This document shows positions 1 through 64,000 of a stretch of 64,000 nt of DNA, piece after piece; position 1 is the stretch's first letter, and each line of letters opens with the position of its first letter. The position numbers were made by a program, and so were the translations under genes. The stretch covers positions 96,596,001-96,660,000 of the forward strand of contig NC_042998.1 in assembly GCF_006345805.1 (NCBI RefSeq), read 5' to 3'. The stretch comes from Octopus sinensis (lineage: Eukaryota). The notes beneath the pieces were generated by a model. That model was not told the origin of the DNA, made no database searches, and worked only from the letters and a program-made list of their open reading frames with translations.

Positions 1-47
1 GTATGTATGTATGTATGTATGTATGTATGTATGTATGTATGTATGTA
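1..47. repeat. (GTAT)n microsatellite
   Basis: Direct tetranucleotide tandem repeat at the window start. Confidence 0.95.
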
Positions 48-349
48 GACACATCCGTGAGGGTACGAATGCGTTCGTGAGAAACTACACACTGGTTTCT
101 ATTGTCCATTGGCTAGATGTTCAGAAACACGTCGTATGTGAATAGCTCCGGTTTTGCTTCTTTGTGTAGACATAGGTAGGAGTCGATGTACTTATATCTA
201 TGTGCATCAGTATGCATGTGTAGGTTTCCATCTGTATAATTGATTAAACCCTGAAATATGTTTGCACACAAAAGAGATGATTGTTGGAACGTCTGAACAA
301 GTAGCCTTTACAATTCTCTGGAGAAATACTAATACATTACTTCGATGAT

Positions 350-510
350 ACGTGTGTATGTGTGTGTGTGCTTGTATGTATATGTGAGAGAGCATGTATC
401 ACTGTATGTGTGTACGTATGTAAGTATATATGTGTGTGTGCGTGTGTGTGTATATGCATATACACTTATATATATATATATATATATATACATTTATATT
501 TGTGTGTGTG

Positions 511-545
<35 letters not shown>

Positions 546-638
546 GAGAGAGATATGTATATATGTATATGTGTGTGTGTGAATGTATGTATATATATAT
601 ATATATATTATATATATACATTTATATTTGTGTGTGTG

Positions 639-673
<35 letters not shown>

Positions 674-713
674 GAGAGAGATATGTATATATGTATATGT
701 GTGTGTGTGAATG

Positions 714-752
<39 letters not shown>

Positions 753-820
753 ATTTTATATGTGTATATATGTATATATATATATATGTATGTATATGTA
801 TATGTGTGTGTGTGTATGTT
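350..820. repeat. Compound (TA)n/(TG)n microsatellite containing a ~128-bp tandem duplication
   Basis: The unit catttatatttgtgtg...ttaaagagagagatatg...gtgaatgtatg starts at 491 and again at 619. Confidence 0.85.
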
Positions 821-1864
821 TATACTGTATACCCATGCATATTTCTTTGTGATTATGAGCATATGTGTGTGTATTATCGACTGTGGTGGTGGTGGTAGTG
901 GTGGCACTTGTTATTCCTGTATTTGTTATGAACTTGCGCATAATAGCCAACACCGATGGCCAAAAAACAGAAGACAGATACAAGACAGAGATGAGTTCAA
1001 ACTCACAACTTAAAATATGAATATCGTGTCGATTCATTAATTATTCATTAATTATATTGTCTTTTTTTTTTCTTCTGTGACTCTCGAGACCAAAACTTCT
1101 TATCCTTCACTTGTTCCATTAATTCTCTTTGTCCCTATCTTTTTCTATTTTCTTCTATCTCTTTCTCTTATTCTCTAAGTTTTCCCGTTTTTTTTTACCT
1201 TCTAATCACTTGGACACATACGTTCTAATTCATTCAGCGCAAATCTCCGTTCAAATTCCCTTCTATCTCTTTTGCAGTTACATTTATGAATTAGTTTTGC
1301 AAGATTCTCGATGTGAAATCGTGTGTTGAAACAGATTTTGCTATATCTCAGGATGGTCATTTTTTCTTTCTTTTTTTCTTGCCAGATAAATACAATCCTT
1401 TTACAACTTCTGTTGAACCTGAAGGACGAAATACAAAGTTAACTTTGGCAGTGTTTGAATTCGTGTGTGTGTGTGTGTACACGTCTCTATTTTGAAATAT
1501 ATATATGTGTGTGCGTTTGCGTGTATATATATATATAATATATATATATATATAAGAAAACAATGTGTACAAGAATTTTTTGCGCAATAATATATAAATA
1601 CACGTGTGTATTCTATTGTACGTTATGAAGCGGTGACGAGTGAAAATCCTGTAAATATAATCATAAGTGTTCACCGTATATAGGCTACATTGGCTATAAA
1701 AATTAGTCTAATATTGGAGCATATAATCCCTCTACGGGAAAATGGGTAAGTACGCGTAGGAAACAAACCACAACTCTTATTTTTGCGGTAAGTGTGCTGA
1801 GCGATTATTTCAAATTACCAACTAATTTCTTTCTGCTAAATTTAGGAGCGACGATTTCATAGTG

Positions 1865-1869
1865 ATGTG

Positions 1870-1901
<32 letters not shown>

Positions 1902-2066
1902 TGTATGTATGTATGTATGTATGTATGTATGTATGTATGTTCGTATGTATGCATGTATGTATTTATGTATCTATGTGTCTACATACATACATACATACAT
2001 ACATACATACATACATACATACATACATACATACATACATACTACATACATACATACATACATATA
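1865..2066. repeat. (TATG)n followed by inverted (CATA)n microsatellite
   Basis: Tandem repeats in opposite orientation, switching near 1980. Confidence 0.9.
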
Positions 2067-2109
2067 CTTGAATGTTTCAGCCAGATTTGGCCCAGGCCAT
2101 GATTAAATA

Positions 2110-3150
2110 GCATATGAACTAACAATTTGCATTTTCCCCCACGAGATCTCAAATTCAGTCATATTTACTTCCAGACGGATTGGTATATATCATGTTGCTC
2201 CAATAACAATAGGTATAAAGCTGAAAGTGTGTCATAGGTACTGGATTTGCAAACTCTTTATCAATGGTCCAAAGTTGTCCTTTTTCTCTTTTCTAAACAC
2301 ATTTGTTTCCAGAGCGCAGCTGATTTCCAAAACAGAGCATATCTTTTCTTTGTGATTCCACACAACAATATCTGGTCGGTTGTGTTTTAACTTGATGGCT
2401 GTTTCAGTTTTTAAGTTCCACCAGTATTCTTTTAAACCGTCAATCTCAATATTATCGACTTCGTAGATATTTTCTGTTTTGTTATCCTGTTCCACACCGT
2501 TCTGGCCACCGCGTTATGCTTCATAGGAAGATAATATCTGGAAGACATTCTCTTGCAGTTGACAATAACTGGGTTGATGTCTTCTGTCTTGGTTTTGCAA
2601 AGCCTACATTTGTTGTCTGTCAATGTTTTCTGCTTGCTGTAGGTATTTTGTGAGGATCTCTTGTTAGACTATATGGATGTAGCCTTCATACTGGGATGTC
2701 ATAAACTTGTCGGTATTCCATGCCAAGCTTTTGACATGATCAATCCCTTCTATGGCTTGTGTTTTACGTACCTACTACCCATGCACTATCTTCTCAGTGA
2801 ACTGGTCCATTTTTTCCGTTTTTCTGACATATAGATTTTTTCCAATGCTCCTTGGGGAGGGGTCTGTATCAGCTCCTATTTCATACCTCTCCTCTATTAC
2901 CTATTCTAATAATGTTGTTGTTTTTGCGGTCACTAACTTGGGGAAAATAGGTACTGGTGTTCTTCCTTTGCTGCAGATGTTGTTTCACAATCAGTGCTTC
3001 ATATGACATCAGTACAGATTTAGGACCACGGCCACTATCCTTGCATGAGAAGTAAAGTGTGTCTATATCTCCATTGATGTTGTAGTTTCCTGTGACACTG
3101 AGCAGCTTGCGAGATCAAACCTCTATTTCACTGAGTTCTTATAGTAACCA
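2110..3150 (-). mobile_element. Degraded R4/Dong-like non-LTR retrotransposon fragment (RT thumb, CCHC knuckle, restriction-like endonuclease)
   Basis: Minus-strand peptides GDIDTLYFSCKDSGRG (RLYxxRxxGGRG-like), CRLCKTKTEDINPVIVNC...KHNAVAR, KHNRPDIVVWNHKEKICSVLEISC (PD...E motif) and FIPIVIG. Several frameshifts. Confidence 0.8.
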
Positions 3151-3196
3151 GTTGTATGCATTATGCATGTATGTATGTAGGTATGTATGTATGTAT

Positions 3197-3803
3197 ACGC
3201 GCAGATTTGTATGTTTTGTTTTATGTATGTCTTCTCATGCATATACTTACATATCTAGACATGCTTGTATATACGTAAATGATAAACTTCTGGAAAGTTT
3301 TGCAGATTTTTACAGTTCCAGCGATGGCTTGGATCTGTAGTCTTCGAATCGACTTTCTCCTTTTTGGTATTGAGAAGCCTAATTTCTCAAGATTGGTATT
3401 TAGGTAGTGTGTTACATATCCCAGGGCACCAATAAGTTAAGGTATAAACCTGAACATGTAATCTGGATAGAGCAACTTCAAATTTCTCAATAGTTCGGCG
3501 TAGGTATTCTCTTCACTGATCTTCAGCTTTGTGTTAACATCCGCTGCACAGCTGATTTTCACAAGTGTACACAGTTTCTCTTCTCTATTCTAAATCCTTA
3601 TATCAGGTCTGTTGTGTTTACATTTTATTGGGGTTTTCACAGGGATATTCCACCAATACTCCTTTTGTATTATGCGTGGCTATGGCTTCCAGCATATTAT
3701 GGGTTCTTATTTCTTTGTTCTCGAAGTTATCCTTTCGACGGATCTCGTTATACAGTATCCTAGCTACATCATGTCTCACCGGTAGATAATACCGTGATGA
3801 CAT
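3197..3803 (-). mobile_element. Second R4/Dong-like 3' fragment from a related but distinct family, 5'-truncated
   Basis: MSSRYYLPVRHDVARILYNEIRR, an RPD motif and the C-terminus IRRLQIQAIAGTVKICKTFQKFII, then a short 3' UTR. (TATG)n lies on both sides. Confidence 0.8.
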
Positions 3804-3854
3804 TTGTATGTATGTATGTATGTATGTATGTATGTATGTATGTATGTATGTATG
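3804..3854. repeat. (TATG)n microsatellite
   Basis: Direct repeat. Confidence 0.95.
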
Positions 3855-3861
3855 CATGATG

Positions 3862-4275
3862 CAAGTGTGGCTGTAAGGTAATAAATTTGTTTTGCTTCCC
3901 AGTCCCACAGTTCCCTGTTCAGCCACTGCGTGTCAATTTGGACAAGTGTTTTCTGCTATAGCCTCGGAACACGCAGTGGCTGAACCTTTTGAGCCTGGAC
4001 AAAATTTTTTGCCACTAACATGCCTGGACGAGATTTTTTTTTTTTTGCCACTCAGATGAATTAAAATTTGTGAGGGGTTTTGGTAGATGGGAACTGAAAG
4101 AAACCCGTAGTTGGTATGTTTACATCCACGTAACATAGCGGTTCGACATAAGAGAGGAATAGGATAAATACCAGTACCAGATTTAAAAAAAAGGTAAATC
4201 CTAGGGTCAATTCGTTCGGCTAAAATTTTTCAAGACAGTGACCCAGCATGATCTCAGTCTAATAACTGAAGCAAG
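3862..4275 (+). mobile_element. tRNA-derived SINE, family A (degraded, with internal insertion)
   Basis: Matches copies at 10027 and 53311 (ggcaagtgtcttctactatagcctcg...ggtagacggaaactgaaagaa...gactgaaacaag). Confidence 0.75.
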
Positions 4276-4295
4276 TTTTAGAGAAACGATATAGT

Positions 4296-4378
<83 letters not shown>

Positions 4379-4394
4379 TGATAGATAGATAGAT
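4296..4394. repeat. (GATA)n microsatellite
   Basis: Direct repeat. Confidence 0.95.
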
Positions 4395-4879
4395 ATCAAC
4401 ACACACATGTGACAGACAAGCGGATATGGATGCGGGTATACACATGTGCGCATGTGCATGTCACCTCCTATACATTGGTTTCTCGTCGACTTTACCAATA
4501 CATGACAGCTCCCATACATTTATCACTGGTTTCACGTCAACTTTACACGATACTTACCCACATGCGCACCGTCACCAAACACCTTCACCAGCCCCACACC
4601 ACCCACCCACACCCACCAACACCCACCAACACCCACCCACACACACACACACATACTTAACTCCAAGAGCTGTATTTCTATTGCAGCAAGTCAAAACATA
4701 TTCTGTTCACACAGTTTGTCTTCTCTTGTGTCCTTGGTCTAAACAGGAAATTGACACTCACTGATTAAAGCAGGCCATTTATTTAAAATTACACAACTAT
4801 TTCAATACCGGATGTGCTTAAAAATAATTACACTCATATACCCATATATACATGATGACATGCTTATATACATGTGTGT

Positions 4880-4974
4880 AGGTATATATATATTATATAC
4901 ATACATATACATTTATATACATACATATTACACGTAAACATCTGTTAATATATGCATATACATATATATGTTTG

Positions 4975-5021
<47 letters not shown>

Positions 5022-5074
5022 GTGTGTATATGTATATATATATATACACATACACATATATGTATATGTATATG

Positions 5075-5147
<73 letters not shown>

Positions 5148-5190
5148 TACATATATACATATACGTTTATGTATATGTATAAATATATTT
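4880..5190. repeat. (TA)n-rich compound microsatellite
   Basis: Direct repeat. Confidence 0.95.
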
Positions 5191-6304
5191 TCATGCATGA
5201 GTGTGTGTAAGTGTGTGTGCGCGCGCACGGGCGTGCATATACACTGTTGATAGGCCAGTTACTCCAGTTTTTGTCTAGAGATAATATCTCTTATGGATGT
5301 GTGCTAAAAGCAAAATACATATTGGAGGAAGGCGTGAAAGTGCTCCAGCGGCGGCTAGCGAGAACTCCGGAAGTATTTCAGCCTTTTGGAGCCTTTTCAG
5401 CCTGCCACATGACCGGACAATTTTTTTTGTCACCAACATGCCTGGACGAGATTTTTTTTTTTTTTGCCACCCAGATGAATAAAAATTTGATACATGTAAT
5501 TGATGCAGTTTTAAATTAAAATAGTTATATACGTGTCATACTTAATGCATGTACACCGTTGCCAGGCCATATACTGCGGTATTCGTCTAGAAATAGCATT
5601 ACTTGTAGACTTGTGGTAAAAACACGATAAATCGGTGGGAAACGAAACGTTGCCTCTGCAGCGACCGTATATCTATATGTGTGTGAGTATGCACGCTGTG
5701 TGGGGGGTGTCCGTGTACGAGTGTGTGTGCGTCAGTGTCTGTTATGTTTGGAGGAGAATGGGTATAAATGTTTCGTAGTTAATACATTTCTTATGCAAAG
5801 AGATTACCAAGAAGGTTCGACGAAAGTTAAATGAATTTGATTTAGGGCAATGATACAAGCAATGGTTATTTCCTTTAACCCCATTTTATTTCTGTATTAT
5901 GAAAATTGTGCTGGCCAAAAATTCTTCATAATTATTTTGTATATGCAAAAACTTTTGGCAGCAAACTTTACTATGCTGATGAGATCTAATAGACCGAAAT
6001 ATAATTTTAGTTGTCCCCACCCCAACAGACTTTCCGCCTAAGCTTGCAAATTAGCTTTCATGGCTTAATTCTTACCTTTTTCGAATTATCTCCCCTTTTC
6101 AACGCTTGCTGCGTGAAGTCTTCCTTTCTCTCACTAAAAGGAAAAGTTCGATGAACGAAGAATATTTTTTATACGCTGAGAACTTCGAACGTTGCTCCTT
6201 TGCTTAGTAATTCTCTCCCTACTTCACTTACCAATTCCACATGTACAAATGTGAGCATGTTCGTGTGTACTGAGTTTCGACGTACTTAAGTATATATATA
6301 TATA

Positions 6305-6452
6305 CTTTTCTGTGTATCTTTCTGTCGAAGAGCGTAGGCTCGAAACGTAAAAGACTTGTTCGATTTCTATTCCTGAGCGCCATACTACTACATTTGTTTG
6401 TTTGTACTCCACCTGCCTTCGTTCTTTGTTTATTTTCGTAAACCTTCCCGTT
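6305..6452 (+). mobile_element. Short TA-flanked repeat (Penelope pLTR/retrozyme-like) with a hammerhead-like motif, copy 1
   Basis: Homologous to inverted copies at 7326-7520 and 23205-23350. Contains tcttt-CTGTCGA-a-gagc-gtag-gctc-GAAAC-GTA-aaaga. The class assignment is inference. Confidence 0.55.
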
Positions 6453-6890
6453 ATATATATATATATAATTTGGCGCGAGTGCGATGATTTGAAAATTTTA
6501 GGTCAGATATTACCTTGGCAGGGTCGGAAATGCCTCGTGAAAATATCTGTTCCGACTTGTGGCTATTTCTTACTGAAGAATCTGAGGGCCTATGGAAGAT
6601 TGGCTTGATTAATTTAATCAGGTTAGTTTACCATTAAACAGCAGATGAAACGGTGCATCGTATAAGAAATTACAGGGTAAATGTTTTTTAAATTTTCTCC
6701 TGTTTACGGAATTGACTTTTATTTGCGGTTGAAGCTTTGGCTGTTATTTCTAGTGGGTGAATGGCTATTATGGCCGTTCCTTGATTGTTGATGTTGAACT
6801 TAAAAATGGTCTATGACTATTTAATTTTTTCCCACTAGGCCGCTGGTGGCAAAAAAATTCTACAAAATTTTTTTTGCCACCCTATATTGA

Positions 6891-6930
<40 letters not shown>

Positions 6931-7325
6931 TGGTCCACGTTGACTGCAGGCACGCTCGTGGCTGACGAGGCCAATGCGGGACAGGTAGGCACGGCCGCAG
7001 TGACTGCCGTTGAAGGTCTGGTCTGAATTTGATGAGTGATGTTGTGGTTCTTTTTCCTGCGCCTTTTGTCACTGATAATGGCCCTGTGACTATTTTCGGA
7101 AGAGGAGACAACATGGTTGATAGTGGGACGTCAAGTGCCATGGTCCTCGGCTACAGTGGACCACTGGCGTTAGTCGATATGACAGCCACCAAGGGTTGTT
7201 TCCAAACAGGCCTTCTATCGCTTCTTTGGTGCTCCTCTGTCACGATGGTCAAGGGAAAGTTTACCGCATGTGTGTGAATGAATATACGTATATGTGTGTG
7301 TATATATATATATATGTATATATAT

Positions 7326-7520
7326 AACGGGAAAGTTTACGAAAATAAACAAAAGACGAAGGCAGGTGGAGTACAAACAAACAAATGTATTAGTATAGCG
7401 CTCAGGAATAGAAATAGAAAAAGTCTTTTACGTTTCGAGCTCTTCGACAGAAAGATACACTGAAAAAAAAACAAGGAGAGAAAAAATGCGTGTAGGAGCT
7501 AGCGATCTATCATGGCGTCC
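7326..7520 (-). mobile_element. Same short TA-flanked repeat, copy 2 (inverted)
   Basis: Reverse complement of 6305-6452 with a 6-bp deletion in the stem-II region. (TA)n lies on both sides. Confidence 0.6.
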
Positions 7521-7523
7521 TAT

Positions 7524-7605
<82 letters not shown>

Positions 7606-7608
<3 letters not shown>

Positions 7609-7758
7609 CTTGTTTCAGTCATTAGACTGCGGCCATGCTCCGGCACTGAACTGAAGAACTTTAGTCGAATGGATCGTCCCCAGATCTTATTACTTTTAAG
7701 CCTGGTACTTATTCTATTCTGGTATTGGGGGACAAATACATACACAAACACACGCACG

Positions 7759-7789
<31 letters not shown>

Positions 7790-7968
7790 ACACACACAAC
7801 TATATATACGACGTGCCTCTTTTAGCTTCCTTCTACCAGATCCATTCACAAGATTTTGGTCGGCCCGAGGCTATAGTAGAAGATACTAACCCAAGGTGCC
7901 ATGCAGTGGGACTGAACCCGGAACCATGTGTTTGGGAAGCAAATATTTTACCACACAACTACGCCTGC
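7606..7968 (-). mobile_element. SINE family A
   Basis: Reverse complement of the family A head and tail, with an internal (CA)n tract. Confidence 0.85.
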
Positions 7969-8007
7969 AGAGGTTTGTGTGTATATTATAGGCACACACT
8001 CACACAA

Positions 8008-8040
<33 letters not shown>

Positions 8041-8994
8041 TATTTCACATATATATATATGAGAAAGAGAGAGGGGAAAAATGTGTAGATACGTGTGCGT
8101 GCGTGTGGGTGTGTACTTTTATTTAACGTATGTGCGCATGTATGTCTGTTGGCATGTAAATGTGTGCGCAAGCACATAGCTACCGTTTCATATTGTGGTA
8201 TTTATATTTATGTTCTATAGTTGAAACTCAAGTACTTTACAACAAGTTAACTTCTCTTACATAACAAACAGAGAAATGCTGCTGCTTCAGCTATAACCAC
8301 AACTACTACGGCTGATGTGTCATGTACTTTGGTTGTTGTTGTTCTTCTTGTTGTATACGTGAGATAGCGTTTGTTATTGCTTCTGCTCTGTTTCTTAAGA
8401 TTTTTCGGTTACTGCTACGCTCTCCAGCTTTGAAGTTGTTAAACAACAGTGAATATCCGATATAAAGGACACTAACAGCAGTTTTTCCTTTTACATGCCA
8501 TAAACTATATTGGACATGGTGTAACCTATAACAATAACCGATGGAAAACAGTCGTATTTCTAATGTAATACGCTGCTGTTATTTAAGAGAAGCTATTTAT
8601 TGGCTAAGCTTCTGCCCAATTTTCCTTTGGTTTCTTCGATTCTCACATGTTTCCGGGAATCTTCTTGTTCCATGTGTTCTGTCCATTCTAGCATCGATAT
8701 GTTATATCCGTTTGTACAATATATATCACGTATCATTGTCTCTATAGCAACGCTCTGTACAAATTCTGTCCACTCATCTTGCTATATTTCCCTATAATTT
8801 CGATGATTCATGAAGATGATCTTTGACTTAGCCTGAAACCGAGAGAAATTTCAATGCCGTTTTACAATTCAACTATTTCCAATTCAGTTTCTGCATCTTT
8901 GCTTTGATACGTTTTTCTATCTATCGGAAACCGTAAATACTAAAGTGTTAATTTATGCATGTCCATTTACATACGTGGATATGTATGAGTGAAT

Positions 8995-9200
8995 TCGCTT
9001 GGCCTGGTGTTTAGCGTGGTCCTGAGATCGTGGTTTCAATTCCTGGAACGAGCGGTGCAGTGTGTGCTTGACCAAAACACGTTGCTCCCATCCACTTAGC
9101 TGTACTCAGCAATAACTAAGTTATCTTTGAGATGAACCGGCGTCCCCTTCAAATGGAATCTTATAATCTTAGTCATTTATACGTCATGGGAACCAGATTA
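8995..9200 (+). mobile_element. Degraded tRNA-derived SINE, family C
   Basis: B-box-like ggtttcaattcc, then gttgctcc...ccacttagctgta as in copies at 24000, 41135 and 62010. Confidence 0.5.
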
Positions 9201-9531
9201 AGCTCTCTCTCTCCTTATTAATTCTAGGGATCGTGTCAGATATTTGTAGGTAAAGTAGTATGCATGTGTGCGTGTGTGAGTGAAGGTGCAGGGTTTAGTG
9301 GATTTGAGGCTGGACTCTCAATCACTATGTTAAAGCATTTCATTTTGTGTTGCTCCAGTCTCCCCGGCTGAAATGAGCCCCAATGATAGTGCCTCTTTCT
9401 CTCTGCTTCCAACTGTTCCACCAACTGAAGAGTGGCAGCAGGAAGCTTATCGATGCTTGCTCGCGACTTCATACGAAAACATGCTACATTTTACCATGGT
9501 ATGTTCGCTCGAAAGTGATGGCTGTGATATT

Positions 9532-9534
<3 letters not shown>

Positions 9535-9583
<49 letters not shown>

Positions 9584-9745
9584 ATATATGGGGGCCTGTA
9601 CCAGAGTATGCGGGTGAGTGTATGTATTTATGTGCTTGTGCATGTATGTATGTATGTATGTATGTATGTATGTATGTATGTATGTATGTATATGTATGTA
9701 TGTATGTATGCATGCATGTATGCATGTATGTATGTATGCATGCGT
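9535..9745. repeat. (TA)n and (TATG)n microsatellites
   Basis: Direct repeats. Confidence 0.9.
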
Positions 9746-10026
9746 GTTTGTATGTCTACGTGCGTGTATATGTGTGTATTCCGGTGTCTTTGTTCCTAAG
9801 AACGAGGCTGATGCACTACTTCAGGAAGGCAGTTTTCAGAGTTAAAACAGCTTGATAGAACTATATATGTATATGCATTCACACATACATACATACATAC
9901 ATACATACATACATACATACATACATACATACATAAAAGCGTGCATGCATACATACATACATACATATATGCACATTCATATACATATACATATATATAT
10001 ATATATAAATCCATACATACATACAT

Positions 10027-10415
10027 AGCTGTGTGGTAAGAAGTTTGTTTCCCAACCACATGGTTCAGAGTTCAGTCCCACTGCGTTGCACTTTGGGCAA
10101 GTGTCTTCTACTATCGCCGACCAAAGTCTTGTGAGTGGATTTGGTAGACGGAAACTGAAAGAAGCCTGTCGTATACATCGGTAAATATTTATGTGCGCGT
10201 CTTTGTATCTGTGTTTTTCCCTTCCATCGCATGACAATCGATGTTGGTGTGTTTACGTTCCCATAAACTCACGTTCGGCAAAAGAGACCGATAGAATTAG
10301 TACTAGGCTTACAATGAATAAGTCCTGGGATCGATTTCTTCGACTAAAAAAACCCCTTCAAGGTGGTGTTCCAGCATGGCCACAGTCAAATGAGTGAAAC
10401 AAAAGAATAAAAGAA
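10027..10415 (+). mobile_element. SINE family A, near full length
   Basis: A-box-like gctgtgtggtaag, B-box-like gttcagtccc, central ttgggcaagtgtcttctactat and tail cagcatggccacagtcaaatga. Confidence 0.9.
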
Positions 10416-10430
10416 TATACATAATATATT

Positions 10431-10500
<70 letters not shown>
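10431..10500. repeat. (GATA)n microsatellite
   Basis: Direct repeat. Confidence 0.95.
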
Positions 10501-11184
10501 TGATACATATATAAAATAGATATAATACATATATAAAATATATATACTATATAAATAAGATAAAATATATATTATACTTAAATACACATGCACATACATA
10601 TATAATACACATACATAGACACACATATGTGTATATGTGTGTCTAAAGATGCATGTGCGAGTCGGACAAAAAATCGCGATGCCAGAACACTCAAGGACAT
10701 GTTCTTAAAATGTCTAACAAATCATTGATTCATTAAACATCTAAGTTCAGTCCTTGGCATGACGACAGTTTTTCCTTTAAAATACTCTTCACACTTAGTC
10801 ACGTAAACTTAGTCCGCTGATGGCCAAAGGGTATAAATAGGATCTTCTCCCAAGGTAAAGTATGTACATATGCATTACATATGTGATGTTTCTATGGTTT
10901 TAAGAGGATTGGGTTTACATTTTATAATCTCATAACACTTCTTGAAATCTAGTTATTGACGTATTTTGGCTTTGATGTAGTGTTTGAAGATGCTATGTTA
11001 GAGTAAAATAAAAATATTCATTATAGGAATATTGTATGTGTGTGAGTGCTTTTGTGAGCGCGAATGTATGCGTGTGGATTTGTGAGAATGTGTATGTAGA
11101 TACATCTATATGTATACAAACATACATACACACACACACACACACACACCAATATATTATATATATTATATATATATTATTCTT

Positions 11185-11395
11185 TTTCCTTTTTCTTGCT
11201 TCAGTCATTTGTCGCGGCCGAGCTGCATCACCATCTTCAGGGGTTTTAATCAAAAAGTCTACCCAGAGGACTTATTCTTTGTAAACGTAGTTCTTATTCT
11301 GTCGGTCTCTTTCGCCGAAACGTTCATTTACAGGGACGTAAACACACCAACATCGCTTGTTAAGCGGCGATAGTGGGGGTACAAACAAAACACAG
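11185..11395 (-). mobile_element. SINE family A, 3' half
   Basis: cttgcttcagtcattt...tcggtctctttcgccgaa...gggacgtaaacacaccaacatcg is the reverse complement of the family A tail. Confidence 0.8.
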
Positions 11396-11477
11396 ACAGA
11401 AGAAACACAAAATATATACATGTATATATACATACATATATATATGATATATATATATATATGTATATATATATATG

Positions 11478-11509
<32 letters not shown>

Positions 11510-11519
11510 TATATTTATG

Positions 11520-11882
11520 AAAATGGATAAATGAATTATCTTGTTACGGATTATTCAAATTATAACCGATACCTGGGTAGCAAAAATCACAACAGAAAAA
11601 TCACGGTTGAGGTTACGACCATGGGGTATCGCAACCGTGCCTTAGTGCGGATAATTGAAGTTTTATATTTAGTGAGGGAAGAAATGGAGCTGAACGAAGA
11701 TTTTACAAAATTCCTTTTTATTATTTTCTACACATGTTTCAAAGGCTGCAAATTCCCTAATTCGGATTGAATAAGGAGACCATTTTGCAGCATTCTCTTC
11801 AGGAAAATCCAGGAACTTAAATCTCCAAACAAATGCGCAGCAAGCTTTTCGAACAAACGCTCCCTAAGAGCCCATGGTATGA
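11520..11882 (-). mobile_element. Possible Penelope-like element 3' fragment (GIY-YIG C-terminus remnant plus UTR)
   Basis: Frameshifted minus-strand peptides LRICLE / FLDFPEENAAKWSP resemble the CxLCxxE...IL...LNK end of PLE endonucleases. (TA)n lies on both sides. Confidence 0.4.
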
Positions 11883-12033
11883 AATATATATATATATATA
11901 TTAATCAGCCGAAATTGCGAAGATGATCTGGTTCTTGACTGATGACTGAGGGCTTCGAATGTCCCGTCCTGTGGTTCTTGTGTCGTCTCTTTGGTGTTTC
12001 ATGTTCTTGTCCATGTCTGTATTTATTTTTTAC

Positions 12034-12305
<272 letters not shown>

Positions 12306-12309
12306 ATAA

Positions 12310-12452
12310 TACGACAGGCTTTTTTCCGTTTCTGTCTACCACCTACCAACTCCACTCAAAAGGCTTTGGTCGGCCCGAGGCTAGAGTAGAAGACACTTGC
12401 CCAAGGTGTCATGTAGGGAGACGGAACCATGTGGTTGGGAAGCAAGCTTCTT
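12310..12452 (-). mobile_element. SINE family A, downstream part, split by the 12453-14456 insertion
   Basis: ggctttggtcggcccgaggct...gacacttgcccaaggtg...ggttgggaagcaagcttctt. The SINE continues at 14457-14496. Confidence 0.85.
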
Positions 12453-14456
12453 TATTTCATTAAATTTGCCACAAGGGCAGCACACAGAGAGAAGCTTCAG
12501 GGCTAGACAGAGACATTAATGGGATGAATGATGATGATATATGGATGATAAGGATGGGAGAAGATGAAAAGCGCCCGCCGACTTTCGCTTCTCTAAAACA
12601 TTGTTCTTTTTTCTTTTTTCTTTTTTAAAGCACAATGAGGCAATAAACCTCTTACACAGTTCAAAATTAAAAATAAAACACAAACACGAGGCAATAATCC
12701 TCTCACTTTTTACATTTTTAGTCTCTTTTTGAGGTAATAATAACCTCTTCAATTTTTCCGCCCGGCCAGGCTCCTCGCTTCATCGAAGCACCTGGTTCCG
12801 TCCGAACTTAAAGGTTTCAACATAAATCTGAAGGAGTCCTTCGGGAAGGTGTTCGTTATCTTCCATAGATCGTTCTCCCATATGACCTCCGCAGCCACCT
12901 GCGAAGGCCACTCAAGGTCCTCCGTGTAGGACAGAAGCCCCTCCCACCGGCACTTCCTTTCAATTTTTTTGATTTCATTTTGCAAGGTTCCTCCCTTGTG
13001 GAAGAGGACCAAAAATTCATCCTCCAGCAGCACACCCGCCAAAGGAGAATCGGGACACGCCGGCAATGTCCCATTTTTTTCTCTTTTATTTTTCCCTTGA
13101 GCTGCGGGAGGGTAGTGTTCCCTTGCTGTGTCCAGCAGGTCCTCCTTTTCTCCCGCAGCTCTCGGTTTCTTCGGTGGGCAACCATTGTTGCCCACCTTTC
13201 GCTTTCGTTTTTTCGAGGAGGTTTCCACCTCCTCGACATCCTCCTCCTCTCCCTCCATTGAAGGAGCAGAGAGTCGTTCCTCTGTTAACTGCTCCAGGAT
13301 CCTATTTTGGTCCTTGGGGCAGTTTTTCTTGATTTGGCCGGTCTTCAGGCACAGGTGACACTTGGGGGGAGGCGTCCCTCCAGCATCACCGGATACCTAG
13401 ACCCGGCCATCCTCAAAAACTCTGGGAAAACCAGACTTTCGGCTGATTGGGTCCATAGGGTCAACAGAGCTTTTGACCCCTCCCAATCAGCTGCAGGCAA
13501 AAGTTTTACGTTGAGCAGCTTGTTATTGCTACCACCCAGACCCCGGCGGATAGAGTCCTCTATCCACTCGGGCTCAATTCCGGGTGGCAAGCCGCAAACC
13601 CAAGCCCTCGTTAACTTTTTTCCACAATAACTGGGAAGAAACATTATTTCCTTCCCCTCGAGGGGCGGGCTTGCAAAATCGCAAGCTTCTTTGGGGGAGT
13701 CAAATAGCAACCAGACCGTTGCAAATTTGACTCCCCGTGAAATAAATTTAATAGCTGGCATGTATTCTGCCAGCTCTTTCAAAATTGTGGCTTTCGGGAA
13801 GACGGTTATGGTATCGCGCAATTTTGAATAAGTCCTCAACAGCACCGTCTTCCTTTCGAGCTCTTTTAGCCATGATTTGGGAGGTGTTAATTCCCACACT
13901 AATATTTCCTTTGCCATTTTTTTAAAATAAAAAGTTCAAATATAGTTCGTCAATGCGTTTTCAAATAAATAAAGATACACAAGAAAAGAAAGCAGACACA
14001 ACAGAAGGGAAAAAAAATAAAAATAACAGTTCAAATAAAGTTCTTTTTTTTTAATAAATGATAGCTGTGAAAAGAGAGTTCAAATCCATGCAAAGAAATA
14101 AATTTTCGGTCGAAAGGTACTCCTGGCCAATTCTTTTAATCCATGTGGGCACAAAAATTTTCAAATACAATTTCTCACAATTATGTGAGACAACACACAC
14201 GTCTCCACCGCAAAGCAGACAAAAAGCTTCGAATCCAGCAAGGACTCCCTGCCTGTTCAAAAAATATAAAACCAACAGGCAACAAATCCTACCGGACTCA
14301 AAAAGCAAAAAGTCTTACCTTACAGCTTCTTTCAGTTCAACTTTCGCCAGCTGCATACCAGCGTGACGACTTTAACAGGTGCGTGAAGAACACTGTTTTT
14401 GTTCTTTTTTTCTTTTTAGGACGGAGCTCAGAGCGAGGCGTCCTCTCAGTTCAACC
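12453..14456 (-). mobile_element. Full-length ORF1-only Tx1/L1-related non-autonomous retroelement (HAL1-like)
   Basis: Perfect 15-bp TSD ggaagcaagcttctt at 12438-12452 and 14457-14471. It has a ~540-bp 5' UTR, one ORF1-like frame and a ~300-bp 3' UTR ending like the Tx1 LINE at 32101. There is no ORF2. Confidence 0.8.
12749..13917 (-). pseudogene. Tx1-type ORF1 (gag-like) protein of ~389 aa with one frameshift in the G6 run at 13364-13369
   Basis: Adding one base joins ORFs 13345-13917 and 12749-13258 via EGRLPPKCHLCLKTGQIKKNC, a zinc knuckle with H>Q. PSYCGKKLTRAWVCGLPPGIEPEWI aligns with PVYLNKRVTKVQIKNIPFDVETQWL of the Tx1 ORF1 near 37050. It also has an acidic stretch and the basic motif KKRKRK. 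Confidence 0.75.
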
Positions 14457-14496
14457 GGAAGCAAGCTTCTTACCACACTGTTACGCCTGCGCCTAT
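14457..14496 (-). mobile_element. SINE family A head, remainder of the split copy
   Basis: ggaagcaagcttcttaccacactgttacgcctgcgcctat is the reverse complement of the SINE 5' end. Confidence 0.8.
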
Positions 14497-14672
14497 CAAA
14501 ATTCAATATTAATGGACGAATTACTTAATGCATTGAATAGAGTATTATATCTATTTTTACAAGGAAAGAGTTTCCACTGATTTCCATCTTTCACTGATCG
14601 CTTGCCGCGTCAGATAATAAAGTTATTTAGTTTTTTAGCCTCATTCGGTTTTTTCAGTACTCATTCTCACTG

Positions 14673-14774
<102 letters not shown>

Positions 14775-14976
14775 CAGTGAGAATGAGTACTCACTGTAGG
14801 ATAAATATTATTTATTAATGAGTTCACAAGGCTACCAATGGTTTCATATAGTCGAGACATTTACAATTGTTAAGAGTACCACAAATAAAGTGTGTGTGTG
14901 TATATATATATACACGCACGCATACATACATACATACATACATACATGCATACATACATACATACATACATACATA

Positions 14977-15953
14977 CAAAGTGTGCGATGGGTAAATTGT
15001 CGCCATTTTATACTTTTAATTTTGTGTATGCGCATTGCTTGTTTTGGATTTTGTTGACTACACACTATAATAGGGTTAGTTGGGCATCGTCTGTGAGAAG
15101 AACAGCATCATGACGCAATTCACTCTGCCAGAAATTTGGAAACGACATGCTGTACTGCTTAGCATTCGCGGCAGAAGCTCCAATACGAACATTTCAGAAT
15201 GTTTGGGTGTTAATCTGAGGACAGTGCAGAGGATTTGGAAAGAGTTGGATGAATCTAATGATAATTACGAAGGTACAGCAGCTCGGAAAACTCACTCCGA
15301 TCGACCTGAAATTGTTGGGGAGGTCCAGGCCATAATTGGCAACGATCCCTCCAAGACAATCAGGTCGATCGCCAGAGACATGGGAATGTCTGAATTTCTT
15401 ATCTGGCAGGCAGTGCATGAAGACATTCGGTATTCGTCATACAAGATGACAAAGGGACAATTTTTATCCCTCGCCACCAAGGACAAGGCGAAAGACCGCG
15501 CTACGAAGCTTTTGAACAAACTCAAGCATCCTCGCCAACTGAACATGGTTTGGTTTTTATCAGACGAGAAAAATTTCTCCCAAGATCAGATGGTTAACAC
15601 ACAGAACAACCGTTGGCTTGCCGTGTGTCCCCAAAACATGTACCGAGAGTGATAAAAATCAAACATCCAGTCAACATCACGGTGTTTGGAGTGACCTCTA
15701 GTGATGGCGACGTTATGCCTCCATTCATCTTCCCACACAGCCTCAGGCTCTACACGAAGCTTACATCAAGTGCCTGGAGGAGATAGTGCTGCCCTGGATC
15801 AAGAGGGTAGCTGCTGGAAGACTCTATGTCTAGCAACAGGACTCTGCACCAAGCCACACAAGCAGAAGAACCCAGTCATGGCTGTCAGACAATTTCTGCG
15901 ATCACATCTGGCGGCCCTAACATCTGGCTACACTTTATTCACCGCACTCAGGA
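14977..15953 (+). mobile_element. Tc1/mariner-superfamily transposon (maT/DD37D-like), internally deleted
   Basis: Imperfect ~28-bp TIRs caaagtgtgcgatgggtaaattgtcgcc and ggctacactttattcaccgcactcagga, with TA flanks and a transposase remnant inside. Confidence 0.8.
15110..15925 (+). pseudogene. Transposase pseudogene (HTH plus first two catalytic Asp, C-terminus deleted)
   Basis: LGVNLRTVQRI, KTIRSIARDMG, WFLSDEKNF, NTQNNRWLA, KHPVNITVFG, QQDSAPSHTS. It has frameshifts and a stop, and ends before the WPPNSPD-type motif. Confidence 0.85.
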
Positions 15954-15974
15954 TATATATATATATAATATATA

Positions 15975-16014
<40 letters not shown>

Positions 16015-16369
16015 GCACAGTTGAATAATAAAATGGTTCATTCTTAATCCTTAGATGCCGAGTTCGATCTAACTGCGAGATACCTTGAATAATTGTGTTC
16101 TACCTTAGTCTTGCATTGAATCATTCGCTGTGAGTGAAATGAGATAGACGGAAACTTATAGAAACTCGTTATATGGGGAAAAAAAACCTGTAATTGAAGA
16201 GACCACCCACCTTTGTCATATAATGTGACATGCTAATACTAATTCTTCCTGGGAAGTATTTCAAAAATACAAATGTCTAAGAAATACTCAACCATTTAGA
16301 ATAAAACTGAAAGAGTTTGTAGTTGAGTTCATGGAACAGCTAGAATATTCATCACCGAAACCGAATTCC

Positions 16370-16381
16370 TCATCATCACAC

Positions 16382-16429
<48 letters not shown>

Positions 16430-16570
16430 TATCATCATTGTCGTCGTCGTCATTATCATCTTCAACATCATCATCTCTTTTTATTTCTTCTTACTCTTCC
16501 TTATCTTCATTATCGTCGTCACCACCATCATCGTCGCCATCAGCAGCAGCAGCAGCAGCATTGTCATCAT
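16370..16570. repeat. (CAT)n/(CGT)n/(CAG)n trinucleotide tract
   Basis: Direct repeats. Confidence 0.9.
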
Positions 16571-18343
16571 GTATGATAATTTTAGTATTTGTCGTGCTGG
16601 TCAATTATTACAATTATTACAATTTGTATGGAGATTACGATGAATAAAGTTTGAATAAACCTAAAATGAAATTTCTAGAATCTTCCAGAGATATTTAATG
16701 AGATTAGATTAAAACAATTAAGTTTCACACTAAAAACAATTATTTTCACTGGGAACAGATAAAATTGAAGAAACTGAATACGGCTCTTAAGATCGAGCGA
16801 AGTGAACGATAAATTTACCGATTCAATAAAGCAACAAAAGCAACAATACAGAAGGAAGAAGGTACTGGAGATGAAAATCAAAAAAGAGCTTGCTTTGGAA
16901 GATTTGATAATATTCAGTGAGAAAAAATGTCATCTGCTAAGGTGGCGCCGGCCTCATTTTTATCTTAAATCCGCTCGCCATTATCTGTATGAATGTATTC
17001 TTTTGTTCGTTTATACAGACGAAAGGAGCAATGCCCACGCAAATAAAAAAAATAGCAGAAAATGAAAAAAAATTAACTTTTGAAAATACACAGCATAACA
17101 CACAATTCGTTTGACAACATCAACAGTAGCAATATGATTGATTATACATGCGCGTCCGTTCTCAAATGAAATGAAATTGTAGCGAACAGTAATAACAATC
17201 AAGTATTCTTTCGAGCAAGAAAAAATCTCGGTATGAAACATTTTGCCGAAAGAACTAAAGCTACGCAGTATTTTGTTCCACAATCCATTACAGAGGCGTG
17301 TTGGCGGAGGGTTGTAACTTACCCATACATTACGTGGTCGGGTGGAGTCATCATGTGTATAAAATTCCTCATGACCCTGAGATAACCTTAGAGATAAGTT
17401 CTGTGAAAGATACTGAAAGAAAGGGCTTGACGCTCAGTACTCACGTTGGAAAACTCATCAGCTATAGTTGCAGCAGTAAAAACAATTAAATCTTCTTACT
17501 CAGAAGGCTTAAAAGAAAAATGGCGGCTACAAACCATGGAGGGGGTAAGGGCTGCTCGTCCCAAGATAGCACTGAGCACAGCTCCAGAGTCATCAAAAGA
17601 AATCGTCCTGTCCTTATTACTTGTAGCAATGGCTACAATTATCTTTCCAAACCACAACTGGCGAAGACAAGACTGACATTCAAAACAACAACAACAACGA
17701 GAACTAATTTAGTAGGTAAGCCCTTCTCATAACAGTACCCGTTTTTAAAAAGTTGTGGGGAAACATAAAGCAATCGAGTGGACGATAAAAAGTGTGAAGA
17801 ATGATACACCTGACGCGAAGGGTAATACACCTCTCCGATGAGGTGTCAATTTCTTATGAAAGAGAGCTTATCTTTCTCGTGAAGAGAATCACCTTTCTAG
17901 CGAGACGAATCTGTCTCCTGTGAAAACAAGCCCATTTCAAGAGAGGAAAAATTATTTTTCTCGATTGAAATGATTTTTCAGTTATAAGAAAGACCAGCAA
18001 AAACACAATGTAATATGTATATGAAAAACACGAGAATGATCCAGGTGAAGTAACGACTGGACACGAGATCGAATCAAACTTCTACCTGAAACTATTAAGA
18101 TACATGGGATATCAGTCGTATATCGAATTAAATTTGCTGAGATTTCATGATAAATATATTGATACTTACATACATATGCATATATAAAGATCTGGTGGTC
18201 TCGGTACTGGAGATGACGGGGATTTGTCTCCCTGCTACCAATATAAACAACAGTGCATTTTGCACCAAATGCCAATATGAGAGTTTCTCTCATGGTAACT
18301 ACCGCAAAATAGTTTGTTCTAATAGAACGCCCGCGTTTGAGAG

Positions 18344-18347
<4 letters not shown>

Positions 18348-18431
<84 letters not shown>

Positions 18432-18484
18432 CATACATACATACATACATACATACATACATACATACATACATACATACATAC
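18348..18484. repeat. (TA)n-(TG)n-(TACA)n compound microsatellite
   Basis: Direct repeats. Confidence 0.95.
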
Positions 18485-18949
18485 GTACATGTGTACCGTA
18501 TATAGATAGATAATAGAGAGATAGATGAAACTTACTTGGAAAAGGATGCGTGGCGTTCCATCATATAATAATATAAATAATATATAAATATATGCATATA
18601 TAAATACATATATGAACATACCTAGATATATACATCTATATATACAAGCATATATATGGGTACAGAACATCAAAAAACACGTAGACGCAATGAGAAACGA
18701 AAACGTATAAAGGAAAACATAGAAAACGAACTTTTTTTCGAACAACGAAAAAACAACAAACAGAGAAACGAGACATGCAACATAAAGAATATTCCCCTTC
18801 ATCAGTTGTCCCCTGTTTCATCTACTCTGCTAGGCTTAACAGGGATCTATTCGTTCAAGGTTGTGCCCCAGCATAGCCGTTGTCAAATGACTGAAACAAG
18901 TAAAACATATCAGATAAAAGATATATTATACAGTATGTGTGCATACGTT

Positions 18950-19008
18950 TACATATATATATATATATATATACACACACATATACATATATATAATATA
19001 TATATATA

Positions 19009-19078
<70 letters not shown>

Positions 19079-19083
19079 ACATA

Positions 19084-19152
<69 letters not shown>

Positions 19153-19183
19153 TATATATACACACACACACACACATATATAT

Positions 19184-19277
<94 letters not shown>

Positions 19278-19320
19278 ATATTTATGTATATTACGTGCTC
19301 ATGATACACACACACACACT
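18950..19320. repeat. (TA)n/(CA)n compound microsatellite
   Basis: Direct repeats. Confidence 0.95.
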
Positions 19321-20281
19321 AAAGATACAAAACAAATTGTGACAATGTTTATGTTTGTGTGTGTTTGTGCATGTGTGCGTGCATGCGTGTGTGTATGCAT
19401 GCATGTATCTGTTTGTCAACCTCCCTGTGTAGGACAGCAGCATTGTTAAAGACTGTGTCATAAACAATTCTGGTATCCGTGTTTTAGAATTTTGTATGAA
19501 CCGCTCCCATTTTTTCTTGTAAGAGAATGAAGCGTCACTGTTTAAAAATAGAGGATGTGATAAAGGCATATCTGCAGCCACGTCACAGCTTAACTGTTTT
19601 CTTTACGAAATTATAACCTGCGTTAGCCCTGTGACCCGCGGGCCAATGAGGATAATGTACATTATCTGATATATTTAGCGGAAATAGTTTGCTCAGAGGT
19701 GGGGCTAAAATTCATAGTAAATCATAGAAATGACATCTGTAATATTCTGATGGAGTGTGGAGGAAAAGATAATACATTTGAATGATATCCTACAATAAAT
19801 GACATCATAATGATATGTGTTTAATTATATCCCTAGGCATACTTGCTTAGGGATGTTGTTATTTAAATATTTTCACTCGTATTAGTTTTCACTAAACAGA
19901 AGTATTTAATTTATGAGTTACAGGGGAAATGTCTTATGCGATACACCTGGTAGAAATAGCAGCCAAATTTCTCTCAAAACTACATTCGACAGTCTTTTGG
20001 ATAATATAGTCTTGGTTACCTGGATGGTTGTTCAAAAAATCAGGATGGTCGCGATAGAATGCCCCTGACCATAGGTCTGTTTGATCAGGGCTTAACTATT
20101 ACTAATACTACTGCTACATTTGATCTGTGTAATATAATGCAATAATATGGCCATTGATGATTTGTAATGGTCCACCATTCAGTTGCGCTTGGAACATCTA
20201 ATGCAATGTTCTAAATACTACAATGGAGAAAAGTACGTTGGGAACAAATCATATAAACTTAAGTTTATCTTAATTTCACAC

Positions 20282-20390
20282 ATGTATGTATGTATGTATG
20301 TATGTATGTATGTATGTATGTATGTATGTATGTATGTATGTCATCATCATAATCGTCATCACCATCATCATCCTCATCGTCATCATCGTC
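20282..20390. repeat. (TATG)n plus (CAT)n microsatellites
   Basis: Direct repeats. Confidence 0.9.
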
Positions 20391-21144
20391 AGTCGTCCGC
20401 AGACTATAACATCTTTCATTCTCTGCCTCTAACTGTCTTTTGCACCTCATCAAGACTTTGAATTCAGAATTCGAGACCATACCAGTGTTATCTCTAAGCA
20501 TTTTTGGAAGGGTTTATATACATAATGTTTTCCATACTTCATAAAATAAACATCCTAATACGTATATTAGAGTTATTATTCTGAGTAACATGTTTGAATA
20601 CCATAACACTAACGATCTGCAATAAAGAAAATTTCGTGGGATTTATAAACGCCATTTATTCATTTGTCATGTGTTCCCCGAACACGCTACGCCCTCTACT
20701 ACTAACATAAAATAAAACATATTCAAAGATCTTTAACCGTATTTAAAATCTGCTGAATAAAATCCTACTCAAAAGAAGAAACAATAATTATTCAAAAATC
20801 ATAAAATTTCTTGTTTATTTCAACATAGTATATAAATAACAACATACACAAATTCGGATAAAAATTCTGTTGTTTTAAAAGAACGTTTTCATTTTTGCTA
20901 AAATGGCTGCACGACCACTTAGGGAAAAGCCGTTAATTATCAAAGTCTAAATGTCAAATTTAAAGACTTACATGTCATCGCAATTTATAAGGAAAATTTC
21001 CTAAAATGTTTGGCACTCAATCACCATATTGCATGTGAAAGGCACGTGATCAATGTAGCTTTACAATGTTATATAATGCAATAGCCATAACATATATAAT
21101 ACACACGTATGTATGTATGTGTGTGTGCGTATGTATGTATACAT

Positions 21145-21431
<287 letters not shown>

Positions 21432-21849
21432 TGCACACGCTTTCACACAGACGTTGGTGATAGGGGATGAGAGAAAAAAGCACTCAATACCATTGGAGAG
21501 TGTTATGTTCTCTTGAGCGTGACTCACTTGAGCCTGATTCGCTCTTGAGCCTGATCGATTCTACATCTGGTTGAGGAACCAGCAACAGGTTGGAGAAACT
21601 CCTAAATAACAGTACAGTGCAATAGCCAAAATACGCTTGTGTGTATTATGTATGCACTAGCACAGTTAGAGTGTGTGCCCTTCCGCTTGCCGCCCTCGGA
21701 CCCCACAAAAAATATGTTGCCTACAGCAGACCCAAACGTGGAGCACCTTTAAAAGAGCCGCCTGGGGCGGACCGCTCCTACCCACCACAGCTACGCTAGT
21801 GTATGTATGTAAATATGTGCGTGTGTGTGTGTATGCGTGCGTGTATATT

Positions 21850-22060
21850 TTGCTTGCTTCAGTCATTAGACTGTGATCATGCTGGAGCACCGCCTTGTAG
21901 AATTTTTAGTCGAATGAATCGACCTCAGCTTTTGTTTTTAAGCCTCGTACTTTACTTATTCTAACATTCTCTTTTGCCGAACCGGCAGGTCACGGGGACG
22001 TAAACAAACCAGCATTGGTTATCAAACGGTGGTGAGAAACAAGCGCAGAAACAAAGGCAT
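21850..22060 (-). mobile_element. SINE family A, 3' half
   Basis: gcttcagtcattagactg...gctggagcaccgcc...ggggacgtaaaca. Confidence 0.8.
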
Positions 22061-22091
22061 CCGCACACACATACACACACACAGATAGATA

Positions 22092-22166
<75 letters not shown>

Positions 22167-22289
22167 TTGACGCGTCGGAACAAAGCTATTCAGAAGTTCT
22201 CTTTGTGGGTGCACAGAGGGTCTTCAGGTTAGTTACGAGTTGTAACTTGCCTAAATATCCTGACCACCCACAAGTGAAGCCCAAATATA

Positions 22290-22745
22290 AATATTGGTTT
22301 CACATTTTGGCACAAGGCCAGCAATTTCGGGTAAAAGGGGCTAAATCGTTTAGATCGACCCCCAGTGCTCAATTGGTACGTATTTGTCCAACCCGAAAGG
22401 ATGAAATGCAAAGCCGACGTTGGCAGAATTTCAACTCAAAACGTAAGGACAGACGAAATGCCGCTAAGCATTTTCGCCGACGTGCTACCAATTCTGCCAA
22501 TTCACCGCCTTAACCTAAATATAAATATTCTTTTGTACTGTAAACACAAGGCCCGAAATTTTGGAGGAGGGGGCCAGTCGATTAGATCGAATCCAGTACA
22601 AAACTGATATTTAATTTATCGACCCCGAAAGGATAAAAGGCAAAGTCGACCTCGGCGGAATTTGAACTCAGAACGTAAAGACAGACGAAATACCGCCAAA
22701 CATTTTGCCCAGTGCGCTAACATTTCTGCCAGCTCGCCGCCTTCT
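22290..22745 (-). mobile_element. Two tandem copies of tRNA-derived SINE family B
   Basis: Each copy is the reverse complement of aaggcggcgagctggcagaa...gagttcaaattccgccgaggtcgactttgcctttcatcctttcggggtcgataaa. Copies lie at ~22290-22512 and ~22530-22745. Confidence 0.85.
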
Positions 22746-22823
22746 AAATATAAATATTACTAATCTGCACTATGCTACTGAGTACTCTTTCTTCCGACTG
22801 TCAACATAAAAATATGTGTATAC

Positions 22824-22861
<38 letters not shown>

Positions 22862-23169
22862 TCACACACATATACTTTCTCTCTATATATATATACATGT
22901 ATGTGTGTGTGAGTATAAAGACATAGGGGAGAGACAGATAAAATATATATATATGTATGAACGTATGTCTGTGTATATATATGGAGACATAAATGGAGAC
23001 ATACGTCTGTACATAACAGACGCACGTACATAGTTACACCTACATACAAACACACACGCACGCACATACAGGCACAAACATGAACACAGAAACACATGAA
23101 TATGCAGAATGCATACATACATACATACATACAAACGCGCACACACGCATGCATACATACATACATACA

Positions 23170-23201
<32 letters not shown>

Positions 23202-23204
23202 AAT

Positions 23205-23350
23205 ATAGTAAGAATTTACAAAAAAGCAAAAGACGAAGAGAGGTGGCGTAAACAACAAACAAATGTATTAGTTTAACGCTCGGGAAGTGAGAAGTCTTTT
23301 ATGTTTCGAGCCTACGCTCTTCGACAGAAAGGAACACAGAAATAAACAGG
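23205..23350 (-). mobile_element. Short repeat with hammerhead-like motif, copy 3
   Basis: aagtcttttatgtttcgagcctacgctcttcgacagaaag matches the reverse complement of 6317-6356. Confidence 0.6.
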
Positions 23351-23869
23351 GAGGCATGCACGCACACATACATACATGCATATACATACATACATACATA
23401 CATACATACATACATACATACATACATACATACATACATACATACACACGCATACAGACACACACAGACATACATTCATACAAACAAACAAACATACCCT
23501 GTTGTTGATGTTGAAATTCACATGAAGGAACCTTGGATCTAGGTTAGAAACCGGTTCTTTATTGGCAAGAAATCTTGAAATAAACTGAATAATGACATAC
23601 ATACATATGTGTATATACATGCACACTGATGCACACACATGCGCACAAACAAACAAACAAACAAACAAAAAGAATGCAGCTCTGATAACGGAACGAGTCA
23701 ACGACTATTGAAGAGTGTGCAAGACGCAACGAAAATTTTAGAAAAAGTAAATAAGTAAATGAGTGGAAATCGAACCGGTGCGTGTGTTAAATAATAAGTC
23801 GCTAAAACAGAATGACTTTCCCTGGACACAATAATATACATATATATATCGTAAAATATAATTGCCAAC

Positions 23870-24340
23870 TACATGTGGCGGTCCCATAGAGGACAATGCT
23901 ACTGCTGTTTTTAGCCCCGGGAGGACATCTCCTCCAGCTGGCTAACGACACACTGTCTGTGTGCGATTAGTATTTCCGTGGGGAAATCATCGTTCCATCT
24001 CTAGCCTTACGTGATACACAAAGACCCGGGTTTCTGGGTAGTATGTGATAATCACGGGTTAGTGATGAAAATTCATTCCACACGCAAAAAAACTATAGAA
24101 GATCAACTGTTGCCCACGTATACCAGCCTCCCTTCTCCATGCTACCGATGTTATCCGAGGGAAAAAGCAAAGGCCGATACAGTTTGGCACCAGTGACGTC
24201 GCAACTCATTTCTACAAATGAGTGAACTGGAGCAACACGAAATAAACTGTCAAGAACACAACGCACAGCCCGGTCCGGGAATCGAACTCACAACCTCACG
24301 ATCGTAAGCTCGACGCTCTACTGAGCCATGCACCTTCATA
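23870..24340 (-). mobile_element. tRNA-derived SINE family C, long copy
   Basis: Minus-strand head tggctcagtagagcg...gagttcgattccc carries A and B boxes, followed by gttgctccagttcactca. Confidence 0.75.
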
Positions 24341-24475
24341 TATATATACATATATGTGTGTGCATGTAATATACTATTTCACATACATACATATGTGCAT
24401 ATAATATACTATTTCAAATACATACATATATATATGTGCATATAATTATACTATTTCACATACACACACACACAC

Positions 24476-24527
<52 letters not shown>

Positions 24528-25589
24528 ATGTATGTATGTATGTATGTATGTATGCATGCATATATTTATACGAACACACACACACATACACACATGCACG
24601 CGCGTGCGCACGCACAAACATACACATAGAGAGAGAGGTAGGGAGAAGGAGAAAGCGTGGGCTATGAATAGTCATATCCTTACATATTTAGTATCGCTCT
24701 GAATTTAGGCCGCATAAAGGGCTTTTTCCTGTATACATCAGCATATGTTTGTGTACGTGTGTGTGTATGCGTACGAGCGTGTGTATGTGTGCGATGATTC
24801 TATAATATTTTGGGCTATTACAACAAGAAAGATTTCCCTCTCTCAGCCTCTTACTTTACCAAATATGTACCGTTACTCAGTTTAAAGGAAATAGAAGCAA
24901 AATATTTTCTTTTCTCCTTTGTTGTTTTCGTTTATATTTCGTATTTCTTAGTCTGTCTCTAACACAAATATCTCTTTTTCTCTTTTATTTTATTTTTGTC
25001 TATATTAATAACCGCGATATGCTGTCAATAATGTTTTAGTTGTTTTAACTGTCCAGATACGGATTTCCATTCCCTACCTCTCTACTCAGTTAATTGTTTT
25101 GAAAGCTGTTCGCCATCAGTCTACCCTTGGAGATCTTAGTTCAGTTATATTTCAAAAGAATATTTTTTGCTTTTTTTTATCCCCCCCCCCCATTATTCTG
25201 TTGCATAGAATAAACTCAGATTATTAGAAGGATTACATGGAAACTATTCGCATTAAGGTTTGAGAGCTTATAGAATTTTTGTTATTATATAAGAGCTTAT
25301 AAGTAGGACTTATAGTAGAAGATTAAATACTGACTAAATAAAGGATAAACTGAAGGATTGTAGTTTGAGATTAATACTTTGTTCTTAAGATTTAGTGCTG
25401 GTAAACCGTCTCTTCAAAGTTGAGGGATTTTTTTCTTTTTCTTTTTCACTTGACAAATTTATTTCTTCAATATTTGTAGGTTAATATTCTTATCCGTTTT
25501 GATACGAATCCACCCGAGTTCGCCCCTAATTTTGTGGTACAAACTTCTCATTAAAATTTTATGTTAATTTGTGTTCCAAACACCACCTA

Positions 25590-25810
25590 ATAATGGTTTC
25601 AAATATTAGAACAAGACCAGCAATTTCAGGGCAGTGGGCAAGTCAATTACATCGACCCCAGTGCTTAATTGGTGCGTATTTTATCGATCCCGAGTGGATG
25701 GAAGGCAAATTCGACGTCGCTGAAATTTGAACTCAGAACATAACGTCAGAAAGAATGGCGCTAAGCATTTTGTCCGGCGTTCTAAGGATTCTGCCTTCTC
25801 ACCCCGCTTT
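25590..25810 (-). mobile_element. SINE family B, older copy
   Basis: atcgaccccagtg...ggcaaattcgac...atttgaactcagaac. Confidence 0.8.
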
Positions 25811-28219
25811 ACATCAGCTCAATAACAAAGTTATTTTTTTCTTTTTTCTAAATTCTTCATGTTTTAAATCAATTGAATCAAAGAACATATATTTTTAACA
25901 GAAATATGGTAACAAAAGGGCATTCTTACTGACTTGTAACAGTCCATAGGTTCGACGAAGCGTAGCGTTGCCGCCTCTTACCATGAACAGATGCATATTA
26001 ATGTAGTTGTATACCACATTGTATGTACGTTATACACATCTCGGTCAACAAACATATTTAAGAACTTGATCAGCATACAAAAGGATTTCTCCAAAACATA
26101 AAGCGGCTTTGAGTGAATGAACTGAAGAACTGATGATAAGAACTGAAGATTGCTTAAGCCATTATCTTTATTCTTTATACAATTAATTACTAATCTTTCT
26201 GCTTCACATCTCACCTTTAAACTCTCTTTTAATAAATATCGTATGAAATATCATATAATGATGCATCGATCAGAATCGTTATGTGTTGTATGTATGTATG
26301 TATGTATGTATGTATGTATGTATGCATGTATGTATGCACGTATGTACATACGTTCTGATTATGAATTTAAACTGCATCCGATTGTGGGACCCTGGTTCTG
26401 GAATTCCATGTTTTGAGGAGCGTGGACCATCTCTTCGCTACTATTATCCCCCGATCTACTCTGACCCAGAGTGGTAGCACTTACCAGGGTCACAGCTTTG
26501 AGCTATTTAGCATATTGACCACTGGAAGTCCTATAACTTTACCAGGTTAGAACTGTCGAGAATATTGCCGACACGAAAATCTCATCGGAACTGATTTGTT
26601 AGGTCAAACTCATTCGTACCTAATGTTCTTAAATTGATATATTATCTCGTCCACTTACACCTACTCATCTTACATCTATTCAGACACGAAAGGACACTGA
26701 GAAAAATGGGAAGTTGAAAATATTAAATTTCTACGGATAACCTGTACAGTCACTCGTTATGGTACAGTGCATTCTATTTTGAGTCACAATATCACGAGAC
26801 ACCTTCCCGGCATTTCGAGGGTACGTATAATTTTCTAACAAAGCGCGATACCTTTTCAAATGTAACAAAAGAGTAAATAAAAAGTGACTCCAACATTTCA
26901 ATGATTCTTTCAAGACTTACTAATAAACAATTCTATTTACTTAAATATCGTTAATAAACAATTCTATTATTTAATAAACAATTCTTTAAATAAACAATTC
27001 TATTTACTTAAATATCTTTATTTTGTTCAACTTATTGAAAGAAAATTTCGTAGCTAGTTGCTGGTCAACATTTCATTTTTATTCAATATCTCTTTGTTTT
27101 TGTATATCTGGAAGTCAGTCCTAAACTTAAAAGCTATAACAGAATAATTGTCCTGCAATTCACAGAACAAACAAGTGTAAAATTCTTTTTCTGACTTCTT
27201 AATATCACTCTTAGTAGATTGTTTTCTTTCCTGTTGTCTTTTATTAGACTTTCAGTTTATAAACCACCATATAGTCTTCTAAAATGCCATCACCACAGCA
27301 CTGACATCTGTTGAGACAGCTGTTAAACACACACACACACACACACCACGTTACAGCCCAAAGCGATTCTACTCAACGCACCCATTTCCCATAATCAGTA
27401 TTTTCGTTGCCAACTCATACAAAACATAGGAAGTAGTAATACTCATCACTAGAAACCGCACAAGATGAAACATGAAGACCAGAATTAAAAAATCCCTTTC
27501 TTCACCGAGACATAAAACATGGCTTGTTTCCCCAGATTTTAGTGTATTTTCCTCCAGATTTACAAATGACAAGAGTATTTGGTGATAATTTGTCTTCATC
27601 TCTATTTACGGTGATGATGACTTATAGAAAACTCGTTTAAAAACTTCAGCTTTACGCTATCATGTGGTGTTGATTTTTAGGTAGGTTGAATTTTATCACA
27701 AAAGATTAACGAAACACTTAATAGAGCTTTAGCATTTTCGGGCAGTGAGTTAGGTTTACATTCCTTTGGTACTTAGTTACTGCGAAGTAGACCGGACAGT
27801 TAAGTGTAATATATTTTAGCCACAGACACAGCGCAAGAACGAATGCTGAAACTTGAGCAACCGACTTTTCAGCTAGTTAGTCTGTGCCCTATTGACTCAA
27901 CCAATAAATTTGTAACATTTGTCAACAAAGCTTAAAATATATAAGTCTAGCTTTTTCAGAACAGACTTAACTAAAAAGTATCGTAAAAAACCAAACCCCC
28001 AGGTTGCCTGTGTCCATATCATATGACTCACTACACTCCACTTCCTTTTCTGTTAAGGTAAGTTTGAAATTATCGGGTTAAGATTTACATTTACCGCCAG
28101 CTCACTGTTCTCTTCGAGGAAGTTAATAATGTGGTGAAGATCATCTGCATCTAGTTAGTATTGGAAGCCAAGCGTTAAGTTGCATCTTCGCAATCAGACA
28201 ACCCTTTAAATCTCTTTGC

Positions 28220-28410
28220 TTGGTACTGCATAAATCCTTCTCTTAGTGTCAAAGAACCTTTCCAACATTAATTCAGGGTGCATCCTACATCCTATCATAA
28301 CTAAGTTAACCATCGTTTTCGGAAGCGGAACATATGTAATCAATTTGACTGTCCTTAAACGAGTCGACTGTGCAATAAAATACTGTAAGTAAAATTTTAA
28401 AGAATCCGAT
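28220..28410 (-). mobile_element. Possible highly degraded hAT transposase C-terminal (dimerization domain) remnant
   Basis: FKILLTV / TVKLITYV / ERFFDTKRR loosely resemble LRILLTIP...KLKLIKTYLR...FAxKxRR. The similarity is weak. Confidence 0.25.
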
Positions 28411-29827
28411 GAAACTATAATTAGCGAAATATATTTTAATGCAACTGAGGTTAATATCAATCGCATTAATATCAACTGGATCCTTCTCTTGTCTCATTTG
28501 TTGATATTGTCCCAAACAACAGCAAAAGCTATCAAATTATAAAATAATTAGTGGCAGTGAAAGAGAACCTGTAACTTTCTCAGGGTCAAATTTCTTTCTA
28601 TAAAATATTTTATAGATAGTCTTATTGTTATTTATTTATTTTTAAATCTAATTAGTTATTTTTTAAAATCAGAATAATAAAGAACCGTACATATCTGTAC
28701 ATATCTGTGCATATCAAGAGACATATCTGAGTCTAGTCTCAGCTATAGAATTTCAAAATGCTGAAATTATATAATATTACATCATAAAACATTACGTAAA
28801 AACAATCATACCTGCCGGTCTGGAAAACGATTTTTACATTTTACACCAATTTTGCGACAACAAATATCTCCGTCGAATAGCTATTTTTTCTTTTTTTTTT
28901 TTTTTAATCTAAAATTCTATTTCTTCTAGTGGATAAACTCAAGAAGTCGAACTTTGATGAAAATACATAAAAGAGAAAAATTCTAAACAACAAACTTGTG
29001 GTTATTTATTTTGCCTATTACTCAGTCAAACTATGATTTCCAAAATATGTTATTGATTTTTTCATATAAAAGACTACAGACAACAGACTAAGCGATGCAT
29101 CAAGATAAAATAAGTATGTTTATATAGAGAAACAATATTAAAATATTCTCGCTTCATTTCTGTCATACGGTAGATTATAATGACGCTTTAGTTGAATAAC
29201 ATTACTCATCAAAGACAGACAATAATAGTTTACTGTATGCGTACATGTAGACATGCTTACTTGTAGGTATTATGATATAATGGTTATGTGCGCAATATCA
29301 TAGCATGTATTTTCTATGCTAAACTGAACACATTAGTATATGCGTATGTGTATGGATAGACTTATTTTATAGATACTATTAATATGCTTATATGTATGTT
29401 CTAGTTGTATTTAGAGATTATTATACAAACATATTTATATTGGAGATCTGCTTGTATGTGTGCGTGTGTTTGTAAGAGAGAGAGAAAGAGAGATAGAGAC
29501 GGAGTATGGAGAAGGAGAAATTGTTAGTATTTCTCTAGAGTTACAGATATTTCAATGCGAATGAAGTGACACATATTTATTTATCTCTACTTGTAGTGTT
29601 GTGTGTTGTACTCGTCAATAAATTTCTTTGCTTTAGTTAAAATATGAAGAACTGATGCTATTATGTATCGATCGATGCCTATGAAAAGAAAGAATTCTAA
29701 TAGGCTATAACAAACATCGTTTTCTGTGATACTCAGATAGAATGCCAACATCACACGACAACACCTTTGCTTCCCTTACACAACTCCATCCACCCAGTAG
29801 GAGACAGATTTGAAACGAATTGAGTCC

Positions 29828-30005
29828 ACTCTGATTGGCTCGGTTGGTTACCATGACAGCGAATCTTTTCCAGTCGTTTTGGATCATTGGCCTGCTGATA
29901 GAAATAGAAAGTAAGAGAGCGATGTAGAATAGAGAGAGAGAATGACTAGTGTGAAATGAAGACGAAGAAATAACACGGAGCGGGGCGCGGCGGTGGGTGG
30001 GAAGC
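29828..30005. promoter_or_regulatory. Candidate promoter/enhancer motif cluster (reverse CCAAT box, RFX X-box-like site, GC-rich box)
   Basis: ctgattggct at 29831, gttaccatgacagc at 29847 and ggggcgcggcggtgggtggg at 29982, in non-repetitive, CpG-richer sequence. Confidence 0.3.
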
Positions 30006-30316
30006 ATTTCTGTCGAATGCAACAGTTGTCTGAGATCTGTGATGGATCAGTCTAGCGGTACGCGGTAAATGATGACTGAAAGCGAGCTTCTCCAGGAAAT
30101 TACAATAGGAAATTAAGAAAGGAAATGAAACTTAATGCATTTAAGTAGACTTCATTTGCCTCATAAAAATTTTGTTTATGATTTCTATTGATGTCTATAT
30201 TTATATATTTTTTTTAAATTTTATTTTGTTTTTCTAACCTTCATCCATTAGAATTCAACGTTGTTGTTACTTTTTTTTTTTTCATTCTTACCTTGTGTTG
30301 TTAATTCATTCATTAT

Positions 30317-30354
30317 TGCTGCTGCTGCTGCTGCTGCTGCTACTACTACTACTA

Positions 30355-30385
<31 letters not shown>

Positions 30386-30388
30386 GCG

Positions 30389-30419
<31 letters not shown>

Positions 30420-30457
30420 GAACTACTACTACTAATACAACTACTACTACTACTACA

Positions 30458-30507
<50 letters not shown>

Positions 30508-30510
30508 AAT
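30317..30510. repeat. (GCT)n-(CTA)n trinucleotide tract
   Basis: Direct repeats. Confidence 0.95.
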
Positions 30511-30914
30511 TGTTGCTTATTATGACGTCGATAAAGACGACGACTCAGACTGACAAACAGTGGTGGCGATGACAGCGAAGACGGCAATAACAATGGCGGC
30601 GATGACAGCGACCACAGAAGTAAATGTGATGACAATGATAATATCTACAAGAACGATGAGAATGATATCAGTCGACAGAACAAGCAAACACTCTGTGATA
30701 AGAAGCCTACCATAGACGCTTGCACCTGTGTCCGTGGCTAAGATGCTTAACACTCAAAGGCCTAACTCACGTTGGTGTACAGCATGTGTCACATGGAGCG
30801 GCGTGGGGGAAAGCAGTTACATGGTAATTTTAACTGGTGTTTCGTAGGCTCTCGGTACAGGGCTCGAGTCAGCTAGAAGAAATGGATCATGATAGAAATA
30901 CGTTAATTTCATTT

Positions 30915-31133
30915 GTATTGGTTTCGAATTTCGGCACAAGGCCAGCAGTTTCGGAGACGGAGCAAAATCGATTATATCGACCCCAGCACGCAACTGGTAT
31001 CTATTCTATCGATTCCGAAAGGATGAAAGGCAAAGTCGACCTCGACGGAATTTGAACTTACAACGTAAAGACGGACGAAATGCCGCTAGGCATTTTGCCT
31101 GGTGTTTTAACGGTTCTGCCAGCTCGTCACCTT
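30915..31133 (-). mobile_element. SINE family B
   Basis: Family B consensus motifs on the minus strand. Confidence 0.85.
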
Positions 31134-31345
31134 GCTAATTTAAATTATATTACCAATATTACCGAATTCCCATGAATATGTGTGTTAGCGCGCTCGCATG
31201 TATATATGTATATCAATCTATTTATATACGTATATATGTCAGTGCGTGTGTGTGTGCACATATGTAAATATATGTGTGTGTGTTTATCTTTTTCTATCCC
31301 TCTCTATCTTTCTCTCTATGTGTGTGTATATATATATATACTTAT

Positions 31346-31544
<199 letters not shown>

Positions 31545-32022
31545 TTAAAATAATGATTATATATATAATGTACAGGTTTGCAGTTATTCAACTATCTCTT
31601 TCACATTCATATATTAACAATTTAGATCTTAATTATAAAAATAATATGAATATATTATTCTATGCTAATTTAGTTAATTGTAAGATAAAAATTTAAATGC
31701 AATAAAATGTAAAAGAAATTTAAAGTGCCTACGTGATAACTGTAAGCCTATTTTTGGACCACCCTGTGTAATGATATATATGTAATAGTAATTAAACAAT
31801 GTTATACATACTATATATGTAATTTACAACGTAGCGTTGATGCTTCCTAGGGCTAAATAGCGGTGGCGTGATTCCCTTTATGGGACTGTCACGTTAAGTT
31901 GACCGTATACAACTGCTTTTGTAATCTATCATTGTATAATATGAGCATTATAGTATATTAATTGATAGATAGACAGACAAGCAGGCAGGTAGACAGACAG
32001 ACAGACAGTCAGTCAAACAGAC

Positions 32023-32099
<77 letters not shown>
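32023..32099. repeat. (GATA)n microsatellite flanking the Tx1 3' end
   Basis: Direct repeat. Confidence 0.95.
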
Positions 32100-32489
32100 T
32101 GTTTCTTTATTAGCCACACAGGGCTGCACACAGATAGAACAAATTACAAGGTAGAGCTTTTCTTTTGAAGGTTTAAAAAAAAAAAAAAAAAAAAAGGAAG
32201 GGGGAGTTTCGATGAAAAGGGATCGTAAAAGGAGAGAAAGAGGACAAAAAAAGGGGAAGTTAAAAAAAAAAAAAGGGGGAGAGGAAAAAAAAGTTGATCA
32301 ATAGGGATCGTTATCACAGAAATGTCAATATGAAGTGTAAAGGGGAGGACAGGTGAGGTTACCCGTGGAAAGAAAAGCCTACGGAAAAGACCACGGTAAC
32401 CTCGGTCAATGAAGTCACATTTTATATTTCTTTTTTTTTTTTTTTTTTTTTTTTGCAAATAAGCAACTCTCTGTTTTCGATTTCTGGGT

Positions 32490-35400
32490 TCATAGGACTA
32501 TGCTCAAGGTGGCTTCGTCATTCATACGTGCCATTCTTGCTACATTCACCCATTTTTTTTTAAAACATTCGCTAGACAAAACTTGCCTCTCTACTCTCAC
32601 TTTCCTTTTCAAGTGGTACTTGAAGAAGTTGATGAGAGATTGACCAGAGAGGAAAGTGTTTGTCTCCAATCCTTTCAGACGCGTCCACCAGATACATTCT
32701 TTCGCCATAGCCACAAGGATGATGAAAATAGCTCTTCCTTCCCGTTTGAAGGAAGGAAGGAGGCGTGACAATATTGACGATAGACTCAGCTGATAAACCG
32801 ACTCGTCCCATACGTGACAGCAGTTGTTCGACATAAGCCCACAGGTCGGAAATTGTTGGACACTGAACGAGTGCGTGCAAAACGGTTTCGTCGCTCTGAC
32901 CGCATCTCGGGCAGGTCGGCCCCGTGTTTCTCGAGCCGTGTCTGTAGAGCTTATCCCGAACGGGTAGCGCTTCTCGGTAGCACTGCCAGGCCAGGGATCT
33001 CTGGAAGTTGTCCATGGGCCCTGGCCCGAAAGTCGTCCCGAACAGGCGGGTCAGGTACTCCTCGTCGACGTCCAGGTTCGCCCCGAGCTCGTCGTCGTAC
33101 CTCCCCTCCACTAAACCCCTATAGAATGCTTTGGTAGTGTTGAAGTCGCTCAAGGGCGACCCGGGACGGCATAGTTGCTTGGGAGGAACGCGACACTCGC
33201 TATGCCATTCGTCCTTCCTCGGCCTCTTTTTGATCCACGACTGCAGTTCGGTCATGGAGACGAACTGCGGGAAAGCCTGCCTGACAAGCATTGACCACAC
33301 CTGTCACCGTCGTCTACGTAGAGCCGGAAATGTCGCAGTCTCAGCGGGTGTCTGCGCATCATCAACCACGGTATGCCCAGCCCTCATTTCAGCGGGTGTT
33401 GACAGCAAATGGATCGCCTGACCATTGAGACGCATCCCTTCCACAGGAAGCGAAAGAGAATGCGATCTAGTTTGGTGATGGTAGGGTCGGGACAAGGTAC
33501 GACGGTCAGGCGGTAGTAGATGACGGACGCGATGTACGTGTTCGCCACATCCGCTCGACCTTTTAGGGACAGTTTCCTCTCGGCCCATTGCCGGGCGAGA
33601 GTGACCACCCTACTCGTTATCTCGTTCCAGTTCTTCTCCACTTGGAGGTCCGACCGAACCAGACCCCGAGCAACTCAACCGGGCCGTCGGTCCAGCGTCC
33701 CACGACGGAGGCGCTGGTGGACGGCATGGGCTTGCTTCTCCAGGTGCCTAGTCGCAAGCCCACTGACTTTCCCGGTTGATTTTCGCTCCTGTCACCGCTT
33801 CGTAGTTTTTCAGTGTCTCGCCGACCAGCTCGATGTGCTCGTGGCTAGACACTATGACGGTGACGTCGTCCGCGTATGCAGACACGCTCGTCCCGCATCC
33901 CAATTCTCGCGGGATGCCCCCTTAGAGTCGCCAGCTTCCGCAGTAGTGGCTCAAGAGTCAATACGTATAGAAGCGCCGAGAGGGGGCATCCCTGACGGAC
34001 CGAAGGCAATGTCGAAAGGTCTCGATAGATGTCCATTTACGCGAATTACCGAACGGATGCCTCTGTACAAGGCAGCTATCAGCCGCGGAAGACGGGACCG
34101 AAACCAGCCGCTCTCAGGACTGCCTCCAAGTATCGATGGTCTACCCTATCAAAGGCTTCGATTGATCAAGTTGATCAGGGCCCCACCCATGCCAGGTTCG
34201 TTAACTACCTGTCTATGATGTAGCGCATCAGATGGAGGTTGTCATGGATGGTCCGGCCTGGCACGGCGCATGTTTGCGCCTTGTCGACCAGTTTCTCGAT
34301 GACAAGCGCCAACCTCTTGGCTAGCACCTTGGCCAAAATTTTCAAGTCTGCATTAAGCAGAGTGATGGGCCTAAAGTTATCTATACGTTTCCTTGTTTAG
34401 ATCTTTCTTCAGCAGTGTTACGGCTCCTCGGCTCACAAAACCAGGAATGCTCCCGTTTTGCTGCCAGTTGCAGTACACCGCCGCCAAGAGATCTCCAAAC
34501 AAGTCTGGCATACAATTGTAAAGCTCGTAGGGTAGACCATCCAAACCCGGTGATTTGTCCCTCGAGCATTCTGCCATCGCTTCCCGCACTTCCGCCGCCG
34601 TGATGGCACCTTCGCAGCACCCTGCTTTCTTGTCGAGAGTCGTGGTAGGCTATGTGTAGGTAGGCACTGAAGTCCACCCTACGTTCTTGCCCTCCACTCG
34701 TTCCGAACAGTCGGGCAAAATGCTGCTGAAAGGCCTCACACATTTTACTTGGCTCGAGCAATTCGCGCCCCTGTTCATCTACCAGTGACGAATGGTGGCT
34801 TTGTTGCCCTGTTGCGCCTCTGCCACCCGGGCCTCTCTCGCGGCTCCAACACCTTCGTTCCTTAGAGCACGCATCCTAGCTCTGACAGCACATCCTTCGT
34901 GTTTGGCGTTGAAGTGTTGGTCGAGGGCCAACCTCGCCGCCAAAACGTCGGATGCGATGCCGCTTCTAATTGCCTTTCTAGCTTCTTAACTAGCTCACCC
35001 TCTACTCTATTTCTATCTATGGCTAGTGCTTTGCTGTACCTAATCGCTTCTGCTTTACTGCTCTCTTGAGGGCAAAAACCATTTGTTGTTGATGATGGCT
35101 CCCGTCAAAGCCCTCTTTACTAGTGTGCTAATCCGGTCTCTGAAAACTTGTCTCGATGGGAAAGACGCGTTTAGTTTCCAGTATCCGGGACCCTGCCTAA
35201 GTGTCTTACCTAAGTCTAGCGTACATGTCACAAGTTTGTGATCGTGTAGCTGACTATGTGGAATTGTGGACATCCTATGCTATCTCTATCTACTGTCCTA
35301 CACAGTATCCTATCTAGATACGATCTCGACGACCCGATGCGGTTGCTCCAGTCCACGTTGGCGCATTCGGGTGGTCTAGTCGGAACCTGTCAGACAGTTG

Positions 35401-35911
35401 AAAGCGTCTGAGCAGGTCTCTGAGGCATTTGCATCCCCGTCTATTCCTATCTCTACCCACGTAGTTACATGCGTGTCCAAGGTAGCATTCCAATCCCCCA
35501 CTAAGAGTAAGGACGAGACGTTCCCAAGAAAACTTCTAGACGTTGAAAGAAATCCGCCCGACCTGTTAAGGGCGGTGAGTAAACTGATACGAGTCGAAAA
35601 GCGCACCATTGCTGCCGTCGACATCCAGGACGACCAGTCTACCCTCGGGTCTACGAATATTGTCCTTACATTGAGATCCAGACTCTTGTGAAAAAGTACC
35701 GCGGTGCCACTACCGCCCATTCTCGGCAGACAGGGGGGAAAATAAATCTTGAACTGTCCGCCAAACATGGTCTTTAGGGCCCGCGGATTGTGGAGTCTGG
35801 TCTCGCTTATGGCTATGATTTTAACTTATGTGACTTTATGTCATTTAAGAGGTACCCTTGTTTCCAAGGGGACCCCAAGCCACGCGCATTTACACAACCA
35901 ATCTTGATCAT
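32490..35911 (-). pseudogene. Tx1-like ORF2 (APE endonuclease, reverse transcriptase, C-terminal CCHC), frameshifted
   Basis: MIKIGCVNARGL, LVGDWNA, DHKLV, GPGYWKLN, KSPGLDGLPYELY, RPITLLNADLKILAK, SVRQGCPLSALLY, AYADD, KLSLKGRA, CPRCGQSDETVLHALVQC. Confidence 0.92.
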
Positions 35912-35942
35912 AGTTCTAATGAATTAGAATACAGAGGGTTAC

Positions 35943-37400
35943 TTACTGCTCGAAAGTTTTTGCTTTCTCCTCCGTTGGTTTGTCCTCGAGAAGATCCCAG
36001 TACAGTTTCTTTGTGAGATATTTTTGGCATTTACCAACCGCACTGGGGAAAATGCCTTTGAGTGTGTGGTGCAGACTTTTGGAGATGTGTAATATTTTGA
36101 TGTGGTCTGGTGGTGTTGTGTATGGGTGGTTGTTTGTTTTTATGTCATCTTCGTTATGTTTGTTTTTTTTTGATTGATGTATTCCATCAAATTGTGTTTT
36201 TGGTGTCTATGGCTGTAAGCATGTTTGCTGTATATGTTTTGTGGTGTTGGTGTGGCTGTTGTTTGCGTTGGGTTTTGAAAGTCTTCGGGAGATGTATTTC
36301 CCCCTGCTTTGTTCGTGTTTGCATTTGGTTTGGTTGTGTTTCTGCTCTTTATTTTCCTTCTTTTTGTAGCTATTTGCCATTCCTCACTGGTTTCGTCTTC
36401 CGACGAAATTTCTGAGGAATCAGAAGGGGGTAGGGGTATGTTGTTGGCTTCTATGTATGTCTGTGTAAGTGGTTGTGTTGTTTTCGTTGTTGTTGGTTGT
36501 TGAGTGTTTTGTGTGTTGAGTGCGGTATAAGGGATGGGGATCAGTTTGTGTGTGTTTTCTTTGTTTTTCTGTTCCTTTGGGTTTTGCTGTTGATGGTGGT
36601 GTGGTATTTTTCAGGTGTCGAGTGGTTTTTGGTTGATGACGGATAGCTTGGTGTGCTTCTCTTGTCGTCTTCTGTGTTGATGGTGGTGTGGGTAGTAGAG
36701 CTTTTTTTTTCCGGAGTGCTTGGTTGTGGTAGTGGTTGTTGTTGTTGCTCTTGGTGTGCATTGGTTGGGCACGTCTTTTTCAAGTGTGTTTCGCTTCCAC
36801 ACAAATAGCAGCGTGGTCGCCGCCCTCTACCACTATATAGGTTTGTAGCCTCCTGGCAGTTCTATAGCGGTGGTATCTTCTCTCTTGCTGCTTCATCCAA
36901 TTAAGCAGGAATTCGATTGATTTGCCCACATAGTCTTTCTCTCTCTAGAACCGCGACTTCCAGGATGTTTGTCTCTGACATTGTCTCTGACATTTCAAAG
37001 CAGATGGCAGAGACCAACCATTGTGTTTCGACATCAAATGGTATGTTTTTTATTTGGACTTTCGTGACCCTTTTGTTTAAATAGACTGGTTATCATTACC
37101 AAAGTCGTCCGAATGCAGCTCCAATGTGGAAAAACGTTTTGCTAAACTTTCGTTGAGGAAACGTACTTGACTGTACCAAATTTGTTTCCCCACTGATATA
37201 TTCCTTGGAGTCCCATACAGGACGAAGGCATTTATATCGATTTTTTCCTGCGGTGCATTTTCTGTTCTTCTTGTTTTTTTGTTTATTACTTTATAAATTA
37301 TTGTTTTTTTTTGTGTGTTTTCCACGATGTGTTGTGGAATATGAAGGTGCAATTTGTCTCCTTCTTTGGAGAAGAGTGCCTTTGTGCGGTTTATCTCTTG
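35943..37400 (-). pseudogene. Tx1-like ORF1 with zinc knuckle and low-complexity T/K/P/Q-rich region, frameshifted
   Basis: KRVTKVQIKNIPFDVETQWLVSAIC and RRPRCYLCGSETHLKKTC (CX2CX4HX4C). It ends WDLLEDKPTEEKAKTFEQ* just upstream of ORF2. Confidence 0.8.
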
Positions 37401-37404
37401 TGTG

Positions 37405-37486
<82 letters not shown>
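37405..37486. repeat. (GATA)n microsatellite flanking the Tx1 5' end
   Basis: Direct repeat. Confidence 0.95.
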
Positions 37487-37487
<1 letters not shown>

Positions 37488-37914
37488 ATAGACATATATA
37501 AATATATATATTATATAAACTCGCGCGCACACAGACACATACACACACAGTGAGATATATAGTAATACAAGACATTATAAGCCACACTACCGATAGACCG
37601 CCTGCCAAACCTTCTCACTCGAATTACTCACTTATCATATAATACGAGAAATTTAATACAAAGCAACAGCGCCAAAATTAGAGTGGAGCATTATACTTGA
37701 GTGCAAAACACAAGGCTAGAATATATAACTGATACTCGGGTACAAAATGTGTAAATCCCATCATATTTGAGATCTCATTGTACTCGATTAAAATACGCCA
37801 TATCTGTTATATAAATTGCACTTAATAGCTTGAGCAGAACTATAGAGATATAGTAAAGCACGTTTCCTTAAAATATTATCTTTGAAAACGTGGACAACCA
37901 CACTGATGCAGATA

Positions 37915-38335
37915 TCGGTTTCAAATTTTGATACAAAGCTAGCAATCTCAGGAGAGGGGATAAGTCGATTACATCGACCCCCGTATTCAACTGGTACTTA
38001 TTTTATTGATCATGAGAGGACGATAGGTTAAGCCAGCCCGGCGGCATTTGAACTCAGAACGTAAAGTCGGAAGAAATATCACAATCTGTTTTTCTTGGGG
38101 GGGATAGCGATTCTGCCAACTTACTGCCTTATGTACCTTGTTTTCTACTCTAGGCACAAGGCCCTAAATTTTGGGGGACGGAGCCAGTCGATTAGATCGA
38201 CCCCAGTACGCAACTGGTACGTCATTTATCGATTCCGAAGGGATGAATGGCAAAGTCGACCTCAGCGGAATTTGAACTCAGAACGTAAAGACAGACGGAG
38301 TACCACTAAGCATTTCGTCCGGCGTGCTACTGCCT
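37915..38335 (-). mobile_element. Two SINE family B copies
   Basis: Family B motifs at ~37915-38125 and ~38140-38335. Confidence 0.8.
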
Positions 38336-38829
38336 TATATACTTGTAGATACCAAAGTATCACTGCTAGCTGGCACAAGCATTACGCTCTAATGAACCAT
38401 TCCATGTCCGTAGCAAAATGCAATGGCAAGAGTACTTTATAACTGCCGAGTGCTTCGTTAATTTACAAAACCGAACACAAGTTTAGAGGACTTGTTCAAG
38501 CAAGATGCTTTGCTGTAATTAATAAGTGTAGGCATGTGTGTGCGTACGTATAAAATGCTATATCGATATTTGTTGCATAATATATATTATGCGGTAGCTT
38601 TAAGCTGCTTCAATGACCAGTTACTCTGGAGTATCCACAACATGATTCCACTCCTTTAGACATGACAGACTGGGCCCCGTCAGACTTGTTCTGAGAACTT
38701 ACTGAACCTGTTTAAATAAACTACACAGACATGACAGAAGTAAATAGACGCCCTTATAATCATTAAAAAAAATTTTAATCTGAAATTATACATTCATATT
38801 ATTTATTAATTATTATAATGTGAATATCT

Positions 38830-39300
38830 AATATTTAGTAGACATGTCCTTTCCATTGTTCAATGTAACGATCCTATAAGACATGCTACTGATCAGATGA
38901 CGAATATTCTCTTTGGGAATTTCTTGCCAAGTTTCATGCTGTAATCTCAAAAGAGCTGGGTTTAACGATGCTTTCTTGTTCTTTTTACGAAGTAAAATGT
39001 CATTATGCCCCAGAGGTGTTCAATAGGGTTCATATCTGGTGACTGGCTTGGCCATGGAACTTTCTAATGCCATTCTTTTCCAACCCATCTTAGGTCTTTT
39101 TAGCCGCGTGACAAAGAGCCTCAGCTTCCATAAGTAGTCTTCTTTAAACATTTTGCTATTGGAGATGTGGACTCCTTCCCCTTTCTGGGGAATTGCACAA
39201 TCATTCTATTAGCTGCAAAAAGCGGAATCCCAAGGTTTTCTGCGATTTTACGCTAAGTCCCCCTTTAGATTAACCCACAGTACGGTTTCTTTGAAATTTG
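38830..39300 (-). mobile_element. Tc1-type (DD34E) transposase remnant
   Basis: Minus strand 39000-39060 reads VPWPSQSPDMNPIEHLWGIM. The outer limits are approximate. Confidence 0.7.
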
Positions 39301-40019
39301 GGCAGTTCCAAGGCTTCATTTATACATGATTCAACAGTCGCATATAGAACCTCCAAATCTAGATCACATACAAATCACTGAAGTATTTATACCTGATGCA
39401 ATAATAATAATACCTGATGCAATGATAATAAGCAACACTAAAACCCCTCTTATATGTTATCAATAAAAATGTTTTTAAAATAACAGAAGGATTTTATAAG
39501 CACGAAGATTATCTTATGCAACTTCGTTCCCATTGAATGGCATCGTAAAAGATCCTTGAGAAAGGTCGCCTAAAAGAAAAGAAAAATAAGCCTTTTGAAA
39601 ATTCCATTTGTTCTGCTAATAGTTTTACCATTTTTGTCACTTCATATTGGATAATTCTAGACGGGGAAAAAAGGAGCCCATCCCATAAGAGGAGAACCAA
39701 AGAGTTTATCTTCAATCGAGTTACAAAACGGCATGCGATCAACATCTAAAAACATCAGTTATGACTCAGCTGGATTCCTTCCAATCTGTCTGATAATTCT
39801 ATTTGCTTTTACTTTCATCATAACAGATGAAATATGATGAAAAATCTGGCTTGACTTGTATGTAATTCCAGGCATAAATTCTTTCAATCTGTTCATGTAA
39901 TTTTTCTTCCATACCATCATACTTCATAAATTTCGGAGCAAAATAAATAAATAAAATAATATTCCTTCTCCACTCCTTTCTCAAGGCCTGTTTACTATAA
40001 TCATTCATCTTAACATCTC

Positions 40020-40165
40020 CCTCTTCCTTCTCCTCCTCTTCCGCATCATCATCGCCATTATTATCATCGTCATCGACATCCCTAGCATCATCGCAATCAT
40101 CGTCGTTGTCGTCATCGTCGTCGTCGTCGTCGTCGTCATCAACATCATAATCATCATCATCAATA
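40020..40165. repeat. (TCA)n/(TCG)n low-complexity tract
   Basis: Degenerate trinucleotide repeats. Confidence 0.85.
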
Positions 40166-41134
40166 GCAACAACATTTGTTTTTGCTTTTGTTTTGTTTGT
40201 TTGTTTTTTTTTTTGTTTTTTCACTCTCGACAAAGAGCTACGGTGGATGTGTCTGCAAAAGCATGTGAATTTTAGTTGGGTGAATGGCATGTTGTTGATT
40301 GAACTTTTAAACTAATCAACGTCTTTCACCACAATTTCATGCTGATATCACCACCGGATATGAACAGCTGTCGATCGTAGCTTTTGGAAAAGTTGGGTTG
40401 CTGTGTTCAAATGCAATACTGCAAATGAAAAAAACATGCTTCTGATTCAATGCACCGCTTCTTTTAGTGGTTCATATTTACAGCTTAACAGACTGGCATC
40501 AACCAGGAGCCAGGTGCTCTCCTTGTATACAGAGCTCGGCTTGCCATGAGTCTCCAGGCCCTTCTGTATTATCCCGTATGCATAGAATCAGCCAGGCTCT
40601 TGTTCCCAATCAGTTCGTTATGTCGTCATTTCACAAACGTCTTCAACAGCTTCTTGCTCCCTTCACCTCAATACTTCTAGACAGATCGGTTTTGGATTAG
40701 TGGTGCATTGCATGTTCAAAATTCAAAGACACTGAGTCTTTGAATTTTGAGCTTTTCTATAACTTCAGAGTTTGTTACCGTGACTTTCCAGCTTATTCTG
40801 CCCAATCTGCAAAAGAATCCACATCTCAAAAGCATTTCTCTATTTTTCCATTACTCTGTACATAGCTAAGAATTAAATACCATTGCTACAGAAATAGCAC
40901 TGCGACGATGATACGGTATGCTTTATTTGCTAGTCTATGTCGCAGTATATTTATGGCTCATAAAAATTGTAGCAAACACTAGATCACAAGATAACACCGA
41001 ATGATACAATTAATGCACTTTTACCATAAGAACTGACACCGAAGAATTCAAACCTTTCCAGACTTTAGTTGGTACGTTGAATTAATCATCATCATCATCA
41101 TCAGCATCATTATTATTATGATTTTCTTTATTGA

Positions 41135-41400
41135 GGACGCATGACCTAGTGGTTAGGGTGTTGCACACAAGATCGCAAGATCGTAGTTTCAATTCCTACA
41201 CTAGGTGGTGTGTTATGTTCTTCAGTAAAACACTTCATTTCACGTTGCCCTGCGATCACTTCGACGCTTGTTGTATGATACACCTTGCACCATTTGAGCA
41301 ACGTCGATTTGATGGGGGTTGTAATCGCTATAAACAAATCATTTTTGCAGGTCGTTTGGCAAAAGCTGAACGCTCATACCTCATCTTCGACGGGAGAGCT
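41135..41400 (+). mobile_element. SINE family C
   Basis: Head gcatgacctagtggttagggtgttgcac...agtttcaattcc is shared with the copy at 62010. Confidence 0.65.
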
Positions 41401-41409
41401 CATCATTAT

Positions 41410-41962
41410 GATTATTTTTGAGTGAGAGAGAAGCACATGTCATCAAAGTGACACTAGAGTACGAAGCCCAATATACCCATCATGACTACCCGTGTGATAA
41501 GTGTACATCAGGCACATACATCACAACCATTTGTGCCGACATTGCGACATTATTTCAAGATAAACAGCGCATGACCTCCTAACTGGATGCTTAGTTAGAA
41601 TTTTCTTCATGCTGAATAGCCCATTCAGCTCAAAAGATCCTTGGATAAGGGTTGTTTAAGGATAATGAATGAAACACTTATGTTTCCAAGAGTGAATTAT
41701 TCAAACCTCTAGGAATTCCTCTCAACACATGGCTTTGATGAACTCCCACTACTCCTGCTCGTGGTCAGAGATGCACATATCGTCAGTCACTAAGGAGCAT
41801 GCTCAACTGGTTAAGGTAAAGCAAGCGGCAAGCAAATCAATAGTATTGAGCAGAATACTTACTGTAGCCCATCTTTTATACCAAAACAAAACATGTACAT
41901 GATAACACTTTCAATCAGTTAAGATAAGAAGCCATGAGAGCCACTGCCTGATACTGCATCAA
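41410..41962. repeat. Interspersed repeat of undetermined class
   Basis: It resembles an abundant Octopus repeat that I recall from memory. It is single-copy in this window and has no recognisable ORF. Confidence 0.35.
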
Positions 41963-42522
41963 GGCGGTGAGCTGGCAGAGTCGTTAGCACGCTGAGCAAA
42001 ATGTTAAGCAGCATATCATTTGCCATTGTGCTTTGAGTTCAAATTCCACCGAGATGGACTTTGCCTTTCATCTTTTCGGGGTCAGTGTTATCAACTTACC
42101 CACTCCCATAAAAATCTGCTGGCCCTGTACCAAAAATTTCAAACCATTATTACTATTATTAATGCCGCAAGCTGGCAGAATCAATAGCACGCCGGACAAA
42201 ATGCTTAGTGGTATTTCTTCCGGTTTTGTGCTCTGAGTATAAATTCCGCCGAGTTGACTTTTGCTTTTCGTTCTTTTGGGGTCGAAAGACAGATGAAATG
42301 CCGCTAAGCATTTTGCCCGGAATGCTAACGAATCTGCCAGCTCAATGCATTAATGTTAGTATTCAAACCGGCCATATCCGTCCAAAATATTAAAATATTG
42401 GTGTTGAAACAGGTCAGATCTACCCTCTCACCTCAACTCTACAACGTCAATATGAAACTAAACAATAACACCATCGACATCTCTAGCAACAATATAATGC
42501 GTAATTAATTCAAAACAATATA

Positions 42523-42863
42523 AACAAGAGCACTCAGAGAGCGCAAACCTCCACCAAGGCAACACCAACGTCCTCTTAACCAGAGATGATTTATTTTTAA
42601 AATGAGAATATCTGAAATAAACTCGACTGCTCTCACAAACGAGAATACTAAAAGTGAACCCGGAAAAACAATCCAGAATCCTTGTCCGATACCGGATCGA
42701 TTCCAAAATTTAATCAGTTCGTGCCAGTCACGAGGCCAAACATCCCTGAAAGTTTCATCCGAATCCACACAACGATTACTGAGATATCTTGTCTATGGAC
42801 AAATAAGCAAACAAACAAACACGACTGAAACAATACATCCACCTCCGCTGAGGCGGCGGTAAT
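42523..42863. mobile_element. Non-autonomous Helentron/HINE-like element
   Basis: Starts acaagagcactcagagagcgcaaacctccaccaagg and ends in the hairpin acctccgctgaggcggcggt, with an internal (AAAC)n tract. The acctcc motif occurs near both ends. The class is inferred from architecture. Confidence 0.5.
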
Positions 42864-42909
42864 AAACAAGCAATACATTTGACAGAGTAATCTGAATACT
42901 AAACGGTTA

Positions 42910-43395
42910 ATATTGGTTTCAAATTTGGCCACAAGGGCAGCAATTTCAGGGGTGGGGATAAGTTGATTACATCAACCTCGTTGCTCAACTGGCACTTATT
43001 TTATCGACTCCGAAAGGCTGAAACGCAAAGTCGACCTCGAACGAAATGCCGCTAAACATTTCACCCGTCGTGCTAACGATTCTGCCAGCTCACCGCCTTA
43101 CTAATATCAATATTAATACCACTTCTTATAAGGCGACTAACTGGCAGAATCGTTAGCAGGCCAGGCAAAATGCTTAGCAGTATTCCATCCGTCTTCACGT
43201 TCTAAGTTCAAATTATGTCTTCATGTTCTAAGTTCAAATTCAGTCTTCACGTTCTAAGTTCAAATTCCATCAAGGTTGACTTTGCCTTTGATCCTTTCAG
43301 TGCCGATAAAATAAGTACCAGTTGAGTGCTGGAGTCAACATAATCGACTGACCTCTTCCTCTGAAACTGGTGGCCTTCAACCAAAAATTGAAACC
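42910..43395. mobile_element. Head-to-head inverted pair of SINE family B copies
   Basis: A minus copy at ~42910-43100 and a plus copy at ~43130-43395. Confidence 0.8.
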
Positions 43396-43864
43396 AATAT
43401 TAATAGCACTTTTTATGCTGCTGCTACCGTTACTGTTGTTGCTATGTTGTTCTTACTATTACTACTACTACTACTACTACTACGACTACTACTACTACGC
43501 CCACCATCACTAACATCAATACCACCACCGACACCAACATCACCACTACAACTATTTATAGGCAGATACACGATGCGGTAAATGAGTAAATGCTTCCAAG
43601 CTCTAATCTGAAATCAATTCCAAGTTATCAGGAGGTAAGGGGAAACGGACGTGGGGAGGTAATCTATAATTACTACAAGGGTTTTTTTTTTTTAATATAA
43701 CATCAAAACCTACGGCCATCTTGTATTAGATTAAAAATTGAAATTGCGAATTGTAATCATTTTACTAAATCATTAATTAGAAGTTCGTGTTAAACTATCA
43801 ACTCCTAACTTTGATCAGTATTTTAAATTATATTTCTATTTTACCTTGATTTCTTTATTTATTT

Positions 43865-44920
43865 TCAGGTGTGTCCGTGTGGTTAAGAAGTCTGCTTCGC
43901 AACTATGCGGTTTCGGTTTCGGTATAAATGCTTGGCGTTCTGAGCAGGCATCTTCTTCTGTAGCTCAGGACTGCTCAGTGTCATATGAGTGCATTTGCTA
44001 GGCGGAAACTGTGCGGAAACCTGTCAAACACATACACATGTATTTATGTGAGGCGGTGACCTGACAGAAACGTTAGTACGCCGGGCGAAATGCTTAGCCG
44101 TATTTCGTCTGCTGTTACGTTCTGAGTTCAAATTCCGCCGAGGTCGACATTCCCTTTCATCCTTTCCGGGTCGATTAAATAAGTACCAGTTACGCACTGG
44201 GGTCGATATAATCTGTTTGTCTGTCCTTGTTTATCCTCTCTCTGTTTAGCCCCTTGTGGGTAGTAAAGAATTAGAAATAAGTATTTCATCTGCCGTTACG
44301 TTCTGAGTTCAAATTCCGCCGAGGTCGACTTTGCCTTTCATCCTTTCGGGGTCGATAAATTAAGTATCAGTTGCGTACTGAGGTCGATGTAATCGACTCA
44401 ATCCGTTTGTCTATCCTTGTTTGTCCCGTCTATGTTTAGCCCGTTGTGGGCAATAAAGAAATATATATGTATGTATATATGCATGCGCATGTGTGTATGC
44501 ATGTATGTACATTTATCGCTATATACTTAATAAAAGAGTTCAGCAAAGATTTGCTTTACCACATACCGAAGTTTAGAAATAGCAGCCAAAAATCTTAGCT
44601 ATTTCTTCTACTTTTCATACCGAATTCTACTTGGTGAAATAATTGATTACTTCTTAATTAATTAATTTTACCCTTTGTTATTATTTATCTCTATATATGT
44701 ATGTGCTTGTGCATGTATGTGAGAGTGCACATGCATCTCTGTTTGTGTTCGTCTCTCACAACCGGTGTAGGTTCGTTTGCGTTTTTGTAACTTACTAGTT
44801 CAAAGAGTGGTAGAAAATGTAGCAGACTTTAAAATTAGTATTGAGGTCTATTTCATTACAATCTCCAAAGAGATGCTCCAGCGTAGCTGCAGTCCAATGA
44901 CTGAAACAAGTAAAGGAAAA
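43865..44920 (+). mobile_element. Degraded SINE family A interrupted by a family B dimer (44050-44462) and other sequence
   Basis: The family A head is at 43865-44030 and its tail at ~44740-44920. A family B dimer sits in its internal microsatellite. Confidence 0.65.
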
Positions 44921-44989
44921 AGAAACAGTAGCTTATGCATTTTAACCACTCTATGGTTTTTATGCATTTTATGCACTCTATGCATTTTA

Positions 44990-45280
44990 ACCAAAATGCA
45001 AATATATGGGAAACTACTACCTGTGTCATCTCTTGTGAAAGGTAGGAGAGTCCAGTTTGCTGGACATTGTTGTAGAGCTGAAAAAGAAGTAATTTCTACT
45101 CTTCTCCTCTGGAAGCCATCTACTCGCAATACCAGAGGGCGCACACTCTCCTACCCTGATGTAATCTCCAGGGATACAGGCATCCAGCAACAGGACCTCC
45201 GTAATGCCATGATGGACCGTGAAGTCTGGCGTAGCATGGTAAATTCCATTGTCTCGACCACGGTCGAACAATGATGATGA
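44990..45280 (+). mobile_element. RTE-clade LINE 3' end, 5'-truncated, with (TGA)n tail and 13-bp TSD
   Basis: RRVQFAGHCCR...LLLWKP...RGR...MDREVWR then tgatgatga. actctatggtttt occurs at 44948-44960 and 45280-45292. Confidence 0.88.
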
Positions 45281-45756
45281 CTCTATGGTTTTATCGGGAA
45301 AATATATATCATAACATATTAAATTTTAAATTATTTCATTTAAGACTTATTATAAGGAGAGAAAGAAACACTAATATCTGAGGAAACTAGTGACGTCTGC
45401 ATCAACAAAGTAGAACAAAACAATAAACGAAAATCGTTAAATAAGACAAGTTTATGTACCGTGAAGAGAGGCGAGGTCTTCAAAGAAAAACGCCTAGCAA
45501 ATATAAAAGGAAAGGACAGAACTCGTCTCGCCTCACAGCACACGGTTTTTGTTATATGTAAAGTTTGCTATTTTTGTAAGGTTAGCTTTTTTGTTTTTTT
45601 TTTTCTTGGTTTGTTTTTTTATCTTGTATTTGTTCCTGAAGTTCTGTAGTACACTATGTTGCCAAAAATGTAAGCAAAAAGGAAATATATACTTTAAAAA
45701 ATGCTACCAAATAACATAAAGACTAATTAATTCTATACTATAAGGTGTGCGCGTGA

Positions 45757-46148
45757 AGGCGGCGAGCTGGCAGAAACGTTAGCACGCCGGACGAAATGCG
45801 TAGCCGTATTTCGTCTGCCGCTACGTTCTGAGTTTAAATTCCACTGAGGTCGACTTTGCCTGTCATCCTTTCGGGGTCGATAGATTAAGTACCAGTTACG
45901 TACTGCGGTCGATATAATCGACTTAATCCGTTTGTCTGTCCTTGTTTGTCCTCTTATGTGTTTAGCCCCTTGTGGGTAGTAAAGAAATAGGTATTTCGTC
46001 TGCCGCTACGTTCTGAGTTCAAATTCCGTCAAGATCGACTTTATCTTTCATTCTTTCGGTGTCTATAAATGAAGTACCAGTTGCATACTGGTTCGATCTA
46101 ATCGATTGTCCCCTCCCCCAAAATTTATGTGCCTAGAGTAGAAAAGAA
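45757..46148 (+). mobile_element. SINE family B dimer
   Basis: A full monomer with Tx1-like tail is joined at aaagaaatag|gtatttcgtc to a 5'-truncated monomer with a different tail. Confidence 0.88.
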
Positions 46149-47683
46149 TGAATGTGCGTTTGTGCTTGTGTATATAAATGTGTGTGCGTGCATGTATGTA
46201 TGTATATATATATATGTGTGTGTGTGTGGTGTGTGTGTGTGTTACTGCTTTTGTCTTTCACACTGGTAAAGTTTTTCTATCTGACAATGTTGAAGCATAG
46301 CTGTATGGTCAACAAATTTCCTGCTTTACAGCTACGTGGTTCTGGGCTCGATCTTACTTCGTGACGAATCGGATAAGTTGCTCTTTCTTTCTGAAATGAA
46401 TTATCATTAACGCTAACATTTACTCGCATTACGAGTATAATTAATTTCAGTTGATTTCAATTCACAACAAAGTATATCAACTCACACTTTGTAACATACT
46501 CACATACACGAGCACATAAGCGCAAGCCTCTGATTCTATGTATGTTAAGATAGAGACACATTCACGGCCACAAACCCCCACAGAACACTTACATACACCA
46601 TATAACCACACGGTATAGGTTATAACCCTCTAATGTTTAATTATACATCTATTACTTTTACCGAATTTTAAAGTATTAACTCCTATGATTTCAATCTAAA
46701 CTTACCAAAATCTGTGGAAATTCCAGTTTTTATAAATGTTCTAATTTTTATTTTGATGAATAAATTTATAGACATTTATTGTTTCATTATGGTAAAGATG
46801 TCAATTATGTCAGCGATTTTGTTCCATTGTTAAGGTTGTTGAAAGCGCAACACTCACATTTGTTTCTTTATACTGTAGCTTCGTTCGGTCGTCGTTCGAG
46901 GTCCCCATTTTGCAGTTGCGTTATGTTTAACATGTTGAATAATTAATAAGAGAAAGAATTGTCTTCAACAATGTTTAATAACACTAAATATTTTAATATA
47001 CATTGTCAAATGATAAGAGCAGAAATATTTGCATTAGAACACAATTGACGGTTTCGGTAGGAATAATCTCTTAGAGAGAAAGAAGAGAGATGAAAATTAA
47101 TAAACGTGAATCTAAATGCACAAAGCCTCCAGCCGCATTCTGAAAAAGCCCTTAAGAGATTTGATTTCCAAGTTTTTTATAAGCTCACCAAGACATTCTA
47201 GAACGTGCGGGAAATTAATTTTTTTCTTCCTTGATTGTCATAGCCTATCACCAACTGAATTCACATAGTATTCACTGGATATTACGTAATCAAGTATTAT
47301 TATTCACACGTGGCAATTATCTTTAGTCAACATTACCAAATATAGTAATACTATTCATCAGCGGTTTCTGGCTTTCAAACTTACGACATTCCTTATTGAA
47401 TTCCAAAAAGGTTATTTATATCGATATTAAATTTTTTTCGATTTTGTTCCATGGTTAAATCTATTTAAAGTATGATACACAAAAATATGCATGATTAAAG
47501 GTAGGAACAAGAAGAATAACACTACAGATTATATTTGACGCTAGAAACCTTAATTTGAGACAAAGACGTGAAATAAACTACGTAACGCGGTTACCCGGAA
47601 AGGGATTGGTAAATAACTCTACTCACGCTGGAGTTATTTCTGTTTAAAAAGTTTGTCTATAATACCTAATGTGGAAATCTGAA

Positions 47684-47915
47684 AGGCGGCGAGCTGGCAG
47701 AAACGTTTTCACTCCGGGCGAAATGCGTAGCCGTATTTCGTGTGCCGTTACGTTCTGGGTTCAAATTCCACCGAGGTCGACTCTGCCTTTCATCCTTTCG
47801 GGGTCGATAAATTAAGAACCAGCTACGCACCGGGGTCGATGTAATCGACTTAATCCGTTTGTCTGTCCTCGTTTGTCCCCTCTGTGTTTAGCCCCTTGTG
47901 GGTAGTAAAGAAATA
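47684..47915 (+). mobile_element. SINE family B monomer with Tx1-like tail and 17-bp TSD
   Basis: taatgtggaaatctgaa (47667-47683) and taatgtagaaatctgaa (47916-47932) flank the copy. Confidence 0.92.
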
Positions 47916-47954
47916 TAATGTAGAAATCTGAATTGTTTTAAAGCAGCATATATT

Positions 47955-48815
47955 GTTATTATTTCTTTTTATCACAGCTTTTGTTGGAACTCCGAAAGTT
48001 TTGCATGCGTGGCTGGCTTGCTACCTGCAACCTACGGTACATTGCTATGCGTTCTTTTCAACTAATACTTTCTTGATTGTTCTGGTCGTGCCTAGGAGGA
48101 ACACGTTTTGTAAAAGTTCTACTGTCTTCACTTCTGATCCAGCATTCAATTACCGTTCGGTTTGCCTCCTTATACCACCTTCTTCTCTGGCTTTGTGTAT
48201 AAGCAGTCTTTAGATGACAACCGGGCTTGCACTGCTCAACCACAGAACACTTGCCGGGCGAAAAGCTTTCACCTTTGGTTCCAGCCCCATTAACATCATT
48301 ATTTGATACATTTGTATTAGACATTTTCACTCGACATTGAAGTTTGTGGGATCTTTTCGGTTTGAACGGCAGTTTTTTTCTAGCGGTGTCATATGAAATT
48401 GTCACCCATAATTATGACCCTAGTATCGATCTATTGCATTTCAAGCTGTTTTAGTGTTAGGGTTAGGGGTGGGGGGAAGGTTATCTTTTTTTCTTCACAA
48501 ATGTAAATAAACCCAATCTGTTTCTTAAACGAGGGACATATTCATACGGCACAGAATGTTTTTTTTTTACCTCAATGGACGTTATTGATTGGTTGAAATT
48601 GCAGAAATTGAAGAAAAAGAACAACAAATATCTTACAAACTATAGAATTTTCTCAACAAATCCAAGAGAAAAAGATTTTTTATAAACACATTCTGCAAGT
48701 ATACGTAGTTTAAAATTTTTTGGTTACCTAGAAATTATGTTAAAAACTGCCGTTCAAACCGAAAAGATCCAGTTTGTATTTTAAGGTTAGCCACCAACCG
48801 GTATTTTTATCGAGT
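47955..48815 (-). mobile_element. Internally deleted R4/Dong-like element interrupted by a MITE
   Basis: N-terminal RRRWYKEANRTVIECWIRS is fused directly to C-terminal ELLQNVFLLGTTRTIKKVL. The 3' part is homologous to 51300-51395. Confidence 0.6.
48349..48770. mobile_element. MITE with perfect 29-bp TIRs and ~8-bp TSD
   Basis: ggatcttttcggtttgaacggcagttttt (48349-48377) and its reverse complement (48742-48770). Flanks are agtttgtg and agtttgta. Confidence 0.92.
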
Positions 48816-48845
48816 ATTATTTTTATCATTATTATTATTATTATT

Positions 48846-49060
48846 AAGGCAGCGAGCTGGCAGAATCGTTAGCGCGCCGGACGAAATGCTTAGCAGTATT
48901 TCGTCTGCCGTTACGTTCTGGGTTAAAATTCCGCCGATGTCGACTTCGCCTTTCATCCTTTCGAAGTCGATAAATTAAGTGCCAGTTACGCACTGGGGTC
49001 GATGTAATTGACTAGTCCCCTCCCCAAAAGTTTCAGGCCTTGCGTCTACAGCAGAAAGGA
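48846..49060 (+). mobile_element. SINE family B
   Basis: Family B consensus, located in an (ATT)n tract. Confidence 0.88.
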
Positions 49061-49176
49061 TTATTATCATTGTTATTATTATTATCGTTTATTAGTATCA
49101 CATTATTATATCATCATACATCATTATGGATAGACTACATTACTCTATAAGGAGCATAGAGCTGGTTTCCCAGTTT

Positions 49177-49231
<55 letters not shown>

Positions 49232-49239
49232 CTTCATGG

Positions 49240-49408
49240 GGTGGGGTCACTCGTCCGTTGCAGGGCTACTCATTTTTACCAGCTGAGTGGACTGGAGCAA
49301 CGTAATATGAAGTGTTTTTGCTCAAGAGCACAACGCATCGCCCAGTCCAAGAATCGAAACTACAATCTTACGATCATGAGTTCAACACCCTAACAACTAA
49401 ACCATGCA
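49240..49408 (-). mobile_element. SINE family C
   Basis: cagctgagtggactggagcaacg...ttgctcaagagcacaacgcatcgccc. Confidence 0.7.
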
Positions 49409-49420
49409 TCTCTACATACA

Positions 49421-49812
49421 CTTTTTTCTACTCTAGGCACAAGGCCCGAAATTTGGGGGGAGGGGTCATTCGATTAGATCGACCCCAGTATGCAATTGGT
49501 ACTTATTTTATCGACCCCTGAAAGGCAAAGTCGACCTCGGCGGAATTTGAACTCAGAACGTAGCGGCAGACGAAATACCTATTTCTTTACTACCCACAAG
49601 GGGCTAAACACAGAGAGGACAAACAAGGACAGACAAACGGATTAAGTCGATTACATCGACCCCAGTGCGTAACTGGTACTGATTTAATCGACCCCGAAAG
49701 GATGAAAGGCAAAGTCGACCTCGGCGAAATTTGAACTCAGAACGTAGCGGCAGACGAAATACCGCTAAGCATTTCGCCCGGCGTGCTAACGCTTCTGCCA
49801 GTTCGCCGCCTT
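49421..49812 (-). mobile_element. SINE family B dimer with 13-bp TSD
   Basis: It has the same internal junction as 45757-46148. Flanks are atctctacataca (49408) and atctccacataca (49813). Confidence 0.9.
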
Positions 49813-50799
49813 ATCTCCACATACATAATTAGAGCGAACTAAATACATACAATAAAAACCTTATAAAATAGTTTCTTAGTAAAATACAACAAATTTTCAA
49901 AGATATTCTTCCTTAACGTTCGTATCAATAAAGACTCGGGACACGAAATTATAAACCTTTACTGACTGATTGTAATGCACACTTGAAACGAAACAATCAT
50001 AAATTTTTATATTTATGGATAATTCTTATATTTATTTGTATTTTATAGAGTTGTGACTTTTACTATGCTAGCCTCGCAATATTGATGTTCAGCGTACAAT
50101 TTCTGAATGTATTTAGTAGCTGCTACCGCTGATGATGATGACGACGACGAGAAGGAGGAAGACAATTATGATGACAATGAGGAAATGACATCTATGACGT
50201 GGGTGACAATTGCAGCGTTTTATCCCTCCTCGACCATAAACGTTTAAAATTCTCCGTTTTGTCTGTTTACTGTAATTAATTGTAATGTGGTCGAAATATA
50301 TGCATGAAAAAAGAATTAATGAGATACGGAGGAGGGGAAGGAAGAAGAGGAGGAGTGTGTTGCTCAAGGCGGAAGAGGAAGAAGAAAAGGATAACGACAA
50401 CAGCTGTGACGTCAACGATTATGACGTTGCTGCTGTTTAAAAATGACTTATTTAGGCTGTTTATGATTTTTTTATTCATTTAGCTTTGTTAAGAATTGCT
50501 AATACTATTCTCACTGTTAGAGGATCGAATTTGTTTGCATTTAAACGTAGGCAAAAAGGCACAAAACAAACTAGAAAAATATCTGAATCTTCATGATTTT
50601 CATTAGAGAATTAGCGGCAAAAATGAAGTGTTATACTTTCAAACCGTATTTGAAAACAGCACAGATATATATCGTCAGGCAGTGGCAGTTGAAGACTGGT
50701 TCTACCATTGAAAAGGATATAACTTTGCCTTGTCCATTCCCACGTTGAAACTCCTTGGTTAAAACGCTTGCTATATTTATGTATGTATATATGTACGCT

Positions 50800-50970
50800 T
50801 TGCGGCATTTTGTCCGTATTTACTTTCTGAGTTCAAATTCCGCCGAGGTCGACTTTGCTTTTGATCTTTTCGGGGTCGATAAAAATAGTTCCTGTTGAAA
50901 ACTAGGGCCAATATAATCAACTAACCCTTTCCCCTAAAATTACTGGCCTTGTGCTAAAATTTGAAACCGT
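50800..50970 (+). mobile_element. SINE family B, 5'-truncated
   Basis: gagttcaaattccgccgaggtcgactttgc...ggccttgtgctaaaatttgaaacc. Confidence 0.8.
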
Positions 50971-51269
50971 TGTTGTCGCTTTTGTTATTTAAACTCAGTG
51001 AGTTAGCGGAAACAGAGCATCGGATAAAATACATGGCGGCATTTGCTTCAGCTCTTTGCAATCTGCGTTCAAATACCACCCAGTATAACTTTATATAAAA
51101 TAAGCACCACTTAAGCACTGAAGTGTATGTAATTGGCTACTTCCTCCCGCTAAGAATGCTGGCCTTGTGCCTATATTTGAAAGAATTATTTTGGTTTGGC
51201 TCAGGTTTGGCCTTATTCCTGGTAAGAATTAAGTTGATAGCACCTGAGCCAAACCAAAATATTATTCCC

Positions 51270-52169
51270 CTTTTCTCACGGGTTTTGTGGGAGCTCCTTA
51301 AGTCTTGCATGCTATTCATTCTTTTCAGCTATCTAATACTTTCCTGATTATTCTGCCCGTTCCAAGGAGGCAAACTTTTTGTAAAAGTTCTGCTGGGCAC
51401 TCTACTCCAATTTCCTTTATTTTCTTTTTGATGTCTTCTAATATTGTTCCCAAAGACCCAACAATAATTGGCACTACCTGCACCTTCTTAATTTTCCACA
51501 GCTGGGCTATTTCGTGCTTAAGAGGATTGTATCTACCTTTTTGCCTTCCTCCTGGACTATTCGCGGATCAGAGGTGCATGCAACATCAACTATATAGCAT
51601 ATGTGGTGTACCTTGTCCACCACCGCTAGGTCCGATCTGATATGCTCTAGTACCTTATCTGTTTGGATTGGGAAATCTCAGAGGATTTTGCTAGTCTACG
51701 ACTCCATCATTCTCTGCGGCCTGTGCTCATACCACATCTTGCCTCTCTCTAGCCCCCACTTTTCGCAGTTTCCATTGTAGCGCTTTCGTTACTTGGTTGT
51801 GTCATCACAACTTGTAGTGTTTGGGGGCAAGTCTAGGGCATTTGTTCGTGATATGGGCAATGGTTTCATCCACTCTATTGCAGATGCGGCACAGCGGAGA
51901 CACTTGCTCATTCCTAAAGTTGATCCTCCAGTTCGTGACCAAAGCTTAGTCCTGCGCTACCAGTATAGTACTCTCGGTCTCTTTTTTTAGGAATCCTTTC
52001 ATCAGCCAATCCCACCTATTTTTTTCCCAGCAACTTCTGTTGTGGCTACATAGAATTGATTGTGTAGTCCTTCTTGCGTAATTCTTCTTAATATCCTTTT
52101 TTGTACTTCTACGTTTTCTCTTTTTTCTCTGCTCTCAATATCCCCTCGTTCCTAAATGTCACTACCAAG

Positions 52170-52170
<1 letters not shown>
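51270..52170 (-). mobile_element. R4/Dong-like non-LTR retrotransposon 3' part (CCHC plus RLE), next to a (TAA)n tract
   Basis: CRICNRVDETIAHI...C, DFPIQTD, IVDVAC, KVQVVPIIVGSLGT and QKVCLLGTGRIIRKVL on the minus strand. Confidence 0.85.
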
Positions 52171-52234
<64 letters not shown>

Positions 52235-52235
52235 G
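52171..52235. repeat. (TTA)n-(TTG)n microsatellite
   Basis: Direct repeats. Confidence 0.95.
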
Positions 52236-52259
52236 TTTTTTTTTTTTTTGTTTTTTTTA

Positions 52260-52690
52260 AAGGCGGTGAGCTGGCAAAATCGTTAGCTTAGCGGTATTTC
52301 GCCCGTCGCTACGTTCTGAATTCAAATTCTGCCGAAGTCGACTTTACCTTTCATCCTTTCGGGGTCGATTAAATAAGTTACGCGCTGCGATCGATGTAAT
52401 CGGCTATCCCCCTCCCCTAAATCTTTGGCTTGGTAGCTAAAATAGAAAAAATTATTATTATTAAAAGATAGTATACTGATCGAATCATTAGCGCGTCGGA
52501 GAAAATTGCCTTGCGGTAGTTGTTCTGAATCTTTGCATTCTAAGTTCGAATTCTACCGATGTCAACTTTGCCTTTCATCCCTCCGGGATCGATGATGTAA
52601 AGTCCCAATCGAATACTAAGGTCGAGGGAAACGACTAAACACCTATCTTCAAAATTGCTGGCTTTGTGTCTAATCTAGAAACTACTATTA
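52260..52690 (+). mobile_element. Two tandem SINE family B copies
   Basis: Family B motifs at ~52260-52450 and ~52470-52685. Confidence 0.8.
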
Positions 52691-53074
52691 TTGTGGATGG
52701 AGACCCGTGGAATACTAGAAATGGTAACTTGCCAGATGCATGCCTTCACTAGTAGTCAAATACGATTCTATACAATCTGGGTTGGAATCCTGCTGAAGTT
52801 AACATTACCGTTCACCCTTTTAGAGTCGATAAAGGAAGTAACGATATACCAAAATCCTGGGTCAGTTATGATGTTTTCCTTCCTCTGATAATTGCAAGAA
52901 CTTTCAGTGAAAGTGTGATGATTTCGTAATGAGTTCTTTTCGATAAAAATATCTGGTTGATAGCATTATGCAAAATAATATTTTTTTAAATCAGTTAAGG
53001 GCGTGCAAATTCTTAACCGGCTGATAACATCATCCATAGTTATAATAGCTGGTTTCCGTTATATTTATCTTCTT

Positions 53075-53282
53075 TTCTGCTATAGGTACAAAGCCTGCAA
53101 TTTAGAGGAGGGGGTAGTCGAGTTCATCGACCCCAGTGCGTAACTGGTACTTATTTCATTGACCCTGAAAAGATGAAAAGCAAAGTCGACCTCGGCGGAA
53201 TTTGAACTCAGAATGTAGCGACGGGCGAAATACCGCTAAGCATTTCGTCCAGGGTGCAAACGATTCTGCCAGCTTGCCGTCT
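53075..53282 (-). mobile_element. SINE family B
   Basis: Family B consensus, reverse complement. Confidence 0.88.
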
Positions 53283-53310
53283 TTCCGCTGTATTAATTTT
53301 GACTTGGTAA

Positions 53311-53700
53311 TAGGCCTAAGCGTGGCTGTGTGATAAGATGTTTGCTTCCGAACTACATGGTTCCGAGTTCAGTTCCATTGCATGGCACCTTGGGCAAATG
53401 TCTTCTACTATAGCCTCGAGCCGACCAAAGGCTTGTGAGTGGATGTAATAGACAGAAACTGAGAGAAACCTGTAGTGTGTGTCTTTGTGTTTGTTTGTCC
53501 CCCACCGCCACTTGACAATCACTGTTAGTGTACTTACGTCCCCGTAACTTAGCGGTGCAGCAAGAGACCGATAGAATAAGAACCAGGCTTTAAAAAAGTA
53601 GGTACTGGGGGTTGCTTCATTCGACTAAATTTTCTTCAAGGTGGTGCCCCAGTATGGTGGCAGTCTATTGACTGAAACAAGTTAAAAGATAAAAGAAAAA
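53311..53700 (+). mobile_element. SINE family A, full length
   Basis: Complete head, central domain and tail ending gactgaaacaagttaaaagataaaag. Confidence 0.9.
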
Positions 53701-54627
53701 ATAGATTAATAATTACGTTTTACTTTAGCATAAGACCACCATTTTGGAAAGGCATAAATGTCATAACAACGCATGTACCTTCCAAATAAATCAAAATAAT
53801 AATCATACCTAACCATAAGAAATCAATAAATTGTCACTACTGTATTGGATCTTTTTTTTTTATTTATTTAATCATATTTTTTCACCACATCTATTTTAGT
53901 TTCATATCGATATCTTTGAATGAATATAGTCTTGTTTCCTCCATTGGGTTTTGTTCTGTATATAGCTTATTGTTCTACTCTTCTTTATGTAGCTTATTGT
54001 CTTTTTCAATACAACTTATTGTCTTTCAAATAAAGCTGTATTTGCCTTGATACTGACTACGGGTAAATAAATGGTTTCTAAAGATCTTCATATAATTGAA
54101 TTGCCATACCGAGAGTGGTAATAGTGGTGATGGATAGCAGTGGCAACCATGATGGTTGCGGTGGTGGTATGCACAGCTCTCTTTTTAGAAATCTGCTTTT
54201 AGAAATCATCTGAGATTTGCCATAAATTGCTAGCACTTTGTTTTCATATTCTTCGTCTAACATCTAAATTCTTAGCATTACTTGTTGTGGGGGGTAGGGG
54301 CTAAATTTAAGAGTCATTTAAGAGACTGACCGATTAATACAAGCATACATTACATGTGTTTGTATTCTTTTTACAATGAGAAATATTTAAATCTATTTGA
54401 ACCCGGGTGATTGGCTCACAGTAAGAGCACGGTTTCCGGTCAGCCACATCGGCTATACTGTTTCTTTTATTCTCGATTGAAAATATGTTACTTCGCAATG
54501 TATAAGCGTCATAGAATACAAACGTCACAAGGCTTGGACGTTATATCACCTTCTTCCCTAAAAGCGAAAAGCATCGTGTCTGTTAACCCCACCACCATCA
54601 TCTCTATATATATATATTCTTCTATTG

Positions 54628-55575
54628 TTTTACTTGTTTCAGTCATTTGACTGCGGTCATGCTGGAGCACCGCCTTCAAGAGTTTTAGCTCAACAAATTG
54701 ACCCCAGGATTTTTTGTAAGCCTAGTACTTATTCTATCGGTTTCTTTTGCCGAACTGCTAATTACAGGAACATAAACACACCAACAACGGTTGCCAAGCG
54801 GTGATGGAGGGGACACACACACACACGTATATATATATATATATATATATATGAAACCATAATTTGATTTCAAATTTTGGCACAAAGCCAACAATTTCGG
54901 GGAGGAGATAAATTGATTACATCAACCCCAGTACCTCATTTTGCTTTTCATCATTTCTGGGTCTATAAAATAAGTTTATTTTATTTTATAGACCCCGAAA
55001 TGAGGAAAAGCAGAATCGACTTCGGCAGAATTTGAACTCAGAACGTAAAGACGGATGAAATGCGACTAATCATTTTGCCCAGCGTGCTAACGATTCAGCC
55101 AGGTCGGCGCCTTACAACTCACCATGATATTGATTTGTAACAATAGCACAAGATGAGAAATTGGGTCGAGGAGGGAAATCAATTATATTGACTCTAGTAC
55201 TCACGTTATTGATCCCAGAACGAATGAAAGGGAAAGTTGACTTCGGCGAGATCTGAACGCAGAACGTTAAAGGTTTCGTAAGTAAATACCGCAAAAGCAC
55301 TTTGTTCGACGCTCTACCATTTCTGCCAATCAACAGCTTTTTTTAATACACCATGACAAAGATTTCTGATTGAAGCACAAGGCCAATAATTTTACGAGAA
55401 GGTTGCCAGCCGATATCAACCATCTCAGTACTAGACTGGTATGACAGTTTATCGACCTCGTAGGGATGAAAGTCAAAGATGACCTTGGCGTATTCTGAAC
55501 TCAGAATGTATAGAGCCAGTAGAAATGCTGCATGACCTTTTTTTCCGATAGATTGACGATTCTGCCAGCTCACAC
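54628..55575 (-). mobile_element. SINE cluster: family A 3' half plus three family B copies of differing age
   Basis: Family A tail at 54628-54815. Family B at ~54860-55112, ~55140-55330 and ~55370-55575. Confidence 0.75.
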
Positions 55576-55971
55576 CACCTTTTAATCAACCATAAGCTTG
55601 AAATATGAGAATATACTTGGCTTTCATTCCACATTGGATTTGGAAATTAATGAAACAGAATCGGAATATTTTAGACTTGTTTGGTTCTGCTTTTGTAAAA
55701 TGAATGAAATATGATTTGTAGCAAAACGATGAGGACACACAGTTTTAGAACATATCTACGGAGGTATGCCTCACTCCCTACCCTACTGTGTTTCTTTCTA
55801 ACTTTCTGAAAAACGCATATATTTTAATGAAATTTTCTCAGGTGGTACAGATTAGGTCTATTCTCAAATTTCTTGAGAATTTTTTCGAAGAAGTGGAGAG
55901 AAGTTTCAGATAAATCATACATCTCAATTTGTTTCCTCATATATCTTTAAATAATTTTTTTTACAGACACG

Positions 55972-56148
55972 TTTCAGGTGATGTAGATTACAATTATGTC
56001 TGAATTTGATGTGGAAAAAAACTGGGGTTGGATAATTCACAAGCCTCAACTTTATTTCCATGTACGTTTTGATGTGGTGTGTGAAATATCTTCCCCTCTT
56101 TTTTTTCACATCAAATTCTGACTTAATCGTAACCTACACCATCTGAAA
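55972..56148. repeat. Imperfect long inverted repeat (probable palindromic MITE remnant)
   Basis: tttcaggtgatgtagattacaattatgtctgaatttgatgtggaaaa...ttcaca pairs with tgtgaa...ttttcacatcaaattctgacttaatcgtaacctacaccatctgaaa. Confidence 0.7.
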
Positions 56149-56734
56149 TTTTGTTTTAAGATATCCATTTTTCAGAGGGTTATCAGGAACAAAGTTGAGA
56201 AAGGATAGAAATCTGTAGTTAGGTTCAGTGCCGGAAGGGAGGCTATAGTCGGATGGACTACATCTTGTAATTATTTTATCGATACTTGAACGATAAAGAA
56301 GCAAAATAGATCGCCGCAAGATCTGAAACCAAACATAAAAAGGGCGGTAACTAAATAACTAAACACTAAGGATTTCGTTTGACGCTCTAACAGTACCACC
56401 ATTCACCACTCACACCTCTAATCTTTTTGTCTAAACCCTTCAAAGTAGTATTGGAGATTTAGTGAAGTAAATCGATACCAATACTTATTTTTTAAAGTAT
56501 GGTACTTACTCTATCGGGTCTCTTTCAGCTGAACCATTATGTAACGAGGACGCAAACAAAAAATACCAGTTGTCAAGCGGTGATGGAGAATAGTCACAAA
56601 CTGGAAGACACACACGTGCGCATATAAACGCTCGCGTGCGCGCATAGGTCTCCAAAGTAAATAGACACCCTTTCATTCCATCATTATACCGTTTTATTTG
56701 TGCGGACACTACTCATTAGCATGGATATATTGGG

Positions 56735-56848
56735 TGTGGTGAAGGAGCAATGTCTCAAAGTACCGCCCGCCGTTGGTTTTCGCGTTTCGAAAATGCGAAT
56801 TTTGACTTCAAGGACGGATCACACAGCGGTCGACCAATTAAATTCGAT
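56735..56848 (+). mobile_element. mariner (DD34D-type) transposase N-terminal HTH fragment
   Basis: CGEGAMSQSTARRWFSRFENANFDFKDGSHSGRPIKFD matches the mariner motif W F xx F xx G x F xx D xx R SGRP. Confidence 0.8.
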
Positions 56849-57198
56849 TGACCTTTCCCATTGAGAGAAGGTGGTTCACCACAGGTCTTTTTTTTTTATC
56901 ACAATCCATCTGCTCCGCATATTCTCTGGTAGTTTGACGTGGATTTTCATGAAGTTGATTCAATTGCACTCCATCGAACTCAACCCAATGTTAATCGAAG
57001 TGTACATAACGGCCGACCTTAACGATTAATTTCCCACTCACCGATCTTACGTATCACTTTACATAACCGCCATCTCTGAAGAGCGCAGGGTTACATAATC
57101 GAACTGTTACCTAATGCTCCGTTGAACGCCTAGTGCGAAACTAATCTGTAAGATCGGCATATTACAGATCGATTTATATATAGATGTATAAATATAGT

Positions 57199-57235
<37 letters not shown>

Positions 57236-57254
57236 ATACATATGTACGCGCGTG

Positions 57255-57413
57255 ACAACCTTCCGTACAGCTTCTATTCATCAAATTCACTCACTCAGTA
57301 GGCACTGGTCGGCCCCAGGCTATAGTAGAAAGCACTTGCCCAAGAGTAGGACTGAACGCGAAACCTCGTAACTGCAAAGCGAACATCTTAACTACAGAGC
57401 CATGCCATTGCCT
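57255..57413 (-). mobile_element. SINE family A, 5' half
   Basis: ggtcggccccaggctatagtagaaagcacttgcccaag. Confidence 0.75.
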
Positions 57414-57754
57414 ACAATATGAAAGAGCACATCACTAACTAAATGGCTAGTTACACTTAGTTCAATATGTTAGTCATTTATTCTAATTACACTTAATCTC
57501 ATTAGTTCATCTATCAGAAAATTCGAAATATATTTACCAACTTCTTTCATCTTTGCATTATTAAATGAAGTAACAAAGAGGATGGCGGCGCCGATGATAA
57601 CAGCAGCAACAGCATCAGTCAAATGTTAACTGGTTTTGATTGTATCTGCAAAAATTTAATTTTGAAAAACTCTTTTTCTGTGTGTGTGCGTCTGGTTAAT
57701 AAATTCTTGTTGATAAATATATATTTCGAATGTTTAGAATTAAACACATGACTA

Positions 57755-57930
57755 TATGTGTGTATGTGTAGTGTGGATATGTATATGTATGTATATGCAT
57801 ATGTATATATATATATGTATATGCATATGTATGTACATATACACACACATATACGTATGTGTGTATACATCTACACATAGAGACACATATACACACAAAT
57901 ATACATTCACGCATGCTTACATATATATAT

Positions 57931-57973
<43 letters not shown>

Positions 57974-58042
57974 GCATATATATATACATATATATACATA
58001 TATATATGTATGTATATATATATAATATATATATATATTATA

Positions 58043-58073
<31 letters not shown>

Positions 58074-58298
58074 GTATGTATGTATGTATATATATATACA
58101 TATATATATGTATGTATTATGTATGTATGTATGTATGTATGTATGTATGTATGTATATATATATATACATATATATATACATATATACATACATACATAT
58201 ATATATTATGTATGTATGTATATATATACATATATATATGTATGTATGTATGTATATATATATATATATATAATATATATATATATATACATACATAC

Positions 58299-58331
<33 letters not shown>

Positions 58332-58398
58332 TATATATATTATATATATATATATATATATAATGTACGTGTGTGTGTTTGTATGCATGTATGTATAT
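57755..58398. repeat. Large (TA)n/(TATG)n compound microsatellite
   Basis: Direct repeats. Confidence 0.95.
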
Positions 58399-58845
58399 TA
58401 ACAAGTAATATTGAGTTGGTGTGTATGTCTTTAAACTATTTAATCTTTATAAATTGGAGAGAGGGAGAGGGCGAGAAGAAAGTGATGAACTCACAAGATT
58501 TTATGTTAAATCGATCACTTTCATCGTAGCATTGTAACTTATAAATTTCATTGATTATCTCAGGTTATCAGGCTTCGGTATACTGTTGTTGCTTTTGTTG
58601 TTGTTCACATGTCAACAGAGCTGAGAGAAAGAACTTAAAGCGACCAGTGGCGTAAATATGGACAAAGACGAATGAATATATAGCCGAATGAATAATTGCT
58701 TTTGATATTTTCGAGAGAAACGTAAACAAATACCTCGTGCTAAATGCGTCCAACACTGAATGAGAAGAGGAAATAATTGCAAAAATCAAGAATTCTTCGC
58801 AGTCTATAAACTAATCGGGAAAGTCTGTTTGATTGTATAGAAAAG

Positions 58846-58933
58846 AGAGGAGCTTAGAATACGTTTCTGTCTCAGTTGTCGTCATCAGAGAGGAGCTTAG
58901 AACACATGTTTCTGCCTCAGTCGTCGTCATCAG
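58846..58933. repeat. Two-copy tandem repeat (43 and 45 bp)
   Basis: agaggagcttagaa...gtttctg.ctcagt.gtcgtcatcag occurs twice. Confidence 0.9.
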
Positions 58934-61900
58934 CCCAGTTGTTGCCTTATCTTGACCATATTGTGTTTATGTTTGAGATTTAGACACAAGCAAAAGGAAT
59001 TTCATATATAGATGCGTGTTTACAGGCACATATCTTTTTAGAGAATTAATTCAGGATTTGCCGAAATATCTATTACTTTTTCATGTTTATACCGCTTAAT
59101 TACGATCGTACACATACTATGTCTATATAACGATTTGTATATATAAAATTGTACGTTGTGGGATCAAGCTGCTCGTGTAGAAAATATATATTTGAAAATG
59201 AATGTTGTTCATTTGCATCTTCGTAACGGTGACAATGTCATGTAGACGACTCGTAGTTATAAGAACAATATTCGCAATAATCATTTCAGTTAAAGATTCC
59301 TGGTGCATTTAATTGAACCTGTTGAAAAATAGTTTTTGATATTAGCCATTAAACTGTAAGGGGATCATAAAATTTCTGTGTTGTTCTCAAATAATAATTA
59401 TAAAGGTTACAAAGTGAAAATCCATTTTATACATATTGAGTTGTCATATAAATTCGTTCACTTTTTTTTTTTTTTTTTTTCATTTCTTTTTCCACTTTTT
59501 CCACAAACATCATATGTTTGAAAAGAGGCAAAATTTATTCAAAGTTCAAAAGCGATGAACAAAAGTTATAAACGATGAAAAGAGCTACAAAAAGACATAT
59601 AAAACACTACGATAAAAATAGATTTCTTGTTAAATCAAATAACAGTGGAAAGAATCAAAGAGTGGTGGGGAGGGAAATACGAACGAAACTATCTGACTAC
59701 CTTATTCAAACAACTCCTTATTATTCCTTATTACAAGGACTCGACAATAACATATGGAAAGAACATGCTGACTTTGCGAAACTTACAGATAAGTGTTAAA
59801 AACAAGATAGTTCAAGACACAAATGAATGTATTTAATAAAGTCGAATGCTTCATTTGTCGATATTTTAGGATGTTGTGCCGTCTGCAGGGTAGATACAGC
59901 GAAAGAGGCTTGAATTAGTTCAGTAATTACTCTCTATGTGCGTGTTGATTATGTCATTCATATCTTGTTTTGCTACAGTTTTTTTTTATTTTACTTTTAA
60001 AATCGTTAATATTCTATTTGCTATATTCTACGAAGGGTTTATATTTTCTGTTTGATGTAGCTAAACTGCTATTCTTTTCGGTAGGTCATTTTATGTTATT
60101 GCTACGTTGGTGTTGTCATTGTTGAAATTCCACTGCTATACACCATTGTATGTTTGTCCGACTTGAAGTTCTGCACCTCTGAAATCAAATTTCTATGAAC
60201 GGCAGAAAAAAAATTCTCTTCATATTCACAACCAAAAGATCTGTATGCAAAAGACGAAGATCCTAACCAAAAACAACTCTTTATCAGCATAACCAAAGCA
60301 TATATAAGCCTCAACCCACATAACATATACCATATATGGCAGAGAACTATTGAATCTCTTAAAAGAAATTATTTATCCATGAAGTTCATTACTAACTTAG
60401 ATAGATAGGAAGGTACGTACGTACGCATATAAATAATGAATCGTGATTATGTAAACTTTAAAGGTACTTCATACAGTCCTACAGACGGTTACAATATTAA
60501 ATAAACTTCCACAGAAAGATAATTCAAAGGAGGGCTGCGAGATAAAGGTGGCAGGCAGCAAGCAAGCCAATAAGTAAACGAAACGATGCACGAATAGCGG
60601 AAGCAGAATCATCAGAAATATATCCATCAATTCTTTAACTAGATTGTACATAACATATCTGAAATTATTGCTTTCAAGTTTACCAAACGAATACTGGATT
60701 AAATAGATCGCCGTTGTTCATATAATCCAAGCATCAGTTATCTTTGAATTTTTTGAACACATTTCGAAATATTTCCATTGTTGATTTTATTATTCTTTCT
60801 TTTGTGTTTAGGGGTGGTGGGGTTGTTGATATTTTTTTAATGTATTTTTATTATCATCTTCGAAGTGCAGCTTAATCAAACCACCTCGTCGAAGATGCAA
60901 GGATTTGCTAGTTGATTTGGTGCTTTGTTCAGGAATATATTTTTCCTTTGAGTAGTATTCTGTGGAATGAAATATTTGAAGTTTTGTCAATAAATTCGAA
61001 CTGAACTCTTTTACACTGCAGAAGTAAGCTACGTGACAACTGTGTGTGTTACATATATCAAAGAGAGTTCATCCCTATATCGATTTCTTTAGAAAGGTAC
61101 AACGCCTCGGGTTTATAACGAACAGAGGAATGATATGGAGTTTTGATATATACTGCTTTAGATTTAAAAGGTTATGAATGGTATTGTGTCATGTTCGTGT
61201 GTCTTAAAAATGGATTTTTGTTTTTTGTTTTTGGATAAAGTAACGTGCATCTCAATTAACTGCCAACAAAACTAGGCGATGATCTCGGTTCACCAATTAC
61301 GTTACACGTCAATGAGATCCACATTTTCTACTTAATATTAATTAGAATCTCTCTCCGTGTCAAAAATGATTGATATGTTCCTCAAACAAAATTGATATTT
61401 TCCTATAAATTTCATATACATGATAATAGTATTAATATCAATATTATTATATATTATTAGTACTAATATAAAATAAAAAATACAATTGGTTTTATAATTA
61501 TAATATGTAATACCTATGAAATATATCTTTCTCTAACTAGCTCTTCTATAAATAAGATTGATATCCTCCGCAAATACATTTGATATCTTCAAACAGTTTC
61601 ATTAAATAAGGCTAATGGTCGATCATATTAGATCAAACTGCATCTTTAATACTATGAAGATGATATCAATAAAATTATTACATGAGAAATTTTATTCTCA
61701 ACTAGATACGATTGAACTTGTATTCAAATACAATTTTGAGTTTTGTGTTTTTTGTTTGTGCGTGTTTGTTTTTGTTGTTATTTTGTATTTTTTCATTAAA
61801 TATTAATGGCATTGATTTATTTTGATTAACTACAAAGATCTTATATATTATAGAAAGAAAAAATATAGACAGCTGCAATCTTATAATCATTCCATCGTCT

Positions 61901-62009
61901 ATTAACAACGAAAGTGATGGCAAATAACTAAGTGTGAATCGAAACCGAATCGTGATCTTCGCAAATTAAAAATCTATTTCTTTTCCTATGGTGTTCACTA
62001 CGAACGAGT

Positions 62010-62225
62010 AGAGGCGCATGGCTTAGTGGTTAGGATGTTGCACTAACAATTGCAAGATTGTTGTTTCGATTCTTCGACCGGGTGGTGCGTTGTGTTGTTG
62101 AGCCCCAATGCTCCAGTCCACTCGGCTGTAAATGAGTAGCTTTTGTCGGACTGGCGTTCCGTTCAAAGGAGATGTCATCTCGGTCACTTACACGCTATCA
62201 ATACCAGGTCCTATGAGTCGTAATG
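62010..62225 (+). mobile_element. SINE family C
   Basis: ggcgcatggcttagtggttagg (A box), gtttcgattc (B-box-like) and gctccagtccactcggctgtaaatgag. Confidence 0.75.
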
Positions 62226-63774
62226 TCTGGCTAGTCTTATTTACTTTTTACTACAAATAAAATTGCCATTCCCCAGCATATAATGCTTATTTATTTTCAA
62301 TAAGTAGGTTATTTCAATCAAGAAATCTGTTTAAGAAGGCATGGCAAAAAAAAAAGAAAAAGAAAGAAACAAAGAAAAAATTAAAACGAAATAAAAGTAA
62401 AATATTCGTTTGAGTGACTGTGTATATGGCTCTCAATATTTCTCTGATGATCCGAGGCTGGGTGTGTTGACAAAATATAATAAAACATCTTAGTATTGAT
62501 AATCAATAGATATCACTAAAAGAAAGCAGAAATAATCCTTTAGAAACTGTGCTTCAAGATAGTGAACCGATTTAATAAGAACAAATAAAGCTTTGTGAAG
62601 AAGCTAAATTTACTTTGGTTTACTTTTTGGTGTTGATTAAATTAATTTAACCTTTTTTTTTCTGTCAGCTTCTTTTCTTTCAAAATCAATATATCGATAA
62701 TGCAACAATATTAGATTAATCGATAATTCAACAATATTTCGGAAAAGAAAATAAGGTTTTCTTCAATTACTAAAGTGTGTAATCGTTAACAATGTCAACC
62801 TCACGTCTATTGACACTCATCGAAAATACGATAGAAACGAGGAATCAAGTTAAGCTATGTTGATTCAACTGATAAAATATAGGATGACACAGGAAATATC
62901 TTTCTCGTCAGTGGGGAGTAGTAAAGTAATTACCTCTTCAATCGCTATAGTTTAGTAAAGTATATCACATTTGAATGTCTAATACATATGTAGAGGGGGA
63001 GAGATAGAAAAAGAGGGAGAGAGAAAGATTTGCGTTTTTCATTCTTTGTATTTTTACTGTATCGTTTTCTGTGCAGAATCTTCCACGAGCGGGTGTTGAA
63101 CATGTCCTGGCTCTGGGTAAAAGAAAATACTGAAAGATCAGATAATTATGATTTTATTCAACTTATCCCCCTTCTCAGGTTCACACATTTACTGCAGCGG
63201 TCCTTCAGTTTTTCTAAGCCCTTAAAAGAACTCGGGTGGTTGGGCCTCCAACCAAGCCTTTCGCGACACCCTTAAAGCCAGGAACTTTTCAGCACCCCTT
63301 CGTATGACAATTAGCTGTGTGGTAGTTGGGTTGAACGACAGAAACTGAAAGGACATTGGTTAAAAGAATTAGCCTTTATTTTTGAAAGGAAAAGATCAGA
63401 TATCTAGGTTTTAGTCCGTTAAGTAAATCATAAATGTGTGGGGGTGGGTGTCTACTTTAACCTGTTTAAGAAAATCTGTCACGGCGAAACTTCGAAGTCA
63501 CTTTCTATATTTTACTTCTAAATACACAAACGCACACGCAAACACACATACAAATATACACAAACTCACACTAACACACACACACACACATGGTTTCTTT
63601 GTATAGAATACACTTTGTAGTGCTCAAGAGATTTGAACTTGAGCTGGTAGAGAAGTAAATGTAAGGACAAGCAAGTTTAGGCAAGTCAATAGACAAAATG
63701 TATTGAATATATTTAATACAAAAATTGTATTTAATATTTTCTGTATTTGACTGGCCTAACTTGCTATATGTATT

Positions 63775-63801
63775 ATACATATATATATATATATATGTAT
63801 A

Positions 63802-63898
<97 letters not shown>

Positions 63899-64000
63899 CA
63901 TACATACATACATACATACATACATACATACATACATACATACATACACACACGACATACATATATATATATATACATACATATGTAGTATGTATGTATG
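63775..64000. repeat. (TA)n/(TACA)n microsatellite
   Basis: Direct repeats. Confidence 0.95.

What the first reader, a model, noticed from the sequence alone, without database searches (positions are those of the whole stretch)
12453..14456. Full-length ORF1-only Tx1-related retroelement ('half-LINE') with a perfect 15-bp TSD
Seen: a 2004-bp insert splits a SINE head and is bounded by an exact 15-bp duplication ending TTCTT|A, resembling an L1-type endonuclease nick site. It has a defined 5' end (GGTTGAAC..., with hairpin aggacg...cgtcct), one ~389-aa ORF1-like frame, and then runs straight into a 3' UTR with a Tx1-like tail. No EN or RT sequence is present. Established: ORF1-only L1 derivatives (HAL1) are known from mammals and some other lineages. 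Inference: this is an independently derived, trans-mobilised HAL1-like family that retrotransposed in this form. Its ORF1 is highly diverged from the Tx1 ORF1 in this window yet nearly intact, which hints at selection on the protein.
Basis: partly seen in the sequence, partly recalled or inferred. Interest (0 to 1): 0.75.

Follow-up and report, generated by a model that had tools for sequence, protein, structure and literature searches.

The report
SINE-homing half-LINE keeps its target variant
This 2-kb insert is one copy of an old family of jumping genes, in a likely octopus genome, that carries only an RNA-binding gene, lands at one exact spot in the rarer and older version of a common short repeat, and likely moves with enzymes borrowed from full-length relatives that use the same spot.

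Summary
The 2004-bp element (minus strand) has an exact 15-bp duplication and no ORF2. It is a family: 21 of the 30 best loci are full length. The duplication is the same at every copy, because all sit at one base of a SINE head. Of 31 exact tail junctions genome-wide, 30 are in the A-type SINE variant and none in the T-type, which has 12 times more empty sites. ORF1 (two predicted RRMs plus a CCHC knuckle) was under purifying selection across a 59-element ORF1-only clade (dN/dS about 0.2). The window copy itself is frameshifted, not one frame. EN-RT LINEs use the same site: a young family in T-type SINEs, and an older, decayed one in A-type SINEs. No A-type helper as young as this family was found. 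This scan has found the SINE-targeting system and its half-LINEs before on other DNA of this genome. Added here: selection, variant fidelity and relative ages. ORF1-only LINEs and target-specific Tx1s are each known; I did not find the combination in 9 answered paper searches.

The parts
12453..14456 (-). ORF1-only non-LTR element, full length (family F0)
   Evidence: 21 of 30 best loci full length with the same ends
14457..14471 (-). 5' copy of the 15-bp target (A-type SINE variant)
   Evidence: same site before 24 of 24 readable 5' ends
12438..12452 (-). 3' copy of the 15-bp target; follows the tail directly, no poly(A)
   Evidence: target-like 15-mer after 26 of 27 readable 3' ends
13918..14456 (-). 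5' UTR, 539 nt; weak hairpin at about 14416-14444
   Evidence: hairpin z -0.61
12749..13917 (-). ORF1, broken by a frameshift near 13372; 397 aa in intact copy L004
13369..13887 (-). two predicted RRM-fold domains (aa 11-101 and 102-183 of the L004 protein)
   Evidence: AF2 model, pLDDT mostly 70-86 per block here; tandem-RRM proteins top in Foldseek; La RRM Z 9.1, rmsd 2.8, 84 aligned and Mip6 RRM3 Z 8.3, rmsd 2.3, 76 aligned
13319..13351 (-). single CCHC zinc knuckle, downstream of the frameshift
   Evidence: C189, H194, C199 invariant in alignment A1; Pfam zf-CCHC E 2e-5 in the partner ORF1, 0.011 in a sister half-LINE, 0.74 to a related knuckle family in L004
12453..12748 (-). 3' UTR, 296 nt
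12467..12479 (-). tail stem-loop (4 bp, 5-nt loop) shared with ORF2-bearing LINEs
   Evidence: 97 of 110 tails anchored, 91-94% paired per position, outer pairs change on both sides
14472..14493 (-). 5' piece of the host SINE head
12310..12437 (-). rest of the host SINE head and start of its body

Best explanation
The insert is a dead copy of a long-lived ORF1-only retroelement lineage that sits at one fixed base in the head of an abundant SINE, and that likely moves by borrowing endonuclease and reverse transcriptase from sister L1/Tx1-group LINEs that target the same base. Shown: family status, fixed ends, fixed site, restriction to the older A-type SINE variant, purifying selection on the RRM-RRM-CCHC part of ORF1, a shared tail stem-loop, and ORF2-bearing elements at the same site. 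Inferred steps: a source copy is transcribed from about its 5' target copy through its 3' target copy. Its own ORF1 coats the RNA, which would explain selection on ORF1 without ORF2. A helper ORF2 binds the tail hairpin and nicks the SINE, and reverse transcription starts at the nick. There is no poly(A), so the read-through target copy likely pairs with the nicked strand, adding to the endonuclease's own specificity. Each insertion leaves a usable site at its front, which gives mixed tandem arrays.
For: Full length in 21 of 30 loci, 92-96% identical to most family members. Host SINE flanks 76% identical between copies against 90% for insert ends, correlation -0.10 over 230 pairs, so separate insertions into older SINEs. 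5'-truncated inserts with the same 3' junction, 126-402 nt (L083, L084, L076), as expected of target-primed reverse transcription. dN/dS 0.20 and 0.18 at dS 0.6-1.0 and >1 among 59 ORF1-only elements; internal 0.23 against terminal 0.48, p 3e-13; F0 alone 0.29 against 0.75, p 0.004. This ORF1 type forms its own clade (100% support), apart from all ORF1s of ORF2-bearing elements among 60 sequences. Intact 5.4-kb LINE (Pfam EN, RT, zf-RVT; human L1 ORF2 best in PDB, E 3e-65) at the same base, T-type in 20 of 20 further copies and 12 earlier ones. Decayed ORF2-bearing family C at A-type sites: 13 of 13 distinct 5' ends. Tail covariation. No mismatch shared by both target copies in 21 F0-type insertions, while empty A-type sites carry 1.5-2.4 mismatches per 15.
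Against: No helper was shown. The A-type ORF2 family sampled is older than F0 (8% against 3% non-CpG divergence, n=6 and 21), and the young intact family uses the other variant. The ORF1 search scored 150 of 11,274 candidates and I read the surroundings of 20 of its distant hits, so an ORF2-bearing carrier of this ORF1 is not excluded. The C-terminal part of ORF1 shows no internal-terminal contrast (0.71 against 0.67). Tail covariation counts copies, not independent events. One family copy (L030) ends at a non-target sequence. Tx1 rather than L1 membership was not tested by a tree with named references.
Confidence: 0.85

Rival explanations
1. Target variant is set only by the helper's endonuclease. 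F0 was moved by a low-copy or since-lost A-type LINE, and half-LINE clades changed variant when helpers turned over.
For: An ORF2-bearing A-type family exists and begins with the same first 7 bases as F0. Ages run from A-type (SINE 15%, family C 8%) to T-type (SINE 5% and 2%, family A 1-2%). One active locus can drive a passenger family (general knowledge). PMC4494074 states that target choice is mainly set by the endonuclease.
Against: F0 (3%) and a second A-type half-LINE family (2.3%, n=6) are younger than all family C copies read (best pair over more than 800 nt 91%). A near-perfect 15-bp requirement is long for this enzyme class (own knowledge).
Confidence: 0.5
2. The unit that moved is a composite SINE carrying the 2-kb insert, so the fixed site and fixed duplication are inherited from one ancestral event.
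For: Same site and same 15-mer in every copy.
Against: Flanks are far more diverged than inserts and uncorrelated with them. Other families, full LINEs, truncated copies and tandem stacks use the same base. Some insertions show a mismatch shared by both target copies, as true duplications do (L105, L153, L164).
Confidence: 0.03
3. The 2-kb forms are recurrent internal deletions of an autonomous LINE, and the selection signal was inherited from that LINE.
For: Internally deleted LINE copies do occur at this site (L038, L097 second element, L146). Sampling of ORF1 hits was partial.
Against: Constant family lengths; all 59 tree members lack ORF2 across dS above 1; ORF1 only 20-27% identical to ORF1s of ORF2-bearing elements.
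Confidence: 0.07
4. ORF1 is kept because it serves the host or the helper LINE, as with a domesticated gene or HeT-A-type cooperation, not because it helps its own RNA.
For: PMC5786205 says such proteins likely multimerise with the autonomous counterpart's proteins; a gene model exists for one member (P0001).
Against: Copies decay after insertion; 1 of 30 loci has a whole frame; no single conserved locus stands out. P0001 may come from the same species or genome and is not independent.
Confidence: 0.08

Closest known systems
HAL1 (half-L1) of mammals; HeT-A and Ag-Sponge (PMC5753468 and PMC5786205, passages read; Bao and Jurka 2010 not held)
   Same: Non-autonomous LINE that encodes only ORF1 and moves as such; arose more than once (a second ORF1-only lineage sits at the same site).
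   Different: ORF1 is two RRMs plus CCHC (type I of PMC4120745, passages), not the coiled coil-RRM-CTD of mammalian L1; no poly(A); one fixed site inside a SINE; shared tail hairpin. The passages list L1, Jockey and CR1 as sources of such elements, not Tx1.
Target-specific Tx1 families: Tx1 in Tx1D, Tx1-Mar with SINEU, Keno, Kibi, Koshi (PMC4494074, passages and section 15)
   Same: EN-RT LINEs that insert into another repeat at a preferred site, with a passenger using the same site and tandem copies around a duplication.
   Different: The target is a SINE head, the passenger encodes a protein under selection, and families split between two variants of the target. The targets named in what I read are DNA transposons, LTR elements, snRNA and 5S genes, satellites and microsatellites.
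R1Bm and SART1Bm RNA-target annealing (PMC7265360, passages)
   Same: Target-like sequence at the RNA 3' end anneals to the nicked strand and raises accuracy.
   Different: There it tunes precision at one target; here it would carry a heritable choice between target variants in an element with no enzyme. Untested here.

Membership tests
ORF1-present non-autonomous LINE (HAL1-like kind) | encodes ORF1 and no ORF2 | tested here: met
ORF1-present non-autonomous LINE (HAL1-like kind) | multi-copy family with fixed ends, moved in this form | tested here: met
   21 of 30 loci full length; independent host sites
ORF1-present non-autonomous LINE (HAL1-like kind) | 5' and 3' parts trace to one autonomous parent | tested here: inconclusive
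   tail and first bases shared, but no parent with a close ORF1 found
ORF1-present non-autonomous LINE (HAL1-like kind) | mobilised in trans | not testable with these tools
   inferred from shared site and tail
HAL1 proper (mammalian L1 derivative) | L1-type ORF1 (coiled coil, one RRM, CTD; Pfam transposase 22) | tested here: not met
   no such Pfam hit at E up to 10; model shows two RRM folds and a knuckle
target-specific Tx1 clade (helper LINEs) | ORF2 with APE endonuclease and RT of the L1/Tx1 group | tested here: met
target-specific Tx1 clade (helper LINEs) | RT groups with named Tx1 rather than L1 families | not tested
target-specific Tx1 clade (helper LINEs) | one target type in over 20% of flanks (criterion of PMC4494074) | tested here: met
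   26 of 27 3' ends for F0; 20 of 20 for family A
tRNA-derived SINE (host repeat) | tRNA-like head | tested here: inconclusive
   ARAGORN 0 genes in 13 loci; no tRNA match in Rfam; A-box and B-box likeness on either side of the site is recalled, from no call

The most novel reading that the evidence does not exclude
An enzyme-less element carries its own address. The target copy read into its RNA decides which SINE variant it enters, whichever helper supplies ORF2, so target preference is inherited through the last landing site. This would explain why F0 kept to the rare A-type variant after the A-type LINEs sampled had decayed, and why whole half-LINE clades flipped to the T-type variant at least twice. 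It fits the 5' target copy being partly written by the element in T-type families (9 discordant pairs, all in one direction, against 3 shared).
Probability: 0.3. Interest if true: 0.85.

Novelty: new variant of a known kind. Interest (0 to 1): 0.6.

Why it matters
It gives a natural system with many dated copies for two open questions: why a LINE's ORF1 is needed on its own RNA when ORF2 can be borrowed, and how much of non-LTR target specificity lies in the RNA rather than the endonuclease. Two target variants that differ at three bases, each with its own families, make the second question testable by a simple swap, which matters for site-specific insertion tools. It also shows that automated annotation can hide large ORF1-only radiations as uncharacterised genes or LINE fragments.

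Tried and rejected
Different TSDs per copy: rejected. Window Tx1-like LINE as helper: rejected; it lies in TATC repeats and its ORF1 is distant. Family B LINEs: 6 of 6 begin after TC repeats, not helpers by site. 5' hairpin as a signal: no better than shuffles. Element-written 5' target copy in F0 itself: inconclusive (10 mismatches in the 3' copy only, 7 in the 5' copy only, 4 of these at the junction C). Terminal branch length did not separate A-type from T-type copies (both 0.026); ages come, with small n and subfamily structure as caveats. Young A-type helper: three searches found only decayed copies; one search scored 40 of 8,400 candidates and missed a known relative, so this is not absence. 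Expression: no RNA holder listed on record; laid contigs of four runs under four organism labels, which cover parts of the element, but none spans it, so no claim is made on expression. C-terminal domain: low-confidence model (pLDDT 62), best Z 6.0, no specific match. Protein Atlas gave no result. First tail script anchored only 4 of 110 tails and was rewritten. Rows dropped: from the 59-element tree, segmental duplicates, tandem or nested units and elements under 62% identity or 170 codons; L024/L025/L180 and L185-187 are duplicates. Paper searches answered: (one search was on ORF1 types; the other 9 bear on prior description); none listed a SINE-targeting ORF1-only element. Repbase, Dfam, the Zenodo library and supplement of PMC13282606, and Bao and Jurka 2010 were not seen and may hold this family.

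Full report
Observation. The window holds a 2004-bp insert at 12453-14456 between exact 15-bp repeats at 12438-12452 and 14457-14471. It reads on the minus strand: 539-nt 5' UTR, ORF1 from 13917 to 12749, 296-nt 3' UTR, no poly(A). ORF1 is split into two frames. Against the intact copy L004 (397 aa) it has a 2-nt frameshift near 13372 and three in-frame gaps. An intact ORF2 query gives no hit in it. The 5' hairpin is no better than chance.

It is a family. A DNA search of the window's genome (2.72 Gb) gave 55 matches from 40 of 2,695 candidates. Of the 30 best loci, 21 (the window copy and one duplicated pair included) run end to end, at 1.9-2.1 kb apart from one of 2.4 kb; 24 of 24 readable 5' ends and 26 of 27 readable 3' ends abut the same 15-mer in the same SINE head. 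The repeats are therefore not varied TSDs but one target. The SINE flanks are 76% identical between copies against 90% for the inserts' last 300 nt, with no correlation (230 pairs; 77% against 94-95%). Short 5'-truncated inserts share the 3' junction. These are separate insertions into older SINEs, not a composite that moved whole.

It belongs to a larger radiation. Exact 5' junctions number 60 and one class of 3' junction 23. The N-terminal half of ORF1 found 11,274 candidates, 150 scored, many at 68-75% identity with long open frames. Reading 80 further loci showed ORF1-only elements of about 1.4, 1.7-1.8, 2.0, 2.2 and 2.45 kb at the same base, often stacked tail to head. In a protein tree of 60 ORF1 domains the finding's type forms one clade (100% support, long stem) with no ORF2-bearing member; the 1.4-1.8 kb elements form a second ORF1-only group nested among ORF1s of full LINEs.

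Protein and selection. AlphaFold on a 6-sequence alignment gives two domains at aa 11-183 with fair confidence and a disordered middle. Both domains match RRMs, and a CCHC knuckle follows: type I ORF1 in the scheme given in PMC4120745 (passages). Among 59 ORF1-only elements, dN/dS over codons 1-205 falls from 0.56 between close copies to 0.20 and 0.18 at dS above 0.6 and 1.0. By parsimony, internal branches give 0.23 and terminal 0.48; within F0, 0.29 and 0.75. Source lineages kept a working ORF1 for a long time without ORF2, while inserted copies decay; only 1 of the 30 F0 loci has a whole frame. The C-terminal domain shows no such contrast and no specific fold match. The one database homologue (P0001, labelled Octopus sinensis, 66%) is not counted as independent.

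Helpers. A 5.4-kb LINE with endonuclease, RT and zinc finger (human L1 ORF2 closest in PDB) sits at the same base with a 15-bp repeat. An older, decayed ORF2-bearing family C sits there too. All end in the same tail. Its 4-bp stem is 91-94% paired in 97 of 110 tails, with double changes at the outer pairs (84 Watson-Crick against at most 61 in 2,000 shuffles; relatedness not controlled). The Tx1-like LINE in the window and family B lie in TATC and TC repeats instead.

Two target variants. The SINE has an A-type and a T-type 15-mer, differing at three bases in the commonest forms. Exact empty sites: 4,505 A-type and 55,098 T-type. With the variant base left free, the F0 tail joins A in 30 of 31 cases, G in 1, T in none. 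Family A is T-type in 20 of 20 and family C A-type in 13 of 13 5' ends. Non-CpG divergence, medians: A-type SINE 14.7% (n=13), family C 8.1% (6), TTAC SINE 5.3% (35), F0 3.0% (21), a 2.44-kb A-type half-LINE 2.3% (6), TAAC SINE 2.1% (13), family A 0.8-1.7% (10). So T-type sites likely existed when F0 moved, and F0 avoided them. F0 also used near-perfect sites: no mismatch is shared by both target copies in 21 insertions, though empty A-type sites average 1.5-2.4 per 15. On the tree, two T-type clades are nested among A-type ones, and single cross-overs exist (L114, L091).

Mechanism. The shown parts fit target-primed reverse transcription by a borrowed ORF2 that reads the tail hairpin. With no poly(A) and exact 3' ends, the likely partner for the nicked strand is the target copy read through at the RNA's 3' end; such annealing is reported for SART1Bm and R1Bm (PMC7265360, passages). 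At the 5' end, T-type families show the front target copy ending in the family's own form where the back copy has the other form in 9 cases, never the reverse, against 3 shared changes; part of the duplication is then written by the element. For F0 this test was inconclusive. Whether the variant is chosen by the helper's endonuclease or by the passenger's RNA is open. I put the helper-only reading at about one half and the RNA-address reading at 0.3, since no A-type helper as young as F0 turned up in three incomplete searches.

Known relatives and novelty. ORF1-only LINEs are known from the L1, Jockey and CR1 clades (PMC5753468, PMC5786205; passages). Tx1 families that target other repeats, with passengers at the same site, are known (PMC4494074; passages and section 15). 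A 2026 repeat annotation of Octopus vulgaris lists 13 recently active L1-Tx1 families and does not describe targets or ORF1-only forms (PMC13282606; parts 1 and 2 of 3 read, supplement and library not seen). My searches listed no SINE-targeting half-LINE; Repbase and Dfam could not be checked. Earlier notes of this scan describe the same system on other DNA of this genome; the leads on RNA tags and on the rewritten front site came from them and were partly tested here. Verdict: a real new variant of two known kinds combined, interest 0.6.

Noticed in passing
window 32080-37420, minus strand: Decayed full-length L1/Tx1-type LINE flanked on both sides by TATC repeats; Pfam zf-RVT hit. A microsatellite-targeting relative with a similar tail.
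   Followed up: partly
L119-L128: LINE family B (72-74% RT identity to family A) starts after TC repeats in 6 of 6 copies read, like Kibi by target.
   Followed up: partly
L035, L039, L048, L065, L070, L089, L114, L145: Second ORF1-only lineage (1.4-1.8 kb) at the same SINE base, with an ORF1 closer to those of full LINEs: an independent origin.
   Followed up: partly
L131, L205-L210, L212: 8 of 13 family C 5' ends are preceded by another element's tail, so the front target copy is the one reused; array order could date families.
   Followed up: no
L094, L100, L107, L108: Four half-LINEs share a front target copy that departs from the back copy after about 9 bases, so the true duplication may be shorter than 15 bp.
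   Followed up: partly
L114:861-2290 (minus-strand numbering): A half-LINE of a normally A-type family sits in front of a family A LINE at a T-type site, with an A-type ending on its front target copy.
   Followed up: no
window 15080-15652, plus strand: Frame resembling the N-terminal part of a Tc1/mariner transposase; weak HTH hits below Pfam cut-offs.
   Followed up: no
L057: Two half-LINE 5' parts face each other 2.7 kb apart in inverted orientation.
   Followed up: no
L077, L082, L088, L107 SINE ends: The host SINE ends in a short stem followed by an A-rich run resembling the LINE tail end; homology not tested here.
   Followed up: no
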